Shown: piece after piece, positions 1 to 64,000 of the stretch | Layout: each line of letters starts with the position of its first letter | Position numbering within the stretch: position 1 is the first letter of the stretch | DNA from: Aulosira sp. ZfuVER01 | GTDB taxonomy: Bacteria > Cyanobacteriota > Cyanobacteriia > Cyanobacteriales > Nostocaceae | Reading direction: 5' to 3' | DNA length: 64,000 nt | NCBI GenBank assembly: GCA_034530615.2 | Contig: JAVRCV020000037.1 | Coordinates: 1 to 64,000 of the forward strand | Program-made: the position numbers and the translations under genes | Notes under the pieces: generated by a model | Seen by the model: the letters and a program-made list of their open reading frames with translations, nothing else | Told to the model about the DNA's origin: nothing | Databases searched by the model: none

Positions 1-1225
1 ACAATCCTTCCCTATTATTTATTTGTTTTGGAATAATAAAAACTGGGATGCACCCTATAGCTATTTCCTTTTTTTGGAAAATCTCAGATGGAATTTCTGG
101 CGGATAAGCCATATAAAGCAATCCCATCATTTTTTCAAATTCTCTAATAGTTGTTGATAATATTTTAATTAGTTTTGTATGCTCTTCTACTATTCTTTTT
201 TCATCATAATTATCATATTGTTGCACTAATAAGGTAAGAGGTTGGATAATTTTGGTGTTTAATCCTTGTCCTTTACTTGTAATATCTGTTAAGTCTCTTA
301 ATTCGTCTTCGTCAAAGTCGGTTTTTAAATTATTTTTAAATTTTTCAATGATTTTTTCGATAAACTTGCGATCGCTCTTTATTGCTTCAACTGCCAGAGC
401 TAGATTTTCTACTGCTCTATCTATGTGAGGTTTCAGTCTTTTAATATCTTCTTGTAGCTGGATTTCTTCGGATTTGACATCATAATTGAATACCCGGTCA
501 AACAATTCTTTGGGCGTACGTAAATTTAATATAATAGGCAGTAAATAAACAGTTAACAATCCTTGGCATAAAAGATTAAGTTCCTCGGAATTATTGGGAA
601 AGGGATTGTTCTGTTCTTTATATTTAGCTATTTCTGTTTGATATTTATTAGCATTTTTTTCCATTAATTCAAGAAAAGGTTCTAGATCTCGATCGAGATC
701 TACACCATGAGCTAATAAAGTTAAAGCTTCCATATCATCCTTACCTACAAAACCATCAACCTGTAAACATCGTTGATTTTTTAAAATATCTAAGACGATT
801 TCTTGTGTTTTTACATCAAAGGTACTATTAGTAATAGCAGGTTGATACTTGATATTTTTAAATTGCTTCCATGTGGAAATAATCCGTTGCAAGTAATTTT
901 TAATCAGTAAAACTTCTGAATCAAACATTCCAGGTTTAAGAACACTGTAAAGTTCCACAGTTACAAAACGAGTATCACCTAAAATATCTTTTTCTAATTT
1001 GTCACGTAATTCACTTATTTCACTATGATTTTCCTCATCATCTCTCATTTTAATGTCTATAAAATCTACTAAAGCTTCATAAACTTTCTGGGCTAAATTT
1101 TCAATAGAAGCATTAGCACCTTGGCTTTGAATTTTGTTGGCTAAATTGTGAATTGTAGTACTATCTAATGTGTAGTCTTTAATATCTGGATAATCCGGAA
1201 TCCAGCCTGTGCCTCTCTTTTTCAT
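1..1225 (-). CDS. N-terminal part (>=408 aa, runs off window) of a probable papain-like C1-family peptidase with a PG-binding-like insertion; not in the ORF track
   Basis: ATG at 1225 behind an AGGAGAAGG RBS; hand translation found no stop down to base 2. Starts MKKRGTGWIPDYPDIKDY, like the GWxPDxPDxxD leader of bacterial C1A peptidases. LKPGMFDSEV...LQVDGFVG resembles a PG_binding_1 domain. The catalytic Cys/His region is not visible in the window. Confidence 0.6.
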   Translation of the reverse strand, partial: MKKRGTGWIPDYPDIKDYTLDSTTIHNLANKIQSQGANASIENLAQKVYEALVDFIDIKMRDDEENHSEISELRDKLEKDILGDTRFVTVELYSVLKPGMFDSEVLLIKNYLQRIISTWKQFKNIKYQPAITNSTFDVKTQEIVLDILKNQRCLQVDGFVGKDDMEALTLLAHGVDLDRDLEPFLELMEKNANKYQTEIAKYKEQNNPFPNNSEELNLLCQGLLTVYLLPIILNLRTPKELFDRVFNYDVKSEEIQLQEDIKRLKPHIDRAVENLALAVEAIKSDRKFIEKIIEKFKNNLKTDFDEDELRDLTDITSKGQGLNTKIIQPLTLLVQQYDNYDEKRIVEEHTKLIKILSTTIREFEKMMGLLYMAYPPEIPSEIFQKKEIAIGCIPVFIIPKQINNREGL

Positions 1226-1256
1226 TATTCCTTCTCCTGATTAAGCTAAAGTTACA

Positions 1257-4200
1257 TTAATTGCATAAATTTGGGGGAACACTGGTGTGAGTTTGCAGGT
1301 AATCGCGGATTTGATTACATCCTTGTTGCCGAAAACTCTGCAAACTTACATTAAACACATTCCAGAGCAATACAACTCCATCCTTGCCGGCAGAAACTAA
1401 AAATTTACTATCGGAACTAAAACTCACGCGATTGACATCAGATTTATGTCCAATCAAAGTCATGATTAAAGTTCCATTGCGTCGCCAAAGTTTGATAGTG
1501 CGATCGCTACTGGCGGTGGCTATTATTTGTCCATTGGGGCTAATACTGGCATCAAGCACCGCCGCAGTATGTCCCTCTAGAGTGGTGATGAGTTTTCCAT
1601 CTAAACTCCAAAGTTTAGCAGTTCGGTCACTACTAGCAGTGACAATTGTTTGTCCATCTGGGCTGAAACTAGCATTCCAAATTGAACCAGCGTGTCTGAT
1701 GGAAGATTTGATTTCTTGACCATCTAAGTTCCACAACTTCACTGTTTGATCGTCACCCGCAGAGGCAATAATTTTTCCCTTTGGACTAAAATTAACGCTC
1801 AACACTCTGCCATTATGTCCTGTGAAAGTATTAAGTTCTTTGCCGTTGAGATTCCAAAGCTTCACAGTTCTATCATCACTAGCAGAGGCAATAGTTTGTC
1901 CATCAGGACTGAAGCTGACCATATTGACGCTATTTTGATGACCTGGGAGGATTTTCGGCGCTTTTCCATCTGCACTCCAAATGCTAATGCTGTTGTCATC
2001 ATTGGCAGTGGTGATCGCTCGCCCCTTTGGGCTAAAGTTCACATCATAAACGCTGTTTTGATTGATTTTTTGTGTGGAGAGTAACTTACCTTTAATATTC
2101 CACAACCTTAGCGTTCCGTCTTTACCAACACTTGCTACCTGTTGATTGTCAGGGCTAAACTTTGCACTACTGGCAGAACCTTGATGTCCTACTAAAACAG
2201 TCAACCAGTGACGATTCACTTGCCAAAGCTTCGTAAGCTTATCATTACTAGCGGTAGCAAGAATCTGCCCATCTGGACTAAAGTCTACACTGGGAATTTG
2301 TCCTTCGTGACCTGCCCATGTGTCCAGTAGTCTGCCATCTCGCGTCCAGAGTCGCACAATTCCATCTGCACTACCAGTAGCTAGTGTTTGTCCATCCCTA
2401 CTTAAACGCACACTCCATAGCTGTTCTGGGTGTTTGAGAGTTTGTATGACTTGACCCTCTTTATTCCAGAGTTTGACGGTTTTATCCAAGCTAGCAGTGG
2501 CAATGATCTGGCCATCTAGACTGAAGTCTGCACTCATCACAGTATCATCATGTGCCGAGAGAGTTTGCAATGGCTTTCCGTCTCGTTGCCAGAATTTTAA
2601 TGTCTTGTCATTGCTGATTGTGATTATTCGATTACCATCAGGACTAAAACGCACCTGCCTGACTGATTTATCATGTCCCGTAAGTGTTGTTATCGGCTGA
2701 CCATTAACTCGCCACAGTTTAGCTGTTTTATCTTTGCTTGCAGTAGCAATGGTTTGACCATCAGGACTAAATGCTACACTCAAAACTGAATCCTGATGAG
2801 CCTTGAAACTCCCGATCAAATTGCCATCACGCTGCCAAAGTCTTACAGTTCCATCTTGACTAGCTGAAGCAATCATCTGGCTATCGGAACTAAAGGCCAC
2901 ACTGATTACAGGTTTTGTATGTCCCTTGAGAGTTTTAATCAAACTACCATCTAATCGCCAGAGCTTAACTGTATTGTCATAGCTAGCTGTAGCCAGAATC
3001 TTACCATCTGGGCTAAAACTCACACTTTGAACAACATCTTGATGTCCCTCCAGACGGTTACATTCTCGCGTCCAGTAGACTGCTTGCCCCAAGGATGTCT
3101 GCATCTGTGCTTGTATTTTTTGCAGCGTGTTACCCCAAACACTTGACTGCAAGCGATTAGCTGCATCTAAGCCGACCATTAAAGAATCAAATGTATTGCG
3201 ATTAATGGTAAAACGGGCTGTTGAAATTTGTTCTAGGGCAATAATCTGAGCTTCTTCGGCTCTTTGATACTGAATGGTCGAAAAAGTGGCTAGTGTTAAT
3301 GCTACAACGGAAAAAGCAGATAATCCCAGAATTGTCCTTAGGCGTTGGCGATCGCGCAATTCTACGCTGCTATCTATAAACTTGTTTGCTGTTATACTAA
3401 AACCACCCAAAACTTGATTAAAAGTTGGGTCTTGTCTTAACTCTAAAACCTGCTCTAACTTCGATCCGCTCCAAAGTTCATCGTCTGTTTTTTTAGCTTG
3501 CCAACGTGCTACATCATCGTTGAGGCGGTTACGTAATCCTATAGCTTGGTGATTTTCTTGAATCCAGGTATTAAGAGTTGTCCAAGAAGTTAATAGAATT
3601 TCATGGGCAATTTCTATTGTAGATTCTGAGGATTGCGATTGGCGATCGCCAGGTATTGCTGCAGCAACATCACTGACTAAAAGATTTTCATTAACTAACT
3701 TTTCTAATAAATCTTTCTCTAGTTGGTCGTTAAATTCGGAAATGTTCGCTCGACGACGTATTGGCTTCCATCCACTATCAAGTTTATCGTTTTCACCAAC
3801 ACCAACTAGTTTCAAAAATATTCTTTGGGCAGCTAGCTTTTGTTGTGCCGATAAAGCATCATAAATAAAATCTACACGTTGTTGTAGCGCTCCTCTAACA
3901 CCACCTAATCCTCGATAAGTACTAATATTTAGTGTGCGGTCTTGAATACTATTCGTTTTTACTTCTGTCTCCCAGAGTAAATCTAAGGTGTACTGCAATA
4001 AGGGTAAATAGCCTGCTTGTCCTTGGATATCTTGAATGATTTCCTCTACCAATCCAGTTTCTAATACTACCCCATGCTGGGCTGCAGGTTGCTCAATTGC
4101 TAACCGCAACTCATCTGGTTGCATTTCTGCAATCATCGGACGATGCCGATCTGTAGCTTTAATAAGTTGGGCATAGGGGCTTAATCTATCCAGAAAATCA

Positions 4201-4832
4201 GCCCGCATGGTTGCCATGATTTTGATAGAATCATGCTGAGTTTTACTTAATTGCACCAAGCTAGCGATAAACTGGTCACGCTTTTGGGGTTGACTACTAG
4301 TAAATAACTCTTCTAATTGGTCAATAAAAATAAAATAGTAATCATCAGTCTGCTTTAATCTGCTTACTACTTGTGTTAGTGTATCAGCTTTAGCTTCACG
4401 GGCAATTTGGGCTTCAGTTTGTTTATATTTTCCTAATAAACTGCCATATAAAGATTCAAACGGATCGCCATCTGGAGTAAATATCAATTTAACTAACCGC
4501 GATCCCCATTTTTGTGAAAGCCAGGGAATTAAACCTGCACGTATAACAGATGATTTACCACTACCACTAGCTCCCAAAAGTAAAATTAAGTTGCTCTGTT
4601 CTAGTTCATTGACTAAACTTGTCAGAAATTGATCTCGTCCAAAAAATAAGTCTTTATCTTCTGGCTCAAATTTCTTTAAGCCTTTGTAGGGAGAGGTTAG
4701 GATCAATTGACGGGTTTTAATTTCTGCAACCGAGATTTGCAAAATTTGAGTTTGGTTAAACGTAACAACGCTACTGTCACCAATCGAAACATTACTTATC
4801 TTTTGCTGACTGCTAGGAAATTCCTGATTCAT
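1257..4832 (-). CDS. nSTAND1 NTPase - TM helix - ~14 WD40 repeats (NLR-like protein)
   Basis: SPYKGL..F...D..LFFGR, Walker A GASGSGKSS, Walker B FIFIDQLEE, EIAHE motif, hydrophobic TILGLSAFSVVALTLATF, then GH...V.FSPDG..IATAS.D.TVKLW repeats. Start set at ATG 4832, which overlaps the upstream stop (ATGA). Confidence 0.92.
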   Translation of the reverse strand: MNQEFPSSQQKISNVSIGDSSVVTFNQTQILQISVAEIKTRQLILTSPYKGLKKFEPEDKDLFFGRDQFLTSLVNELEQSNLILLLGASGSGKSSVIRAGLIPWLSQKWGSRLVKLIFTPDGDPFESLYGSLLGKYKQTEAQIAREAKADTLTQVVSRLKQTDDYYFIFIDQLEELFTSSQPQKRDQFIASLVQLSKTQHDSIKIMATMRADFLDRLSPYAQLIKATDRHRPMIAEMQPDELRLAIEQPAAQHGVVLETGLVEEIIQDIQGQAGYLPLLQYTLDLLWETEVKTNSIQDRTLNISTYRGLGGVRGALQQRVDFIYDALSAQQKLAAQRIFLKLVGVGENDKLDSGWKPIRRRANISEFNDQLEKDLLEKLVNENLLVSDVAAAIPGDRQSQSSESTIEIAHEILLTSWTTLNTWIQENHQAIGLRNRLNDDVARWQAKKTDDELWSGSKLEQVLELRQDPTFNQVLGGFSITANKFIDSSVELRDRQRLRTILGLSAFSVVALTLATFSTIQYQRAEEAQIIALEQISTARFTINRNTFDSLMVGLDAANRLQSSVWGNTLQKIQAQMQTSLGQAVYWTRECNRLEGHQDVVQSVSFSPDGKILATASYDNTVKLWRLDGSLIKTLKGHTKPVISVAFSSDSQMIASASQDGTVRLWQRDGNLIGSFKAHQDSVLSVAFSPDGQTIATASKDKTAKLWRVNGQPITTLTGHDKSVRQVRFSPDGNRIITISNDKTLKFWQRDGKPLQTLSAHDDTVMSADFSLDGQIIATASLDKTVKLWNKEGQVIQTLKHPEQLWSVRLSRDGQTLATGSADGIVRLWTRDGRLLDTWAGHEGQIPSVDFSPDGQILATASNDKLTKLWQVNRHWLTVLVGHQGSASSAKFSPDNQQVASVGKDGTLRLWNIKGKLLSTQKINQNSVYDVNFSPKGRAITTANDDNSISIWSADGKAPKILPGHQNSVNMVSFSPDGQTIASASDDRTVKLWNLNGKELNTFTGHNGRVLSVNFSPKGKIIASAGDDQTVKLWNLDGQEIKSSIRHAGSIWNASFSPDGQTIVTASSDRTAKLWSLDGKLITTLEGHTAAVLDASISPNGQIIATASSDRTIKLWRRNGTLIMTLIGHKSDVNRVSFSSDSKFLVSAGKDGVVLLWNVFNVSLQSFRQQGCNQIRDYLQTHTSVPPNLCN

Positions 4833-5347
4833 ATCCCCGCCCATAACTTAGCAACCAAAGGTGCTAATTTTAATGCTGGTTCAGCTATTTCCGCAACTCC
4901 CGTTAAACCCTTTTTCAGAGCGGCGATAGACTGTTCCACTAAGTTTTTGTCTGGCTTCGGCTTATTTAATTCCCCTTCAATTGTCTGTAGCGGGACTTCT
5001 AATGTTTTCTTTTCTATCGGGTTTAAGGCATTACTTGTGGCAATATCCTGTTTCAATTTTGAGAGTAATGTAAGAGCTTCTTGGACATCAACATTCTGAA
5101 CTCTAGCCTGAATCTTACTTTGACTGACATTGCTTCCCCCATCTGCTTGGTTCTGATTAAAATCAATACCAGAGTTACCGCTACCAATGGTGATACCTTC
5201 AATATTTTGAGAGTGAGACTCCACAACTTTCGCAGCAGTAGCTATACTACCTAAAACACTAGGTAAAGACTCTTGCAGTTCCAGCTTTTCTTCATCTGTG
5301 AGGTTTTTGATGATTTCTAAAACCTCACCAACGCTGTATTTCGGCAT
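4829..5347 (-). CDS. small helical protein with a central N/Q/G/S-rich amyloid-like motif, translationally coupled to the NLR
   Basis: ATG at 5347 (MPKYSVGEV...), 172 aa; its TGA overlaps the NLR ATG. Confidence 0.8.
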   Translation of the reverse strand: MPKYSVGEVLEIIKNLTDEEKLELQESLPSVLGSIATAAKVVESHSQNIEGITIGSGNSGIDFNQNQADGGSNVSQSKIQARVQNVDVQEALTLLSKLKQDIATSNALNPIEKKTLEVPLQTIEGELNKPKPDKNLVEQSIAALKKGLTGVAEIAEPALKLAPLVAKLWAGI

Positions 5348-5685
5348 ACATAGTACATTTGAAACTATGTCACAACATACCAAAATTCAAATTTAATTGG
5401 TATAATTTCGGATAATTTATCCAAAATCAGGATAAATTTAACATATCTTAAACACAAAAGTTTAAGCGAATCTGGGGTCATTATTAGTTTTTGTAATTAG
5501 TATTTTTAGGCTGAAAGGGCTATAAATTAACCATCAGGGTTGCAATACAACTGAGAGTTAGGGAACTGAATTTATAATAGATACTTATAGTTAACAGGAT
5601 AATATAGTTACAAGTGCGATCGCATGACTTCACCTAACATCTGTGATTCATTAGAATAGTGACAGAAAAATCTCAGAATAATTAA

Positions 5686-5762
5686 CCGCCGATAAACACG
5701 GATAAACGAGGCAGTAAGCCCTTGCGGTTCCCCGACTTGTAGCAACTGCCGTGCCGATAAAT
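5686..5762. repeat. Nostoc-type small dispersed repeat with an apparent nested insert
   Basis: ccgataaa/cggataaa units interrupted by GC-rich gaggcagt...ggttcccc...gtagcaactgccgt, which has ggcagt/actgcc inverted ends. Confidence 0.5.
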
Positions 5763-5770
5763 TAAGATAT

Positions 5771-7333
5771 TTAATCTTTAGTTCCTCGCTGCTCATTTGC
5801 TTCTTCAATTACTTCCGAATTTCCTTGCAAAGGCTTCACCACCCGAGCGATCGCTTCTTGTACAAAAGCCTTAATAAATTCATCCCGGCGATTAATTTGA
5901 AACTGTCGCTGTACAACTTCTGTCATCCCACCATCGCCCCAATCTTGGTCGTGGCGGAAATATTCAATAAAACTTTTCCCCGCAATCCGTGTTAAATAAG
6001 CTGCTGTTACACCTTGAATTGCTTTACCAACAATAAAAGTCGCTGGGTTAGTTTGCAAAGCGGTAGAAAGTAATTGAATTGCTCCCTTGACAATTCCCAG
6101 ACTGGCAAGGGTTTTCGCTAAAGATAAAGCTAACTCTCGCCCCCTTTCCATGTTCAATTCACAGCCGTAAATTCTCCCGATTTCTACTACCATTTGGGCA
6201 TTTACAGCAGCTGTTGCCAGTAAATCTACTACAGGTAAAGGTGTGACCGATACCACCCCAGCCCCAATCCACTGAAATCGCTCGACTATTTTATCTGCTT
6301 GGCGGCGACGTTGAGCATCGATGAGTTTACGCGCTTCTTCTCCCAAACGCAGAGATTGTAACAGAATATTATCTGCTACTAAATCTTCACCCTCAGCCCG
6401 TAAAATTGCTGCCATCCGCCGCAGTAAGGGGACAATATCTGGTTCGGGATGGTAAATTTCGCCAGTTTCTAATTGGGCAGTTTGGGGATTAGCCGCGATC
6501 GCAACGACATCGTTAGGGGCAATAAATCCCCGCACCCGTTGGCGCAACCTTGCTAAGATAGATTCCTTGTTTTCATCTGTGTATAAATCTGTTTTGTTGA
6601 GAATCAAGAGCGATCGCTTACCAATTTCTGCTAAACCCCGCAATGGCTCATATTCTGAACGCCGTAAATCATTATCTACCACAAACAACAGTAAATCAGC
6701 TTCCGTTGCCAAAGCGCGTGCGAGTTGTTCTCGTTCTGTTCCCGCTACCCCGGCTTCTAAAATCCCTGGTGTATCGGTAATTAAAATTTTGCGTTCTAAT
6801 CCCTTCAACCGCAGACAATAGGTTTCTCCTACTTGGGTTGTACCCATCGGTGCGTCAACTTGTCCCACCATGCGCCCCATCACAGCATTGACTAGGGAAG
6901 TTTTGCCAGCGCTCCCCGTACCAAACACCACAACTTGAATTTCACCCCTGGCTAAATTGACTTCAATCTCCCGCGATCGGCTGAGTAAAGCTTGCTTGGC
7001 TACTTCATCTTGAATCTGTGAAACTTGCTGCCGCACAGCTTGTAACGTGGAAGAAGCCGCATCAGATTTGGCAGCGGGAATTTGCGCTGCTGTCACACGC
7101 GGGCGTTTGCGGCGAGAACGTTGCTCGCCTGCTTGCAGTACCAGCACATAATAAACAAAGGCGGCAACCAAGCCAGCGATCAGCACAATCAACAGCAGCA
7201 ACAGCAAATTGCCCAGTAACGGCGAATAGGACAATTGCCAGTAGAGACGTGAGAGGGAATCAATCAGCCACAGGCTTAACCCCAAAATAACTATCAGACC
7301 AACAATCAGCGTGACTATGCGTGACAGAGGCAT
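5771..7333 (-). CDS. membrane-anchored Era-like GTPase with DUF697 (YcjF family)
   Basis: Two N-terminal TM helices; G1 GTGSAGKTS, G3 DTPG, G4 NKTD; C-terminal PLPVVDLL DUF697-like region. Confidence 0.88.
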   Translation of the reverse strand: MPLSRIVTLIVGLIVILGLSLWLIDSLSRLYWQLSYSPLLGNLLLLLLIVLIAGLVAAFVYYVLVLQAGEQRSRRKRPRVTAAQIPAAKSDAASSTLQAVRQQVSQIQDEVAKQALLSRSREIEVNLARGEIQVVVFGTGSAGKTSLVNAVMGRMVGQVDAPMGTTQVGETYCLRLKGLERKILITDTPGILEAGVAGTEREQLARALATEADLLLFVVDNDLRRSEYEPLRGLAEIGKRSLLILNKTDLYTDENKESILARLRQRVRGFIAPNDVVAIAANPQTAQLETGEIYHPEPDIVPLLRRMAAILRAEGEDLVADNILLQSLRLGEEARKLIDAQRRRQADKIVERFQWIGAGVVSVTPLPVVDLLATAAVNAQMVVEIGRIYGCELNMERGRELALSLAKTLASLGIVKGAIQLLSTALQTNPATFIVGKAIQGVTAAYLTRIAGKSFIEYFRHDQDWGDGGMTEVVQRQFQINRRDEFIKAFVQEAIARVVKPLQGNSEVIEEANEQRGTKD

Positions 7334-7657
7334 GGTGGATATTCAGTAGGCGGATGCTTCTAATCTTAATAGTTTCAGTGTTTTTCACCATCGGTCTTTA
7401 GTCCCGAAATCGCCACGATCGCCAAATGCTGGCAAAATAACTCTGTAGTAGTGCGATCGCAAATAACAGATATAGGATTACACTAGACACTCAACAAAAA
7501 ATATTTGACACCTTTTTTACAACTAAACTACGAATATTGTCTAGGTTAGGATTTAGCAATTAGCTATCAGATTGTAGTAAAAAACAACAATCTTTCATAA
7601 AACCTTTGCGCCCCTTCGCGCGAACTCCGCGCTCCTCTGCGTTTACAAAAGGAACGT

Positions 7658-7686
7658 TTGACACCCTTTTTCAATTCTCCTAGATT
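7658..7686 (+). promoter_or_regulatory. sigma70-type promoter candidate for the kinase operon
   Basis: TTGACA (7658-7663), 17 bp spacer, TAGATT (7681-7686), ~175 bp upstream of ATG 7861. Confidence 0.5.
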
Positions 7687-7860
7687 TTAATATTCATCCT
7701 AAATTTAAAATCAACGCCTGTATTCAACAGGAAGAGACTGCTTACAAAAATCCGAACTAAGATAAAAAAGAAACCACAGATAATAGGATATATGTGGATA
7801 TCTATATCAGCTTAATACCTCAGTAAATTTAACAAAAATTTAACAAATTAAAAATCAAAT

Positions 7861-10800
7861 ATGAGTATTACCATTGCTGGTTACAATCTCATCGAGGTTC
7901 TATATGACGGTACTACTACCTGTGTTTATCGTGCCCTACGAGAGCCAGAGCAAACATCAGTAATTATTAAAACTTTGAAAGCTGAGTATCCCACAATACA
8001 ACAGCTAACGCAATTAAGACATGAATATCAAATACTCCAACCTGTGGAAATAGAAGGAATTGTTAAACCCTTAGCTTTGGAGAATTATCAAAATGGTTTA
8101 GCACTAATTCTCTCAGATTTTGCCGGAGAACCTTTAAAAAATTTTATTAACAATCAAAATTTTGACTTAAGCATTTTTTTGAACACTGCTATTCAACTAG
8201 CTACTATTCTTTCACAATTACACCAAAACAATATTATTCATAAAGATATTAAGCCGCAAAATATTTTAATTAATCCGCAAACATGTCAAGTAAAAATTAT
8301 TGACTTTAGTATTTCATCATGTCTATCCAAAGAAAGTCAGAACCCTAGCGATCCTAACTTGTTAGAAGGTACCCTCGCCTATATGTCTCCAGAGCAAACA
8401 GGCAGGATGAACCGTTCAATTGATTATCGGACTGATTTTTATTCTTTAGGTGCCACTTTCTATGAAATGTTAACAGGGCAGCTACCTTTTCAAGTTCATG
8501 ACTCTTTAGAATTAGTCCATTGCCACATTGCTAAAACACCAGTACCTCCTCAAGAAATTAACTCACAAATTCCTTCAGTAATTTCTGATATTGTCATGAA
8601 ATTATTAGCCAAAACTGCTGAGGATAGATATCAAAATGCCTTGGGACTTAAAGCAGACTTAGAAAAATGCTTACAACAATTACAAGCAACTGGAAAAATT
8701 GCAAATTTTAGCATCGGTCAGCTGGATTTATATAGCCAATTTGTTATTCCTCAAAAACTTTATGGCCGCGAGAAAGAAGTTGCCATTCTCATGAATGCCT
8801 TTGAGCGAGTTAGTGTTGGGTCAACTGAGATAATGTTAGTAAGTGGGTACTCTGGTATAGGAAAATCCTGCTTAGTAAATGAAGTTCATAAACTGATAGT
8901 CCGTCAACGGGGCTATTTTATTTCGGGTAAATTTGACCAATTTAAACGTAATATTCCTTATGCTTCTTTAATTCAAGCTTTTCAAGAATTAATCAGGCAG
9001 TTATTAACAGAAAGTAGCAAGCAAATAGCAATTTGGCAAGCAAAGCTTTTAGCAGCATTGGGTAACAATGCTCAAGTTATTATTGATGTTATTCCTGAAG
9101 TAGAAAGAATTACTGGGTCTCAACCAGAAGTTCCGCAATTAGGCCCTGCTGAATCGCAAAACCGATTTAATCGACTGTTTCAACAATTTATTCATGTATT
9201 TTGTAAACCAGAACATCCGTTGGTAGTGTTCTTAGATGACTTACAATGGGCAGATTCAGCTTCATTAAAGTTGATTCAGTTGCTTGCGAATGACCCAGAT
9301 AGTCAATATTTATTACTGATTGGTGCGTATCGAGATAACGAAGTCCATTCCACTCATCCTTTAATGTTAACTTTAGAAGAAATTCAAAAATTAGGTGCAG
9401 TTGTCAACAATATTGTGCTTCAGCCTTTGCGAATTTCTTATGTTAACGAATTAGTTAGTGATACTCTCCACACCCACTCACAAAAGTCAGAATCACTAGC
9501 TGATTTAGTGTACAAAAAAACTCAGGGGAATCCTTTTTTCTTAACCCAACTACTCAAATCACTTTATCAAGAGAACTTATTGTCATTTAATTTCAGCGAA
9601 GCTTGCTGGCAGTGGGATATCCATCGTCTAGAAAATATTGATATCACTGATAATGTGATTGAATTAATGGTCAGCCAGATTCAAAAGCTGTTGCCGACTA
9701 CACAGAATGTTTTAAAGTTAGCTGCTTGTATTGGTGACAAGTTTACTTTAGATATTCTGAATATTGTTAATGAAAAATCTTTATCAGAAACCGCTAAAGA
9801 TTTATGGGAGTCTTTACAAGCAGGATTAGTTCTTCCCTTAAACCAGTCTTACAAAATTCCCCTGGTATTTGACTCAGACAACATAACGACTGTGCCGAAA
9901 AATGCCCAGTCAACAATTACCTACAAATTCCTGCATGACCGAGTGCAGCAAGCCGCTTATTCCTTGATTCTCCCAGAGGATAAAAAACAAACTCACCTAA
10001 AAATTGGCAAACTGTTACTCAAACATACTCCAGAAGCAGAACTCGAAGAAAATATATTTGAAATTGTCAACCAGTTAAATGTTGGTGCTGAATTAATTAC
10101 TCAGCAATCTGAAAAAGATGAACTCGCGCAACTTAATTTAATTGCCGGCAAGAAAGCCAAAGCAGCAACAGCTTATGAAACTGCTGTTCGGTATTTATCT
10201 AACGGACTAGAACTGCTTTCTGATGATAGCTGGAATCATCAATATAATTTGACATTAGATTTGTATGTGGAAGCTACAGGAGCAGAGTATCTAAATCTGA
10301 ATGCCGAACGAGCAACAACTCTGGCGGAAGTAGTTCTCAAACAAGCGAAAAGTTTGCTTGATAAAGTCAAAATTTATGAACTACAAATGCTGTTTTATAT
10401 CCAGAGAAATCAAATGAAAGCCGCATTAGAAACTGGGCTCAAAGTTCTGGATATGATGGGTGTAAATCTGGCAACTGTTCCGCCGGAAAAGATGGATGTC
10501 GAAGAATTGGCGAACCGTCCAGAAATGACTGATGCAGAGCATTTAGCAATCATGCGGATTTTAGTCAGCTGTGCGGCTCCAGCTTATGCAACTACTCCGG
10601 AGGTATTTCCTAGTATTGCTTTTACACTTGTGAATCAAAGTGTTGAACATGGTAATACATCGCTATCTGCATTTGGATATGCTCTTTATGGCTTAATTCT
10701 CTGCGCTATTTTAGGAGATATTGAAACAGGATATCGCTATGGCAAACTCGGTTTAAAGCTGTTAGAGCAATTTAATGCTAAACAATTAAAAGCTGCTGTT

Positions 10801-13800
10801 CATAATATAGTTCACGGTCATATTATCCATTGGAAAGAACACGCCAGAGAATGTATTGTTCCTTTGCTGGATGGTGTACTAACGGGGTTAGAATTTGGCG
10901 ATTTAGAATGGTCTGGCTATGATTTTTTCTATGCTTGCGACCAGATGTTTTTTATTGGTCAACCGCTGGAAGAAGTTGCCCAAAAGCAAGCGCAGCATCT
11001 TGATTCTTTAATCAAACTCAAACTCGATTTTCATAGTTCTTACCTCAAGAGTTGGCGCATTGCAGTATTAAAATTACTCGATGCACCAGAGGAAGAATAC
11101 CATTGTCATGGCGAAATTCTCGATGCTGATGCTCTGTTACCAAAGTTAATCAAAGCTGATAACAACATGTTGTTGTTTGCAGCTTACTTTACTAGAGCTA
11201 TTCTCTATTATTTTGCTAAAGATTATGCGCGATCGCTTGACTACACAACTTTAGCAGAGAAACATTTAGGGGGCGTAAACGGTCTGAGTCTGAATGCTAC
11301 TTATAGGTTATATTATTCTCTCGCTCTGTTGGCTCAATATCCTCATGTTTTAAAGGAAGAACAACCGCAAATTCTCGAAAAAGTTACCCAGAATCAGCAG
11401 AAAATGCAAGAATGGGCTGTTCATGCTCCGATGAATTTTCAGCACAAATATGATTTGGTGGAAGCAGAGAAAGCACGAGTTTTGGGACAACCTTTAGTAG
11501 CGATGGATCTGTACGATCGCGCCATCTCTAACGCTAAAGAACAAGGATTTCTCCATGAAGAAGCAGTAGCCGCAGAATTAGCAGCTGAATTTTATTTTCA
11601 GCGTGGTAGGGAAAACCTTGCTAAAGATTATTTAACTCAATCCTACTATGCCTATGCTCAATGGGGAGCAAACGTCAAACTTAAAGATTTTGAAGCAAAA
11701 TATCCGCATATTTTCTCCCGCAGCCTGAAGCGAAAAGCCAAAATCCTAGAGATGAATCAGACGATTAGCTCTACGACTACAGGTAGTCCTGGGGGTTTGG
11801 ATTTAGCCGCAGTTATGAAAGCTTCGCAAGCACTTTCTGGAGAGATTTTTCTGGATAAATTGTTGAATAATTTGATGCAAATTTTAATTGAAAATGCGGG
11901 TGCAGAAAAGGGATTTTTAATTTTAGAAACAGCAGGAAAGTTACAAATAGCCGCTTCAGGAAGTGTAGATAAAGATGAAATCAATGTCCAGCAATTAATA
12001 CCTGTGGAAAGCAGTCAGCAGCTACCAATATCCATCATCAACTATGTGCAGCGAACACAGAAAGATGTGGTTCTGAATGATGCTACTAGTGAAACGGTAT
12101 TTAACCTGGATAACTATATTATCAGCCAAAAACCAAAATCTATTTTATGTGCGCCAATTGTGAATCAAGGTAAACTCATTGGCATTCTTTATTTAGAAAA
12201 TAATTTAACAACTGGAGCATTTACACCAGAACGCTTGGAAGTTTTACAACTTTTATCATCGCAAGCAGCCATCTCAATTGAAAATGCCCGCCTTTATCAT
12301 GATTTAGAAGAATATAATCGCACACTGGAAGTCAGAGTAAAAGAGCGAACCCTGGAATTACAAGCCAAAAATTTGCAACTGCAACAGGAAATCCGCGATC
12401 GCCAACGCGCTGAAGAAGCAGCCGAAACCGCCAACCGCGCCAAAAGCCAATTCCTCGCTAGTATGAGTCATGAACTCCGCACACCTCTGAATGGGATTTT
12501 GGGTTACGCGCAAATTCTCAATAAAAATAACGGCTTTACGGCTGAAGAAAAGAATGGGGTAAACATCATTTATCAATGTGGCGAACATTTACTCACACTG
12601 ATTAACGATATTTTAGATCTCTCTAAAATTGAGGCTGGAAAATTAGAACTTTATCCTACAGAATTTTCTTTTCCAGATTTTCTCGAAGGTATTGTGCAAA
12701 TCTGCAAAATTCGTAGCGAACAAAAAGGAATTTCTTTAATTTATAATCAACTATCTTCTGTACCTAAAATTGTGCGTGCCGATGAAAAACGGTTACGGCA
12801 AGTTTTAATTAATTTACTGAGCAATGCTGTCAAATTTACTGAAAAAGGTAGTGTAAAATTCCAGGTGGGATATCATGAAGGTAAATTACGGTTTCAGGTA
12901 GAAGATACAGGCATAGGTATAGCCGAGGAGCAATTAGAAGAAATATTTTTGCCTTTTAAGCAGGTAGGCGAAGATAGCCGCAAGACTGAAGGTACAGGTT
13001 TAGGATTGGCAATTAGCCGTCAATTAGTTGAGATGATGGGTGGTGAACTCAAAGTTAAAAGTACTTTAGGTAAAGGTAGTGTTTTCTGGCTAGATTTGGA
13101 TTTACCGGAGGTTGTTTTCCCAATTAATGTTAAGAAAGTTGTTGAACGTAACATAATTGGTTTTATTGGTGAGAGAAAGAAGATTTTAGTGGTAGACGAT
13201 AAATGGGCAAATCGTTCTGTTTTAGTTAATTTACTAAAACCTTTAGGGTTTGAAATTTTAGAAGCAACAGATGGCTTAGACTGTCTTCACAAAGCCTCAG
13301 AATTTAAGCCAGATTTAATTTTTATGGACTTGGTAATGACTGTAATGGATGGTTTTGAAGCCACTCGTCGTTTGCGGATGTTACCAAACTTCAAAGAAGT
13401 AAAAGTAATTGCTATATCAGCTAGCGTTTTTGATTTTGAGCAAAAGCAGAGTCTAGAAGTAGGTTGTAATGATTTTCTACCTAAACCATTCCGAGTTGCA
13501 GAACTTTTAGAAAAATTAAGAATTCACTTAGGCTTGGAATGGATTTATGAAGAAATAGAAATTGAGCCAAAACAACAAAAAGATGTTAATCTAAAAACAA
13601 AAATTCAAAATTTACAACTAATTCCTCCATCAGCAGAGGAAATTGCAATTTTGCTAGATTTGGCAATGAAAGGAGACCTCAGGAGTCTTGCCCAAAAAGC
13701 AACACAATTAGAGGAGTTAGATGAACAATTGTTACCATTTGCCACTCATTTGCGCCAACTGGCTAAAGAGTTTAAAGGAAAACAAATCGTAGATTTTATT

Positions 13801-13833
13801 AAACAATATTCACAGTCGGCTGGAAGTAATTAG
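7861..13833 (+). CDS. Ser/Thr kinase - AAA ATPase - helical region - GAF - HisKA/HATPase - receiver (HstK-like multidomain kinase)
   Basis: HKDIKPQN and DFS kinase motifs, GYSGIGKS, VFLDDLQWAD, GAF (LIGILYLENN), H-box MSHELRTPLN, G-box GTGLGLAI, receiver DLIFMD. Confidence 0.95.
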   Translation: MSITIAGYNLIEVLYDGTTTCVYRALREPEQTSVIIKTLKAEYPTIQQLTQLRHEYQILQPVEIEGIVKPLALENYQNGLALILSDFAGEPLKNFINNQNFDLSIFLNTAIQLATILSQLHQNNIIHKDIKPQNILINPQTCQVKIIDFSISSCLSKESQNPSDPNLLEGTLAYMSPEQTGRMNRSIDYRTDFYSLGATFYEMLTGQLPFQVHDSLELVHCHIAKTPVPPQEINSQIPSVISDIVMKLLAKTAEDRYQNALGLKADLEKCLQQLQATGKIANFSIGQLDLYSQFVIPQKLYGREKEVAILMNAFERVSVGSTEIMLVSGYSGIGKSCLVNEVHKLIVRQRGYFISGKFDQFKRNIPYASLIQAFQELIRQLLTESSKQIAIWQAKLLAALGNNAQVIIDVIPEVERITGSQPEVPQLGPAESQNRFNRLFQQFIHVFCKPEHPLVVFLDDLQWADSASLKLIQLLANDPDSQYLLLIGAYRDNEVHSTHPLMLTLEEIQKLGAVVNNIVLQPLRISYVNELVSDTLHTHSQKSESLADLVYKKTQGNPFFLTQLLKSLYQENLLSFNFSEACWQWDIHRLENIDITDNVIELMVSQIQKLLPTTQNVLKLAACIGDKFTLDILNIVNEKSLSETAKDLWESLQAGLVLPLNQSYKIPLVFDSDNITTVPKNAQSTITYKFLHDRVQQAAYSLILPEDKKQTHLKIGKLLLKHTPEAELEENIFEIVNQLNVGAELITQQSEKDELAQLNLIAGKKAKAATAYETAVRYLSNGLELLSDDSWNHQYNLTLDLYVEATGAEYLNLNAERATTLAEVVLKQAKSLLDKVKIYELQMLFYIQRNQMKAALETGLKVLDMMGVNLATVPPEKMDVEELANRPEMTDAEHLAIMRILVSCAAPAYATTPEVFPSIAFTLVNQSVEHGNTSLSAFGYALYGLILCAILGDIETGYRYGKLGLKLLEQFNAKQLKAAVHNIVHGHIIHWKEHARECIVPLLDGVLTGLEFGDLEWSGYDFFYACDQMFFIGQPLEEVAQKQAQHLDSLIKLKLDFHSSYLKSWRIAVLKLLDAPEEEYHCHGEILDADALLPKLIKADNNMLLFAAYFTRAILYYFAKDYARSLDYTTLAEKHLGGVNGLSLNATYRLYYSLALLAQYPHVLKEEQPQILEKVTQNQQKMQEWAVHAPMNFQHKYDLVEAEKARVLGQPLVAMDLYDRAISNAKEQGFLHEEAVAAELAAEFYFQRGRENLAKDYLTQSYYAYAQWGANVKLKDFEAKYPHIFSRSLKRKAKILEMNQTISSTTTGSPGGLDLAAVMKASQALSGEIFLDKLLNNLMQILIENAGAEKGFLILETAGKLQIAASGSVDKDEINVQQLIPVESSQQLPISIINYVQRTQKDVVLNDATSETVFNLDNYIISQKPKSILCAPIVNQGKLIGILYLENNLTTGAFTPERLEVLQLLSSQAAISIENARLYHDLEEYNRTLEVRVKERTLELQAKNLQLQQEIRDRQRAEEAAETANRAKSQFLASMSHELRTPLNGILGYAQILNKNNGFTAEEKNGVNIIYQCGEHLLTLINDILDLSKIEAGKLELYPTEFSFPDFLEGIVQICKIRSEQKGISLIYNQLSSVPKIVRADEKRLRQVLINLLSNAVKFTEKGSVKFQVGYHEGKLRFQVEDTGIGIAEEQLEEIFLPFKQVGEDSRKTEGTGLGLAISRQLVEMMGGELKVKSTLGKGSVFWLDLDLPEVVFPINVKKVVERNIIGFIGERKKILVVDDKWANRSVLVNLLKPLGFEILEATDGLDCLHKASEFKPDLIFMDLVMTVMDGFEATRRLRMLPNFKEVKVIAISASVFDFEQKQSLEVGCNDFLPKPFRVAELLEKLRIHLGLEWIYEEIEIEPKQQKDVNLKTKIQNLQLIPPSAEEIAILLDLAMKGDLRSLAQKATQLEELDEQLLPFATHLRQLAKEFKGKQIVDFIKQYSQSAGSN

Positions 13834-13863
13834 ACTGGCGCAATTCAATAAAAATTGGTGAGG

Positions 13864-13930
13864 CTTGTCATTGGTCATTTGTCATTTGACTGTTGATTCT
13901 TGACTTTTAACTTCCGTGGTGCAGTACTAG
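13864..13930. repeat. STRR-type heptamer repeats with a CTAGTAC-ended dispersed repeat
   Basis: ttgtcat/tggtcat/ttgtcat units followed by ...cttccgtggtgcagtactag. Confidence 0.6.
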
Positions 13931-13983
13931 GGATGTAGATTAACATAATTGCTGACCTCTGCTTGATTTAAACATGAGGTTTT

Positions 13984-16002
13984 ATGAATATTGATTTGAA
14001 TCATCAAGGTGTCATCTTAATTGTTGATGACACCCCAACAAATTTAGAAATGTTATTTGATTTTTTAGCCGATGCCGGATTTACGGTTTTGGTTGCGGAA
14101 GATGGTGAAAGTGCGATCGCCAGAGCTGAATATGCCCCACCTGATATGATCCTGTTGGACATCCTCATGCCAGATATAGACGGGTTTGAAACCTGTCGCC
14201 GTTTAAAAGCGAATGCACGCACGAAGGATATTCCGATTATTTTCATGACCGCACTCACAGAAACAGTAGATAAAGTCAAAGGCTTGAGTTTGGGAGCCGT
14301 CGATTACGTTACTAAACCGCTACAGCACGAAGAAGTTTTAGCCAGAATTCAACTTCATCTTCAGCTGCGCAACTTAACCAAGACACTGCAAGAGCAAAAT
14401 CAGCGTTTGGAAAGAGAAATTTCTGAGCGCCAGCAAGCAGAACAAAAAATTCATGAACAAGCTGCTTTGCTAGATATCGCTACAGATGCAATCATTGTTA
14501 ATGATTGGGACAATCAAATCAGTTTTTGGAACCAAGGGGCTGAAAATTTATACGGATGGCAAGCAACAGAAGCAATTGGTCAAAATATTAATCAGCTTCT
14601 CTATCGACCGGAAATCTTATCTCAACTGCAAAATATTCGCGCAAGTCTAGCGGAACATGGTTGCTGGCAAGGTGAATTACAGCAAGTTACTAAAGAAAAC
14701 CAACCGATTATTGTTGCTAGTCGTTGGACTTTAATGCGCGCTCGCAATGGACAACCTAAATCAATTCTGACAGTTAACACCGACATTACAGAAAAAAAAC
14801 AACTGGAAAGTCAATTTCTCCGCACGCAGCGTTTAGAAAGTTTGGGTACACTTGCTGGTGGTATTGCCCATGACCTCAACAATATACTGACACCCATTTT
14901 GTCAGCTTCACAACTGCTACAGCTAAAATGCTCTCAAGCTGATGAATGGAGTCAGCAAATGTATAGAACAATAGAAACCAATACTAAACGCGGAGCTGCT
15001 TTAGTTAAGCAAGTGCTACAGTTTGCACGCGGGGTTGAAGGTAAACGTTCAATTGTGGTAGTTAGTCGCCTGTTCTCAGAAATTGAGCAGATTGTTCATG
15101 GCACATTTCCCAAATCCATTGAATTTTCGATCAATCTCAACTCCAATCTTTGGGCTGTGATTGGAGATGCCACACACTTGCACCAAGTACTGATGAACCT
15201 CACTGTTAATGCTCGTGATGCTATGCCAAATGGAGGTAAGCTCACAATTTCTGCCACAAATTTGTTAGTTGATGAACAATATGCCCGGATGAATCTGGAT
15301 GCTAATGTTGGCCCCTATATTGTAATTACTGTTAGAGATACAGGAATGGGGATGCCGCCAGAAATTTTAGATAGAATATTTGAGCCATTTTTTACTACTA
15401 AAGAGGTTGGTAAAGGTACAGGTTTAGGACTTTCAACCGTGAGAGGGATCGTTAAAAGTCACGGTGGTTTTATTAATGTGCATAGCGAAATCGGCAAGGG
15501 AACTGAATTTAAATTGTTCTTGCCAGCAGTAGAGACTATGGCAACATCCCTAGCCGAAAATCTCGAACTGCCAGATGGGAATGGAGAATTAATTTTAGTA
15601 GTAGATGACGAAGCTAAAATTCTTGAAACTACTAAAATTTCTTTAGAAAGTTATAACTACAAAGTGATGACTGCCAGCAATGGGATTGAAGCGATCGCAC
15701 TTTATGCCCGCTACCATCATGAAATTAGCCTGGTTTTAGTAGATATGATGATGCCATTGATGGATGGTGCAACTACCATTCGCACATTGCAAACAATGAA
15801 TCCGTTAGTAAAGATTGTTGCTGTTAGCGGTTTGGTAGGCTGCAATAAAATTGCTCAAGATACAACTGTCAATAAATTTATCTCTAAACCCTACACAACT
15901 CAGGAATTATTGCAAACTTTATCTGATGTTCTTTGCCTAGGAGCAACCAGCCCAGAAAATGGAAATCAAAGCAGTAAATTGAACCGAACAATTTCCTTTT
16001 AA
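13984..16002 (+). CDS. hybrid sensor kinase REC-PAS-HisKA-HATPase-REC
   Basis: ILIVDD...DILMP receiver, PAS ([11 protein letters not shown]), GIAHDLNN H-box, [15 protein letters not shown]-terminal receiver. Confidence 0.95.
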
Positions 16003-16200
16003 ATTCAGCAGTTAACAATTATTTGCTCAAACGTAAAATGTCAAAATCTTGGCGAATATGTAAGAGCGATCGCTTGTGAAGTACTGGAACAACAACAATA
16101 ATAGAGGTACTGAATGAATCGTTGACAGCTAGTTATACCAATTCAAATTTGAATTTTGAATTCGGAGCGTTCGTGCAGCATCTCCACAGGAGCAGCGACG

Positions 16201-16743
16201 ATGTGGATTGAGGTAGCAACTCCAGAGCAGCTGGATGAATTTAGGTGCTGGCAACATCAGGAGCGGCTGGAACCGATGACCTGTCGCCCAGTTGTCGATG
16301 GGCAACGAGTGCCACCATCCAACGAAGTTGTGACCTATGGATTTTTTGTGGCGGATAGGTCGCAACCTGTGGGTAAGTTTGCTTACTTTGATGTCAATCC
16401 CCGTAATCGATCGGCGGAGTTTGGCTATCGAATTCATCCGGCGATGCGGGGTCAGGGGTTGGGAACGCAAATGCTGCAAATATGTATCAGTCGAGTATTT
16501 CAATCTACAAATCTGAACAAGCTGTATTGCCAAACCGCAGCCTTTAATCTGCCCTCAATTCGGCTATTAGAAAAGCTGGGATTTCAAAGGGATGGGGTAC
16601 TGCGGGAGCATCATGAACTGGACGGTCTATTGCACGATGATTATGTTTATAGCCTGCTGCGCCAGGAGTGGCTGGGGCAATCCTGGGCTGTTGAATCCGA
16701 TCCGGATTTTAGGCAAAAGCCCAGAGTCAAAGAAGCGAATTAA
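16201..16743 (+). CDS. RimJ/RimL-type GNAT N-acetyltransferase
   Basis: AEFGYRIHPAMRGQGLG acetyl-CoA motif, N.PSIRLLEKLGFQRDG; ATG at 16201. Confidence 0.9.
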   Translation: MWIEVATPEQLDEFRCWQHQERLEPMTCRPVVDGQRVPPSNEVVTYGFFVADRSQPVGKFAYFDVNPRNRSAEFGYRIHPAMRGQGLGTQMLQICISRVFQSTNLNKLYCQTAAFNLPSIRLLEKLGFQRDGVLREHHELDGLLHDDYVYSLLRQEWLGQSWAVESDPDFRQKPRVKEAN

Positions 16744-18896
16744 TTACTCTCAGGTGTAGGCGTGGCTGTTGGTGTAGGCGTTGGCGTTGGCGTTGGCGTG
16801 GTTGTCGGTAATGGTGTTGTTGTCACTGTGGGTGTAGGTGTAGGAGTTTCGGTGACAGTAGGTGTGGGTGATGGTGGAGTAGGAGTTTGGGCTGTAAGGG
16901 TCAGTTGATAATCTGCTGGTTGGGATGCTTTAGAAACAACAACAAACTCATAAAATCCATTTTCAGGTAGTTTGGCTGACAAGCTGCGTTTAGTGGAATC
17001 TTCCAAAAATGTGATTTTCCCAGAGGGAGAATAGATTGATAACAAAACTTGAGAATTGGCTTTGAGATTCACTTCGAGAGATTGCTCTTTGGCAAGTTCA
17101 GCAATAAAAACTTTGCCATTACCTGAGCTAAGAGTACCACTGACTGTTTTACTGGTAGTGCCTTGGTCAAAGACGATTTTTTGAAAAGCACTATTAGCTA
17201 AAATCGCAGTGAGTTTGTCACTAACAAAGCCGTACCAAACCTGGCCAATGGGTTGATTGACAAAATCCTTGTTGCGCTTGGTAGGAAATGCATTAAAAAA
17301 GGCAGCATCTCCTAGATCGTATAAAGAACGACTGCCAACATTGATTTGGTTAACTTCTACTTTCCAGCGATCGCGTTCTGCTGATGTGTAAGTTCCTAGC
17401 TGCTGACGTGCTTTGGTACTCAGTTGTGCAAGTTTGTCTAATACTTCTGCTGCTAGTTGATCCCATTGTGCCCGCAAACTTTCATCTTCAGGGTGATCGC
17501 TAAGAGTTCGTCCTTTTAAACTGGGATTTTTCTCCCAGAAGAGTTGATTTACCAAGTTAACGTAGAAGTTATAGTCTATACCCAACTGTTGACGGCGATC
17601 GCGCAATCTATCTTTGCGTTGCTGTTCTGCTTGGGAATACTGCGGTGGAGTATTAGTTGCAGTGGGTGTTGGTGAGGGTGAAATTGTGGGATCGCCTCCA
17701 CCAGAACGCGATTGAATCAAATTATTTACTCCCCACAAACCCACTCCCGCAATCCCCGCCGTTACTAGCACCACTAGAAAGGTTTTGGTTGGTGTCCAAG
17801 AATCTGTGGGTTGAGGCGGAGGCGAAGCAATCGGAACTGGGGGAGATGGGTAACGGGGGGAAGCGATCGCAATAGTTTCAGATGTAGTAGGAGGTGTAGG
17901 TGCTTGAGTAGGTGGTTGGGTGGGTATATTTCCTATTGTCTGTGATAGGTTGAGCGCTTCTAGGACTTGGCGAACCGATTGGTAGCGATCGCCCGGTCTA
18001 GGTGATAGCATTTTCTGGAATAATTGCCCCAAAGCTGGACTCAGATTAATATCCCTTTCCCATTGCCAACTGAGGGTATAAGTATCAATTAATTCGTGCG
18101 GCTGCTTTCCTGTCAGTAAAACTAACATGGTTGCTGCCAAAGCATATAAGTCACTGTGGGGAGACACCAAACCAGTTTGCATTTGTTCTGGTGGTGCAAA
18201 TCCTACCTTACCCAATAGAGTTGCGGCTGGTGGCGATCCAACTACACCAGGCTCGTAATATTGGGAAGCTACCGTTGCTACTACTTGTTTAACACCGCCA
18301 AAATCTATTAATACTGGCAATTGATCCAGCTTACGGAGAATCAAATTATCTGGAGAAATATCTCGATGAATGACTCCTAGAGAGTGGATGTACTCTAAAA
18401 CCGGGAGAATTTGCTGCAACAGCTGCCTAATTTCCGCCTCTGTAAACCGCAACCCTTGCTGTTGACGGGTATTTAATAAAGAGTTGTAAGTTTGTCCTTC
18501 AACATAATCTTGCACCAAAAACAGATATTCCTTACCATCCAAGCTGATGCGGAAATTTTCCCGAAAGCGCGGAATTTGGGGATGTTGCAGCTTGTAGAGA
18601 ACACTGGCTTCACGCTGAAACAGTTCTTCAGCTTTTTGTAAAACGTAAGCTGTTTGAACTTGGGGAGAAAATTCTTTTAAAACACAAAGTTCGCGGAAAC
18701 GGTTGATATCTTCAGCTAAATAAGTGCGCCCAAAACCACCTTGCCCAATTTGACGCACAATTAAATAGCGATCGCCTAAAACTTGTCCTGGTTGGATATT
18801 GTGATTTACAGGTGTATCTAATTTTTCGCCGCAAGTTAGGCAAAAGCGTGCACTTGGGGGATTTTCATGTCCTTTGGAGCAATAGAAAGAATACAT
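16740..18896 (-). CDS. receptor-type Ser/Thr kinase (Zn-ribbon, kinase, Pro-rich linker, TM, extracellular domains, PT-rich tail)
   Basis: CSKGHEN..FCLTCGE, GQGGFGRTY, HRDISPDN, DFG, TM FLVVLVTAGIAGVGLWGV, terminal (PT)n. Confidence 0.93.
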   Translation of the reverse strand: MYSFYCSKGHENPPSARFCLTCGEKLDTPVNHNIQPGQVLGDRYLIVRQIGQGGFGRTYLAEDINRFRELCVLKEFSPQVQTAYVLQKAEELFQREASVLYKLQHPQIPRFRENFRISLDGKEYLFLVQDYVEGQTYNSLLNTRQQQGLRFTEAEIRQLLQQILPVLEYIHSLGVIHRDISPDNLILRKLDQLPVLIDFGGVKQVVATVASQYYEPGVVGSPPAATLLGKVGFAPPEQMQTGLVSPHSDLYALAATMLVLLTGKQPHELIDTYTLSWQWERDINLSPALGQLFQKMLSPRPGDRYQSVRQVLEALNLSQTIGNIPTQPPTQAPTPPTTSETIAIASPRYPSPPVPIASPPPQPTDSWTPTKTFLVVLVTAGIAGVGLWGVNNLIQSRSGGGDPTISPSPTPTATNTPPQYSQAEQQRKDRLRDRRQQLGIDYNFYVNLVNQLFWEKNPSLKGRTLSDHPEDESLRAQWDQLAAEVLDKLAQLSTKARQQLGTYTSAERDRWKVEVNQINVGSRSLYDLGDAAFFNAFPTKRNKDFVNQPIGQVWYGFVSDKLTAILANSAFQKIVFDQGTTSKTVSGTLSSGNGKVFIAELAKEQSLEVNLKANSQVLLSIYSPSGKITFLEDSTKRSLSAKLPENGFYEFVVVSKASQPADYQLTLTAQTPTPPSPTPTVTETPTPTPTVTTTPLPTTTPTPTPTPTPTATPTPESN

Positions 18897-18901
18897 ATTA
18901 A

Positions 18902-19010
18902 TTAGTCATTTGTCATTTGTCATTTGGCATTTGTCAAAGGTCAAGAGTCAAAAGTTATTCCTCCTTGTCCCCCTTGTCCCCCTTGTCCCTTCATCTCCCC
19001 TGCTCCCTGC
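18902..19010. repeat. STRR-type short tandem repeats
   Basis: (gtcattt)n, gtcaaag/gtcaaga units and (ccttgtccc)x3 between the two kinase genes. Confidence 0.8.
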
Positions 19011-20690
19011 TTAGTTGCCAGATTGTACCTTACTTACTTTATCGGCTGCGATCGCATACCAAATCTGACCGTAAGTTTGTTGATTCAGTTTCCCACGTGG
19101 CTGACCGGGAAACAAGCGATCGAATTGTTCGTATGTATCTTTTGTTAACTGATTTATCGTATATTTACCAAACTGTCCATCTCGTGCTTGTCGCCTCCAG
19201 GTATCGTAATCTCTCTGACTGTAGCTTCCTAGTTTACGACGAGCTGCTGAACTAAGATTAGCTTGTTCCAGTTTTTGCAACAGGTTTTCGGCAATACCAT
19301 ACCATTCCTCCCGTAATCCTGCATCTTCGGCTTTAGAAGTAAGGCTGCGTCCCTGCAATTCTGGCTTTTGTGTATAAAACAAATTATCTACCATCCGAAT
19401 GAAAAATCCCTCGGGAATTTCCAATTGTTGGCGGCGACTCAAAATTTGGCTGATGCGACTCGTTCCTTTATCGCTAACTGGTTTACCTGTAGGAATCGAT
19501 ATTGATGGGATTTTTGGTAGAGAAATTGTTGATACGCTGCGAATAATGCCATTCACCACCGCGAAGCTACCTGCGCCAACTAAAATTACCACCGCCGTTC
19601 CCCCCAGGCTGACAGCAAAAGGACGCATCCAAGCAGGAAGAGGGATTTTGTTAGCTATTAATTGCGTCTTGCTGTGGATTTTACTAATAATTTGATGAGT
19701 TTGTTTGCGTCCTGGGGCAACCACCATCGTCTTGATTTTGGTAATGTAGGGATTTGGTGGTTTAGTAGCAACTTGTGATGGTAGCTCTTTCAAGACTTGA
19801 TTAGCACTTTGGTAGCGAGCATTAGGTTGATAAGCCAACATCTTTTTTAAGACTGCTTCAAGTTTGGTACTGACTTTGATTTCTTTTCCCCAAAGCCAAA
19901 TTCCTTGGTAACTGTCATAAAGCATTTGTGGTTCCTTACCAGTTAGCAGCACTAAAGCTGTCACCGCTAAAGAATATAAATCGCTACTAAAAAAAACCTT
20001 ACCTTGTCGTAGTTGCTCTTCTGGCGCATAGCCTTTTTTCCCTAACAAAGTATGATTTACAGCCAACTGGGTAAACCAAAAACCTTGAGAAGCTGGTAAT
20101 TGCTTTACACCACCAAAGTCAATCAATACTGGTAGATTATCAGAACGCCGCCAAATCAAATTCTCTGGAGAGATATCGCGGTGAACTACATCTTTGGAAT
20201 GGAGGTAGGAAAGTACAGGTAAGATTTTTTCTAATAATCGGATTACCTCTTCTTCACTAAAAGTCTGCCCTTGACTTTGACGCTGTTCTAACAACTGACG
20301 ATAATTATCACCATCTATATAGTCTTGTACTAAAAAGAAAAAATCTCTACCCCCTAACTTCTCTTGTAGCGAGGCGTGAAATCGGGGGATTTGGGGATGC
20401 TGGAGTTTTTTGAGAACATTTGCTTCTCGTTCAAATAACTCTTTAGCTTTTTGTAAATCCTTCGGTTCTTCGACTTGCGGTGCAAATTCCTTCAGTACGC
20501 ATTGTTGGCTGGATTGGTTTTTATCCTCTGCCAAATAAGTACGACCAAAACCACCCTGACCTAATTGCCGTATAATTCGGTAGCGTTTATCCACCAGCTG
20601 CCCTACAGAAAGAGGCAAAGGTTCACCGCAGTGAGTGCAAAAACGGTTACTGCCATTATTTACGTGTTGTTTAGTGCAATAGACTTGCAT
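19011..20690 (-). CDS. receptor-type Ser/Thr kinase, paralogue of the downstream kinase
   Basis: CTKQHVN..FCTHCGE, GQGGFGRTY, HRDISPEN, DFG, TM helix, extracellular domain similar to 16740..18896. Confidence 0.93.
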   Translation of the reverse strand: MQVYCTKQHVNNGSNRFCTHCGEPLPLSVGQLVDKRYRIIRQLGQGGFGRTYLAEDKNQSSQQCVLKEFAPQVEEPKDLQKAKELFEREANVLKKLQHPQIPRFHASLQEKLGGRDFFFLVQDYIDGDNYRQLLEQRQSQGQTFSEEEVIRLLEKILPVLSYLHSKDVVHRDISPENLIWRRSDNLPVLIDFGGVKQLPASQGFWFTQLAVNHTLLGKKGYAPEEQLRQGKVFFSSDLYSLAVTALVLLTGKEPQMLYDSYQGIWLWGKEIKVSTKLEAVLKKMLAYQPNARYQSANQVLKELPSQVATKPPNPYITKIKTMVVAPGRKQTHQIISKIHSKTQLIANKIPLPAWMRPFAVSLGGTAVVILVGAGSFAVVNGIIRSVSTISLPKIPSISIPTGKPVSDKGTSRISQILSRRQQLEIPEGFFIRMVDNLFYTQKPELQGRSLTSKAEDAGLREEWYGIAENLLQKLEQANLSSAARRKLGSYSQRDYDTWRRQARDGQFGKYTINQLTKDTYEQFDRLFPGQPRGKLNQQTYGQIWYAIAADKVSKVQSGN

Positions 20691-20846
20691 GGCGCTGAGG
20701 GATAAACATAGGTTTTTAGAAATTGCTACAAGAGCTAAAGTTCCATTTACAGAAATTTTCGCAATTTCTCACACTGTCTAGCAAGTAGGTACGGCTTTTA
20801 GGCAACAACAATTATTCATGTTAAGCAATGGACTGGTTCGAGTGAG

Positions 20847-21094
20847 GCGATCGCACCGATTCAGTAAAATGAGACTGTTGTAAGCTGTGGATTAGCGATA
20901 ATAGAGCAATCAACTGATTTAGGACGATCTGAAGTAGAGCGATCGCACCGACTCAGTAAAATGAGGCTGGTGTCAGCTAGGGATTTGCGATCGCACAGCA
21001 GGTTAAAAATCTAAGGTAGAAGGTAGGCTTGCCTTTGCGACATCCTTACGTAAAGCTGTGAAGCAAGATAATAGAGCAAGCAACTAGATTTAGG
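20847..21094. repeat. imperfect direct duplications anchored on HIP1 sites
   Basis: gcgatcgcaccga(t/c)tcagtaaaatgag.ctg.tgt.agct at 20847 and 20939; gataatagagcaa.caact(a)gatttagg at ~20897 and ~21067. Confidence 0.75.
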
Positions 21095-21103
21095 GGTGAA
21101 ACG

Positions 21104-21436
21104 ATGCAATTAGAAGATTATTTTGACTTTATATCTCCTGATGATATTCGCATCAAAGGACACCGCATCGGCATTGACAATGTACTTGATTATTATTTAG
21201 AAGGATATTCCCCAGAAGAGATTGTTGCAAATCTACCCACTCTGACTTTAGAGCAAATTCACGCTACTATTACTTTCTACCTCCATAATCGCACTCAAAT
21301 CGACGCTTATTTGTTACGTCTAGCATCATGGCGTGAGCAGCGTTATCAAGAATCTGTTGCTAACCCTTCACCGTTAGTGCAACGTCTTAGAACATTAAAA
21401 TCTCACAAAACTGAACAGCAGGTAAGCGCTTTGTAA
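21104..21436 (+). CDS. DUF433 antitoxin-like protein
   Basis: DIRIKGHRIGIDNVL..Y.EGYSPEEI...LPTLTLEQIHATITFY is typical of DUF433. Confidence 0.88.
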   Translation: MQLEDYFDFISPDDIRIKGHRIGIDNVLDYYLEGYSPEEIVANLPTLTLEQIHATITFYLHNRTQIDAYLLRLASWREQRYQESVANPSPLVQRLRTLKSHKTEQQVSAL

Positions 21437-21792
21437 AGGTTCGTTTTTTGCTCGATGAAAATTTGTCACCCCGTCTGAAAGTAGCTGTTCTCCGTCTTAA
21501 CCCTGCTATAGATATTGTGCGTGTAGGTGAGAGTAATGCACCAGAACTGGGAACTTTAGACCCCGATGTGTTACGTTATCTGGAGTTATCTCAAAGGCTG
21601 TTGGTAACAGATAATCGCACTAGTATGCCAGCACATCTAGAAGCACATTGGGCAGAAGATAGACATATTTGGGGATTATTTTGGGTGCGTCCGAGAATAC
21701 CAATAGGTCAGCTTGCACAAGAACTTTTGCTAGTTTGGGAAACTACTGATGCACAAGAATGGATAGATCAGCTTGAATGGATTCCATTTTAA
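21433..21792 (+). CDS. DUF5615 PIN-like toxin; the expected start position reads GTA
   Basis: (V)KVRFLLDENLSP...D..VL......RLLVTDN PIN-like motif directly after DUF433; the ORF track start at TTG 21448 cuts into the first beta strand. Confidence 0.8.
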   Translation, partial: VKVRFLLDENLSPRLKVAVLRLNPAIDIVRVGESNAPELGTLDPDVLRYLELSQRLLVTDNRTSMPAHLEAHWAEDRHIWGLFWVRPRIPIGQLAQELLLVWETTDAQEWIDQLEWIPF

Positions 21793-21859
21793 GCGATCGC
21801 TTGTGTGTTTAAAATTTGAAGTAGAGCGATCGCCTTCTTAACTCCATCATTCCACCTCT

Positions 21860-22069
21860 GAACAGGAAACTTCGAGCTAAAAACAGCAACGTTCTCGTTT
21901 GGAACATGAAACTTTGAGTTCAGAACAGGAAACTTCGAGCTAAAAACAGCAACGTTCTCGTTTGGAACATAAAACTTTGAGTTCAGAACACGGAACTTCG
22001 AGCTAAAAACAGCAACGTTCTCGTTTGGAACATGAAACTTCGAGTTCAGAACACGAAACTTGGAGATAA
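21860..22069. repeat. tandem array of 21-bp units with a 63-bp higher-order period (~3.3 copies)
   Basis: gaacaggaaacttcgagctaa-aaacagcaacgttctcgtttg-gaacatgaaactttgagttca starting at 21860, 21923, 21986, partial at 22049. Confidence 0.92.
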
Positions 22070-22101
22070 AAGCTTGATTTATCAGGCTGAAAACTTGAAT
22101 T

Positions 22102-24504
22102 TTACGGTTCTGAGGAAAGGCGATCGCGCAGATTTGCTAAATTTTCACAACACTTGACAGTGCGGGAATGATTTATCCCTAATCGTTGCTCAAAAATCTC
22201 TAAAGCTTGCATATACAAGGGTTCAGCTTCGTTGTATCTCCCTTGGTCACGGTAGAGTGTCGCTAGGTTCTGGAGACTTTGTGCAACATCTGGATGTTCT
22301 TCTCCCAGCAGCTTGCGCCTGAGTGCCAAAGCTTGGATGTAAAAGGGTTCGGCTTCGCTGTATCTGCCTTGGGAGTTGTAGAGATTCGCTAGGTTGTTGA
22401 GGCTTTGTGCGAGATCTGGATGTTCTTCTCCCAGCAGCTTGCGTCTGAGTGCCAAAGCTTGGATGTAAAGGGGTTCAGCTTCGCTGTATCTGCCTTGGGA
22501 GTCACAAAGTCCCGCTAGGTTATTGAGGCTGAGTGCGACATCTGGATGTTCTTCTCCTAGCAGCTTGCGCCTGAGTGCCAAAGCTTGAATGAAAAGGGAT
22601 TCGGCTTCGCTGTATCTGCCTTGGGAGTTGTAGAGATTCGCTAGGTTGTTGAGGCTTTGTGCGAGATCTGGATGTTCTTCTCCCAGCAGCTTGCGTCTGA
22701 GTGCCAAAGCTTGGATGTAAAGGGGTTCAGCTTCGCTGTATCTGCCTTGGGAGTCATAGAGTCCCGCTAGGTTATTGAGGCTGAGTGCGACATCTGGATG
22801 TTCTTCTTCCAGCAGTTTACGTCTAAGTGCCAAAGCTTGGATGAACAAGGGTTCGGCTTCGCTGTATCTGCCTTGGGAGTCGTAGAGTCCCGCTAAGTTA
22901 TTGAGGATGAGTGCGAGATATGGATGTTCTTCTCCCACCAGTTTACGTGTGAGTGCCAAAGCTTGGACGTACAGGGGCTCGGCTTCGCTGTATCTGCCTT
23001 GGGAGTGATTGACTAAAGCTAGGTTATTGAGGATGAGTGCGACATCTGGATGTTCTTCTCCCAACAGCTTGCGGTAGAGTGCCAAAGCTTGGATGTACAG
23101 GGGTTCGGCTTCGCTGTATCTGCCTTGGGAGTTGTAGAGATTCGCTAGGTTGTTGAGGCTTCGGGCAACAGAGGGATGTTCCTCTCCCAAGCGTTTTTTG
23201 GTGACTTGTAGACACTGCTCACGCCAAGGTTTTGCTTGGTCGTATAATCCCTGATCTTCGTAAAATTGAGCGTTGCCGATGAATGGCGAAATTAAATTTT
23301 CATCGCCGACGTACTGAATGAGATTCTTTGCTACTTCAGCTATGTGAGGTATGGCGGGAGTCACATCGTTGATTTGCTGAAGGGTGGACGATTCAGGAAT
23401 ATCTTTAGCAACTGCTACCATTACCCCGCAAAGCGATCGCTTAAATTCCTCTGCTTTATCTAAACCTGTCAGCTTATATTGAAAAAACTCTCGCAGCAGG
23501 GGATGTAGTTGATAGATTCCCTCACCTTTGCGCTGAAGTAAATGCAAATTCAACAACTTATCATCCCTAATTTCTTCTAAATCTTCCCCATCTTCCTCTG
23601 GTAAACACTGTTCTACGAACACCCAAGGTATAGGTGCGGCGGCGAATAAACTCAATAAGCAGCCCAGTTGCTTATCATCCTCCTCTAATTCTTGCCAACT
23701 CAACTCAAAAGCTGCTAACACACCCCGTTGTGCTGTCATGTCAGCTTCTGGTTTATTAAGCGCGGGTTGTTCTAGTCGCTTTTTCTCCAACCGTCGCTGC
23801 ATTTCTGCAAATGATAAATCTGGTTTCCGCGCCAGATACCGCCCCACCAACTCCAAACCCAAAGGCAAATAACCCAGCCACTCACATAACTGTAATACTA
23901 CCTGGGGGTTGCGCTGATTTTCCTGTTCAAATCTTTCTACCCCAATAATTGACTCTAATAATTTCAGCGCCGCCTCTGGTTGCAGTACATCTAAGGATAA
24001 TGTTGCTATCCGTCCCAAGTGCTGGCGGGTGGTAATCAGTATTTTAAACCGAGAAGATAGCGACGATAGGTAAGGTTTGACTTCCTGGTGATCGGTAACA
24101 TCATCCAACACCAGCAGCACCTCACCCTCACGCCAACGCCGCCAGCAAAATTGAACTTGTGCGGGTAAATCAAAATCTTGTGGCGGGTTTAAATCTAGCT
24201 GCGTCCTTGCAAACTGGACAATTTGCACCCCAATATCACCAGATTTGGGCAACAACCAGCAAATTCCACCTTGATAATTGTCTCGGTACTCAATGGCATA
24301 TTGCAACACCAGTTCTGTTTTCCCAACTCCACCCATCCCCGCAATAGCTGCAATGGCTACTTGTTGATTTTGCTGCAACATTTGCTGGAGTGTTTGCAAT
24401 TCTTCGCCACGTCCAACAAATTCCACTACCCCACTCAGGGGCAAATTTTGCGGTATTTCACTCTGGGGATGAGACTTTACCTGTTCCCGTTCAGGCGGCT
24501 GTAG
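22102..24504 (-). CDS. NB-ARC + TPR (42-aa repeats) NLR-like protein; no ATG start, frame open up to the in-frame TGA of the upstream gene
   Basis: IPQNLPLSGVVEFVGR, Walker A GMGGVGKT, Walker B LLVLDDV, GYLPLGLEL, LHPLL; repeats GEEHPDVA.SLNNLA.LY.SQGRYSEAEPLY.QALAL.RKLL. Confidence 0.9.
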   Translation of the reverse strand, partial: LQPPEREQVKSHPQSEIPQNLPLSGVVEFVGRGEELQTLQQMLQQNQQVAIAAIAGMGGVGKTELVLQYAIEYRDNYQGGICWLLPKSGDIGVQIVQFARTQLDLNPPQDFDLPAQVQFCWRRWREGEVLLVLDDVTDHQEVKPYLSSLSSRFKILITTRQHLGRIATLSLDVLQPEAALKLLESIIGVERFEQENQRNPQVVLQLCEWLGYLPLGLELVGRYLARKPDLSFAEMQRRLEKKRLEQPALNKPEADMTAQRGVLAAFELSWQELEEDDKQLGCLLSLFAAAPIPWVFVEQCLPEEDGEDLEEIRDDKLLNLHLLQRKGEGIYQLHPLLREFFQYKLTGLDKAEEFKRSLCGVMVAVAKDIPESSTLQQINDVTPAIPHIAEVAKNLIQYVGDENLISPFIGNAQFYEDQGLYDQAKPWREQCLQVTKKRLGEEHPSVARSLNNLANLYNSQGRYSEAEPLYIQALALYRKLLGEEHPDVALILNNLALVNHSQGRYSEAEPLYVQALALTRKLVGEEHPYLALILNNLAGLYDSQGRYSEAEPLFIQALALRRKLLEEEHPDVALSLNNLAGLYDSQGRYSEAEPLYIQALALRRKLLGEEHPDLAQSLNNLANLYNSQGRYSEAESLFIQALALRRKLLGEEHPDVALSLNNLAGLCDSQGRYSEAEPLYIQALALRRKLLGEEHPDLAQSLNNLANLYNSQGRYSEAEPFYIQALALRRKLLGEEHPDVAQSLQNLATLYRDQGRYNEAEPLYMQALEIFEQRLGINHSRTVKCCENLANLRDRLSSEP
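22230..23190 (-). repeat. near-identical 126-bp TPR-coding repeats
   Basis: gcttcgctgtatctgccttgggagt recurs every 126 bp; an alternating two-repeat (252 bp) unit is duplicated almost exactly. Confidence 0.9.
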
Positions 24505-24879
24505 TCAGAAGTTAAAAGTATTGCCAGAAATAGTATTAGTTCCGCCTTTAATGTTGATTCCTTTATAATTTTCAATAGTTTGGCTCAATTGCGGTTGTGC
24601 TTCCTTTGCTAAGGCTGCAACAGCTTCAGCTATTTCATCATCTTTCTTTGCAGCTTCCTCTACTTGCTGCCCAATGAGATAAGCTTGACCGTAATCTAAA
24701 GGTTGTGTTTGAGCCAGTTCGATAGTTTCCGCTGTGGTAGGTTGTTTGCGCTTCAGTAGTGATAATAAATTACCACCTTGCTCTAATGCCTTCTCGCCCA
24801 GAATTTCACCAGTCTTTTCAAAAGCTTTTGTAATAACTAAGGTAGCAATCGCGGCTGCTGTCAGGGTTACAGGCTCCAT
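24505..24879 (-). CDS. Bell-like small helical protein with C-terminal amyloid-like motif
   Basis: Hydrophobic N-terminal helix MEPVTLTAAAIATLVITKAFEKTGE, helical body, C-terminus ENYKGINIKGGTNTISGNTFNF; directly upstream of an NB-ARC-TPR. Confidence 0.75.
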   Translation of the reverse strand: MEPVTLTAAAIATLVITKAFEKTGEILGEKALEQGGNLLSLLKRKQPTTAETIELAQTQPLDYGQAYLIGQQVEEAAKKDDEIAEAVAALAKEAQPQLSQTIENYKGINIKGGTNTISGNTFNF

Positions 24880-25069
24880 ATAAAAGTCATGACTTACGAG
24901 ATTACGTTGTGCGATATTTTACTCTAGCTAAACTCATGCGGGAAGAAGTAATACATATCTATTAAGATTTATTTGACAAGGCTGGTGCGATCGCCTTTGT
25001 CTCTTGGGTAAAATCTCACAAATACATTTGCTAAAGCCATACTATATCTATTAACGCTAAAGTCATAGT

Positions 25070-25297
25070 ATGACTACCAACATCACAACCCCAATGCAAG
25101 CTGATAAATACCCTTTTGCTCAAGAACTGATTACTGATATGGAAGGTAATATCCGCAAAGTAGTTATAGATTTTCATGACTATCTACGTTTGCTAGAAGC
25201 TATTGAGGATGAAGGACTTATCTTAGCCATGAAGACAGTAGAACATGAAATACCTCTAAATATTGATAAAGCATTAGCACAACTAGAACAAGAGTGA
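25070..25297 (+). CDS. putative antitoxin of a RelE-type TA pair
   Basis: 75-aa acidic protein (VVIDFHDYLRLLEAIEDEGL) with a GTGA overlap into the toxin. Confidence 0.78.
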   Translation: MTTNITTPMQADKYPFAQELITDMEGNIRKVVIDFHDYLRLLEAIEDEGLILAMKTVEHEIPLNIDKALAQLEQE

Positions 25298-25566
25298 TTA
25301 CCCAATATTTACCCAGCTTTATCAAGGATCTCAAGGCTCTTAAAAGTACACCTTATTATGAGACTATTAAAGCTTTGGCTTTTGAAGAAATACCACAAAT
25401 CCTCACCTTTGAAGAAATTACGAACATCAAAAAACTTCAGGGTTATGAAAATGCTTATCGCATCCGCGTCGGTGATTACCGTATAGGACTGATTTTTGAT
25501 GGAGAAACAATCCTATTTCAGCGAGTATTACACCGGAAAGATATTTATCGTTATTTCCCCAAATAA
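25294..25566 (+). CDS. RelE/StbE-family toxin
   Basis: F.KDLKAL...KKLQGYENAYRIRVGDYRIG...RVLHRKDIY. Confidence 0.92.
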   Translation: MITQYLPSFIKDLKALKSTPYYETIKALAFEEIPQILTFEEITNIKKLQGYENAYRIRVGDYRIGLIFDGETILFQRVLHRKDIYRYFPK

Positions 25567-25698
25567 AACCATTGCCAACAATCTGGCAAATAGTATCTGT
25601 AGGATGGGTATTGCATATATAACTTTCTTAATTAGGAATTATAAATTTCAATATAATGGCTACGCGATCGCATTTTGTCGCCTTCTGGAATAAGCATC

Positions 25699-27219
25699 AT
25701 GAACAGCACATCACAACAGCAAAGAGCAATTACAGCGTTTGGTGATTTCTTATCTACACCCCTAGACACCCTACTAAAACAGCATCTAGAAACACCAACC
25801 CAATCAGCGATTTTAGCTTTATTTCATGATGTAGCTGCTCATGTCCCAGCTTACAAAGCTTTTTTGGCAGAACAAGGAATCGATCCAGCCACTATCCAGA
25901 GTTTAGCGGATTTTCAAAACTTACCCGCGATCGCCAAAGAAAATTATATCTCCCGTTATCCCCTCACAGACTTGTGCCGCAATGGGCAATTATCAGAATG
26001 CGACATGATAGCGGCTTCCTCCGGTTCTACAGGTAAACCCACATTCTGGCCGCGTTTCTTCGCAGATGAACTGCAAATCGCCACACGCTTTGAGCAGATT
26101 TTTCACGATAGTTTTGATGCAGATACCAAACGCACCTTAGCGGTGATTTGCTTCACTTTGGGTACATGGGTAGGTGGAATGTTTACCACTAATTGCTGTC
26201 GCTATCTTGCCAGCAAAGGTTATCCTGTAACTGTAATTACTCCGGGTAATAATAAAGAAGAAATCTTGCGTGCTGTGCAGGAACTTGGTTTAGGATTTGA
26301 CCAAGTTGTATTATTAGGTTATCCGCCATTCCTGAAAGATGTAATTGATACAGGAATTGCTCGTAGCGTGCAGTGGCAGCAATATCATATCAAGTTGGTG
26401 ATGGCGGGAGAAGTCTTTAGTGAAGAATGGCGGAGTTTGGTTGGTGAAAGAATCGGTTCGCAAAATCCCTGCTACGACTTTGCATCACTTTATGGAACTG
26501 CTGATGCAGGTGTGTTAGGTAATGAAACACCTTTAAGTATCTGCATTCGCCGTTTTTTGGCACAACATCCCGATGCAGCCAAAGCTTTGTTTGGAGAATC
26601 TCGTCTCCCAACATTGGTACAATACGATCCCATCAGTCGGTTTTTTGAAGTGCAGGATGGGAAATTGCTGTTTTCGGGAAATAATGGCATACCCTTGGTG
26701 CGTTATAACATTTTAGATACAGGCGGGATCGTTAGTTACGATGCCATGCTCCAGTTTTTAGCAGAATGGGGATTCGATCCACTCCAGGATGAACATCTCT
26801 GCGTGGAGAATCAACCAGTTAGAGGAATTCGCGCACTACCTTTTGTTTATGTCTTCGGACGTTCTAACTTTACAGTTTCTTACTTTGGCGCAAATATCTA
26901 TCCAGAAAATGTCACAGTAGGTTTAGAGCGATCGCCAATTCCCGAATGGGTAACAGGTAAATTTGTCTTGCAAGTTAAAGAAGACGCCGACAAAAACCGA
27001 TTCTTATCTGTAGTTGTGGAGTTAGCACCGGGAGTAGAAGCTAGTGAAGATAAAAGAGTTGCGATCGCATCTTCTATTCTCTCGCAACTTCTCCGTCTCA
27101 ATAGCGAATTTGCTAACTACGTTCCCTCAGAATATCAAATGCCGCAGGTTGCATTAGCTCCAACTGGCGATCCCGAGTATTTCCCTATCGGGGTGAAGCA
27201 TCGTTATACCCGCAAGTAA
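25699..27219 (+). CDS. phenylacetate-CoA ligase (PaaK)-like adenylate-forming enzyme
   Basis: SSGSTGKP P-loop, AGE, YGTAD, PLVRYNILD.G, GRS; ATG at 25699. Confidence 0.85.
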   Translation: MNSTSQQQRAITAFGDFLSTPLDTLLKQHLETPTQSAILALFHDVAAHVPAYKAFLAEQGIDPATIQSLADFQNLPAIAKENYISRYPLTDLCRNGQLSECDMIAASSGSTGKPTFWPRFFADELQIATRFEQIFHDSFDADTKRTLAVICFTLGTWVGGMFTTNCCRYLASKGYPVTVITPGNNKEEILRAVQELGLGFDQVVLLGYPPFLKDVIDTGIARSVQWQQYHIKLVMAGEVFSEEWRSLVGERIGSQNPCYDFASLYGTADAGVLGNETPLSICIRRFLAQHPDAAKALFGESRLPTLVQYDPISRFFEVQDGKLLFSGNNGIPLVRYNILDTGGIVSYDAMLQFLAEWGFDPLQDEHLCVENQPVRGIRALPFVYVFGRSNFTVSYFGANIYPENVTVGLERSPIPEWVTGKFVLQVKEDADKNRFLSVVVELAPGVEASEDKRVAIASSILSQLLRLNSEFANYVPSEYQMPQVALAPTGDPEYFPIGVKHRYTRK

Positions 27220-27238
27220 TAATATTTAGAACATCTAA

Positions 27239-27931
27239 TTAAAAAGCACCGTTTTTATTCAATACAACCTTGAGCGTTTTCAGTATCAAACTAACATCGT
27301 AAGTAATAGACCACTTATCTTGATAATTTAAATCCATCCGCACAATCTCTTCAAAAGACTTGATACTAGAACGCCCATTAGCCTGCCATTCCCCAGTTAT
27401 CCCTGGTTTGACATTCAGTCTTTGCCAGTGGTGTTTTGAGTAGTGCATCACTTCATCAGGAGTCGGCGGACGAGTACCAACTAGACTCATTTCCCCTCGC
27501 AATACGTTCCAGAATTGGGGAAATTCGTCTAGGCTGGTGCGACGTAGAAATCTACCTACACGAGTAATCCGAGGATCATTCTGATTTTTGAAGATATGAT
27601 GGTCTTTCGCTTCATTCTTCACCAAATGCTTGTGTTGATCCGCGCCGACAACCATAGAACGAAATTTCCAAATTCTAAAGGATCTACCATTCAGACCACA
27701 GCGAATCTGACTGTAGAAAATAGGGCCAGGGTTATCTAGTTGAATAGCTATAGCAACAGGAATTGTTACGAAGCCTGTAATTACTAATCCGATCGCAGCA
27801 CCCAAAATGTCAATCATACGCTTGACTTTGCTTTTTACAGAAGGATGAACTGGCAGACTAGACAAATGTGAACTGTAGGCTTCATCTATAAGTGGTACAT
27901 GAATAGAGTGGTTATTAGAACGTTTAGACAT
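27239..27931 (-). CDS. priming polyprenyl-phosphate sugar transferase (Bac_transf, small PglC/WcaJ-type)
   Basis: [66 protein letters not shown]. Confidence 0.95.
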
Positions 27932-28414
27932 GGTAATTATAGTTTCAGTGACTCATCTGCCGAATTCAGCCACCTAAAAAGCTAATAGTCTCACCTAATT
28001 ACTCTGCCGATTGAGCCAACATCTGGCTACCGCAAAAGCGTTCTTGAGGATATTTGCCATGAAGGTAGCTCTTGCTAATTTATGAACGAACATTCAATGT
28101 GGTTGGAGGATTGGTGTAATTACAAGCTAGTTAAGTTGCTTATAGGTAATCTCCTGACAGCACATCTGTATACTATGCACAAATTCCGAGAAATGCCTGA
28201 GAAGCCGAAATTTAAACATAACTAGAGTATTTATATATAAAAATTTTTAAGTCCACTTGCATTGCATATTCATGCTTAATTACAAACCAAGATTTAATAC
28301 TTACTAAAAATTTTGTAGGTGCTATTACAGTTTCCTATTCATATAGATTCAGAAAATACTATCTAATGGCTACTTAGAGTTATATCTGTACCGTATCCTG
28401 AAGGAGGCATAAAC

Positions 28415-28440
28415 TTATCCACCAAGTTATCCACTTGGAT
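28415..28440 (-). promoter_or_regulatory. candidate operator ATCC-N4-GGATAACT-N2-GTGGATA upstream of the priming transferase
   Basis: Minus strand reads ATCCAAGTGGATAACTTGGTGGATAA; 20/26 identical to 31817-31842. Confidence 0.55.
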
Positions 28441-28777
28441 GTAGCGTACAGTCTATATTTAGATTCATAATATGTCTACTTTCCATACATATTTATCGCT
28501 TTGGTGTATATCTTCCTTAATTTAAGATATATTCAAAGCCCGAGCAAGAATTTTTGTGAAGTAATAGCGATTTATAATTAGAATATTTTCTGTGAGAGAA
28601 TATTTTTGATCGACAAGCTCATAAAAATGTAGAAATTTCCTATTTCTAGGAAGATACTTGATTGATATTTGCTTTACAAAGAAATGTTAATAACTAGTTT
28701 AAGTTTATATATAGATATATAATTTTAAATTCAAACTTCTTGCAGACAAAAGTGTTTCCCTAATTTATTTGCTAATC

Positions 28778-29083
28778 ATGCAATCACATCGAATTATGAT
28801 CGTTGGCAGCAACATCACCACAGTACAACGTGTTAGTAGTTATTGCCTCAAAAAGAGTCCACATGTGCTTCCATACTATGGAATCCCTACTGATGAGGAG
28901 ATGAATCTGTTTGCTCCCGATATCTTAGTTCTATGTTGGCCTATACCAGAGAGTTTCCAGCATCAAATACGTCAGCCCTACATTTTGTGGTCAGATAATC
29001 TCACGTTTGAGGGGCTAAGGCTACCATTAGTGAATAACCCTAAAGATTTGTATGAGTTTTTACATGAAGTTGTCCCAGCTTAA
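28778..29083 (+). CDS. small hypothetical protein, possibly a degenerate receiver-like fold
   Basis: HRIMIVGSN...FAPDILVLCWP mimics receiver beta1/beta3 but lacks the acidic pocket; convergent with the response regulator. Confidence 0.45.
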   Translation: MQSHRIMIVGSNITTVQRVSSYCLKKSPHVLPYYGIPTDEEMNLFAPDILVLCWPIPESFQHQIRQPYILWSDNLTFEGLRLPLVNNPKDLYEFLHEVVPA

Positions 29084-29760
29084 ATTAGCCCCTCACGTAC
29101 AGCTACGGCTGCTGCTTGGACGCGATCGTCAACGCTAAGTTTATTCAAGAGCATACGTACATAAGACTTGACAGTTCCTAATGAGAGATAAAGTTCATCA
29201 GCAATTTCCTGGTTTGAGTATCCTTGAGCAATCAATTTCAGGACTTCGCGCTCACGACTACTAAGAATCGGTCGTTGATTCCCCTCAGATGCACGGGTAG
29301 TATCTGGAGAAATAAAACTTGGCTTCAGCATCCTTGCAACCTTTTGCGCTATTGAAGGATCTAGATAAGCACCGCCTTGGAGAACTAATTGGATCACAGC
29401 AACCAATTGTTCCCACTTTATGCTTTTGAGGCAATAGCCATCGGCTCCAGCTGCAAGCATCCCTACCACTTGGGTATCCTCATCAAATGCACTCAAGGCC
29501 AAAATTCGAGTGGCAGGCTGGTCACTTTTGATCTGCTGCGTAGCCGTGATCCCATCTATATTCGGTAGATCGATGTCCATCAAAACCACATCTGGCTGAA
29601 GTTTAGCCGCCAATTTCATAGCTTCTGCACCATCTTCTGCCTCTCCAACTACAGTAAAGCCTGGTTCTAGGGAAAATTGCCCTTTCATGCCACGGCGGAT
29701 CAACGGATGATCGTCGACCACTAATATTTTGATAGTTTTCAATTCAACAGTATCACCCAT
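29080..29760 (-). CDS. NarL/LuxR-family response regulator
   Basis: ILVVDDH, DVVLMDIDLP..DG, LSSREREVLKLIAQGYSNQEIADELYLSLGTVKSY. Confidence 0.96.
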   Translation of the reverse strand: MGDTVELKTIKILVVDDHPLIRRGMKGQFSLEPGFTVVGEAEDGAEAMKLAAKLQPDVVLMDIDLPNIDGITATQQIKSDQPATRILALSAFDEDTQVVGMLAAGADGYCLKSIKWEQLVAVIQLVLQGGAYLDPSIAQKVARMLKPSFISPDTTRASEGNQRPILSSREREVLKLIAQGYSNQEIADELYLSLGTVKSYVRMLLNKLSVDDRVQAAAVAVREGLI

Positions 29761-29998
29761 GATGTTTCTAAATTCACTTTTTGTGCTAGTTAATCTTCAG
29801 TTAAGTAGCTATTAACTTACAGTCCGCAAAATTGAAAAAACTTTGTAATATTAGCAAGCTTGGATTAATAGCCATTAAGCTTGTATGAAGTGCATTAAAG
29901 TCCAGCAATTTTATTTAGATAGAAGTAATTTACCATCAAGAAATTAAAAAATTATGTTGATTTAATAAATTTTTTATTTGTCAGAAATTTCCTATTTT

Positions 29999-31525
29999 TT
30001 AGGCGACAACATCGATTTTTTCTATAAAAACTGGGAGGGTAAACCAGAATGTGCTGCCTGCTCCAGGGCTACTATTAACATCAATCATGCCCCCGTGATT
30101 CTCAATAATTTGACGACACAAGTAAAGACCAAGCCCAGATTTTCCCCGCCGAGATTTCCCTTGAATAAAGCGATGGAAGAGTTTTTCCTTTTCTAGAGGT
30201 GTAATACCTGGACCTTTATCTTGCACAGAAACCTTTATTTCAGTGTCTCCTAGAGTGACTATCTCAAGCACAATTTCTCTGTTGGGCTGACTCACTCGCA
30301 CAGCATTTTCTAGTAGATTTTGTAAAACCCGTTGGATTTCTAAGTTATTCGCATAAACGACTGGCAGTGATGGAGAAATTTTACAAGTAAAAATTATTTC
30401 TTTATTGGAAGAGTTTTTTACTAAAGTAATTACTTTAGTAAGTATGTTTTCCCAATTTATGGCATTACCGACTAGTTGATTGCCAGTTTTATTCCTATAT
30501 TCATATCGAGAAATGTCTAAAAGAGTTTCTACCAGTTTAAGAAGATCCTCATTAGCTTGTCGGTACTCTTCAAGCACCTCCCTAAAGGAGTTGCTGACAT
30601 AGCCAAAAGCGCCTTTGAGCATACAGTCCAGAGTATTGCGAGTAGCTAACAGAGGGGTACGCAAGTCGTGAGAGAGCGCAGAAATCAGGTCTTCAAGTCT
30701 TTGGTTTTGTGCTTTCAGGTTTTGCTGTCGTTGGCTAGCCTTGTTGGCTATTGAATTGAGAATTTTGGTTAGGCGACCGATTTCATCAGTAGAAGCATAG
30801 GGCAGACGGGCCTCAAGCTGACCAGCCTGCCAAAGCTCGCCTATCTTCATCAAATTACGTAGGGGAAGTTCGACTCTTTGAAGCAAAAAATAGATATTCC
30901 AGCTAACTATTAGCAGGATCAAGATTGTACTGATGATATTAACACCAGTGTATATACGGTATAAATACAAGATATGATATCTGCGCTCTTGTAAAAATTC
31001 CTCATGTTTCTCTGACAACAGTTGAATCCGATTGCTCAGAGATACTAATGCAGCCTGTTCTTCAAAAGTAAAGCTGTTAGCAGGCTCAAGGATATGTCTT
31101 TGATTTACTTGGCTGTGCCACTCATTATATAAGTATTTAATCCAATCGATCTGTTGAGCCTTGACCGCAGGCATATCGGACAAAAGATGAGATAGCTTAC
31201 TGAGTCTGTTTGAGAAGGTGCTGCTCATAGGGCTGTAGTCAGGCTGCTGGTTTGCTCTTTCCTCATATGTCAATACATTGAGTAGACGTTGGGTTTCACG
31301 CTCTATCTGTAGGCTATTAGTTATATAATTAGCTGCTTTTTGATTGAGGAACAGTAACCAAAAGTTCCAGCTTTGTTGCAAAACTAGGAAGCAGACTACT
31401 GTACAAAAGCTAAAGTAAACACGAGTTAATAAACGAGTTTTACTCTGGTTGGACTTTGCTTTTAACCCTAATAAGCTACTAGCAAACATTGATATACACA
31501 CCCTTACCCAATAGTTATATGTCAA
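29999..31525 (-). CDS. membrane sensor histidine kinase (TM-periplasmic-TM-HAMP-HisKA-HATPase); start uncertain
   Basis: DEIGRL HAMP, LSHDLRTPL, QNLLENA, D.GPGI, GLGLYLC. Confidence 0.92.
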   Translation of the reverse strand: MTYNYWVRVCISMFASSLLGLKAKSNQSKTRLLTRVYFSFCTVVCFLVLQQSWNFWLLFLNQKAANYITNSLQIERETQRLLNVLTYEERANQQPDYSPMSSTFSNRLSKLSHLLSDMPAVKAQQIDWIKYLYNEWHSQVNQRHILEPANSFTFEEQAALVSLSNRIQLLSEKHEEFLQERRYHILYLYRIYTGVNIISTILILLIVSWNIYFLLQRVELPLRNLMKIGELWQAGQLEARLPYASTDEIGRLTKILNSIANKASQRQQNLKAQNQRLEDLISALSHDLRTPLLATRNTLDCMLKGAFGYVSNSFREVLEEYRQANEDLLKLVETLLDISRYEYRNKTGNQLVGNAINWENILTKVITLVKNSSNKEIIFTCKISPSLPVVYANNLEIQRVLQNLLENAVRVSQPNREIVLEIVTLGDTEIKVSVQDKGPGITPLEKEKLFHRFIQGKSRRGKSGLGLYLCRQIIENHGGMIDVNSSPGAGSTFWFTLPVFIEKIDVVA

Positions 31526-31816
31526 GCAAGCAGCATCACTGAGAGTGATTACTAAATGGCTTAATATACATACTAAATAAGTTTACTAAAATAGATCTAT
31601 AAGATTGCAAGAATATCAGGTTGATTTTTCATAAAAAAATTGTTTTAGAGTTATCGCAGCCTCAGCATTTTTTCGTACGGAATTCAGATGAAATCAAATT
31701 TTAAAGTTTTAATAAAGAAAATCCGAGTAAAAATAAAGTTTGAGTAAAGACAAGAAATTATTCAGTCTTTATTATCAGCTTCAGCCCTACTCAATTCTAG
31801 GTTCCAGCGAGTTAGT

Positions 31817-31842
31817 ATCCCATCGGATAACTGAGTGGATAG
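31817..31842 (+). promoter_or_regulatory. candidate operator ATCC-N4-GGATAACT-N2-GTGGATA upstream of the EPS operon
   Basis: ATCCCATCGGATAACTGAGTGGATAG; an extra half-site GTAGATAGTTTTG lies near 31870. Confidence 0.55.
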
Positions 31843-32034
31843 TTTTGAAAGCTGTCCTGGACGCTATCGGTAGATAGTTTTGTTCCTTGAGTTTTCAAGA
31901 GATGCTGTAAAAAATACTGAATAGTAAGTAAAATGCTCAGTATCTTAATAGTAAAAATCCCAGCTTAATTAAAAAAAATATATTAAAAACATATATTTAA
32001 TGAAAATTTCAATAACGCGGAGATTTTACAATTA

Positions 32035-33258
32035 ATGCGTAAACCAGTTCTAACTATTTTTTATCAATTTAATCCTTGGCAATCTACTATTGGAGGAATA
32101 CAAACACTTATAAATACATTTATTAAATACGCCCCCAGTGAGTTTGAGGTGCGATTAGTAGGGACAGGATGCGATCGCACTCAAACCATTGGTAAGTGGC
32201 AAGCAGCAGAACTAGCAGGTAGAGAAATTAGTTTTTTCCCACTATTTACCTTGGAGAATGATAATGTCAGAAGTCTGATACCAACCACAGTTAAGTATAC
32301 TGCCGCTATGTTTGGTCGTTGCTTCACTTCAGACTTTATGCACTTTCATCGGCTAGAACCAAGTTTAGCCGCCTTAAATTGGCAAGGAGAAAAAACTTTA
32401 TTTATTCATAACGATATTCACACGCAAACTAAGGCAGCAGGTGATAAAAATGCGATTTTGTGGCGCAGGTTTCCTGCCGCATACTTTGCTTTGGAAAGCT
32501 TGCTAGTTAATCAGTTCAGCCAAATTTTTTCATGTAATACTGATTCAGCCCAATTGTATAGGCAGCGGTATCCTCACATAGAAGATCGAGTGGCGTATAT
32601 TAAAAATTCATTTGATAACGAGATTTTCTATCCCTTAAGTCAGGAACAACGGCAGGCACAAAGGCGGGAACTAGCAAAAATGCTGAATTTGAGCGAAGAA
32701 ACCCGGTTTATCCTCTTTGCTGGGCGGCTACATCCGCAAAAAGATCCAATTTTGCTAGTACGTGCGATCGCAGCTTTAAATGAACCACATACTCATTTAT
32801 TAATCGCCGGTGATGGCGAACTAGCAGCAGCAGTACGCACAGAAATTGCTCAATTAGGATTATCCAGTCGGGTAACGATGCTGGGAGCAATTCCCATACA
32901 GGAACTAGCAAGATTGCATCGGATCAGTAATGTCTTTGTTCTGAGTAGTGCCTACGAAGGTCTACCTTTAGTCGTTCTAGAGGCCCTTGCCAGTGGAACA
33001 GCAGTAGTTACCACTAGATGTGGGGAAACGCCAAAATTACTAGCTGCTGACAGTGGGGTTGTCTGCGAACAGCGATCGCCAGAGAGTTTAGCAGCTGCTT
33101 TGCAGCAAGTAATCCTACATCCAGAAAATTACCCAAGTATGTCTTGCGTGCGCGCAGCACACCCTTATGCAGCACGTACTGTTGTCAGGGATGTTTACAA
33201 CGACATGTTTACTCGCTGGGAAAAGCAGAATTTCTCGGCTGTTAGTTGTATAAATTAG
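32035..33258 (+). CDS. GT4 glycosyltransferase
   Basis: GGIQT, LFAGRLHPQKD, SAYEGLPLVVLEALASG. Confidence 0.93.
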   Translation: MRKPVLTIFYQFNPWQSTIGGIQTLINTFIKYAPSEFEVRLVGTGCDRTQTIGKWQAAELAGREISFFPLFTLENDNVRSLIPTTVKYTAAMFGRCFTSDFMHFHRLEPSLAALNWQGEKTLFIHNDIHTQTKAAGDKNAILWRRFPAAYFALESLLVNQFSQIFSCNTDSAQLYRQRYPHIEDRVAYIKNSFDNEIFYPLSQEQRQAQRRELAKMLNLSEETRFILFAGRLHPQKDPILLVRAIAALNEPHTHLLIAGDGELAAAVRTEIAQLGLSSRVTMLGAIPIQELARLHRISNVFVLSSAYEGLPLVVLEALASGTAVVTTRCGETPKLLAADSGVVCEQRSPESLAAALQQVILHPENYPSMSCVRAAHPYAARTVVRDVYNDMFTRWEKQNFSAVSCIN

Positions 33259-33384
33259 CCGTTAAAGCCAACACAAAGACTGAGTGAAGAAAAGTAGTAA
33301 TACTACGGTAAACCCACAAAACGAGCAAATACAAGTATTCAGTCTTAACTATTGACACATTTTTGCAGAAGGTAACTTTTGTCT

Positions 33385-34566
33385 ATGAAAATTGCTGTAA
33401 TCGGTGCCAAGGGTCTACCTCCTAAACAGGGTGGAATTGAACATTATTGTGCGGAAATTTATCCCAGAATGGTTGCACAAGGACACTCTGTAGATTTATT
33501 CGCTCGTTCCTCCTATACTCAAGGTTCTTGGTTTGAGAGTTATAAATTTAAGGGTATCCGAGTTATATCTCTACCTAGTGTCGATTTCAGAGGTATAGAC
33601 GCTTTTTTTACCTCAGCACTGGGAGCAATAGCTGCTAGTGGCAAAAAATATGATATTGTTCATTTCCATGCTCTCGGTCCATCTATATTTACTTTTTTAC
33701 CGAGAATTTTGAGATCTGGAAAAATTGTCGTTACCTGTCATGGATTAGACTGGCAGCGTGCAAAGTGGGGTAGTTTTTCTACTCGCTTAATTCAAATGGG
33801 AGAGAAAACCGCAGTAAATTTTGCCCATGAAGTAGTTGTGGTATCAGAAGCACTGCAAACTTACTTTTTGCAGACATATGGCCGGGAGACAGTCTATATC
33901 CCTAATGCTCCTGCCACCTATGGTGAGTCAGACCCCAATTTTGCCTATGGTAAACAGTTAGGGCTTAAACAGGGACGTTACATTCTATTTTTGGGTAGAT
34001 TGGTACCAGAGAAGCGTCCTGACTTGCTCGTTGATGCCTTCTGTGCCCTCAAATCATCTGGGTGGAAACTTGTCTTGGCTGGAGGTGTGAGTGATACTAA
34101 ATCCTTTACCTCAAAACTATTAGAAAAGGTTGCAAATAATCGAAATATCGTATTTGTTGGTGAACTGAGGGGAACTCGTCTTTGGGAGATTGTTCGGGGA
34201 GCAGGATTATTTGTCCTTCCTTCTGATTTAGAAGGCTTACCTCTATCGATGCTAGAGGCTATGCAGGAAGGAATACCGATATTAGCAAGCAACATCCCGC
34301 CTCACCAGCAATTGATTAATAAGGAACGAGGTATGCTTTTTGAAGCAGGAAATTTGCCATCTTGCATTAATTCTTTAGACTGGGCAATTCATCATCCCCA
34401 ACAACTAGCAGCAATGGCTCGAAATTCACGAAAGTATGTTCAGATGAATTATAACTGGGAGCAAATTACTGCTGACAACTTGAAACTGTATGAAGATATT
34501 TCTAATATTCATGATGACTTCAATAAAATCAAGACAAAAGCAGATTTATCGGTTATAAAAAGCTAG
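33385..34566 (+). CDS. GT4 glycosyltransferase
   Basis: KIAVIGAKGLPPKQGGIE, LGRLVPEK, PSDLEGLPLSMLEAM. Confidence 0.93.
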   Translation: MKIAVIGAKGLPPKQGGIEHYCAEIYPRMVAQGHSVDLFARSSYTQGSWFESYKFKGIRVISLPSVDFRGIDAFFTSALGAIAASGKKYDIVHFHALGPSIFTFLPRILRSGKIVVTCHGLDWQRAKWGSFSTRLIQMGEKTAVNFAHEVVVVSEALQTYFLQTYGRETVYIPNAPATYGESDPNFAYGKQLGLKQGRYILFLGRLVPEKRPDLLVDAFCALKSSGWKLVLAGGVSDTKSFTSKLLEKVANNRNIVFVGELRGTRLWEIVRGAGLFVLPSDLEGLPLSMLEAMQEGIPILASNIPPHQQLINKERGMLFEAGNLPSCINSLDWAIHHPQQLAAMARNSRKYVQMNYNWEQITADNLKLYEDISNIHDDFNKIKTKADLSVIKS

Positions 34567-34687
34567 AAAGCAATAATTATTTTATGGCTGAATATAATTT
34601 TTTTAATATTACAGTGAAGTTAGATTTAATTTAAGTTTTATCAAAAAGTTAGACCTAATTTTCTGTGCTCAATTCTTTAGGATTTAC

Positions 34688-36901
34688 ATGAAAACTAAGG
34701 CTCGAACAGTATCACTAGATTCTTTGGAAATAGACTTACAACAATACTGGCTGATTTTGAAACGTCGTTGGTTTCCTGCCATTAGTGTTTTCTCGTTCGT
34801 GCTAATTGCATCGATGTTGTTTGCTTCTTTGCAAAAACCAATATACCGAGCACAGGGAAAACTTTTACTAAAAGTAGATAGAGTTGCTTCACTTACGGGT
34901 GTGGGTACTGACTTGGGGCAATTTTCACCTTTGACTTTGCAAAGTAGCCCAATGAAGACAGAATCAGAAGTGCTTCTATCAACTCCTTTAATAGAAAAAG
35001 TCATTGCTCAACTCCAGTTAAAGGATAAAAATGGTAATCTGCTGAAAGCAGAAGATCTACAAGGACGATTAGCTGTCAAACAAATTTCTGGAACTGATGT
35101 TTTAGAGCTTTCTTTTGACGAGAAGAACCCTCAAACTGCCGCAGCAGTAGTCAATAAACTGATGCAGGTATATATTAACAATAATATTTTGACCAGCCGA
35201 AAACAGGCGGCAGCAGCGCGGAAAGTAATTACCGAACAACTGCCTAAAAGTGAAACTACAATGCAGCAAGCAAATGTAGAGTTACGTAATTTCAAAGAGC
35301 GAAATGGCATTACCAATCTAGACGAAGAATCCAAAGCTCTTGTGGCAAATGCGTCAGAATTAGAAAAAGAAATTACGAAAGCCCAAACACAGCTTGACGA
35401 TGTTAATTCTCGGTTAGCGTCCCTACGGAATAAAGTGGGCTTAAGCAGTGATGCCGCGATCGCACTCAGTTCTCTCAGTCAATCCCTTAGCGTGCAGCAA
35501 GCACTTAAAGAATATCAAGACATTCAGAGTCAGTTAGCAGGTGCGCGAGCTCTTTATCAAGAGCAGTCGCCTCCAGTTATCACTCTTAAAGAAAAAGAAA
35601 CTGCACTTCGAGCTATTTTGCAGGAACGTACCAATGAAATTCTCGGTCGCTTTAATCTCTCAAATAGAAACTTACAGATCGGGACAATTGAACAACAACT
35701 TATTCAAAAATTTATCGATACCGAAGTAGAAAGATTAGGTTTAGCTAGTCAAGTCAAACGCCTCTCCAATACCAGAGAACTCTACCAAAAGCGTTCCAGA
35801 CTTATACCTAGGCTAGAACAGGGGGAGCGAGAGTTACAGCAACGCTTACAGGCAGCGCAATCGAGCTACGAAAACCTGCTGAAAAAACTTCAAGAAGTGG
35901 AAGTTGTAGAACAGCAGAATACAGGTAATGCAAGCATCGTTGAAATGGCTTCATCCCCAGATAGCCCTGTGCAAAAGCAAAAAATGCTGACACAGGTATT
36001 AGGTGGACTGCTGGCAATATTAGCAGCTCTCATCACCATCATGGTGCTGGAGATGAGTGATAGATCTGTAAAAAGCGTTAAGGAAGCGCGGCAGTTATTT
36101 AATCATCCTTGGCTGGGGTCAATTCCGCAATTTGGCAAGTCTACATTACCTAACCGTAAAAATGCTGACTGGTCAACTCCTACGTTACCAGTACGAGATT
36201 ATCCTCGCTCATCCGTTAGTTCTGCTTATCGTTTGTTACAAGCCAATCTGAAGTTCTTAGATGTAGAAAAAGAACTGAAAACCTTGGTGGTAACTAGTTC
36301 AGTACCTAAGGAAGGTAAGTCTACTATTTCAGCAAATCTAGCAGCAACTATGGCTCAACTTGGCCGTCGTGTTTTGCTGATTGATACCGATCTACACCAT
36401 CCTCAACAACACCACATTTGGAACTTAACGAATGTGGTGGGATTAAGCAATGTAATTGTCAAGCAGATTAATTTTGCTGCTGCTGTCAACAAAGTCATGG
36501 ACAATTTGGATGTGTTGACCTCTGGTGTGATTCCTCCTAATCCCTTAGCAATTTTAGATTCTAAACCGATGCAGGTCTTAGTTGCTTCTGCGGCCCAACA
36601 ATATGATTTTGTCATTTTAGATGGATCGCCTTTAATAGTTGAGGCTGAAGCATTGACTTTAGGCAAGATGACTGATGGCATCTTGTTAGTGGTAAGGCCA
36701 GGAGTGCTGGATTCCACAAGTGCCAATACTGCCAAAGAATTGTTACACCAATCCGCACAAACCATTCTTGGGATAGTTGTGAATTGTGTTGCCTCGGAAA
36801 CCGAATATAACCGCTTTGCCTATTACAAACAGGATCGGGCGGAAGTTATTAATCCTGCGACTTCGCCAGGATTAAGCAATGGCACAACAAGCATTCACTA
36901 A
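34688..36901 (+). CDS. wzc: Wzc/GumC polysaccharide co-polymerase with BY-kinase domain
   Basis: Wzz-like N-terminus, coiled coil, second TM, Walker A SSVPKEGKST, LLIDTDL, VILDGSP, short C-terminal Tyr cluster. Confidence 0.92.
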   Translation: MKTKARTVSLDSLEIDLQQYWLILKRRWFPAISVFSFVLIASMLFASLQKPIYRAQGKLLLKVDRVASLTGVGTDLGQFSPLTLQSSPMKTESEVLLSTPLIEKVIAQLQLKDKNGNLLKAEDLQGRLAVKQISGTDVLELSFDEKNPQTAAAVVNKLMQVYINNNILTSRKQAAAARKVITEQLPKSETTMQQANVELRNFKERNGITNLDEESKALVANASELEKEITKAQTQLDDVNSRLASLRNKVGLSSDAAIALSSLSQSLSVQQALKEYQDIQSQLAGARALYQEQSPPVITLKEKETALRAILQERTNEILGRFNLSNRNLQIGTIEQQLIQKFIDTEVERLGLASQVKRLSNTRELYQKRSRLIPRLEQGERELQQRLQAAQSSYENLLKKLQEVEVVEQQNTGNASIVEMASSPDSPVQKQKMLTQVLGGLLAILAALITIMVLEMSDRSVKSVKEARQLFNHPWLGSIPQFGKSTLPNRKNADWSTPTLPVRDYPRSSVSSAYRLLQANLKFLDVEKELKTLVVTSSVPKEGKSTISANLAATMAQLGRRVLLIDTDLHHPQQHHIWNLTNVVGLSNVIVKQINFAAAVNKVMDNLDVLTSGVIPPNPLAILDSKPMQVLVASAAQQYDFVILDGSPLIVEAEALTLGKMTDGILLVVRPGVLDSTSANTAKELLHQSAQTILGIVVNCVASETEYNRFAYYKQDRAEVINPATSPGLSNGTTSIH

Positions 36902-36907
36902 GAAATT

Positions 36908-38296
36908 ATGAACCTACGATCCCAAGTCCTGCGTGGAGGTGTCTACCTGGCTATTCGCCAAGGGATGGGCATGTTCATTAGTTTAGTTGGCGTGCTCTTT
37001 CTCACCCGCGCCATTGGACCAGAACAGTATGGTCTTTACACTGCTGCATTTGGACTTTTTTATTATCTACAAAACATTAGCCAACTGGGCATTACTGTTT
37101 ACTTGGTGCGTCGAGAAGGAGAAGACAAGGTCACAGTCTACCATCAAGCGTTTACTCTGTTGCTGCTGGTTAGCCTGATTGGGGTTGTACTGAGTCAACT
37201 AGGGGTGCCATTGCTGGCAGGCTGGGTCAATTTAAAAGGCTTCCAACCGATTTTTCAGGTATTGTCTTTGAGTCTACCAGTTGTATTACTTAGCCAAGTG
37301 CCGATGGCAAGAATGGAGCGACAGCTAGACTACAAACAGGTCGCCTGGATTGAATTCGTAGGGCAGATTGCCTACTTCATAGTAGCATTACCAATCGCTT
37401 TTCAAGGAGGTGGTGCCTGGAGTCCAGTGGCAGGCTGGTGGGTACAACAACTGCATCTGTTAGTGCTTTTTTTCTGGGCTGCTAAGTACCAACCGCGCTT
37501 ATGCTGGCAGCCAGATTTAGTCAAGCAAATGCTAGCTTACAGCGTTGGATACTCAGCCTCATTTTGGGTATGGCAACTACGCTCTTTGGTAAACCCCCTA
37601 CTGGTAGGACGCCTGCTTGGTGCAGAAGCGGTAGCCTACATAGCGCTTGCTAGTCGGATGGTGGAATTATTGGGATTCGTCAAGTCTGCTACATATCGCC
37701 TGTCGATCGCAACGCTGGCTCGTTTGCAGAGCGATCGCTATCGTATGAGCCAGGCAATTACAGAAGGTATGGTACTTCAGGTGCTGGCATTAGGCCCATT
37801 TCTGGTGATTGTCAGTTGGTTAGGCCCTTGGTTTCTGCCCTTGCTATTTGGTGTCAAATGGTCGCCTGTGATGCATATCTATCCTTTCATTGCCTTTAGT
37901 CTACTAGCCAATGCTCTATTTAACTTGCATTCTTCTGCTCTTTACGCCCTACAACGTAACTGGGGAATCACACTATTTCACAGCATTCACATTGCCCTAT
38001 TTTTTGCTGTCGCCCTACTACTAATTCCACGATTGGGATTGATTGGTTATGGTTGGGCAGAGGTTGCCACAATCTTGAGTTATGGCGTTATTCATACTTA
38101 TCTGGTACGTGATGTCAGCAGTCCTGACTACAGTTTTGCGGGCTTGTTAGCAGTTGCCTTTGGACTGGCGTTGTTCCCCTATCAATTAGGGTGGTGGGTT
38201 GTCATCGGAGTAGCGATCGCTTTGTTATTACCGAATACGCAGCACAAACTAATTGAACTCTGGAAAAACTTTAGGAGTGCAAGAAATGCCAGTTAA
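36908..38296 (+). CDS. wzx: Wzx oligosaccharide flippase
   Basis: Polytopic MOP-type protein with LTRAIGPEQYGLY and P.ARMERQLDYK motifs, in an EPS cluster. Confidence 0.9.
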   Translation: MNLRSQVLRGGVYLAIRQGMGMFISLVGVLFLTRAIGPEQYGLYTAAFGLFYYLQNISQLGITVYLVRREGEDKVTVYHQAFTLLLLVSLIGVVLSQLGVPLLAGWVNLKGFQPIFQVLSLSLPVVLLSQVPMARMERQLDYKQVAWIEFVGQIAYFIVALPIAFQGGGAWSPVAGWWVQQLHLLVLFFWAAKYQPRLCWQPDLVKQMLAYSVGYSASFWVWQLRSLVNPLLVGRLLGAEAVAYIALASRMVELLGFVKSATYRLSIATLARLQSDRYRMSQAITEGMVLQVLALGPFLVIVSWLGPWFLPLLFGVKWSPVMHIYPFIAFSLLANALFNLHSSALYALQRNWGITLFHSIHIALFFAVALLLIPRLGLIGYGWAEVATILSYGVIHTYLVRDVSSPDYSFAGLLAVAFGLALFPYQLGWWVVIGVAIALLLPNTQHKLIELWKNFRSARNAS

Positions 38297-39233
38297 GACT
38301 TCGGATGCATTACCGCTAGTCAGTATCATAATCAACAACTATAACTATGGGCAGTTTTTAGCAGATGCGATCGATAGCGCGATCGGGCAAACCTATCCCC
38401 ATATTGAAGTTATTGTGGTTGATGATGGCTCGACCGATCGCTCACGGGAGGTAATTGCTAGTTACGGAGACAAAATTATTCCTGTATTCAAACAAAATGG
38501 AGGGCAAGCCTCAGCTTTCAATACAGGATTTGCTGCCAGCCACGGAGACATTATTTGTTTCTTAGACGCCGATGATACTTACAAACCTGAAAAAGTATTT
38601 GAGGTCGTTAATATCTTGCAAAACTATCAAGAAAGCTGTTGGTGTTTTCATATGCTGCAATTTATTGATACAGATCTGAAAACACCCATAGACAGCCACT
38701 ACGATCGCCAAGATACAGGTTTGGTGTATGACTGCGATTTGAAAAATGAGATACGTCAAGGAGGAATCAAGAAAAAATTGCCGTTCTCAATTCCTGCTAC
38801 TTCCGGTCTTTGCTTTACTCGGTCTCTGATACAACAAATTCTGCCTATGCCAGAGGCAGACGGTATCGTACTTAACGATAGCTATTTACAGTTCACAGCT
38901 ATAGCGCTAGCAAAGGGTGTAGCTATAGCTAAGAAACTTGCTTTTCAGCGGGTTCATAGTAACAATACATTTACCCACAAGGCAAATACACAATCAATCA
39001 TTACTGTAAAAATTAATTGCCTGACAGCTTACTGGATTAGAAGAAAATTTCCTTTTTTATTTAAATTTACTAATAACTTTTTTGCCGTTGGGTTAAGCAA
39101 TTACTGGCGTATAAAGTGCAGGGATAGCAGTACAAAAGAGATTATAGACAAGTATTTGATGATTACTCCATTTACCAAAATAATATTGATTTATACTAAA
39201 GCAATTTACTACTGCTTTATCAGGAATTATTAA
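38286..39233 (+). CDS. GT2 glycosyltransferase
   Basis: VSIIINNYNYG, VVDDGSTD, NGGQASAFN.G, FLDADD; ATG 38286 overlaps the end of wzx. Confidence 0.93.
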   Translation: MPVKTSDALPLVSIIINNYNYGQFLADAIDSAIGQTYPHIEVIVVDDGSTDRSREVIASYGDKIIPVFKQNGGQASAFNTGFAASHGDIICFLDADDTYKPEKVFEVVNILQNYQESCWCFHMLQFIDTDLKTPIDSHYDRQDTGLVYDCDLKNEIRQGGIKKKLPFSIPATSGLCFTRSLIQQILPMPEADGIVLNDSYLQFTAIALAKGVAIAKKLAFQRVHSNNTFTHKANTQSIITVKINCLTAYWIRRKFPFLFKFTNNFFAVGLSNYWRIKCRDSSTKEIIDKYLMITPFTKIILIYTKAIYYCFIRNY

Positions 39234-39321
39234 AATCAATTATCGGTAGAGCTATTAAGAAATCAGAATCCAGCAGTTGCAATCTAAACTTCCGCAAAAT
39301 AGCGAAACAATAGGAATTTTT

Positions 39322-40428
39322 ATGAAACTAAAAAAAATTGTTGTTACAGGAGATGGGCTATTCTTAAGGCGCTATCGTCCCTTATTTGAAACCCTGTCAT
39401 TACAATGTGAGCAGTTAGAATATTTATCTGGTGATGAGCCTTTCCGCCTTCCCGTATTGAATAAGGCTGCCAAGCTCTTAAATAAGCTGATTTATCTAAT
39501 TTCCCCTGTTCTAGCAGGAAAACGTCAGAAAAATAAGCAGGCATTCATTAAAAAATCAAAGCGGCTTGAGCGCAGTATCGAGCAGTTAGATTACAAACCA
39601 GATTTCGTATTGCATATTTTTGGTATGTACTGTCCGTTTTGGGAAAAATTTGATATTCCTTACGGTATGTATCTGGACTACACAATGTCTTTAGTTAAGC
39701 ACAATTGGTTGCCTTGGGCACCCTTTTCCAATTACCAAGAATTTACTGCTTGGTTAGAGTGTGAGCGATTAGCTTATCAACGGGCATACCATCTGTTTAC
39801 TATGAGTCACGTTGTTAAATCTTCGTTAATTACAGACTACGGTATTGAGCCTGAAAAAATTACTGTTGTTGGTTCTTTTGCCAATCGTCATACAGTGTAT
39901 GAAGGAGAAAAACCATTTGGCAGTAAACAGATTTTATTTAATGGTGCAGAGTTTGAACGCAAAGGTGGTGATATCGTTTTAGCTGCATTTAAACAAGTTA
40001 AAACTGTTTTACCCGAATCCAAGCTGGTAATTATTGGTAAGCAGCTGGGAATTCAACAGGAGGGTGTAGAAAATCCGGGACAAATTAGTTCTTTAGAAGA
40101 AATGCGTCACCTGTTTCTACAAACCGATCTAGTAGTTGCTCCAGGAAAATGTGACCCATTTCCATCCTTTCTCATCGAGGCGATGAATTATGGAGTTCCT
40201 TGTATAGTTTCTCCCAATGATGGGATGCCGGAAATTGTTGATCCGGGTATTAGCGGCATCGTTGTCGATCCCCTCACACCAGAGTTGCTGGCTGAAAAAA
40301 TCATTCATTTACTAAATGATATTTCAACGCTTACTGCGATGTCTCAAGCAGGGCGACAGAAAGTAAAAACTCAATTGAATTGTGAAAAAGTTGCTGCAAG
40401 TATCAAACAAGTTCTATTAAATAGCTAG
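39322..40428 (+). CDS. GT4 glycosyltransferase
   Basis: ERKGGD, DPFPSFLIEAMNYGVP (D replaces the first E of EX7E), GMPEIV. Confidence 0.9.
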   Translation: MKLKKIVVTGDGLFLRRYRPLFETLSLQCEQLEYLSGDEPFRLPVLNKAAKLLNKLIYLISPVLAGKRQKNKQAFIKKSKRLERSIEQLDYKPDFVLHIFGMYCPFWEKFDIPYGMYLDYTMSLVKHNWLPWAPFSNYQEFTAWLECERLAYQRAYHLFTMSHVVKSSLITDYGIEPEKITVVGSFANRHTVYEGEKPFGSKQILFNGAEFERKGGDIVLAAFKQVKTVLPESKLVIIGKQLGIQQEGVENPGQISSLEEMRHLFLQTDLVVAPGKCDPFPSFLIEAMNYGVPCIVSPNDGMPEIVDPGISGIVVDPLTPELLAEKIIHLLNDISTLTAMSQAGRQKVKTQLNCEKVAASIKQVLLNS

Positions 40429-40482
40429 ATATGTAAATTAAACTTATGTTCAAAAAAATTGCTAATATCTACTATCTTTAAA

Positions 40483-41772
40483 ATGAGAAAAAAATTAGAA
40501 ATATTAGAATATATATTTTTTATTGTTTCCATCCTCTATTACACTGGAACGATTAACTTTTTAGGGGGAGTAACATCAGCAGACAACCCAGCACTTCAAG
40601 AATCAGGTGAGAGTTCTGCTATATTGAGCTTGATTCAGTATGGAATACTTGCTATCACTCTTTTATTAGTAGTTATTCGGCGTAATCAGATTAGTTACTT
40701 TGTAAGCAAACGAAAATTTCTCTTAGTATTCACGGGACTCATTCTTATTTCGTTCTTATGGTCTCCTGTCCCTGATTTAACTCTGCGGAGAGCACTGATA
40801 TTTCTTGGGGTATCTTTGTTTGGATTAAGCATTTCTGCTCGATACACAATCAAGGAACAGTTATATCTTTTCGCTTGGGCAATGGGGATTATTGTTGTTA
40901 TTAATCTGTTGTTTACTCTGGCATTACCCTCAATAGGAATTGAAGGTGGAGAACACGCAGGGGCATGGAGAGGCGTTTATCCGCAAAAAAATGTATCTTC
41001 GCGAATGTTTGTGCTATCTTCTTTAATTCTTTTGCTGGCAAAGATTGGCACTCATCGCTATCGGTATATTTTAGCAGTGCTTTTAGGGCTTTCTGTAGTC
41101 TTAACTCTTCTATCAGCTTCTAAAGGTGCTCTTGTAATTCTATTAGTGATGTTTGCGCTTGTGCCTTTATTTCAAGCTTTACAATTAAATAATACTTGGG
41201 TATTGCCATTATTAGTTTCTTTATTACTAATTGGGAGCAGTATTGCTATTTTATTAATTAGTAACTCAGAGACAATTGTAAAGTTTTTGGGGCGGGATCT
41301 GACTTTAACAGGTAGAACTGGAATTTGGTCAGTAGTGATTAGTAAAATTGCTTTACATCCCTGGCTAGGATATGGCTATAAAGGTTTTTGGCTGGGTATG
41401 GAAGGGGATTCCGCAGATGTTTGGTATGAAACATTTTTTATGGCACCAAATGCCCACAATGGCTGGCTAGATATTACGGTGCAATTAGGATTAGTTGGTC
41501 TTTTCTTTTTCCTATTGAGCTATATCAAGAATTGCTTGCGTGCGATCGCTTGGTTGCGCCTCAATCACACAGTTGAAGGGTTGCTACCTGTCTTATATCT
41601 AACATTTATTTTCTTGTACAACTTGGCAGAGACAACACTGCTAGACCCTGCCCAATTTATTTGGGTAATGTATACGTCGATTACAACCACTGTTTTGACT
41701 CAACCTATTGTAGTCAAAGATTTCAATTCCCCATTTAGAAACAACACATTTAAGAGGCTAAAAAATGTTTAA
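40483..41772 (+). CDS. wzy: Wzy polymerase / O-antigen ligase family
   Basis: Polytopic; WRGVYPQKN, SASKG, LTLTGRTGIW, PWLGYGY, AHNGWLD. Confidence 0.88.
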   Translation: MRKKLEILEYIFFIVSILYYTGTINFLGGVTSADNPALQESGESSAILSLIQYGILAITLLLVVIRRNQISYFVSKRKFLLVFTGLILISFLWSPVPDLTLRRALIFLGVSLFGLSISARYTIKEQLYLFAWAMGIIVVINLLFTLALPSIGIEGGEHAGAWRGVYPQKNVSSRMFVLSSLILLLAKIGTHRYRYILAVLLGLSVVLTLLSASKGALVILLVMFALVPLFQALQLNNTWVLPLLVSLLLIGSSIAILLISNSETIVKFLGRDLTLTGRTGIWSVVISKIALHPWLGYGYKGFWLGMEGDSADVWYETFFMAPNAHNGWLDITVQLGLVGLFFFLLSYIKNCLRAIAWLRLNHTVEGLLPVLYLTFIFLYNLAETTLLDPAQFIWVMYTSITTTVLTQPIVVKDFNSPFRNNTFKRLKNV

Positions 41773-42862
41773 GCGACTGGCTATTTTTGTCCCTACCCTT
41801 CATGGTGGTGGTGCTGAAAGGGCGATGCTGAATCTAGCATGTGGCTTTTCTCAACAGGGAATTCCAGTGGATCTTGTAATGTTGCGAGTTGAGGGGCCTT
41901 ATTTGTCACAGTTGCCACCGGAAGTACGGGTAGTCAATTTGGGTGGAGGGAGGCTGTGGCAATGTTTTCCCGCTCTGGTTCGCTATTTGCTACGGGAACA
42001 ACCACCAGTGATGCTTTCAACCTTGGATGATACTAATATTGCTGCACTATGGGCACGACGTTTAGCAGGAAATAAAACTCGCCTAGTAGTCAATGTCCAA
42101 AATACAATTTCACAGGATGCTAAAAATGCAACGCAATTGAAAACTCGTGTAATGCCACACTTTGTACGCAGGTTTTTCCCTTGGGCAGATGCAGTGGTTC
42201 CTGTTTCTTATGGTGTTGTTGAAGATTTGGTGCAGATTGGTGTCTCACAAAAACGCATCCAGGTAATTCCCAATCCTGTGATTTCCCCAACTGTATTTGA
42301 CAAAGCACAAGAAGCGATCGCCCATCCCTGGTTTTCAGACGATCAACCGCCTGTAATTTTGGGTGTTGGTCGCCTCAATCAACAAAAAGACTTTCCCACA
42401 TTAATCAGAGCATTTGCTCAGTTACGTCAGCAGCGTCGTGTCAGATTGGTCATTCTGGGAGAGGGTGAAGAACGCTCAACTATAGAAGCTCTAATTAAAG
42501 AATTGCAGCTAGAGAATGATGTAGATTTACCCGGTTTTGTTGATAATCCCTATGCATATATGGCTCGCTCGGCAGTATTTGTACTTTCCTCTTTGTTTGA
42601 GGGTTTACCTAGCGTCTTGATTGAGGCAATGGCAGCAGGTGCGTCAGTGGTAGCAACCAATTGTCCAAGCGGACCACTGGAGATTTTGGAAAACGGACGA
42701 TACGGCAGATTGGTGCCGATTGGTAATTTTGAAGCAATGGCAGCAGCGATCGCCGCAACCTTGGATAACCCTCTATCTCTTGATGTATTAAGACAGCGAT
42801 CGCAAGAGTTCTCATTGGAGCGATCTTTAGCTGAATATGCCAAAGTCTTACAGATTGGCTAA
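41765..42862 (+). CDS. GT4 glycosyltransferase
   Basis: GGGAER, GVGRLNQQKDF, SSLFEGLPSVLIEAMA. Confidence 0.93.
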   Translation: MFKRLAIFVPTLHGGGAERAMLNLACGFSQQGIPVDLVMLRVEGPYLSQLPPEVRVVNLGGGRLWQCFPALVRYLLREQPPVMLSTLDDTNIAALWARRLAGNKTRLVVNVQNTISQDAKNATQLKTRVMPHFVRRFFPWADAVVPVSYGVVEDLVQIGVSQKRIQVIPNPVISPTVFDKAQEAIAHPWFSDDQPPVILGVGRLNQQKDFPTLIRAFAQLRQQRRVRLVILGEGEERSTIEALIKELQLENDVDLPGFVDNPYAYMARSAVFVLSSLFEGLPSVLIEAMAAGASVVATNCPSGPLEILENGRYGRLVPIGNFEAMAAAIAATLDNPLSLDVLRQRSQEFSLERSLAEYAKVLQIG

Positions 42863-43069
42863 TTTCTGATTATAAAGCAATGGGCACTGTAATGATATGG
42901 TGTAATTCATTTTTTCCACTACTACTTGTTTTATAAACACAAGTTTAAACTTTTTAACAAGATTCAAATTCTAGAATTTATCTATTTTTGATAGGAGAAA
43001 ATTAAGTAATTCAAAAATAGAAAAATCATTTATCTAACAAGCAACCTGATTATTTTGAAACAAATCATC

Positions 43070-44341
43070 ATGCAACACTTAAATTATTCAGTGGCTTGGA
43101 AAAACCGCTTTTCATCTCTCTTACTAATAGTATTTATTGTATTAGTCACCCTATGGAGAATTAGGTATAAATTTCCGCAATTGAGGGATTTTTACGAAGC
43201 TTATTATCCAGCAGGCCGTTTAATCATCGATCGTCCAGAGCAAATTTATGAATTTATAAAATCCTCTGATGGCATCGTCCAACCTGTAATTTATGGATTT
43301 GTTAATCTCCCAATTATCGCTTATTTACTAACCCCATTTTCAGTAGTCGATCAGCAAACATCTGGAATTTTGTTTACATTATTTGGTGTGGTTGCCATTG
43401 TATATTCTGGATGGTTATTGATTGAATCTGCTAATTTAAAAGGTTGGAAAAAGAACATCTTCATTGCTCTTTTGGCTATTAATGCCCCAATTTTTAACAG
43501 TATCTGGCTGGGTAACTCTACTCACATAATATTTGTCTTGTTGATTGCTGCATTTATCTCTTTCCGTTCCAAGCAAGATTTATGGAGTGGATTCTTTTTA
43601 GCGATTGCCGGGTTAATCAAAATTCCGCTGTTATTTCTGATTTTATATTTCTGCTTAAAACGACGCTGGCAAGTAGTAGCTGGTTTTGTGGGAACGATAA
43701 TTGCAGTTGTCAGCCTATCAATTCTAGTTTGCGGACTTGATTTGAACGTGACTTGGTTCCAGAAGTGTATTCTTTCATTTACAGGACAGGCTGTTGCTGG
43801 TGATACGGTTCAGTCGGTTGATGCTTTCCTTATTCGACTGCTGACCAATGCCCCTATTGACAGCTACGATTATGTAGACGGTGGCTTACTATTTAAGTTG
43901 CTAAGATATGGGATATTCTCCTTGTTGATGGGTGGTACTCTACTAGCCTGCTGGCGCTCTCGTCACATTACCTCAACACAAGTAGAAAATCTAGAGTTTT
44001 CCAGCTTTCTCTGTCTAACCTTACTGATTAGTCCCATATCCTGGACTCACTATTACTTATTCTTGCTGCTGCCAATAGCACTTTACTTAGGCGGGCAGTT
44101 AAGTATTCCCTCTGGCTGGCGCTGGTCGGCATTGATGACCTTGAGCATTTTGCTTGTCATCGCACCCAATGTCAGAAATATTCCCACAGCTCATCCAGTC
44201 ATAGTTGCGTTAACTCGTCACATTCTTGTGTCTCATTACTTCTGGGGTGGTGTCTTACTCTTAGGAGTTCTACTCACAAGCTTATTCAGATATAGAGAGA
44301 TCGCTAAGACTCGTGAGCCTAGCTTACTACCCGATGTTTGA
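43070..44341 (+). CDS. GT87/DUF2029 GT-C fold glycosyltransferase (copy 1)
   Basis: DF..AYY after TM1, GFVNLP, WLGN, A.LIKIP, LISPISWTHYY. Confidence 0.85.
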   Translation: MQHLNYSVAWKNRFSSLLLIVFIVLVTLWRIRYKFPQLRDFYEAYYPAGRLIIDRPEQIYEFIKSSDGIVQPVIYGFVNLPIIAYLLTPFSVVDQQTSGILFTLFGVVAIVYSGWLLIESANLKGWKKNIFIALLAINAPIFNSIWLGNSTHIIFVLLIAAFISFRSKQDLWSGFFLAIAGLIKIPLLFLILYFCLKRRWQVVAGFVGTIIAVVSLSILVCGLDLNVTWFQKCILSFTGQAVAGDTVQSVDAFLIRLLTNAPIDSYDYVDGGLLFKLLRYGIFSLLMGGTLLACWRSRHITSTQVENLEFSSFLCLTLLISPISWTHYYLFLLLPIALYLGGQLSIPSGWRWSALMTLSILLVIAPNVRNIPTAHPVIVALTRHILVSHYFWGGVLLLGVLLTSLFRYREIAKTREPSLLPDV

Positions 44342-44488
44342 TACTCAATCTTCCTACTTCTCTAGACATTCAATGCATAGTGCCTGGATAAGTCATGAGA
44401 CAACTACAGAGGGTTGAGGAAGAGTTACTGCGTTGTAGTTTATCTAAGCCATTGCGATCGCCTTTAGACTCAATCGTAAGGAGATAAT

Positions 44489-45793
44489 GTGAATAAAAAT
44501 GCCGTGAGCTTGTTAGTTGCCAATCTTGCTAATTTAACCCAGCTAGGTAAAGGTTTCTCAAAGATTGCTAGTGTTTGGCCAACAAGATTTATCACTCTAT
44601 TAACTATCTTGTTTATTGCCGTAGTAGCCTATTGGAGAATTCAACACCAATTCCCAGAATTATTAGATTTTTACAATGCTTATTATCCGGCAGGGCGCTT
44701 AATTCTGGAACACCCAGAGCAGCTTTATGGGTCTGCGAAGCTATCAATTTATGGCTTTGTCAATCTTCCCATCCTTGCCTACTTGTTTACACCATTCTCT
44801 CTACTTGATGAGTACCAATCCAGCATATTGTTCACACTATTGGGTGTATTTTCTATCTTTGCTATTGGATTAGTTTTGATTAAATTGGCTGATCTACAAA
44901 GATGGAAAAAATTGTGCTTTATTGCGCTATTAATCATCAGTTCTCCTCTGTACAATAGTATTTGGTACGGTAACTCTACCCATTTTGTATTCCTCCTGGT
45001 GCTGGGTTCATTCTTGAGCTTTCACCGACAGAAAGATATTTGGAGTGGTGCTTTATTAGCAATCGCTGGGTTAATTAAAATTCCGCTGTTGTTTCCAATA
45101 ATTTACTTCTTACTAAAAAGGCGTTGGCAAATAGTCATTAGCTTTTTCGCAACATTATTTGCCATAGTTGGATTGTCAATCCTAGTGTGTGGATTGAGTT
45201 TAAATCTAGTCTGGTTCAAAGAGTGTATTCTGGCGTTTTCTGGTCAAGTATTTGCTGCTTATAATGTCCAATCTGTTGATGCCTTTTTAATTCGGCTGCT
45301 GACTGATACACCCATTGATGCGGCACAATATGTAGAAGGCAATTGGCTATTTAAGCTACTAAGATATGGGATATTCTCCTTGCTGATTGGTGGTACTCTA
45401 CTAGCCTGCTGGCGCTCTCGTCACATTACCTCAACACAAGTAGAAAATCTAGAGTTTTCCAGCTTTCTCTGTCTAACCTTACTGATTAGTCCCATATCCT
45501 GGACTCACTATTACTTATTCTTGCTGCTGCCAATAGCACTTTACTTAGGCGGGCAGTTAAGTATTCCCTCTGGCTGGCGCTGGTCGGCATTGATGACCTT
45601 GAGCATTTTGCTTGTCATCGCACCCAATGTCAGAAATATTCCCACGGCTCATCCAGTCATAGTTGCGTTAACTCGTCACATTCTCGTGTCTCATTACTTC
45701 TGGGGTGGTGTCTTACTCTTAGGAGTTTTGCTCACAAGCTTGCTCGGGCAAACAAGGATGAAGCAATCTGCGGTATCCGACATCTCTAAATAA
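44489..45793 (+). CDS. GT87/DUF2029 GT-C fold glycosyltransferase (copy 2)
   Basis: Same motifs as copy 1; the C-terminal ~127 aa are almost identical. Confidence 0.85.
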   Translation: MNKNAVSLLVANLANLTQLGKGFSKIASVWPTRFITLLTILFIAVVAYWRIQHQFPELLDFYNAYYPAGRLILEHPEQLYGSAKLSIYGFVNLPILAYLFTPFSLLDEYQSSILFTLLGVFSIFAIGLVLIKLADLQRWKKLCFIALLIISSPLYNSIWYGNSTHFVFLLVLGSFLSFHRQKDIWSGALLAIAGLIKIPLLFPIIYFLLKRRWQIVISFFATLFAIVGLSILVCGLSLNLVWFKECILAFSGQVFAAYNVQSVDAFLIRLLTDTPIDAAQYVEGNWLFKLLRYGIFSLLIGGTLLACWRSRHITSTQVENLEFSSFLCLTLLISPISWTHYYLFLLLPIALYLGGQLSIPSGWRWSALMTLSILLVIAPNVRNIPTAHPVIVALTRHILVSHYFWGGVLLLGVLLTSLLGQTRMKQSAVSDISK

Positions 45794-45889
45794 GACAGGG
45801 ATATTGACACACTCCATTTTCCAGCTTGGTTCAATTGTGTCATCAATGATGCGATCGCTCAATTCTACTACCATAATTAATCTTCAATT

Positions 45890-46888
45890 ATGAGATTCTT
45901 CAAAATTGATAAAGCCTTAACACGCAATAATTTTTCTCTTGAACAAACGGTAGAAACACCGCTTTCCTGGAGAACTTACCTACAATTGCTCCGTCCTAGA
46001 CAGTGGACAAAGAACCTGATTGTTTTTGCTGCTCCTCTATTTGCATTTAGTATTAATCTGCAAACTTTGTTAGGGGCACTATTAGCATTTGTGTTATTTT
46101 GCTGTACCTCTAGCAGCTTCTACATTATTAATGACGCGATCGATGCAGAGGCTGATAGACAGCATCCTGTGAAGTGTAAGCGTCCTATTGCTTCTGGTTT
46201 GATTCAGGTTCCAGTGGCGATGGCGATCGCCACTGTTTTGCTAGTTAGCGCACTATTCATAGGTTGGCAGAGAAATCTTGGTTTAGGAGTGGCACTAACT
46301 AGCTATGCAGCACTACAAGTTGCTTATAATCTGCGGTTGAAGCATACCGTGATTTTAGATGTTGTGGCGATCGCCATCGGCTTTGTTCTAAGAGCTTATG
46401 GTGGAGCCGCTGCTACGCATATTTTGTTATCACCCTGGTTTCTGATCTGTACCGCTATGTTGGCCCTGTTTTTAGGTATCGAGAAGCGGAAAGCAGAACT
46501 GCGTTTGGTTGAACTGAAGGGTGGAAAGCGGCGTCGTGTCCTGTGGCGGTATTCTCTGCCACTACTAAGCCGTATGGAGAGTACAGTAACTACAGGCACT
46601 TTAATGACCTATGCCTTATGGAGTTCTGGCCCTCAAGTTCAAGGGGCTTCAACGCCTTGGATGATGTTGACTCTACCCTTTGTGCTGTACGGGATGTTTC
46701 GTTACCAATTTCTCAGTGATCCACAAGAAATTGCTCGGCGGACAGATTTACAGGAAGAAGGTGGCGGGCGAACTGAGCGCCCTGAGGAAGTTTTATTAAC
46801 AGACCGTCCCTTATTGATGACCGTTCTAGCTTGGGTAGGAACGACAGTTATTGTGCTTTTCCTAAAAAGCAAAGGAATTATTCATTAA
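45890..46888 (+). CDS. UbiA-family decaprenyl-phosphate phosphoribosyltransferase (DPPR synthase-like)
   Basis: LRPRQWTKN, YIINDAIDAEADRQHPVKCKRPIASG, GFVLRA, KRKAEL, YGMFRY. Confidence 0.92.
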   Translation: MRFFKIDKALTRNNFSLEQTVETPLSWRTYLQLLRPRQWTKNLIVFAAPLFAFSINLQTLLGALLAFVLFCCTSSSFYIINDAIDAEADRQHPVKCKRPIASGLIQVPVAMAIATVLLVSALFIGWQRNLGLGVALTSYAALQVAYNLRLKHTVILDVVAIAIGFVLRAYGGAAATHILLSPWFLICTAMLALFLGIEKRKAELRLVELKGGKRRRVLWRYSLPLLSRMESTVTTGTLMTYALWSSGPQVQGASTPWMMLTLPFVLYGMFRYQFLSDPQEIARRTDLQEEGGGRTERPEEVLLTDRPLLMTVLAWVGTTVIVLFLKSKGIIH

Positions 46889-46952
46889 GTTATTCGTATC
46901 AGCAAGCCCTTGAAGCTTGTGGTTGACTGTTGTGAAGCCAGCATCTGTGTCT

Positions 46953-47540
46953 ATGATTAGAAAGCGCTTTTTTCTCATACCTCTTGTTCAGTTTTTGAAG
47001 CGTTTATTTGTGCTACGCTCTAGTTCTATTTCGTACTGTTTCCCAAAGCGATCGCACAATCTCGCTAACGTCGACTTAGCACTGTTAATCCACAGTGGAA
47101 TTCACGGGGTGATTCTTGATTTGGATAATACTATTGTTTCAGAAGACGATCGCTATCTTTCACCAGGAGCCGAGGAGTGGATTCAGCAGGCGAAGGAAAG
47201 GGGATTGAAGTTTTTTATCCTTTCTAATGGAAAACGTCGTTACCGTGTAGAGTTCTGGTCTCATCGCTTAGGAATTCCGACTATTAGTCCAGCCAGAAAA
47301 CCTTTTCCGCCTTCATTCAAAATAGCACTTACTAAAATGCAGCTCTCTCCTACTCAGGTTGTAGTCATTGGGGATAGCCGTCACACTGATATGCTGGGAG
47401 CTTGGTTGGTAGGTTGCCCAAGTATTCAAGTCGCAACCCTGCCGCATCCTTTTCGTTGGTGGGAGAAGTTGCTAGGTAAGCGAGTTCAAATTCCCTACCC
47501 CAATCACTTAGAGCTATGGGATTGCGATCCTTATTGCTGA
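46953..47540 (+). CDS. YqeG-type HAD IIIA phosphatase
   Basis: ILDLDNT, ILSN, ARKP, VVIGDSRHTDMLGA. Confidence 0.9.
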   Translation: MIRKRFFLIPLVQFLKRLFVLRSSSISYCFPKRSHNLANVDLALLIHSGIHGVILDLDNTIVSEDDRYLSPGAEEWIQQAKERGLKFFILSNGKRRYRVEFWSHRLGIPTISPARKPFPPSFKIALTKMQLSPTQVVVIGDSRHTDMLGAWLVGCPSIQVATLPHPFRWWEKLLGKRVQIPYPNHLELWDCDPYC

Positions 47541-47615
47541 GAAGTCATTTAGTTATTGCTTGTCCTGCAATAACTGATGTATTACTTTAATTGCTCCACT
47601 TAACTGGCTACAACA

Positions 47616-47960
47616 ATGCTTTCTCAATTTGCATTCATCATTTTAATTTTGGTCACAGTAGGACTCAATACAATAGCACAAATCTTACTGAAGCTTGGCT
47701 CTGGACAAAATCCACTCAACTTATTTATTGTATGTGGTTTATTAGCTTATGGTTTTAGTACCATTTTTTATCTCTTGGTTTTAGGCAAGTTCAATCTTTC
47801 TGTGGCGTATCCAATAGTAATTGGTTTGACAATTATTGCAACCACATTCGCTGGAGCAATTTTCTTAAGAGAAAAGGTAGCTATGAGTCATTGGCTGGGA
47901 ATTGGTTTAATGCTAAGTGGAATTTCAGCTATTGCTTTGACTAAAGTATATACAAGGTAA
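47616..47960 (+). CDS. SMR/EamA-like 4-TM protein (ArnE/ArnF-like)
   Basis: 114 aa, AQILLK.G, LSVAYP, FLREKV...WLGIGLMLSGI. Confidence 0.85.
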   Translation: MLSQFAFIILILVTVGLNTIAQILLKLGSGQNPLNLFIVCGLLAYGFSTIFYLLVLGKFNLSVAYPIVIGLTIIATTFAGAIFLREKVAMSHWLGIGLMLSGISAIALTKVYTR

Positions 47961-48390
47961 TAGTCTTACTATTATGTAGTCAAAATATTACTATACAAAA
48001 AGCTTTTTTGCTTCTGAGAATGTGAAATTTTTTATGCTGTTTTATCAAACTATGGCAGACTTGCATCTAATTAAAAGTACCGTAATCAGTAAGTAGTATT
48101 GGCTCGAACTACTTATCTGTTCTTTTCGCAATAAGTAGAGATTTTATCAACAGAGTTGCCAAATATATCAACTATATCACAGCTAGAGAGCTAGCTGTGA
48201 TATATGGCTGCTCGCTCAAATGCAAAATCTGTGGTGAATTTCGTGATTGCATAGAGTGCAGTATCCAGAAGGCATTCTTCACGTGATTCACAATAAATTT
48301 ATGAAAAATTGAAATTAATTTTGTATATGTGTATTGCTTATTTTTATATAAAAATAGTAGTTATTAGTTATTAGATTTTTAGCAAGTTAG

Positions 48391-49578
48391 ATGTCACATT
48401 TTGGTATGAACGCTGGTTCTTTAAGATTACTAATTTTTTCTATTGACACAAACTTTTTAGGTCTTGCTCGTTTGCCTAAAGCTTTAAATAAAGCTGGATT
48501 TGAAGTCGCTGCACTATGCCCAGTTAATGCTTTTCTGTCTAAGACTCGTTATTTAAACCAGCATTTTCCTTTAGCTACAACCAAGAATGCATCTAAACTT
48601 ATAAAACAATTAGTGACAACTGTACAAACTTGGCAACCTGATATGCTCATTTATGGCGATGAAACTACAGTTGCTTTCGTTCATTTTATAATTCATAAAC
48701 TTCAGAATTTTCTATCGGTAATTCCGAACCCAGTTCTCAAGCTGCTTAAATCCTCATTGGGGAATCCCCAGTTTTTTGCAGCAACTCTTCGTAAACACCG
48801 CACTCTTGAATTAGCGATTGAACTAGGCTTAAGAACACCTACGATCGCGCGGGTTGCTATGCCCGAACAAGCATTACAATTTGTAGAAGCAAATGGTTAT
48901 CCCGTAGTTTTGAAAAAAGACTTTTGCTGGAGTGGTGTTGGAGTAAAAATTTGCCGTAATGAATCTGAATTATTATCGGCAATCAATGATTTTCTGCCAC
49001 ACCCACCATCTTTGCCAAAATCTTTTGCAAAGCAACTTTTGCAGCAAGACTGGTTTCCTAAGACTGAGGTACTTAGCATACAGCAGTTTATCCAAGGAAA
49101 GACAGCCATGCATCCGATTGTTGCCTTAGATGGAGAAGTCCTGGCCGGTTTTGTAGCCATCAAGGAACTAACTTGTTCAGAAACAGGGCCTAGTAGCGTG
49201 ATTAAACTGACTAATCATGCAGAGATGCGTGCCACAGTCCTAAAGTTAGTCAAGCATTTTCAATTTTCGGGGTTTGCGAGTTTCGATTTTCTCATAGATG
49301 AAAACACAAACTATGCTTATTTAGTAGAGTGTAATCCAAGACCTGTTCCCATTTGCCACCTAGGAGCAAGGGTTGGTGTTGATTTATGTCAATCTCTATT
49401 TAATACATTATCTGGCCACTCTCTAGAACCTCAATTGACAGTAGAACGAGAAGACCTTGTCGCCTTATTTCCTCAAGAGTGGCGGCGTGATTCCAATAGT
49501 TCTTACCTCCATCAGGTCTATCATGATGTTCCCTGGGATGATGTGTTACTTCTGAAAGCTTATTTGACACAAATGTAA
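48391..49578 (+). CDS. ATP-grasp fold ligase
   Basis: GYPVVLKKD..WSGVGV, IQQFIQG, FSGFASFDF, YLVECNPR. Confidence 0.87.
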   Translation: MSHFGMNAGSLRLLIFSIDTNFLGLARLPKALNKAGFEVAALCPVNAFLSKTRYLNQHFPLATTKNASKLIKQLVTTVQTWQPDMLIYGDETTVAFVHFIIHKLQNFLSVIPNPVLKLLKSSLGNPQFFAATLRKHRTLELAIELGLRTPTIARVAMPEQALQFVEANGYPVVLKKDFCWSGVGVKICRNESELLSAINDFLPHPPSLPKSFAKQLLQQDWFPKTEVLSIQQFIQGKTAMHPIVALDGEVLAGFVAIKELTCSETGPSSVIKLTNHAEMRATVLKLVKHFQFSGFASFDFLIDENTNYAYLVECNPRPVPICHLGARVGVDLCQSLFNTLSGHSLEPQLTVEREDLVALFPQEWRRDSNSSYLHQVYHDVPWDDVLLLKAYLTQM

Positions 49579-49645
49579 CCTTGAGTGTATAGATAGTTGT
49601 GATTAATACGGAGTGTTTCTGAAGAATTTCGCAACATCACCCTAT

Positions 49646-50431
49646 ATGCAAATCAAAAAATCGAACTTTTTACTCTGCCTCTCTGCCATAGTACTTGGCT
49701 GCTGTTTGACCTACAGAGTAAATTCCCAGAGTTCAAAACCAATCAATTCAATTGCAACTATCATTTACGATATGCAACCACCCCACGAGGGGATGGCACA
49801 TGGTGTTCCCAAGTCATACGATTGGGCAACTAAACCTCGTGTAGGAAGCAACAACCCGAAAAAATTCACAGCGATGATCGCCTGGGGGCAACTATATGAA
49901 GCAGCTCAAGGTAATCCTGCAACTAATACCCGCGTTCAGATAAAAAATATCAAGGCTTACTACCTCAGTAAGTCGGATGGGAAATGGCATCTCCTCCAAA
50001 GTTCAACAAGAGTTGGAGGAGCTGCTTATAAAGAAGATTTTGTAGGCGATCTGAATAAGCCCGCAGATATTCGTTATGAATCAGATGGTAGTGTTTCAGT
50101 CAAAGCTGGTAATGGCTATAACTTCCATTTTTGGCCGGCTACTGGTAAAACTACAATTAATCCCCATGATGTGCGTGGTATGTTTACCACAGTTCAAGCT
50201 AGGCTTGTAGTTGACAATCCTCGAAAACGTGAGGATCGCTCTCAGGCTCGCTACTTACTTAATGTGGGTGGCGATTACTGGTTAAACTTAACTGCGAAGT
50301 GGAACAACTTGACTACAAACGAAGATTTCGGCATGGGTAAATTTAAGTACGTTACAACCAAATGGCAAGCTTTCAATATGATTACTCTGCCACCAGATCA
50401 AGTTCTTCGTAACCCCCCACCAATTGAGTAA
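49646..50431 (+). CDS. putative exported protein of unknown function
   Basis: Signal-peptide-like MQIKKSNFLLCLSAIVLGCC, followed by a Trp/Gly-rich beta-type body. Confidence 0.75.
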   Translation: MQIKKSNFLLCLSAIVLGCCLTYRVNSQSSKPINSIATIIYDMQPPHEGMAHGVPKSYDWATKPRVGSNNPKKFTAMIAWGQLYEAAQGNPATNTRVQIKNIKAYYLSKSDGKWHLLQSSTRVGGAAYKEDFVGDLNKPADIRYESDGSVSVKAGNGYNFHFWPATGKTTINPHDVRGMFTTVQARLVVDNPRKREDRSQARYLLNVGGDYWLNLTAKWNNLTTNEDFGMGKFKYVTTKWQAFNMITLPPDQVLRNPPPIE

Positions 50432-50456
50432 AAGCAAGTGAGGAACTAGAGATAGC

Positions 50457-51425
50457 TCAAGTTTGTATGTTGCATTGTTGATACAGAGATAACAAGGTGC
50501 ACTCCCAAACAAGACGGGGTTGGGCGTAACAAAGTAGAGATTTACGAGCTTGTTCTAGCTGTTTGATGATGCCTGCTCGATACAACTGTTGCCAGTAAGA
50601 CTGCTGGAGATAATCAACTAACCATAGTTGTGCTTCTGTATCTAAATCTTTATCAATCTTCTTAGCTAATTCTAAAGCGTGGCGATAGGATGAAGGCGCT
50701 TTAGTCAAATCTTGGAGTAAGTCGGAAGGGATAGCCTGTAGTTGCTGGTAAGATGCGATCGCACTCCCTGGACTACCAGCTGCTATGTTCAACAATGGCT
50801 GATTTTGTAAAATTTCCTGATGTCCGGTTTGAGTTAATACCTGAGCTAAAGATGCTGCATCTAAGCGATAAAAAGGAATGCGTTGACAACGTGATACTAA
50901 AGTTGGCAACACCGAATCTGGAGAGGGTGCAATTAAAATCAATGTCGCTTGTCCAGGTTCTTCCAAAGTCTTCAGCAAAGCATTGGCTGCTGCTTCTGCC
51001 ATTGTTTCCGCTTGTTCCAGTACTACTACATTTCTCTGTGCTTCCAAAGGCGGTCGCCCAAGAAATTCCGTAATTTGCCGAATTTGTTCTAGTCTAATGA
51101 CTGGGGGTGCTTTGCGCTTCACTCCTTTCTCGGCGGCTTCTGCTGCTGTTAGTAGGTTTCCTTGGTATTGGTAAGTCGGCTCTAGCCACAATACATCTGG
51201 ATGGTTGCCTTGAAGCAAGCGATTTTTTAAAGATGCGATTAATCTGATCTCGACACTACTAGAAAATAGCAACTCTACAAAACACCGTGCGGCTAAACTC
51301 CTTCCCACACCATCCGGCCCCACAAATAAATAGGCTGGTGCAACTCGCTTTTGCTTGACAGCTTGAGAAAGTAATTCTATGGCTTGCTGTTGTCCTACAA
51401 GTGGTGCAAATGGGTCATTAGTCAT
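50457..51425 (-). CDS. holB: DNA polymerase III subunit delta'
   Basis: AYLFVGPDGVGR, HPD, AANALLKTLEEP, LPTLVSRC; adjacent to tmk. Confidence 0.95.
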   Translation of the reverse strand: MTNDPFAPLVGQQQAIELLSQAVKQKRVAPAYLFVGPDGVGRSLAARCFVELLFSSSVEIRLIASLKNRLLQGNHPDVLWLEPTYQYQGNLLTAAEAAEKGVKRKAPPVIRLEQIRQITEFLGRPPLEAQRNVVVLEQAETMAEAAANALLKTLEEPGQATLILIAPSPDSVLPTLVSRCQRIPFYRLDAASLAQVLTQTGHQEILQNQPLLNIAAGSPGSAIASYQQLQAIPSDLLQDLTKAPSSYRHALELAKKIDKDLDTEAQLWLVDYLQQSYWQQLYRAGIIKQLEQARKSLLCYAQPRLVWECTLLSLYQQCNIQT

Positions 51426-51725
51426 TATTCAATTGTAGATTGAGTAACATAGTACCAACATAGAGAAAGCGCCCAGAACTTCATCTCAAGCGCTTTTACT
51501 AATTGAATATTGAAGCTAAATCATTTTTCTGGCAAGTGTGGAGTTTTTCAGTGGCAAGGACAACCTGTTGCCAGTTTATTCAAAAATTCCCCGAAATCTT
51601 GTTTAGCTCAGAGCTAGGCAAATTGCGATCGCATAACTTGCGATAAATGCGAAAAATATGGCTATTTAGTTACCAGAATATGCTTTCATGTAGAGTTAAA
51701 ACCTATTGACTTACCAGGAGTTGAT

Positions 51726-52367
51726 TTAATAAGCAAACCAAGATTGGAGGCGATCGCGCAAATTTGCCTGAATGATCTGGTGTACAGATTCCCTGCTCAA
51801 ATTCCCATCTATCCGGATAATGCGTTGAGGATATAATGCAGCTAACTCTACATATCCTTGCTGTACGCGGTGATGAAAGGCGATTGTCTCTTGTTCAATG
51901 CGGTCAAATACTTGTTCATCTCCCCGTTTTCGGGCTAGTCCCACTTCGGCATCAACATCTAGCCAGAGAGTTAGGTCACTTTCTAAACCACCAGTGGCAA
52001 TATAATTTAGCTGCTTAATTAAACTCATGTTTAAACCGCGACCATAACCTTGGTAGGCAATAGTAGATTCAGTGTAGCGATCGCATAAAATATATTTCCC
52101 TTTTGCTAAATTTGGCTTGAGTTCTTGTTCTACGTGTTGTGAACGGTCAGCAGCATACAACAATAATTCTGTCAACTCGGCAATTGGTTTGTTATCCGTT
52201 TTTTCCAGCAATAAGCGACGAATATCCAAGCCTAACTCCGTTCCTCCCGGTTCACGAGTTATTACTACAGATATACCCAAGCTTTCCAACCACCGAGAAC
52301 AAAGCTGCATTTGGCTAGTTTTGCCGCAGCCTTCCACTCCTTCAAACACTATTAATTTACCATCCAT
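51726..52367 (-). CDS. tmk: thymidylate kinase
   Basis: FEGVEGCGKTSQ, TREPGGT, LLYAADR, CDRY..ST.AYQG. Confidence 0.97.
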   Translation of the reverse strand: MDGKLIVFEGVEGCGKTSQMQLCSRWLESLGISVVITREPGGTELGLDIRRLLLEKTDNKPIAELTELLLYAADRSQHVEQELKPNLAKGKYILCDRYTESTIAYQGYGRGLNMSLIKQLNYIATGGLESDLTLWLDVDAEVGLARKRGDEQVFDRIEQETIAFHHRVQQGYVELAALYPQRIIRIDGNLSRESVHQIIQANLRDRLQSWFAY

Positions 52368-52496
52368 GCGTTGTTAATTTTGCTACTACTGACTTTTGAG
52401 ATTACGTTTTATTAGGCTACCAGGTATGTTGATCGATCCTAAAGAGTGGGAACTCTAATTATTAAGGTTGACAGAAGTTTCTTCAAACCGCTACTT

Positions 52497-55265
52497 ATGC
52501 CCCATTTTGATAGTGCAACTTTGCATCAATTGCCATTCCGTGGTTTGCCACGCAGCTTGAGTTCTTGGGAAACTTGGGCTTTTGGATTGACATCGCATCT
52601 GGCTTGGACATCTGTGGTACCGGCTGTTCATGCTGCTTTAGGAACGCAAGCGGTTTTTGTTTGGGTTCCCGCGGTGATGGTTGGGATGCTGCTGAATTAT
52701 CAGATGAAGCATTTAGGTAGAAATTTAGTTGATGTAGCTGGCGGAACTCCTAACTATACTACTCAGCTTTGGCAAAGGTATCCATTTATTGCCCGCTATG
52801 CAGCAATTGGGTATCTCCTGGGTTGGCTTTCCTTCCTTTCTGTCAATGCTGTTGTGCTTACAGATATCATCAAAGTGAATCTTGAAGCATTAAGTATTAA
52901 CTGTCCAGAGGCAATTCTCAAAATTAGCTTTATATTACTGCCTTTTGTTGTTGCTTTCAGTGGTACACGGGCTTTAAGTATTCTGCATCTATTTTTTGCT
53001 ATTCCCGCCTTCATTTTGCTATTTACTTTCTGTCTCCAAGGTTTAGGATTTTTAGCCTTTTCTAGCCATAGCCCTGGTTTTTTTCCTAGTCAATGGTCAT
53101 CTTTTAGTTTTATTGACTGTGCAAAATGGTTCTATTTTGTGAGCTATACAACTTATAGTTGTGAAACTGCTACATCTTTTGTGGCGGATAGTCGCGATCC
53201 TCATAAAACTCTCAGTTTTTTAGACATAGCTGCTTGGTTAATGCTACCTGTGTTTGTGGGAGGTTCTTGGGTGATTATGCGTTTAGCAACTTCCCCAGAC
53301 CTGAGTGACAATGCTTTTTTGAATTTTGTTGCAGCTTCTACACCTTTTTGGGGAAATTTTGCCCCAGCGATCGCCACTTTTTTGCTAGCAGGTTCCTGTT
53401 TGTTGGGTTCAGCAACAACAGTTTCTAATGCCCCCCGCATCATTTATCAGTTAGCTGTAGATAAACATCTAGCACCAGTATTTTCCGTAGTCTCACGTCG
53501 CGGAGTCTTTGGTTCATCTCTAACTCTCAGCCTGATTTTAGGCTTGATTTATTTTATTTGGGGAGATGTAGCGCACATCGTTGCAGCTGCAAATTCTGCT
53601 TGGTTTATCTCGTTTATGTTGCTACATTTAGGTTTATGGCGACAACGAGCTAAATTTGATGTATTGCTTCCCCGCATGACTTTGGGTATCTTTTTGCTGG
53701 AGATAGTAATCTTAATAGTGGGAGGCTTTGCTTGGGGTTGGCAAGATTTTTTTATTGGATTATTTGCTCCCTTTGTTGTCTTAGCAATCGATGCCTTAGT
53801 ACGCTACATTCCTATTGCGATTTTCCGTCCTAGTTGGTGGTTTAAGCTTTATCAATCACGGCGGTCAAATCAATTTCAAGATTCTGTGATGCTACAAGTG
53901 AGTATCCTGATTTTTCTTTTGTGCAGTGCTGTTTTAGTCGGTTGTTTATTCGGTTGGCAATTAAATAAAGTTGCTAGCAATAATTTTGGCAACTTGGTTG
54001 TAATTTTGCTGATGACAGTAGCATTTGTAGGAGTCGCGATCGCCTGCTGGACTAGTTTACCTCAGGTAGTAGCGATCGCAGAGGCACGAGAAGCAGCCGA
54101 ACACTTATTTACTGTTGCTCAAGATGGCATTTTAGCAGTGAACGATCGGGGTATTATCTTACAAGCAAACCCAGCGACTGAATCTTTTTTTAGTGTCAAC
54201 CCCTTGGAGTTGCAAGGTAATCATCTTAATAATTGGTTCCCTGAATTAGCCTACTACCCAGACCAATGGACAATACGCAGCGAACAAACGCTGGTACAAA
54301 AAGGTAAAATCAGAACTCTAGAAGTTTCTATTTCAGACCGACCCCATCAAGATTTTCGAGAATATGTTGTGATTCTCCACGACATTACTGAACGCAAACA
54401 AGCAGAGGAGATATTAAGGCACTCCGAAGCACAGTTGAAGGAAGAAGCAAAGCAGTTAGCATCTCAACTAGTACAAAGTGAAAAGATGTCTAGTTTGGGT
54501 CAGTTAGTAGCTGGTGTAGCACACGAAATTAATAACCCAGTTAGCTTTATTAATGGCAATCTTACTCCTGCCAATGAATATATTCAAGATTTACTGAGAC
54601 TACTACAACTATATCAACAACACTATCCTCATCCAGTGCCAGAAATTCAAGATGAAGCAGAGGCAATTGATTTAAACTTTTTAATGACAGACTTGCCCAA
54701 TTTATTAACTTCTATGAAAGTAGGAGCTAAAAGAATTACAGACATTGTGCTGTCTCTGCGAAACTTTTCTCGCTTGGATGAGGCAGAAATGAAAGCAGTA
54801 AATATTCATGAAGGTATCGACAGTACTTTGATGATTCTGGAACATCGCCTCAAGGCTACAACTAACCGTCCAGAAATTGCGGTTATCAAAAAATATGACA
54901 ATCTGCCATTGATAGAGTGCTATCCTGGACAACTCAATCAAGTATTGATGAATATTCTAGCTAATGCCATTGATGCTTTAGAAGCAGGGAAAATAAATCA
55001 TCCTCAAATTCGGATTGCAACTAAAGTTACAGAGAATAAATATCTATTTATTAACATTGCCGATAATGGGATTGGTATTCCAGAAAGTGTACAAAAGCGA
55101 TTATTTGAACCATTTTTTACTACTAAACCAATTGGTAAGGGTACGGGTTTAGGTTTATCTATTAGTTATCAAATTATTACAGAAAAACATCGGGGAAAAA
55201 TCCAATTTTTTTCTACTCCTGGTAATGGTACAGAATTTGTTATTGAAATTCCATTGCATCAATGA
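52497..55265 (+). CDS. APC-type amino-acid-permease domain fused to PAS-HisKA-HATPase
   Basis: ~530-aa polytopic N-terminus (SNAPRIIYQLA.D..L..VF), [39 protein letters not shown]. Confidence 0.88.
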   Translation: MPHFDSATLHQLPFRGLPRSLSSWETWAFGLTSHLAWTSVVPAVHAALGTQAVFVWVPAVMVGMLLNYQMKHLGRNLVDVAGGTPNYTTQLWQRYPFIARYAAIGYLLGWLSFLSVNAVVLTDIIKVNLEALSINCPEAILKISFILLPFVVAFSGTRALSILHLFFAIPAFILLFTFCLQGLGFLAFSSHSPGFFPSQWSSFSFIDCAKWFYFVSYTTYSCETATSFVADSRDPHKTLSFLDIAAWLMLPVFVGGSWVIMRLATSPDLSDNAFLNFVAASTPFWGNFAPAIATFLLAGSCLLGSATTVSNAPRIIYQLAVDKHLAPVFSVVSRRGVFGSSLTLSLILGLIYFIWGDVAHIVAAANSAWFISFMLLHLGLWRQRAKFDVLLPRMTLGIFLLEIVILIVGGFAWGWQDFFIGLFAPFVVLAIDALVRYIPIAIFRPSWWFKLYQSRRSNQFQDSVMLQVSILIFLLCSAVLVGCLFGWQLNKVASNNFGNLVVILLMTVAFVGVAIACWTSLPQVVAIAEAREAAEHLFTVAQDGILAVNDRGIILQANPATESFFSVNPLELQGNHLNNWFPELAYYPDQWTIRSEQTLVQKGKIRTLEVSISDRPHQDFREYVVILHDITERKQAEEILRHSEAQLKEEAKQLASQLVQSEKMSSLGQLVAGVAHEINNPVSFINGNLTPANEYIQDLLRLLQLYQQHYPHPVPEIQDEAEAIDLNFLMTDLPNLLTSMKVGAKRITDIVLSLRNFSRLDEAEMKAVNIHEGIDSTLMILEHRLKATTNRPEIAVIKKYDNLPLIECYPGQLNQVLMNILANAIDALEAGKINHPQIRIATKVTENKYLFINIADNGIGIPESVQKRLFEPFFTTKPIGKGTGLGLSISYQIITEKHRGKIQFFSTPGNGTEFVIEIPLHQ

Positions 55266-55341
55266 AAAAATAAAAAGCGATCGCACTTTGAGTCTGCCGT
55301 TTTGTAGCATTTGCGATCGCCTTCTTAATAAATCCAAACTT

Positions 55342-57108
55342 CTACATTCTTTCTAGTACCTGAATTCCCAACAGAGATAAACCTAACTTGAGGGTTCTAG
55401 CAGTCAAATCACACAGAACTAGGCGAGATGTCCGCAGAGGTTCCTCCGCAGTTAGCACCGGAACACCGCGATCGCGATCGTAAAACTGATTAAACTTTTT
55501 ACTAAGCTCGTATAAATACTCACATAAACGATTGGGCATTAAGTCTTGCTCTACAGTACTAATAACCTCATCGAGTTGCAGTAAATATTTTGCCAGTGCT
55601 AATTCTGTTTCATGTTGTAACAGGACTTTGACATTTTCTCCTAACTGTTCAAAGTTAATATCACCCTTGCGGCTAATTCCCTGAATCCGTGCATAAGCGT
55701 ACAGCATATAAGGTGCCGTATTACCTTTAAGATCCAGCATTTTGTCATAGCTGAAAATGTAGTTACTGGTGCGGTTTTGGCTTAAGTCAGCATATTTAAC
55801 TGCGCTGATACCAACTACCTCAGCAACATTGTTAATGAATTCTTCTGTTTCTTCGCGTTCTTCTTCTTTTAATCTAACTTCTAAGTCTGCACGACAACGA
55901 GAAATTGCTTCATCTAATAGATCCCGTAGCCTGACAGTATCTCCTGAACGTGTTTTAAATTTCTTTCCATCTTCCCCTAGCACCAACCCAAAAGGTACAT
56001 GAACCAATTCCACATCATCGGGAATCCATCCGGCTTTACGTGCTACTTGAAAGAATTGGGCAAAGTGGTTTGATTGTCCAGCATCAGTTACATAAATTAT
56101 CCGCTTTGCTTCATCTTGTTGAATCCGGTAGCGTAAGGCGGCTAAATCTGTTGTCGCGTAATTATAACCACCATCAGATTTTTGCACAATCAAAGGCAGA
56201 GGTTCACCTTCTCTATTGGTAAACCCTTCCAAGAATACACACTGTGCTCCTTGATTTTCTACCAGTAATCCAGATTTTTCTAAATCTGCCACAATTCCTG
56301 GTAGTAAGGGGTTGTAGAAAGATTCACCACGTTCTGTTACCTTGACATTCAGCAAATCATAAATTATCTGAAACTCTTGTCTTGATTGTTCGCACAGTAA
56401 TTTCCAAGCATGGATTGTATCTTCTGCACCTGCTTGTAGTCTGACAACTTCTTGTCTCGCTGTCTCTTGGAATGCTTCATCTGCATCAAATCGCTGTTTC
56501 GCTTGGCGGTAAAAACTAACTAAATCACCAATATCTAAAGCATTAGCAGTAGTTAGGGCTTCTGGGTAAACTTCCCGTAGGTAAGCGATTAACATCCCAA
56601 ATTGAGTACCCCAATCACCCACATGGTTTAACCGCAAAACATCATGTCCGAGAAATTCCAAAATCCGGGCAATACTATCACCAATAATAGTTGAGCGCAG
56701 ATGCCCAACGTGCATTTCCTTAGCAATATTGGGACTGGAAAAATCTACAATTTCTCGCTGTGGAGTTTTCGCTGTTGGTACACCTAATCTGGAATCTGCT
56801 TGAATAGCATTTAATTGTGCTTCCAAGTATGCAGTTTTCAGTTTCAGATTGATAAACCCAGGCCCAGCGATATCTGGCGGTTCACAGATTTCTGATACAT
56901 CTAGTTTATCTGCGATCGCTACTGCAATTTGCCTTGGTTGCTTTCCTAACCTTTTACTCAGGGATAAAGCCACATTCGCCTGATAATCACCAAATTTAGG
57001 ATTGCTAGCAGGAACCAAAATCGGATCTACTCCAGCATACTCAGCACCAAACGCAGCCACCAAGGCCTGTGCAAATTGATGTTTTAATTTTTCTTGTGTA
57101 GCGTTCAT
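55342..57108 (-). CDS. argS: arginine--tRNA ligase
   Basis: [50 protein letters not shown]. Confidence 0.98.
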
Positions 57109-57220
57109 ATATAAATGTTATCTGTGGCAGGCGTAATGTGACTGTTGAGAGGTGGATATTCTCAGGAGCTTGATTATTTTAACTCTAAAATAAAGTCACC
57201 ATTACTAACTCAAGACTGTC

Positions 57221-57913
57221 ATGGTACAGTACAACCCCCTTGACTGTCTGCCATCTTCGGCAGAACTGCCCGACTCTGACGATACCCCTGTGGATAACGA
57301 ACTGGAAAACCTCATCCCTAATTTATTAGAAGCGATTTTGGCTTTAGCATGGAATGACCGTACTGACTGGTTTTTCGGTGTGGATATGGGCATTTATTAT
57401 GCACCATTACAACCGCCATTAGTCCCAGATGGATTTCTTAGCTTAGGAGTGGAACGATTTGTAGAAGAAGAGGGACGCTTAAGTTATGTACTTTGGGAAG
57501 AGGAGGGCACTGTTCCTATCTTAGCCCTAGAAGTCGTCTCGAAAACCTATAGTGGCGAGTACGAACAGAAAAAAATTGATTACGCTCAACTAGGAATTTT
57601 GTATTATGCAATTTATGTACCTAGTCGCAAATATCGGCGCAAACGAGAACCTCTAGAAGTTTATCGCTTAGTTAAGGGCCACTATATTTTACAACCAGGC
57701 TCACGGGTATGGATGCCAGAGATTGGTTTAGCAATTGGTCGAGAACGCGGTACTTACCTGGGACGGACAAGAGAGTGGTTATATTGGTACGATCAGGAGG
57801 GACTGAAATTACTTACACCAGAGGAATTACTGCAACAAGCAAGAGAACGCGCTGATAGACTGGCGCAAAAACTACGAAATTTAGGAATTAATCCAGAGGA
57901 AGAGGATATTTAG
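57221..57913 (+). CDS. Uma2-family (PD-(D/E)XK) endonuclease-like protein
   Basis: ELPDSDDTPVDNE, VPDGFLSLGV, LEVVS, EYEQKKIDYAQLGILYY. Confidence 0.92.
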   Translation: MVQYNPLDCLPSSAELPDSDDTPVDNELENLIPNLLEAILALAWNDRTDWFFGVDMGIYYAPLQPPLVPDGFLSLGVERFVEEEGRLSYVLWEEEGTVPILALEVVSKTYSGEYEQKKIDYAQLGILYYAIYVPSRKYRRKREPLEVYRLVKGHYILQPGSRVWMPEIGLAIGRERGTYLGRTREWLYWYDQEGLKLLTPEELLQQARERADRLAQKLRNLGINPEEEDI

Positions 57914-57926
57914 GGAATTGGGGGGT

Positions 57927-58040
57927 GCGTAGACGCAAAGCGGGGAGTCCATTACTGTGGGAGGTTTTCCTTCCGCAGGCGAGTAGTGTTCTCCAAAGGA
58001 GTTCTCGAAGAGTACCCAAAGGGCTTGTCATAGACATCGC
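57927..58040. mobile_element. nested small dispersed repeats inside a split HIP1 site
   Basis: GCG|TAGAC...TAGAC|ATCGC; removing the 106-bp insert (57930-58035) restores GCGATCGC; the insert carries several mini-hairpins. Confidence 0.6.
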
Positions 58041-58145
58041 AATTCTTATTCTTATACTTCCAAGATACCAGCCAAAATTATTGTGGCTGTAGTTGTTTCT
58101 ACGGTATCAATAGATTATAAACATACCGTCAGCAGAATTTAAATT

Positions 58146-58595
58146 GTGCCTGCCAGAGATGCTTTTCATGAAGTTGTTAAAACTGCTCTCCAGAAGGATA
58201 GCTGGTTAATTACTCACGATCCTTACCCACTACAAGCTGGTATATTTGACCTTGCGATTGACCTCGGTGCAGAAAAAGTGATTGCAGCCCAAAGGGAAGG
58301 ATGTAAAATTGCCGTAGAAATCAAAAGTTTTCTTGGTGCATCAAAAATTTCAGAATTTTACGGGGCTTTGGGACAGTTCGTAGCATATAGAGCAGCCTTA
58401 CGCACCCAAGATCCACAACGAGTTTTGTATCTAGCAGTCTCCAGTGATATTTACGATCGCTTTTTTGTCACCCCATTTATTCAGGGACTCGTTGAGCAAA
58501 ACCATCTTCTTCTGTTGATTTACGATATTGATGGGGAGGTGATTGAACAATGGCTACCATTGATGAATACCGACAACATATCCAAAACCTGCTAA
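58146..58595 (+). CDS. xisH: XisH family protein
   Basis: MPARDAFHEVVKTALQKD.W.ITHDP, IDLGAEK.IAA, KIAVEIKSF, ALGQF..YR.AL. Confidence 0.93.
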   Translation: MPARDAFHEVVKTALQKDSWLITHDPYPLQAGIFDLAIDLGAEKVIAAQREGCKIAVEIKSFLGASKISEFYGALGQFVAYRAALRTQDPQRVLYLAVSSDIYDRFFVTPFIQGLVEQNHLLLLIYDIDGEVIEQWLPLMNTDNISKTC

Positions 58596-58882
58596 CTGAA
58601 CACTCCAAAATGGTTTGGGATGAACGTATTCAAGCCCAAACTATTTTCGATACTGAACACGACCACTATCAACTAGTGTACGTTGGTTGGCGCGGTTCAA
58701 AGCGAATGTATGGTACTGTCCTTCACCTTGATATTATCAATGGCAAAATTTGGGTTCAACAGGATGGAACAGAGGTTGGTATTGCCAATAAATTAGTTGA
58801 ACTGGGTGTACCCAAACAGGACATTGTTTTGGGCTTTGACCCTCCAAAGATGAGGCATTACACTGACTTTGCAGTAGGCTGA
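58550..58882 (+). CDS. xisI: XisI family protein
   Basis: FD...DHYQL..VGW, HLDIINGKIWVQQDGTE.GIA..LVELGVPKQDIVLGF. Confidence 0.94.
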   Translation: MATIDEYRQHIQNLLTEHSKMVWDERIQAQTIFDTEHDHYQLVYVGWRGSKRMYGTVLHLDIINGKIWVQQDGTEVGIANKLVELGVPKQDIVLGFDPPKMRHYTDFAVG

Positions 58883-58907
58883 TAGCAGTTAAACTTAAAA
58901 ACAAAAT

Positions 58908-58936
58908 TCCACCTTCATATCAAATTATCAGGTGGA
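58908..58936 (-). terminator. hairpin downstream of tmRNA, between convergent xisI and ssrA
   Basis: TCCACCT/AGGTGGA inverted repeat followed on the minus strand by ATTTTGTTTT. Confidence 0.5.
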
Positions 58937-58954
58937 CTTGTGAGATATTTTTAG

Positions 58955-59340
58955 TGGATCCGAGCAGAGTCGAACTGCTGTCCAAATTGGGTATTGACCC
59001 TCCGCTCATTCACAGGTTTAGCCTATCTTACCCTCAAGGCGGGAATCGTTCATTATCCCGAACGTAGGATGCTCTGATTAAGTCTTAGCCAGCAAGCCAA
59101 CCAGAGAACACTTGCTAGAGCATCCGTTGGGGTTGGTCTCTAGCCCTTAACGGAGTCAGGCTAAAGACGCTCGAACCAATTAGAGGTTTTTAGGCAACTG
59201 CTAGAGCAGGCTTACGAGCAAAGCTAACGATGTTATTCGCATTTACTTTTGTTTTGAGCCTTTGATTTCCGAGAGGAGACTCACTCTCGACCTGAATCAC
59301 AGAGCAGCGTTCGCCAACCTGTCGAAACCGTGACGGACCC
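58955..59340 (-). ncRNA. ssrA: tmRNA; tag ORF 59240-59190 encodes ANNIVSFARKPALAVA*
   Basis: 5' GGGTCCG..GGTTTCGACAG pairs with 3' CGGATCC-A giving the G3.U Ala determinant; T-arm GCAGTTCGACTCTGC; cyanobacterial-type tag; CCA not encoded. Confidence 0.97.
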
Positions 59341-59512
59341 ATGTACTCTATACTTCAATTATAATACACCATTTTTATATTGTGTGTTGAGACAAAAAAT
59401 TTTGCGCTGCTGGATCGTGGTTGCTTAGGCTTGTCAATAATCTAGAGTAATTCAGCTTGATCAATGACAGCCTCCACTAGAAAGGCTATGACACCCAGCT
59501 TTCATCCTAACT

Positions 59513-59558
59513 AAAAATAGCCAATTGCTAATCTAAAACAACTAGCAGTTGGCTATTT
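59513..59558 (-). terminator. intrinsic terminator of the atp operon
   Basis: AAATAGCCAATTGCTA / TAGCAGTTGGCTATTT inverted repeat ~26 bp after the gamma stop, with a T run on the minus strand. Confidence 0.75.
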
Positions 59559-59584
59559 ATTACACAGTAACAATTGACAATTCC

Positions 59585-60532
59585 CTAAGTTAATGCTTCA
59601 GCACCACCCACAACTTCTAGGAGTTCTTGGGTAATTGCAGCTTGTCGAGCTTTGTTGTAAGACAAGGATAGGGTTCTAATCAATTCACCGGCATTGTCGC
59701 TGGCGTTGTTCATCGCAGTCATCCGTGCTGCTAGTTCACTAGCTGCTGATTCTTGCAGTGCCCGTAATAGCTGGTTACTCAAATATAGGGGCAGTAGAGA
59801 ATCAAGTATCTGCACTGGATCTTGCTCGAAAATCATATCGCGGGGCAAAGGACGGACTTGGTTAGTCACTTTTTGCCGTTCTACTTCAAATTGACCACCA
59901 CGTGTTGTCAAGCGGAAGATTTCGTCATCTGCTGCTTCTAACCCTTGCGGATCGAGAGGAAGCAGGGTTTGCACAACTGGACGAGAGCTAACTAAGGATA
60001 CAAATCGAGTGTAGACTAACTCAATTCTGTCTACACTTTCCGACAGGAACAAAGAAAGCAGTTCGTCAGCAATTTTGTTGGCTTCGGCTGCGGTGGGAAT
60101 TTGCTCTAAGCCGCTGTAGGTAGCATCAATCGGTTGGTTACGGCGTTGAAAATACTGGATAGACTTGCGTCCCACCAAGACAAATTTGTAATCAACACCT
60201 TCGGCTTGAAGTTCCTTGGCACGATTTTCGGCGCGACGAATGACGTTAGTATTGTAACCGCCACACAAACCGCGATCGCCTGCAACTACCAACAGCCCTA
60301 CCGACTTGACTTCCCGCTTTTTCAGCAGAGGTAAGTTGGCTTCTTCAAACCGCAGACGGGTTTGTAGACCGTATAAAACTTGCGCTAAACGGTCAGCAAA
60401 TGGACGAGTTGCCAATACTTGTTCTTGCGCCCGACGTACTCTCGCCGCCGCTACCAGCCGCATAGCTTCTGTGATTTTTTTTGTGTTTTTGACCGACTGA
60501 ATGCGATCGCGTATTGCTTTAAGATTGGCCAT
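59585..60532 (-). CDS. atpG: ATP synthase F1 gamma (cyanobacterial atpC)
   Basis: [45 protein letters not shown]. Confidence 0.99.
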
Positions 60533-60549
60533 ATTTTTTTCCTGAGTCG

Positions 60550-60628
60550 TTAGTCATTTGTCTTTTATCCTTATGTCATTAGTCACTAGTTCTTTACCAA
60601 TGACCAATGACCAATGACCAATGACTAA
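60550..60628. repeat. STRR-type heptamer repeats in the alpha-gamma spacer
   Basis: (CCAATGA)x4 at 60597-60624, opposite degenerate TAGTCAT/TGTCATT units. Confidence 0.85.
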
Positions 60629-62149
60629 TTACGCTGTTGCCTTGAAGGTTTTCTTGAATTCGGTTAGTGCTTCTTTCAAAGCAGCTTCTTCTGAGTCGCC
60701 TAGTGCTTTTGAGCCTTGTACTGCTTGGGCGTACTGAGGTTTGCCAGTCTTCAAGTATTCACGTAGACCTTGGGTAAAGGTAGTTACTTTATCCACAGGG
60801 ATATCATCTAAGTAACCGTTAATACCAGCATAAAGAATTGCTACTTGCTCATATACGGACAGAGGAGCATTCTGTGGCTGTTTGAGTAGTTCCCGTAAGC
60901 GTTGACCGCGTGCCAACTGGTCTTGGGTGGCTTTATCTAAGTCAGAAGCAAATTGCGCGAAGGCTTGCAAGTCGTCAAATTGCGCTAGTTCCAATTTAAT
61001 CTTACCGGCAACTTTTTTCATTGCCTTGGTTTGAGCCGCAGAACCCACACGGGATACGGAGATACCAGGGTTCACCGCAGGACGGATACCAGCGTTAAAC
61101 AAGTCAGAAGATAAGAATATCTGACCGTCGGTAATCGAAATTACGTTGGTGGGGATGTATGCTGATACGTCACCTGCTTGAGTTTCGATGATTGGCAGGG
61201 CGGTCATGCTACCTTTACCCAATTCGTCACTCAGCTTCGCTGCTCTTTCTAATAAGCGAGAGTGAATGTAGAATACATCTCCTGGGTAAGCTTCCCGTCC
61301 GGGTGGACGACGTAGCAGCAAGGACATTTGACGATAAGCTTGGGCTTGCTTGGAGAGGTCATCGTAAACTACCAGAGTAGCTTTGCCTTTGTACATGAAG
61401 TACTCAGCAATGGTTGCTCCGGTGTAGGGAGCCAAGTATTGCAGGGTGGCAGGGTCACTGGCATTAGCGGCAACGACTACGGTGTAGTCCATTGCGCCTT
61501 TGTCTTGCAGTGTTTGGACAACGTTAGCTACGGTAGAAGCTTTTTGACCAACAGCAACGTAGACACAAATTACATCTTCTGATTTTTGGTTGATGATTGT
61601 GTCAATTGCGATCGCAGTTTTACCAGTTTGGCGGTCTCCGATGATCAATTCCCGCTGACCACGACCGATAGGAATCATCGAGTCGATAGCTGTGATTCCT
61701 GTTTGCATCGGTTCGTGTACAGACCGACGGGCAATGATACCGGGGGCTGGAGACTCAATCAAACGGCTTTCTGTGGACTTGATATCTCCCTTACCATCGA
61801 TAGGACGACCTAATGCATCGACAACTCGTCCAACCAAAGCTTCCCCTACTGGTACCTGAGCAATTCTACCAGTGGCGGTTACGGAGCTACCTTCTTGAAT
61901 TTCCCGTCCTTCACCCATTAGTACCGCGCCCACGTTGTCTTCTTCCAAGTTCTGGGCGATACCAATTGTGCCGTCTTCAAATTCTAATAGTTCCCCAGCC
62001 ATAGCCTTTTCCAGACCATAAATCCGGGCAATACCGTCACCGACTTGCAGGACAGTACCGACGTTAGCAACTTTGACATCTTGGTCGTATTGCTCGATTT
62101 GCTGTTGAATAATGCTACTAATTTCGTCAGGTCTGATTGAAATGCTCAT
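60629..62149 (-). CDS. atpA: ATP synthase F1 alpha
   Basis: [23 protein letters not shown]. Confidence 0.99.
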
Positions 62150-62192
62150 GTGTCTATGTTTTTTCTTGGGAGACTGAACAGAGTTATCTTTA

Positions 62193-62747
62193 CTAGGAAC
62201 TGGTTAAGCGTAAAGAAAGGCGGCGCAATTGACCCCGTAAACTAGCGTCAATTACCTGCGATCCAACTTTAATGATCAAACCACCAATTAAGTCGCTGTC
62301 GATTTTGGTTTCTAGTTCTACTTGGCGAGCATTAGTGATGGCAAGTACCTTATCTATTACAGCCTGTTGTTGAGCTTCTGTGAGGGGAACGGCTGAAATG
62401 ACTTCCGCTAACACGGTTTGATTCAGCTGCCGCAACAACGCCAAATACTGCTGTAAAATTGCTTCCAAGAAGAAAATCCGCCGTTTATCTACCAGCAACA
62501 GTAAGAAATTGCGCAAGTAAGGATTAGCGCCATCACCCAATATTTGGCTGATTACTGCCTTTTTCCGCTCAGGCTGAATAAACGGGTTGTCAATTAAGTT
62601 TTGCAGTGGTGCTGAATCTTTCAACAAATTCACCAACACACGTGCATCTTCGCCAAACTGTTCTGTCTGATTTTTGGATTGGGCTATTGACATCAAAGCT
62701 TGTGCGTAAGGCTGGGCGATTTCGGCTGTTTCTACATTACTTTTCAT
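62193..62747 (-). CDS. atpH: ATP synthase F1 delta (cyanobacterial atpD)
   Basis: [31 protein letters not shown]; operon position. Confidence 0.97.
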
Positions 62748-63316
62748 CAGCGTCCTCCCACCTGCGCGATGCTGCGGTCAATGATTGTTTGTTGAACATC
62801 GTCAGCAATACCAGTCCGCAGTTCTGACTCGACTTTTTGCAATGCCAGCGTGGCTACTCGCTGCCGCAGTTCGGCCATCGCTCGCTCTCTTTCCGTGTTC
62901 AAATCTGCTGCTGCTGTTTGTTGCAAGCGTTCCACGTCTTGCGCTGCTTTTGCCAACAGAGCTTCTCTAGCTGCCTGGGCGTTTTCTTCAGCAGCTTTGC
63001 GGATGCGTTGTGCCTCTGCTTGAGCTTGGGTCAACTGCTCTTGCGCCTGAGATAGAGCAACTTGTGCCTCTTTTTGGCGCTGTTCTGCTTCCTGAACAGC
63101 GGTGGCAATCTTTGACCGTCGCTCGCTCAGGATATTGCTTAAAACTTTACGTCCGAAGTAGAATAGTATGCCAACCAGAATCGCTAGGTTAATGAGATTG
63201 GTTTCAAAAAGGTCTAGGTTTAGACCGAAACCTCCTTCTGCTGCGCCTTCTGCCAATTCAGAGTGAACAGCGTTCGCTTCTGCGGCAAGTAATAAGAATG
63301 TGCCCATGTTACCCAT
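62747..63316 (-). CDS. atpF: ATP synthase F0 subunit b
   Basis: [20 protein letters not shown] plus coiled coil. Confidence 0.97.
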
Positions 63317-63506
63317 CTACAAGTGCGCTGCTCGCTTGTTAATACGTTGTATTTTCCCGCAGGGAAATTAAAGTCTTTAATTTTTGAAAATCAATTAAAG
63401 TGTTTTAACTTCCCGATGGAAAAAAGTGCCTTTTGTGACACTTAATTATGCGCTTAAGGACAAGTGTCCATCGGCGCGTATGCTTTCACTGAACCTGTAC
63501 TGTCGC

Positions 63507-63938
63507 TTATCGAGCTAAAGTCGGTCCTAATAGTTTTTCTAGAATCTGTCTGCTTAGAGCATCAACGCGTTGTTCTAAGGAACGCATAGCTTCTTGCTTT
63601 TGTTGCTCTATTTCAATAGCAGCACGTTCTCGCTCTTGCTGAGCTTCCTGTTGCGCCTCAGCGATTTTCTGGGCAGTAATTTTCTTAGCTTCCAACTGAG
63701 CTGCTTCTATAGTAGCTTGCGACTGCCTGCGAGCTGCTGCGAGCTGCTGCTCATATTCCTGGGTTAAGCGCTCGGCTTTTACCAAGCGTTCCTTGGCATC
63801 AAGGGTATTCGTTCGGATGTAATTATCGCGATCGTCCAGCACCTTGGTCAGTGGCTTATAGAAAATTGCATTCAGCAACGCTGCCAACAACAGGAACTGC
63901 AATGCCATAAAGGGCAAAGTAGCATCGAAATCAAACAT
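63507..63938 (-). CDS. atpF2: ATP synthase F0 subunit b' (cyanobacterial atpG)
   Basis: [18 protein letters not shown]...FYKPL; AGGAGAG RBS. Confidence 0.97.
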
Positions 63939-64000
63939 TTCTCTCCTCTTTGGCTGGAGTAGCAGTTTTCATGGCTAGCAATAACATCCAACCTTTCATA

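Follow-up and report, generated by a model that had tools for sequence, protein, structure and literature searches.

In the window, the 64,000-nucleotide stretch of DNA analyzed here (contig C37 of an 8.0-Mb genome whose named relatives are Calothrix, Nostoc, and other cyanobacteria), two overlapping genes encode a small helical protein (P0001) and an nSTAND1-WD40 receptor (P0002) with matching Q/N/G/S-rich motifs, and these motifs co-vary across homologous gene pairs. On balance, we read the pair as a two-gene defense or cell death switch that would work by amyloid signaling of the BASS/HET-s kind with the layout of the effector reversed, a reading to which we give slightly better than even weight. 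The motif-tagged four-helix domain may represent a novel type of switchable cell death effector.

Table 1. Features of the gene pair and its flank in the window
Feature	Position	Strand
Partner gene P0001, 172 aa: hairpin, motif, four-helix bundle	4829..5347	-
N-terminal two-helix hairpin of P0001, residues 1-38; subfamily specific, replaceable	5234..5347	-
Partner-side Q/N/G/S-rich motif, P0001 residues 47-67; modeled as disordered	5147..5209	-
C-terminal four-helix bundle of P0001, residues 85-172; last helix the most hydrophobic	4832..5095	-
Partner stop and receptor start, overlapping in ATGA	4829..4832	-
Receptor gene P0002, 1191 aa: motif, nSTAND1, hydrophobic helix, WD40 repeats	1257..4832	-
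Receptor-side motif, P0002 residues 10-29	4746..4805	-
nSTAND1 NTPase domain, P0002 residues 48-451; Walker A GASGSGKS at residues 87-94	3480..4691	-
Predicted transmembrane helix, P0002 residues ~500-520; basic cluster ahead	3273..3335	-
14 WD40 stretches, putative sensor; probably two propellers	1344..3053	-
Third codirectional gene, 31 bp past receptor, truncated at contig end	2..1225	-

The ATGA overlap of the two genes, described in an earlier note on this DNA, was confirmed in the sequence: the receptor ATG (4832-4830) overlaps the partner TGA (4831-4829). P0002 also has an alternative in-frame ATG at 4844, and in several orthologues only the -4 start is present. The nSTAND1 domain was detected with an E value of 1.4e-109 in a Pfam-type domain scan. 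As the note had said, the receptor has no other N-terminal effector domain, and its motif is N-terminal; the motif does not, however, start the protein as claimed but begins at residue 10, with nSTAND1 following from residue 48. A promoter and terminator scan gave 8 promoter-like sites against 12.7 expected.

The third gene occupies the same position in two close relatives (L001:10114- and L002:10143-) and exceeds 800 aa in L001. A likeness of its first residues to papain-type proteases was not confirmed, with no Pfam match in 408, 801, or 791 aa. The third gene is conserved behind WD40-type receptors, and the shorter 730-aa receptors (L003, L004, L008, and L010) are followed by a different 420-aa gene, suggesting that sensor domain and downstream gene are swapped as a set. 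Elsewhere in the window, positions 7861-13833 (plus strand) encode a 1990-aa protein of the kinase-ATPase-GAF-histidine kinase-receiver type, judged by eye from the translation; such proteins are frequent in cyanobacteria.

The motif match between P0001 and P0002 is above chance. Translation placed both motifs where they had been claimed, positions 5209-5147 (minus strand) encoding QNIEGITIGSGNSGIDFNQNQ in the partner and positions 4805-4746 (minus strand) encoding QKISNVSIGDSSVVTFNQTQ in the receptor. Both fit the pattern given in the earlier note, and no further ORF did so when the genome was translated in all six frames, although this pattern was derived from the same two sequences and is therefore weak by itself. 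The local score of the pair was 42, compared to 22.2 +/- 4.1 for shuffles, of which 4/5000 reached 42. Among 2731 N-termini (genome ORFs of at least 300 aa), the receptor ranked first by a narrow margin (42 versus 39 for the next), and the motif profiles of the partner and receptor families matched each other with an E value of 1.1e-5 (probability 82). The match of the window pair itself is modest (score 42), which counts against our reading. Complex prediction for the receptor N-terminus and three partner motifs gave no answer (score 0.02) and does not enter the argument. The DNA of the two copies is identical at 32 of 57 bases (56%), which rules out a recent duplication of the motif.

Homologues of the partner were collected from 237 loci, in which bundle-only profiles gave 227 matches; 178 unique proteins were left after the removal of duplicates and of matches with fewer than 25 residues ahead of the bundle. 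Motif-bearing members are favored in this sample because the loci were originally found by whole-module queries. Crude patterns divided the 178 N-termini into CHAT (62), short or none (52), hairpin (43), other (14), and pentapeptide (7), with some "other" and "short" entries being CHAT or hairpin variants that the patterns missed. The catalytic-cysteine motif is kept in 61 of the 62 CHAT partners, and further fusions join the module to TIR, TRADD-N, Bell-like, AbiTii, LRR-Roc, and HTH-like sequences. The constant unit is the motif followed by the C-terminal bundle, and the 35-residue hairpin can be replaced by CHAT, TIR, a Bell-like domain, or nothing. The central position of the motif between helical domains, as first described, holds only in the window subfamily. 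Subfamily profiles align mutually (E values of 8e-10 and 6e-10), and three profiles match 27/401, 70/401, and 30/401 sampled genomes, respectively.

The genome of the window (G000) contains a second pair, L165 (C16:33850-36436), in which a motif-plus-bundle protein with a different motif and no N-terminal domain is paired with a NACHT protein whose C-terminal part is hydrophobic; upstream of the pair are transposase-like ORFs. Multi-TM and pentapeptide-type proteins that end in a distant version of the motif-plus-bundle module are encoded at C16:58125-60164, C7:168498-170555, and C55:74895-75800. No STAND gene lies behind the C16 and C55 copies, and the C7 copy stops at the contig end. Two caspase-like-nSTAND1 receptors (C41:201774-205756 and C74:421-4391) are each preceded by a gene of 127 to 134 aa, and these pairs may resemble protease-activated effector modules.

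A downstream P-loop ORF is present for 114 of the 178 partners. The two genes are no more than 50 bp apart in 78 of these 114 pairs; they overlap in 31 and do not overlap in 83. The 64 partners with no P-loop ORF directly behind them (9 of them close to a locus edge, the other 55 with none within 700 bp) count against our reading; 4 partners lacking a P-loop ORF still have a matching neighbor. Among 36 paired receptors that were scanned, 28 were nSTAND1 and 6 were NACHT, 1 had no domain match, and 1 had neither domain in its best five matches; their C-termini were WD40, pentapeptide, CHASE2, or unassigned. The transmembrane helix that had been reported ahead of the WD40 repeats of P0002 is predicted, although only moderately hydrophobic (Kyte-Doolittle 19-mer, 1.8), but it is not special to this receptor, as a window with a Kyte-Doolittle value of at least 1.8 lies past the NTPase in 25 of 34 long receptors.

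Co-variation of the motifs in homologous gene pairs, which the earlier note had proposed as a check, was found. In 67 pairs dereplicated at 70%, the mean motif score was 57.4 for cognate and 31.3 for non-cognate combinations, and 60 of the 67 cognate pairs beat their shuffles. Sister contrasts gave 24 up, 2 tied, and 7 down (p 0.0017) and 22 up and 11 down (p 0.04), compared to 17:13 and 15:16 for bundle-versus-N-terminus controls; in a second set of 99 pairs dereplicated at 90%, the contrasts were 31:13 and 34:12. The partial Mantel correlation, net of NTPase and bundle similarity, was 0.30 (0/2000 permutations; 65 pairs, with L188 and L204 left out, whose receptors start with hydrophobic segments and show no match). 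However, the bundle and the NTPase co-vary as well (partial r 0.39), so part of the motif signal is shared history, and kin are non-independent. The cognate receptor also ranked first for only 14 of 67 partners, which counts against our reading but is expected if the members of a subfamily are interchangeable. The most telling cases are receptor swaps, in which the motif travels with the partner onto another receptor type: the match is kept in L039 (NACHT), L237 (nSTAND1 with the other motif type), and L042 (trypsin-CHASE2), with 0/1000 shuffles reaching it in each. At L042 (2330-4453), a CHAT-motif-bundle gene is followed by a gene for a trypsin-CHASE2 protein that has a matching N-terminal motif and no STAND domain.

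These data also bear on whether the match could be left over from an ancient duplication or an ancestral fusion, or could be the product of frameshift read-through of both ORFs, with no functional coupling through the motifs. Such an origin would fit the fused AbiTii-motif-bundle forms, the overlap in 31/114 pairs, and the mutual likeness of low-complexity Q/N/S/G segments, whose non-cognate mean of 31.3 exceeds the value of about 21 for controls. It does not fit the 32/57 bases shared by the two copies, the 83/114 pairs without overlap, or the several distinct motif types that each match their own neighbor, also after receptor swaps. This explanation is already disfavored, and we regard it as very improbable.

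P0001 matched no Pfam or NCBIfam family. Its AlphaFold2 model has helices at residues 6-38, pLDDT values below 50 at residues 36-83, and then four helices up to the C-terminus, and the motif was again unstructured in a second run with a deeper, 62-sequence alignment; both runs gave an N-terminal hairpin, a motif within an unstructured region, and a four-helix bundle predicted with confidence. Identity to P0001, compared across 35 homologues, was 0.77 in the hairpin, 0.40 in the first linker, 0.62 in the motif, 0.47 in the second linker, and 0.71 in the bundle, so that the motif is better conserved than either linker. There is no proline among 751 motif positions in these homologues. The motif is rich in S, Q, N, and G and poor in L, K, and E, a bias near that given for BASS in the text of Dyrka et al. 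(10.1101/2020.01.06.895854).

The same text describes Bell/NLR pairs (BASS1-10) with the motif C-terminal to the Bell domain and with NB-ARC or NACHT receptors. Like these, the window pair consists of adjacent collinear genes, often overlapping in such systems, that share a matching Q/N/G-rich motif of 20 to 25 residues between the neighbor and a receptor N-terminus with no other effector; both kinds occur in filamentous cyanobacteria, with CHAT and TIR as alternative effectors. In contrast, the motif of P0001 is not at the effector C-terminus, as 105 residues come after it, including the 88-residue bundle, which has no Bell similarity detectable in a low-power test. Also in contrast, P0002 is neither NB-ARC nor NACHT but nSTAND1, as are most module receptors, with a predicted membrane helix. 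The position of the motif and the type of receptor both place the window pair outside the canonical Bell/NLR class. That the partner is not a Bell domain, as first proposed, would fit the lack of a HetE-N match in P0001 and a probability of 1.5 for the bundle against three Bell-like sequences, a low-power comparison from which P0106, a protein itself holding the bundle, was excluded.

In the comparison with RHIM suggested in the note, the [VI]-Q-[VILC]-G tetrad is in neither window motif and 12 segments gave no Pfam RHIM match; no Pfam motif matched the window motifs at all. The tetrad occurs in none of the 49 pairs from three bundle-profile groups; in the fourth group, 6 of 18 partners have it. 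At L267 (1-1839), a 126-aa HetE-N protein, presumably Bell-like, has a related motif at its C-terminus and lies next to an nSTAND1 receptor that shares 52% identity with P0002. The L267 motif scored 42 against its own receptor (2/5000) and higher, 63 and 62, against bundle-associated motifs. P0106 joins a Bell-like domain, the motif, and the bundle in one protein, and together with L267 this indicates that a single family of motifs is used with both layouts by the same clade of receptors. The combination of Bell-like protein and nSTAND1 at L267 lies outside the NB-ARC/NACHT screen as its text describes it.

In the available part of PMC8086366 supplement 1, a published C09 member has the word RSVSIG plus context in common with the sister subfamily hb4, and we infer from set size that C09 is BASS6. 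A strict BASS6-like pattern occurs in 11 of 56 hb4 partners and a looser one in 18 of 23 hb4 receptors, with none in other subfamilies. A word search of the same part of the supplement did not find FNQTQ, GINIG, GITIG, QSFGN, SIGDS, NISNV, GNITIS, or GQAGRD, and VTFNQ was found there in negative sets only. C12/BASS7, from the available part of PMC8086366, is loosely alike by eye. In the E. coli antiphage system Bab/Agp (BASS11), the motif of a sensor N-terminus was tested and activates a small helical death effector, according to the accessible text (10.1101/2024.11.07.622273); the order of motif and helical domain is reversed in P0001. The portion of Kaur et al. (PMC8195603) consulted describes nSTAND1 systems that couple to effectors of neighboring genes through shared folded adaptor domains; P0002 belongs to the same NTPase clade, but its coupling to P0001 is through a short disordered motif. 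Internal motifs that serve as scaffolds in fungal NLRs, as the available text of PMC9815663 describes, are a separate case. In the literature covered, which included Dyrka et al. 2020 without figures and tables, we found no effector with a motif before a bundle and no amyloid motifs on bacterial nSTAND1 receptors. The CHAT-associated motif of Fig. S5 in that paper, judged from its text, could belong to the module family.

We consider amyloid coupling mediated by the motifs probable, because of the co-variation, the receptor swaps, the conservation, composition, and disorder of the motif and its lack of proline, the L267 locus, and the RSVSIG likeness. The motifs might instead be non-amyloid docking strands that recruit the partner by a beta contact, or protease-sensitive linkers that CHAT cuts to free the bundle, as for EACC1, a proteolytically activated effector in the available text of 10.1101/2025.11.14.688446. 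Many members have CHAT fused directly ahead of the motif, and disorder is equally typical of a cleavable linker. However, a cleavage site would have no need of a co-varying copy in the receptor, and the sequenced part of the window operon has no recognizable protease, so we find docking or cleavage rather unlikely.

Under amyloid coupling, the receptor would sit in the membrane with its NTPase and motif in the cytoplasm and its WD40 propellers on the far side. A ligand would trigger STAND oligomerization, which would bring the N-terminal motifs together as a cross-beta seed, and this seed would convert the matching, disordered motif in the 172-aa protein. Conversion of the motif would then cluster or unfold the bundle and free its hydrophobic last helix, leading to membrane damage and sacrifice of the cell. 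Relatives with a CHAT protease or TIR domain fused ahead of the motif would have that domain clustered as well at this step. All of these steps are drawn by analogy to HET-S and Bab.

That the four-helix bundle is itself a membrane-acting effector, a role proposed by analogy, is a possibility to which we give slightly less than even weight. In its favor, 37/114 paired partners were classed as having little or nothing before the motif, the last helix is the most hydrophobic, and the module matches PDC-M14B and, indirectly, AbiTi. In 60 of 67 members, the window of highest hydrophobicity in the bundle ends no more than 8 residues from the C-terminus, and 143 of 178 have a tryptophan within the last 20 residues of the bundle. 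Counting against this role, the last helix is amphipathic and not a clear transmembrane helix (Kyte-Doolittle 1.15 in P0001; medians of 0.77 to 1.27), and a fold search with the bundle returned only generic four-helix bundles (best Z of 11.5), by which no family is excluded. The C-terminal 100 positions of the PADLOC profile PDC-M14B match the module in 41/41 members (E value of 6.5e-7 for P0001), with the N-terminal part of PDC-M14B missing from the window family; for PDC-M14, we found no describing text in the literature and no match in 10.1101/2024.01.29.577857. Atlas matches of the partner to DUF4404, DUF5955, and TCAD2 (scores below 0.9) are leads only, with Pfam matches below cutoff in 2 to 4 of 41 members; a DUF4404 search in this genome found nothing, but its controls were likewise silent.

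The chief rival accepts amyloid coupling and makes the bundle a cap, chaperone, scaffold, or adaptor that amplifies or damps the fibril, with the killing done by a CHAT or TIR protein elsewhere, the third gene, or another protein. Consistent with this, 62/178 partners carry CHAT, 61 of them with the catalytic-cysteine motif; TIR, TRADD-N, and Bell-like fusions retain the bundle despite having an effector of their own; close relatives keep the third gene behind the receptor; and a broader role fits the third of partners without an adjacent receptor. However, 37/114 paired partners consist of motif and bundle alone and another 37/114 add only the 35-residue hairpin, and the third gene varies with the C-terminal domain of the receptor, and we rate this alternative as unlikely, if plausible. 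Pentapeptide, LRR-Roc, and HTH-like proteins also end in the module, which counts against our reading and, with the 64/178 partners lacking a P-loop neighbor, may point to a general structural role.

Returning to the bundle as effector, its link to the experimentally tested abortive-infection protein AbiTi is about evenly balanced on sequence comparison. AbiTii proteins fused to motif and bundle match the PADLOC AbiTi profile almost end to end (positions 5-111 or 5-113 of 114; E values of 1.3e-9 and 5.7e-10), and these fused modules align with the window family by profile comparison (E values of 1e-6 and 1.7e-8). Against the link, the AbiTi profile directly matched only 1 of 41 module members (E value of 0.0014); it had no match at the module loci of this genome. 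AbiTii had none in the three window proteins, and the neighbor of P0001 is an nSTAND1-WD40 protein. L253 (1807-3157), in a Bacteriovorax MAG, is a split AbiT-like pair whose two genes have matching motifs: the first gene has the motif and a helical region at its end, and the AbiTii gene behind it ends in a motif that matches (65; 0/5000). The AbiTii tail matches positions 3-26 of the AbiTi profile, and the helical region is unmatched by the bundle profiles, which counts against the link. At L264/L266 (G1431:C10), two AbiTii-motif-bundle genes lie in tandem. PDB 8VER, on which AbiTi is superposed in the available part of the review PMC13064643, ranked 15 in the fold search with the P0001 model. 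That part reads AbiTi as endoribonuclease-like and makes no mention of amyloid, and AbiT is listed among systems with transmembrane proteins in the accessible text of 10.1101/2024.10.26.620412. Lactococcal AbiT (AbiTi plus AbiTii) is unlike the window pair in having no STAND receptor, and the link is indirect; its sequences were not found among the plasmid matches listed or in 401 genomes of that class.

A wider proposal, which we put forward tentatively and hold to be doubtful, is that motif plus bundle would be a widespread amyloid-switched death effector mirroring Bell/HeLo, driven by transmembrane nSTAND1 or NACHT receptors in cyanobacteria and by unrelated sensors elsewhere; AbiTi would be a member, so that lactococcal AbiT, long without an explanation, would signal by amyloid templating from the AbiTii tail. 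Published screens, as described in the text of 10.1101/2020.01.06.895854, sought motifs at effector C-termini next to NB-ARC/NACHT genes and would therefore have missed a reversed layout on nSTAND1 receptors by design. If our reading is correct, it would give bacterial amyloid signaling a second small helical effector class with more than 100 pairs (114 in this sample) and extend such signaling to receptors that may sense across the membrane. It would also offer a mechanism of AbiT that can be tested directly; the available part of the 2026 review (PMC13064643) leaves open how AbiT kills.

What the first reader, a model, noticed from the sequence alone, without database searches (positions are those of the whole stretch)
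22102..24879. Bell-like amyloid-motif gene fused in frame to an NB-ARC-TPR through a single TGA-CTA stop: candidate read-through NLR system
Seen: the 124-aa ORF ends ...GINIKGGTNTISGNTFNF-TGA (24507-24505). The same frame continues CTA CAG CCG CCT... (LQPPEREQVKSHPQSEIPQNLPLSGVVEFVGR) straight into NB-ARC with no ATG. The first start-type codon, TTG 24444, has no clear SD and splits the PQNLP motif that normally precedes such NB-ARC domains. Established: bacterial Bell/BASS systems and fungal HET-S/NWD2 encode effector and NLR separately, each with a copy of an amyloid motif. UGA is the leakiest stop, and UGA-CUA is a known read-through context in eukaryotes and viruses. Inference: one locus could make abundant short effector plus a rare ~925-aa effector-motif-NLR fusion. 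That would give both partners an identical amyloid motif and set their ratio. The stop falls exactly at the end of the motif, which a random nonsense mutation need not do.
Basis: partly seen in the sequence, partly recalled or inferred. Interest (0 to 1): 0.88.

Follow-up and report, generated by a model that had tools for sequence, protein, structure and literature searches.

The report
Conserved leaky stop joining effector and NLR
A small cell-death effector gene and the immune-receptor gene behind it are separated only by one in-frame TGA stop followed by a conserved RNA pseudoknot, a layout kept in over a hundred cyanobacterial loci, which suggests ribosomes sometimes read through the stop to make a fused protein.

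Summary
The 124-aa ORF (24879-24508, minus strand) ends in TGA (24507-24505). The same frame runs stop-free into an NB-ARC-TPR ORF that ends at 22102.

- **Conservation:** four same-genus species keep TGA-CTA and an intact in-frame NLR.
- **Family search:** all 51 listed matches spanning the junction contain the TGA.
- **Stop identity:** in a pattern scan that allowed TGA, TGG, TAA or TAG, all 78 real junctions were TGA.
- **RNA element:** synonymous sites just after the stop are almost frozen (dS 0.00-0.12, against 0.16-0.54 in the flanks). They form a covarying H-type pseudoknot that starts at +12.
- **Start codon:** TTG 24444 is only a Leu codon. It is TTG in 31 of 74 loci and TTA in 33.
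- **Selenocysteine:** no SelA, SelB or tRNA-Sec was found.

Best reading (about 0.8): programmed UGA read-through gives a free Bell-like effector carrying an amyloid-type tail, plus a rarer effector-tail-NLR fusion. No protein or ribosome data exist. I found no description of this in the papers searched.

The parts
24508..24879 (-). Bell-like effector ORF, 124 codons. It is predicted to be a helical bundle with a hydrophobic N-terminal helix.
   Evidence: AF2 model: helices 6-102, tail 100-124 disordered, mean pLDDT 65.7. It is 38.6% identical (E 4.5e-17) to the Bell-like gene of a canonical motif-paired locus in the same genome (C52). dN/dS is 0.09-0.30 among five species. No Pfam or NCBIfam family.
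24508..24573 (-). C-terminal amyloid-type (BASS-like) tail, ENYKGINIKGGTNTISGNTFNF (residues 103-124).
   Evidence: Residues 97-124 also match the N-terminus of the NLR of the canonical pair on contig C52 (53% identity, E 2.8e-5; sequence). They also resemble the N-terminus of NLR protein P0115, MSENWHGINIKGGKNEIKGNTFIF.
24505..24507 (-). In-frame TGA, the proposed leaky (read-through) stop.
   Evidence: Conserved as TGA in all junction loci examined.
24497..24504 (-). 8-nt spacer CUACAGCC. It begins with the conserved CUA (CTR) codon, which gives the UGA-C context.
   Evidence: The codon after the stop is CTA in 62 and CTG in 14 of 76 scored junctions. TGA-C is the rarest +4 context of TGA in this genome, 64 of 680.
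24466..24496 (-). H-type pseudoknot. S1 is 24496-24492 (GCCUG) paired with 24483-24479 (CAGGU). S2 is 24488-24485 (GGGA) paired with 24469-24466 (UCCC).
   Evidence: Sequence. Covariation on 49 junctions found by protein search: 95.4% of cells paired, against 88.7+-0.6 in shuffles (0 of 500 reach it), and 6 of 9 pairs carry double changes. RNAalifold finds S1 on its own.
24445..24504 (-). 20-codon linker (LQPPEREQVKSHPQSEIPQN) with no canonical start codon. Its synonymous sites are suppressed.
   Evidence: dS is 0.00-0.12 here, against 0.16-0.54 in the flanks, and dN is not reduced. In 76 scored junctions GAA is 76/76 at two codons and GTA is 76/76.
24442..24444 (-). TTG, the first canonical start-type codon after the stop. 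It behaves as an ordinary Leu codon.
   Evidence: It is TTA in orthologue G011. Across 74 loci: TTA 33, TTG 31, CTG 2, CTC 2, CTT 2, ATT 2, TTC 1, GTA 1.
22102..24504 (-). NB-ARC-TPR (NLR-like) reading frame continuing from the stop, 800 codons plus the stop at 22104-22102. NB-ARC lies at about 24402-23770 and the TPR array at about 23169-22150.
   Evidence: Pfam: NB-ARC 1.2e-14, TPR_12 7e-145. NCBIfam: FxSxx_TPR 1.2e-91. dN/dS is 0.22-0.35 over 355 codons among five species.

Best explanation
This is a programmed stop-codon read-through (recoding) joint.

**Proposed mechanism**
1. One mRNA carries the Bell-like effector with its amyloid-type tail, then UGA, then the NB-ARC-TPR frame.
2. Most ribosomes terminate at UGA and release the free 124-aa effector.
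3. A minority decode UGA with a near-cognate tRNA, most likely tRNA-Trp. Two features would favour this: the weak UGA-C(UA) context, and a small H-type pseudoknot whose first stem starts at +12, at the ribosome's mRNA entry. These ribosomes continue in frame and make a fusion of about 925 aa: effector, tail, NB-ARC, TPR.
4. The fusion is the only form of this NLR that carries the tail. When the TPR sensor is triggered and the NB-ARC oligomerises, the clustered tails would nucleate the amyloid fold. That fold would template the abundant free effector, which then permeabilises the membrane.

**Shown here:** the conserved in-frame TGA, its context, the covarying RNA structure, purifying selection on both ORFs, and the lack of a conserved start codon.

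**Inferred:** that ribosomes actually read through, at what rate, which amino acid is inserted, and all of step 4. Step 4 rests on analogy with HET-S/NWD2 and the bacterial Bell/BASS pairs.
For: **(a) The stop is conserved as TGA.**
- The 4 same-genus orthologues (92-93% aa identity) keep TGA CTA and an intact in-frame NLR of 437-967 codons.
- In 201 family genomes, all 51 listed rows spanning query 1-260 contain the TGA. 50 have only that stop, and identity goes down to 41%.
- A genome-contig scan with TRR at the stop position fetched 80 loci. 78 are TGA, and the single TGG and single TAG hits lack ORFs.
- A metagenome scan that left the preceding codon free found TGA in 11 of 11 loci.

**(b) The frame is kept.** In all 78 TGA loci the downstream frame stays open for at least 99 codons.

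**(c) An RNA element follows the stop.**
- Linker dS is 0.00-0.12, against 0.16-0.54 in the flanks.
- Third-codon positions are near invariant.
- S1 and S2 are 95.4% paired, 6 of 9 pairs carry double changes, and no shuffle of 500 reaches this. Slid controls pair at 22-58%.
- Pair 15-26 reads CG 22, UA 16, UG 8, and pair 13-28 reads CG 38, UA 9.
- The many G-U pairs mean the structure fits the sense-strand RNA only.

**(d) No conserved start codon.** The first in-frame ATG/GTG/TTG varies from codon 5 to 115. It lies after the FVGR motif in 24 of 93 loci and after the P-loop in 4 of 105. The TTG 24444 equivalent is TTG in 31 of 74 loci.

**(e) Both ORFs are under purifying selection**.

**(f) Paralogues lacking the stop lack the linker.** NLR paralogues with their own ATG and their own motif copy lack the LxSPExERVK linker. 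A fused copy with TCA in place of TGA has lost the pairing.

**(g) Context avoidance.** Ordinary genes here avoid TGA-C, 64 of 3349 stops.

**(h) Known parallels.** Passages read in PMC13517186 list the MoMLV read-through pseudoknot as starting at +12, UGA CUA in Sindbis, ONNV and PSIV, and 3-5% (Q-beta) and 1-6% (B. subtilis cat-86) UGA read-through in bacteria.

**(i) One sense-codon homologue.** An NCBI protein, P0002, has W at the stop position.
Against: - There is no protein, Ribo-seq or RNA evidence. The only RNA run found gave a single 157-nt contig from a relative, which does not reach the junction.
- The loci are homologous, so the counts are not independent events. Shuffle tests overstate support for related sequences.
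- S2 rests on fewer double changes than S1. My fixed-position count allowed a +-1 register for its 3' arm.
- The pseudoknot is small, 5 + 4 bp.
- In 69 of 93 NB-ARC-type loci a canonical start-type codon does lie before FVGR, so independent initiation cannot be excluded locus by locus.
- Two of the three W-bearing fused proteins (P0001, P0003) come from one automatic source only and may be TGA read as W. L126, which closely resembles P0003 around the junction, has TGA.
- The same joint follows an alpha/beta-hydrolase with no amyloid tail. It also precedes a PsbP-like membrane protein. The amyloid-templating logic does not explain either case.
Confidence: 0.8

Rival explanations
1. These are two separately translated genes. 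The NLR starts on its own, at TTG/GTG/CTG near codon 21-26 or by termination-reinitiation after the UGA. The conserved structure then serves translational coupling or mRNA stability rather than read-through.
For: A start-type codon lies before the FVGR motif in 69 of 93 loci. Gene callers annotate the NLRs as separate proteins of 500-1100 aa. Bell and NLR genes of canonical pairs are often coupled or overlapping (Dyrka preprint, section 7, read).
Against: The candidate start is not conserved: TTG in 31 of 74, TTA in 33 of 74. G011 has TTA, and G009 has CTT at the next candidate. In 24 of 93 loci the first start lies after FVGR, and in 4 of 105 it lies after the P-loop. Independent initiation does not require the two ORFs to share a frame, nor the 20-115 codons after the stop to be stop-free. 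Both hold in 78 of 78 loci. No SD-like sequence sits at a fixed distance from any candidate start. An NLR made this way would lack the tail that canonical NLR partners carry.
Confidence: 0.08
2. The conserved 40 nt is mainly a DNA-level recombination joint that lets effector heads and NTPase bodies be swapped, like the conserved junctions of polymorphic toxin cassettes. On this reading the TGA is carried along.
For: The same joint links at least seven tail types and an alpha/beta-hydrolase to NB-ARC-TPR, NACHT, NB-ARC-APAF1_C, PsbP-like and GUN4/Ig bodies. Low dS would also follow from gene conversion.
Against: Compensatory changes keep Watson-Crick and G-U pairing. A recombination site does not require that. 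G-U pairs work on one strand only. It does not explain why the stop is always TGA, never TAA, TAG or a sense codon, nor why the frame is always kept. Recombination at the joint can coexist with read-through.
Confidence: 0.05
3. Ribosomes bypass (hop over) the structured region, or shift frame, rather than decoding the UGA.
For: A stop codon followed by a compact structure is also the layout of the phage T4 gene 60 bypass (recalled, not checked here).
Against: The downstream ORF is in frame 0, so no shift is needed. Frame +1 hits a conserved TAA within 10 codons (derived by hand from the consensus). The codon before the stop varies (TTC/TTT 48, AAC/AAT 9, GAT 8, ATT 5 of 76), and I found no matching landing codon.
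Confidence: 0.03
4. The UGA encodes selenocysteine, and the downstream structure is a bacterial SECIS.
For: An in-frame UGA with a conserved hairpin about 10 nt downstream is what a bacterial SECIS looks like.
Against: The genome (99.99% complete) has no SelA or SelB match and no tRNA-Sec above the gathering score. ARAGORN finds no tRNA with a UCA anticodon among 74 tRNAs. The sense-codon homologues carry W or S, not C.
Confidence: 0.01
5. It is a recent nonsense mutation, a pseudogene or a sequencing error in an all-in-one NLR.
For: It is a single stop in an otherwise continuous frame. A few relatives are clearly decayed (L009, L070, L051).
Against: The TGA is conserved across species, genera and orders, with purifying selection on both sides.
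Confidence: 0.01

Closest known systems
Gammaretrovirus gag-pol read-through (MoMLV: UAG, 8-nt spacer, H-type pseudoknot)
   Same: An in-frame stop lies between a short abundant product and a long rare fusion. An H-type pseudoknot starts at +12 (table seen in PMC13517186; here S1 starts at +12). Synonymous sites are suppressed downstream of the stop.
   Different: That system is eukaryotic and viral, with UAG decoded as Gln and a roughly 50-nt pseudoknot. Here it is a bacterial chromosomal or plasmid gene, with UGA and a roughly 31-nt pseudoknot of 5 + 4 bp. No experiment exists.
Alphavirus-type UGA-CUA leaky stops (Sindbis, ONNV) and phage Q-beta coat/A1 UGA read-through
   Same: The UGA CUA context is identical to Sindbis, ONNV and PSIV. 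Q-beta shows that bacterial ribosomes read UGA at 3-5% to make a needed minor fusion.
   Different: The table seen gives Q-beta's context as UGA ACU, and I did not see a downstream structure for it. The alphavirus structures are long stem-loops acting on eukaryotic ribosomes.
Bell/BASS-NLR gene pairs (Dyrka et al. preprint 10.1101/2020.01.06.895854) and fungal HET-S/NWD2
   Same: A small helical effector with a C-terminal motif of about 22 aa rich in G/N/T/I lies next to a collinear NB-ARC-TPR gene. The same motif family occurs on both partners of canonical pairs, in this genome (C52) and in G023.
   Different: In canonical pairs the NLR has its own start and its own motif copy. Here the NLR frame has neither, and it can acquire the motif only by reading through the effector's stop. 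In the sample classified, this layout is the commonest: 27 of 47 Bell-like loci.
Bacterial selenocysteine insertion (UGA plus SECIS hairpin)
   Same: It is the one known structured UGA-recoding signal inside bacterial coding sequence, placed just 3' of the UGA.
   Different: There is no SelA, SelB or tRNA-Sec here. The structure is a pseudoknot rather than a SelB-binding hairpin, and homologues carry W or S rather than C.
All-in-one NLRs (effector, NOD and repeats in one polypeptide)
   Same: The predicted read-through product has exactly this architecture.
   Different: The frame is interrupted by a conserved stop, so a free effector is made as well.

Membership tests
Programmed stop-codon read-through signal with downstream pseudoknot | In-frame stop between two long ORFs, conserved among divergent homologues | tested here: met
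   4 of 4 orthologues. 51 of 51 listed junction-spanning rows. 78 of 78 real pattern hits. 11 of 11 metagenome hits.
Programmed stop-codon read-through signal with downstream pseudoknot | Fixed stop identity and 3' context | tested here: met
   The stop is always TGA. The next codon is CTA in 62 and CTG in 14 of 76. Among loci found by protein search, 29 of 30 are TGA-CTR, and the exception L051 (TGA CAG) also carries a second stop.
Programmed stop-codon read-through signal with downstream pseudoknot | RNA structure at a fixed short distance 3' of the stop, supported by covariation | tested here: met
   S1 and S2 start at +12. 95.4% of cells are paired, 6 of 9 pairs carry double changes, and 0 of 500 shuffles reach this. 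S1 is found independently by RNAalifold. The full 5 + 4 pairing is present in 41 of 49 and 52 of 62 junctions.
Programmed stop-codon read-through signal with downstream pseudoknot | Suppressed synonymous change over the element | tested here: met
   dS is 0.00-0.12 in 20 linker codons, against 0.16-0.54 in the flanks.
Programmed stop-codon read-through signal with downstream pseudoknot | Fusion protein or ribosome footprints demonstrated | not testable with these tools
   No usable RNA or ribosome data.
Bell/BASS-NLR amyloid signalling pair | Bell-domain effector: small helical protein with an N-terminal hydrophobic helix, homologous to Bell proteins | tested here: inconclusive
   The model is a helical bundle (pLDDT 65.7). 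Homology to the effector of a canonical motif pair is clear (E 4.5e-17). There is no Pfam or NCBIfam family and no PDB fold match at E<=0.001. I did not compare it with a protein that the authors named Bell.
Bell/BASS-NLR amyloid signalling pair | Adjacent collinear NLR-like gene (NB-ARC or NACHT plus TPR or WD) | tested here: met
   NB-ARC plus TPR, same strand, zero intergenic distance.
Bell/BASS-NLR amyloid signalling pair | The same motif encoded a second time at the N-terminus of the NLR ORF | tested here: not met
   The frame after the stop goes from the linker straight to IPQNLP-FVGR, with no second motif copy. Canonical paralogues do have one.
Bell/BASS-NLR amyloid signalling pair | The motif forms amyloid and cross-seeds | not testable with these tools
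   Only composition can be judged. The tail is rich in G/N/T/I, as BASS motifs are described (section 9 of the preprint).
Selenoprotein gene (UGA plus SECIS) | SelA, SelB and tRNA-Sec present in the genome | tested here: not met
All-in-one NLR | Effector, NOD and repeats in one uninterrupted ORF | tested here: not met
   A conserved TGA interrupts the frame.

The most novel reading that the evidence does not exclude
Cyanobacteria carry a portable cis-acting recoding cassette: UGA-CUR, an 8-nt spacer and an H-type pseudoknot. It would be the first structured, non-selenocysteine stop-codon read-through signal in cellular bacterial genes. Placed between an effector head and a STAND/NLR body, it hard-wires the ratio of free effector to effector-tethered receptor from one mRNA. 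For amyloid-tailed heads, nucleator and substrate would then share an identical motif. The conserved joint may also serve as the point where heads and bodies are shuffled. Read-through might in addition report on the state of the translation apparatus during infection.
Probability: 0.7. Interest if true: 0.93.

Novelty: new variant of a known kind. Interest (0 to 1): 0.9.

Why it matters
- **Recoding biology:** pseudoknot-stimulated stop-codon read-through is textbook for retroviruses. As far as my searches show, it has not been described for bacterial cellular genes. A compact element of about 45 nt with more than 100 natural variants, including natural compensatory mutants, would make bacterial read-through directly testable.
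- **Bacterial immunity:** it would explain why most Bell-like genes of Nostocaceae sit in front of NLRs that seem to lack the partner motif. It would also add a third architecture, between gene pair and all-in-one NLR.
- **Genome annotation:** these NLRs are currently called from arbitrary internal start codons.

Tried and rejected
- **Family and fold of the 124-aa ORF.** Pfam and NCBIfam gave no family. The AF2 model searched against the PDB with Foldseek gave no match at E<=0.001. The weak rows (rhodopsins, Rx-CC, Mcl-1) are not used.
- **Rfam.** Searched on 24200-24700 at E<=10; only four chance rows, none at the junction.
- **Sequencing runs.** One metatranscriptome run held a 157-nt contig about 92% alike, covering only 24646-24801. 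It says nothing about the junction.
- **Earlier findings of this scan.** Four look-ups returned nothing.
- **Own genome.** No second TGA-CTR in-frame locus and no second linker-like peptide were found.
- **Promoter and terminator scan, 21900-25200.** No minus-strand promoter-like site and no terminator-like site at the junction. Counts were below the shuffle means.
- **Frameshifting.** Rejected because the NLR is in frame 0.
- **GTN of the conserved Val as a GTG start.** Rejected because it is GTA in 76 of 76.
- **W at the stop position as strong evidence for Trp insertion.** Downgraded. Only P0002 comes from a table-11 annotation (NCBI). P0001 and P0003 come from one automatic source.
- **Outer helix from RNAalifold.** It pairs GACU (including the GA of the stop) with AGUY. 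It shows only one-sided changes, so it remains untested.
- **BASS family number of the tail.** Not determined, because the motif logos are figures. The string GINIKGG occurs in no paper of the library.


Full report
**Observation.** On the minus strand an ATG at 24879 opens a 124-codon ORF ending ...GINIKGGTNTISGNTFNF-TGA, with the stop at 24507-24505. The same frame continues CTA CAG CCG CCT... without a stop for 800 more codons, to 22102. Downstream, Pfam finds NB-ARC (1.2e-14) and a large TPR array. The small ORF matches no Pfam or NCBIfam family. The first ATG/GTG/TTG after the stop is TTG 24444, inside the PQNLP motif. The finding is therefore accurate as written.

**Conservation in close relatives.** A search of 41 related genomes with the 124-aa protein found it in 22. 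Four same-genus species have orthologues at 92-93% identity. All four end in TGA CTA. All four continue in frame into an intact NLR of 437 to 967 codons whose TPR copy number differs between species.
- Pairwise dN/dS is 0.09-0.30 for the small ORF and 0.22-0.35 for 355 NB-ARC codons, with dS of 0.16-0.54. Both parts are therefore maintained as proteins.
- TTG 24444 is TTA in G011, and the CTG two codons later is CTT in G009.

**Conservation at depth.** I searched 201 genomes of the family with residues 1-260 of the read-through translation, with X at the stop.
- All 51 listed rows spanning the whole query contain a TGA. 50 have only that stop, and identity goes down to 41%. 191 further matches were not listed.
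- Nine listed rows begin inside the motif region and run into NB-ARC without a stop. I examined one of them (G023; L028 and P0115). It is a canonical NLR with its own ATG and its own motif copy.
- I classified 47 Bell-like loci. Some rows are two pieces of one locus. L085, L086 and the G023:1603941 locus were not classified.

| Class | Loci (of 47) |
|---|---|
| TGA-CTR with a long in-frame ORF (at least 138 codons) | 27 |
| TGA-CTA with a decayed or out-of-frame partner (L009, L070, L079) | 3 |
| Fused, with TCA in place of the stop | 1 |
| Other stops or contexts | 16 |

- Of the 16 "other" loci, two have a long in-frame continuation: L021, and L077, which has an ATG two codons after its TAA.
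- The interrupted layout is therefore the commonest one in this sample.

**Stop identity.** I scanned one genome per prokaryote species with a pattern that allowed TGA, TGG, TAA or TAG, followed by CTR and the linker codons.
- The scan found 84 stretches, of which 80 were fetched. 78 are TGA, and all 78 lie in cyanobacteria or in unnamed MAGs with the same ORF layout. In each, the downstream frame stays open for at least 99 codons.
- The single TGG and the single TAG hits have no ORFs and are chance matches.
- A metagenome scan with a pattern that left the preceding codon free gave 11 loci, all preceded by TGA. Three leftover loci of the first scan are TGA as well.
- Record titles show Nostocales genera: Nostoc, Anabaena, Calothrix, Nodularia, Scytonema, Brasilonema, Komarekiella, Tolypothrix and others. 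They also show Coleofasciculus, Allocoleopsis, Aerosakkonema, an Oculatellaceae MAG and Pseudanabaena.
- In this genome TGA ends 680 of 3349 long ORFs. TGA-C is its rarest context (64), and TGA-CTA or TGA-CTG follow only 6 and 5 ORFs.

**The RNA element.** Codon positions that my pattern left free are almost invariant in 76 scored junctions. GAA is 76/76 at two codons, GTA is 76/76, AAG is 74/76, and the third base of codons 3, 6 and 8 is almost always G. Among the five orthologues dS in the 20 linker codons is 0.00-0.12, while dN is as high as in the flanks. The constraint is therefore on nucleotides rather than on the peptide.

Counting the T of TGA as position 1, the proposed pairing is:
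- S1: 12-16 with 25-29.
- S2: 20-23 (in the S1 loop) with 39-42.

This is an H-type pseudoknot after an 8-nt spacer. In the window, S1 is GCCUG (24496-24492) with CAGGU (24483-24479), and S2 is GGGA (24488-24485) with UCCC (24469-24466).

I tested the structure on 49 distinct junctions that were found by protein search and not selected by any DNA pattern.
- 95.4% of cells pair, against 88.7 +- 0.6 in shuffles (0 of 500 reach it).
- 6 of 9 pairs carry changes on both sides, against 2.6 +- 1.0 (0 of 500).
- Sliding the 3' partners by 1-3 columns leaves 22-58% paired.
- Pair types include CG 22 / UA 16 / UG 8, CG 38 / UA 9 and GU 39 / GC 9 in S1, and GC 36 / GU 6 / AU 5 in S2.
- RNAalifold finds S1 on its own. 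It adds an outer helix between GACU (including the GA of the stop) and AGUY that shows no double changes.
- The many G-U pairs mean the structure exists on the sense strand only, which points to RNA.
- Caveats: the loci are related, S2 has fewer double changes, and my fixed-position count allowed a +-1 register for S2.
- Rfam has no family here.

**No independent start.**
- In 113 distinct junction loci the first in-frame ATG/GTG/TTG lies anywhere from codon 5 to codon 115 after the stop.
- It lies after the FVGR motif in 24 of 93 loci and after the P-loop in 4 of 105.
- The codon equivalent to TTG 24444 is TTA 33, TTG 31 and other 10 of 74. It is a drifting Leu codon.
- The conserved Val codon is never GTG.
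- Frame +1 meets a conserved TAA inside the element, and the NLR is in frame 0. Frameshifting is therefore neither needed nor productive.

**Other decoding routes.** The genome is 99.99% complete.
- It has no SelA or SelB match, no tRNA-Sec above threshold, and no tRNA with a UCA anticodon.
- A search of 5.8 billion proteins for fused forms gave three with full coverage of the junction, all with W at the stop position.
- Only P0002 (NCBI) is safely a TGG. The other two come from one automatic source, and L126, which closely resembles P0003 around the junction, has TGA.
- A fused copy in G005 has TCA at that position and has lost the pairing.
- Paralogous NLRs with their own start and motif lack the linker altogether. 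The linker therefore goes with the stop rather than with NLR function.

**What the small ORF is.**
- The model is a helical bundle with a disordered tail at residues 100-124 (pLDDT 65.7). No PDB match was found.
- The protein is 38.6% identical (E 4.5e-17) to a gene on contig C52 of the same genome. That gene is followed, in another frame, by an NB-ARC-TPR gene beginning ...NENWQGINIKGGETNINNPIINFGS.
- The window's residues 97-124 match that NLR N-terminus (E 2.8e-5).
- The tail therefore belongs to a motif family used on both partners of canonical pairs, as described for BASS motifs (Dyrka et al. preprint; sections 7 and 9 and other passages read). I could not assign a BASS number.

**Wider use of the joint.**
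- Upstream heads include at least seven tail types on Bell-like domains. They also include a 276-aa alpha/beta-hydrolase (PGAP1/DUF676-like) without an amyloid-like tail, in Allocoleopsis and Coleofasciculus.
- Downstream bodies include NB-ARC-TPR, NACHT, NB-ARC-APAF1_C, a 212-219-aa membrane protein with a PsbP-like domain, and a GUN4/Ig-like protein.
- The element is thus a portable joint. The amyloid-ratio logic fits most cases but not all.

**Mechanism.** The best-supported reading is programmed UGA read-through. Termination gives the free effector. Near-cognate decoding gives the effector-tail-NLR fusion, helped by the weak UGA-C context and a pseudoknot placed where retroviral read-through pseudoknots sit. 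The comparison values come from a table and passages seen in PMC13517186: the MoMLV pseudoknot starts at +12, Sindbis, ONNV and PSIV use UGA CUA, Q-beta UGA is read at 3-5%, and B. subtilis cat-86 at 1-6%. Trp as the inserted residue is an inference from general knowledge of UGA misreading and from P0002. The downstream signalling steps are by analogy only.

**Novelty.** Full-text searches brought up nothing that describes this. The term sets were:
- amyloid signaling/NLR/Bell/bacterial
- stop codon readthrough/pseudoknot/cyanobacteria
- readthrough/NACHT/cyanobacteria
- translational readthrough/defense system/recoding
- effector-associated domain/TRADD-N/NACHT
- programmed readthrough/UGA/bacteria/tryptophan/pseudoknot
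- the motif string GINIKGG

I judged them from the listings, titles and abstract starts, together with the papers checked next. The words readthrough, read-through and stop codon occur 0 times in the two BASS preprints and in two eLife papers on these conflict systems. bioRxiv supplements were closed, so tables of gene pairs that might flag such loci could not be checked. The motif-pair screen described in the preprint (section 7) requires the motif at an annotated NLR N-terminus, so it would not pick up these loci.

**Verdict.** It is extended by a covarying pseudoknot and by a distribution across cyanobacterial orders. Confidence that this is read-through is about 0.8. The remaining doubt is that no translation data exist.

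Noticed in passing
G000:C52:128912-129355 and the ORF after it (L002, L030): The same genome holds a canonical two-gene version. A Bell-like ORF ends ...ENWQGINIKGGENSISNPTFNFGSK-TGA CCA. It is followed, in another frame, by an NB-ARC-TPR ORF beginning with the same motif (NENWQGINIKGGETNINNPIINFGS). No linker or pseudoknot is present.
   Followed up: partly
L183:2440-3267 then TGA at 3268 (Allocoleopsis MAG); L182:2923-3537 then TGA at 3538 (Coleofasciculus MAG): An alpha/beta-hydrolase ORF (PGAP1/DUF676-like, GHSMGG motif) with no amyloid-like tail is joined by the same TGA-CTG-pseudoknot cassette to a NACHT ORF.
   Followed up: partly
L061:1009-1644 (-), L062:739-1395 (+), L013: The same cassette joins Bell-like ORFs to a 212-219-aa in-frame ORF with a membrane helix and a PsbP-like domain (PF18933, 4.4e-8). 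This partner is not an NTPase.
   Followed up: partly
L029 (G005:C94), minus strand, around the peptide STLNFSKEP: This is a fused Bell-NACHT frame of 823 codons with TCA where the others have TGA. The pseudoknot pairing is lost and the Bell start ATG is missing, so the copy may be decaying.
   Followed up: partly
Protein P0002 (NCBI, Nostoc sp. CALU 1950, partial, 897 aa): It has W at the stop position and a degenerate FFGH in place of FVGR. An upstream TPR array also reads in frame into the Bell domain. I could not fetch the DNA.
   Followed up: no
G000 contig holding tRNAs at c[181152,181224], and another holding one at c[55056,55127] (ARAGORN output): There is a second, atypical tRNA-Trp(CCA) and an odd tRNA with an irregular anticodon loop, both starting TGCAG. 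The canonical tRNA-Trp has a U11-A24 pair. From memory, this is the pair created by the Hirsh UGA-suppressor mutation in E. coli. I did not test whether it raises UGA reading here.
   Followed up: no
window 25070-25566 (+): A RelB-like antitoxin (8.7e-21) and a ParE toxin (2.7e-7) form a pair divergent from the effector gene.
   Followed up: partly
window 21104-21792 (+) and 19011-20690 (-): A DUF433 protein and an adjacent 114-aa ORF with no family lie just past the NLR stop, followed by a 559-aa Ser/Thr protein kinase. The neighbourhood looks like a defence or toxin-antitoxin island.
   Followed up: partly
window 22150-23169 (-), and orthologues L023-L026: The TPR array consists of near-identical 42-aa repeats. 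Their number differs widely between species: the NLR frame is 437 to 967 codons after the stop. That is typical of a fast-changing sensor.
   Followed up: no
G176:C14:2402540-2408347; G193:C3:970558-976999: Some genomes carry two or three complete TGA-joined loci within about 5 kb of each other, as tandem copies.
   Followed up: no
L120 (plasmid pHT582-1 of Nostocales cyanobacterium HT-58-2): One cassette-bearing locus lies on a 37-kb plasmid.
   Followed up: no
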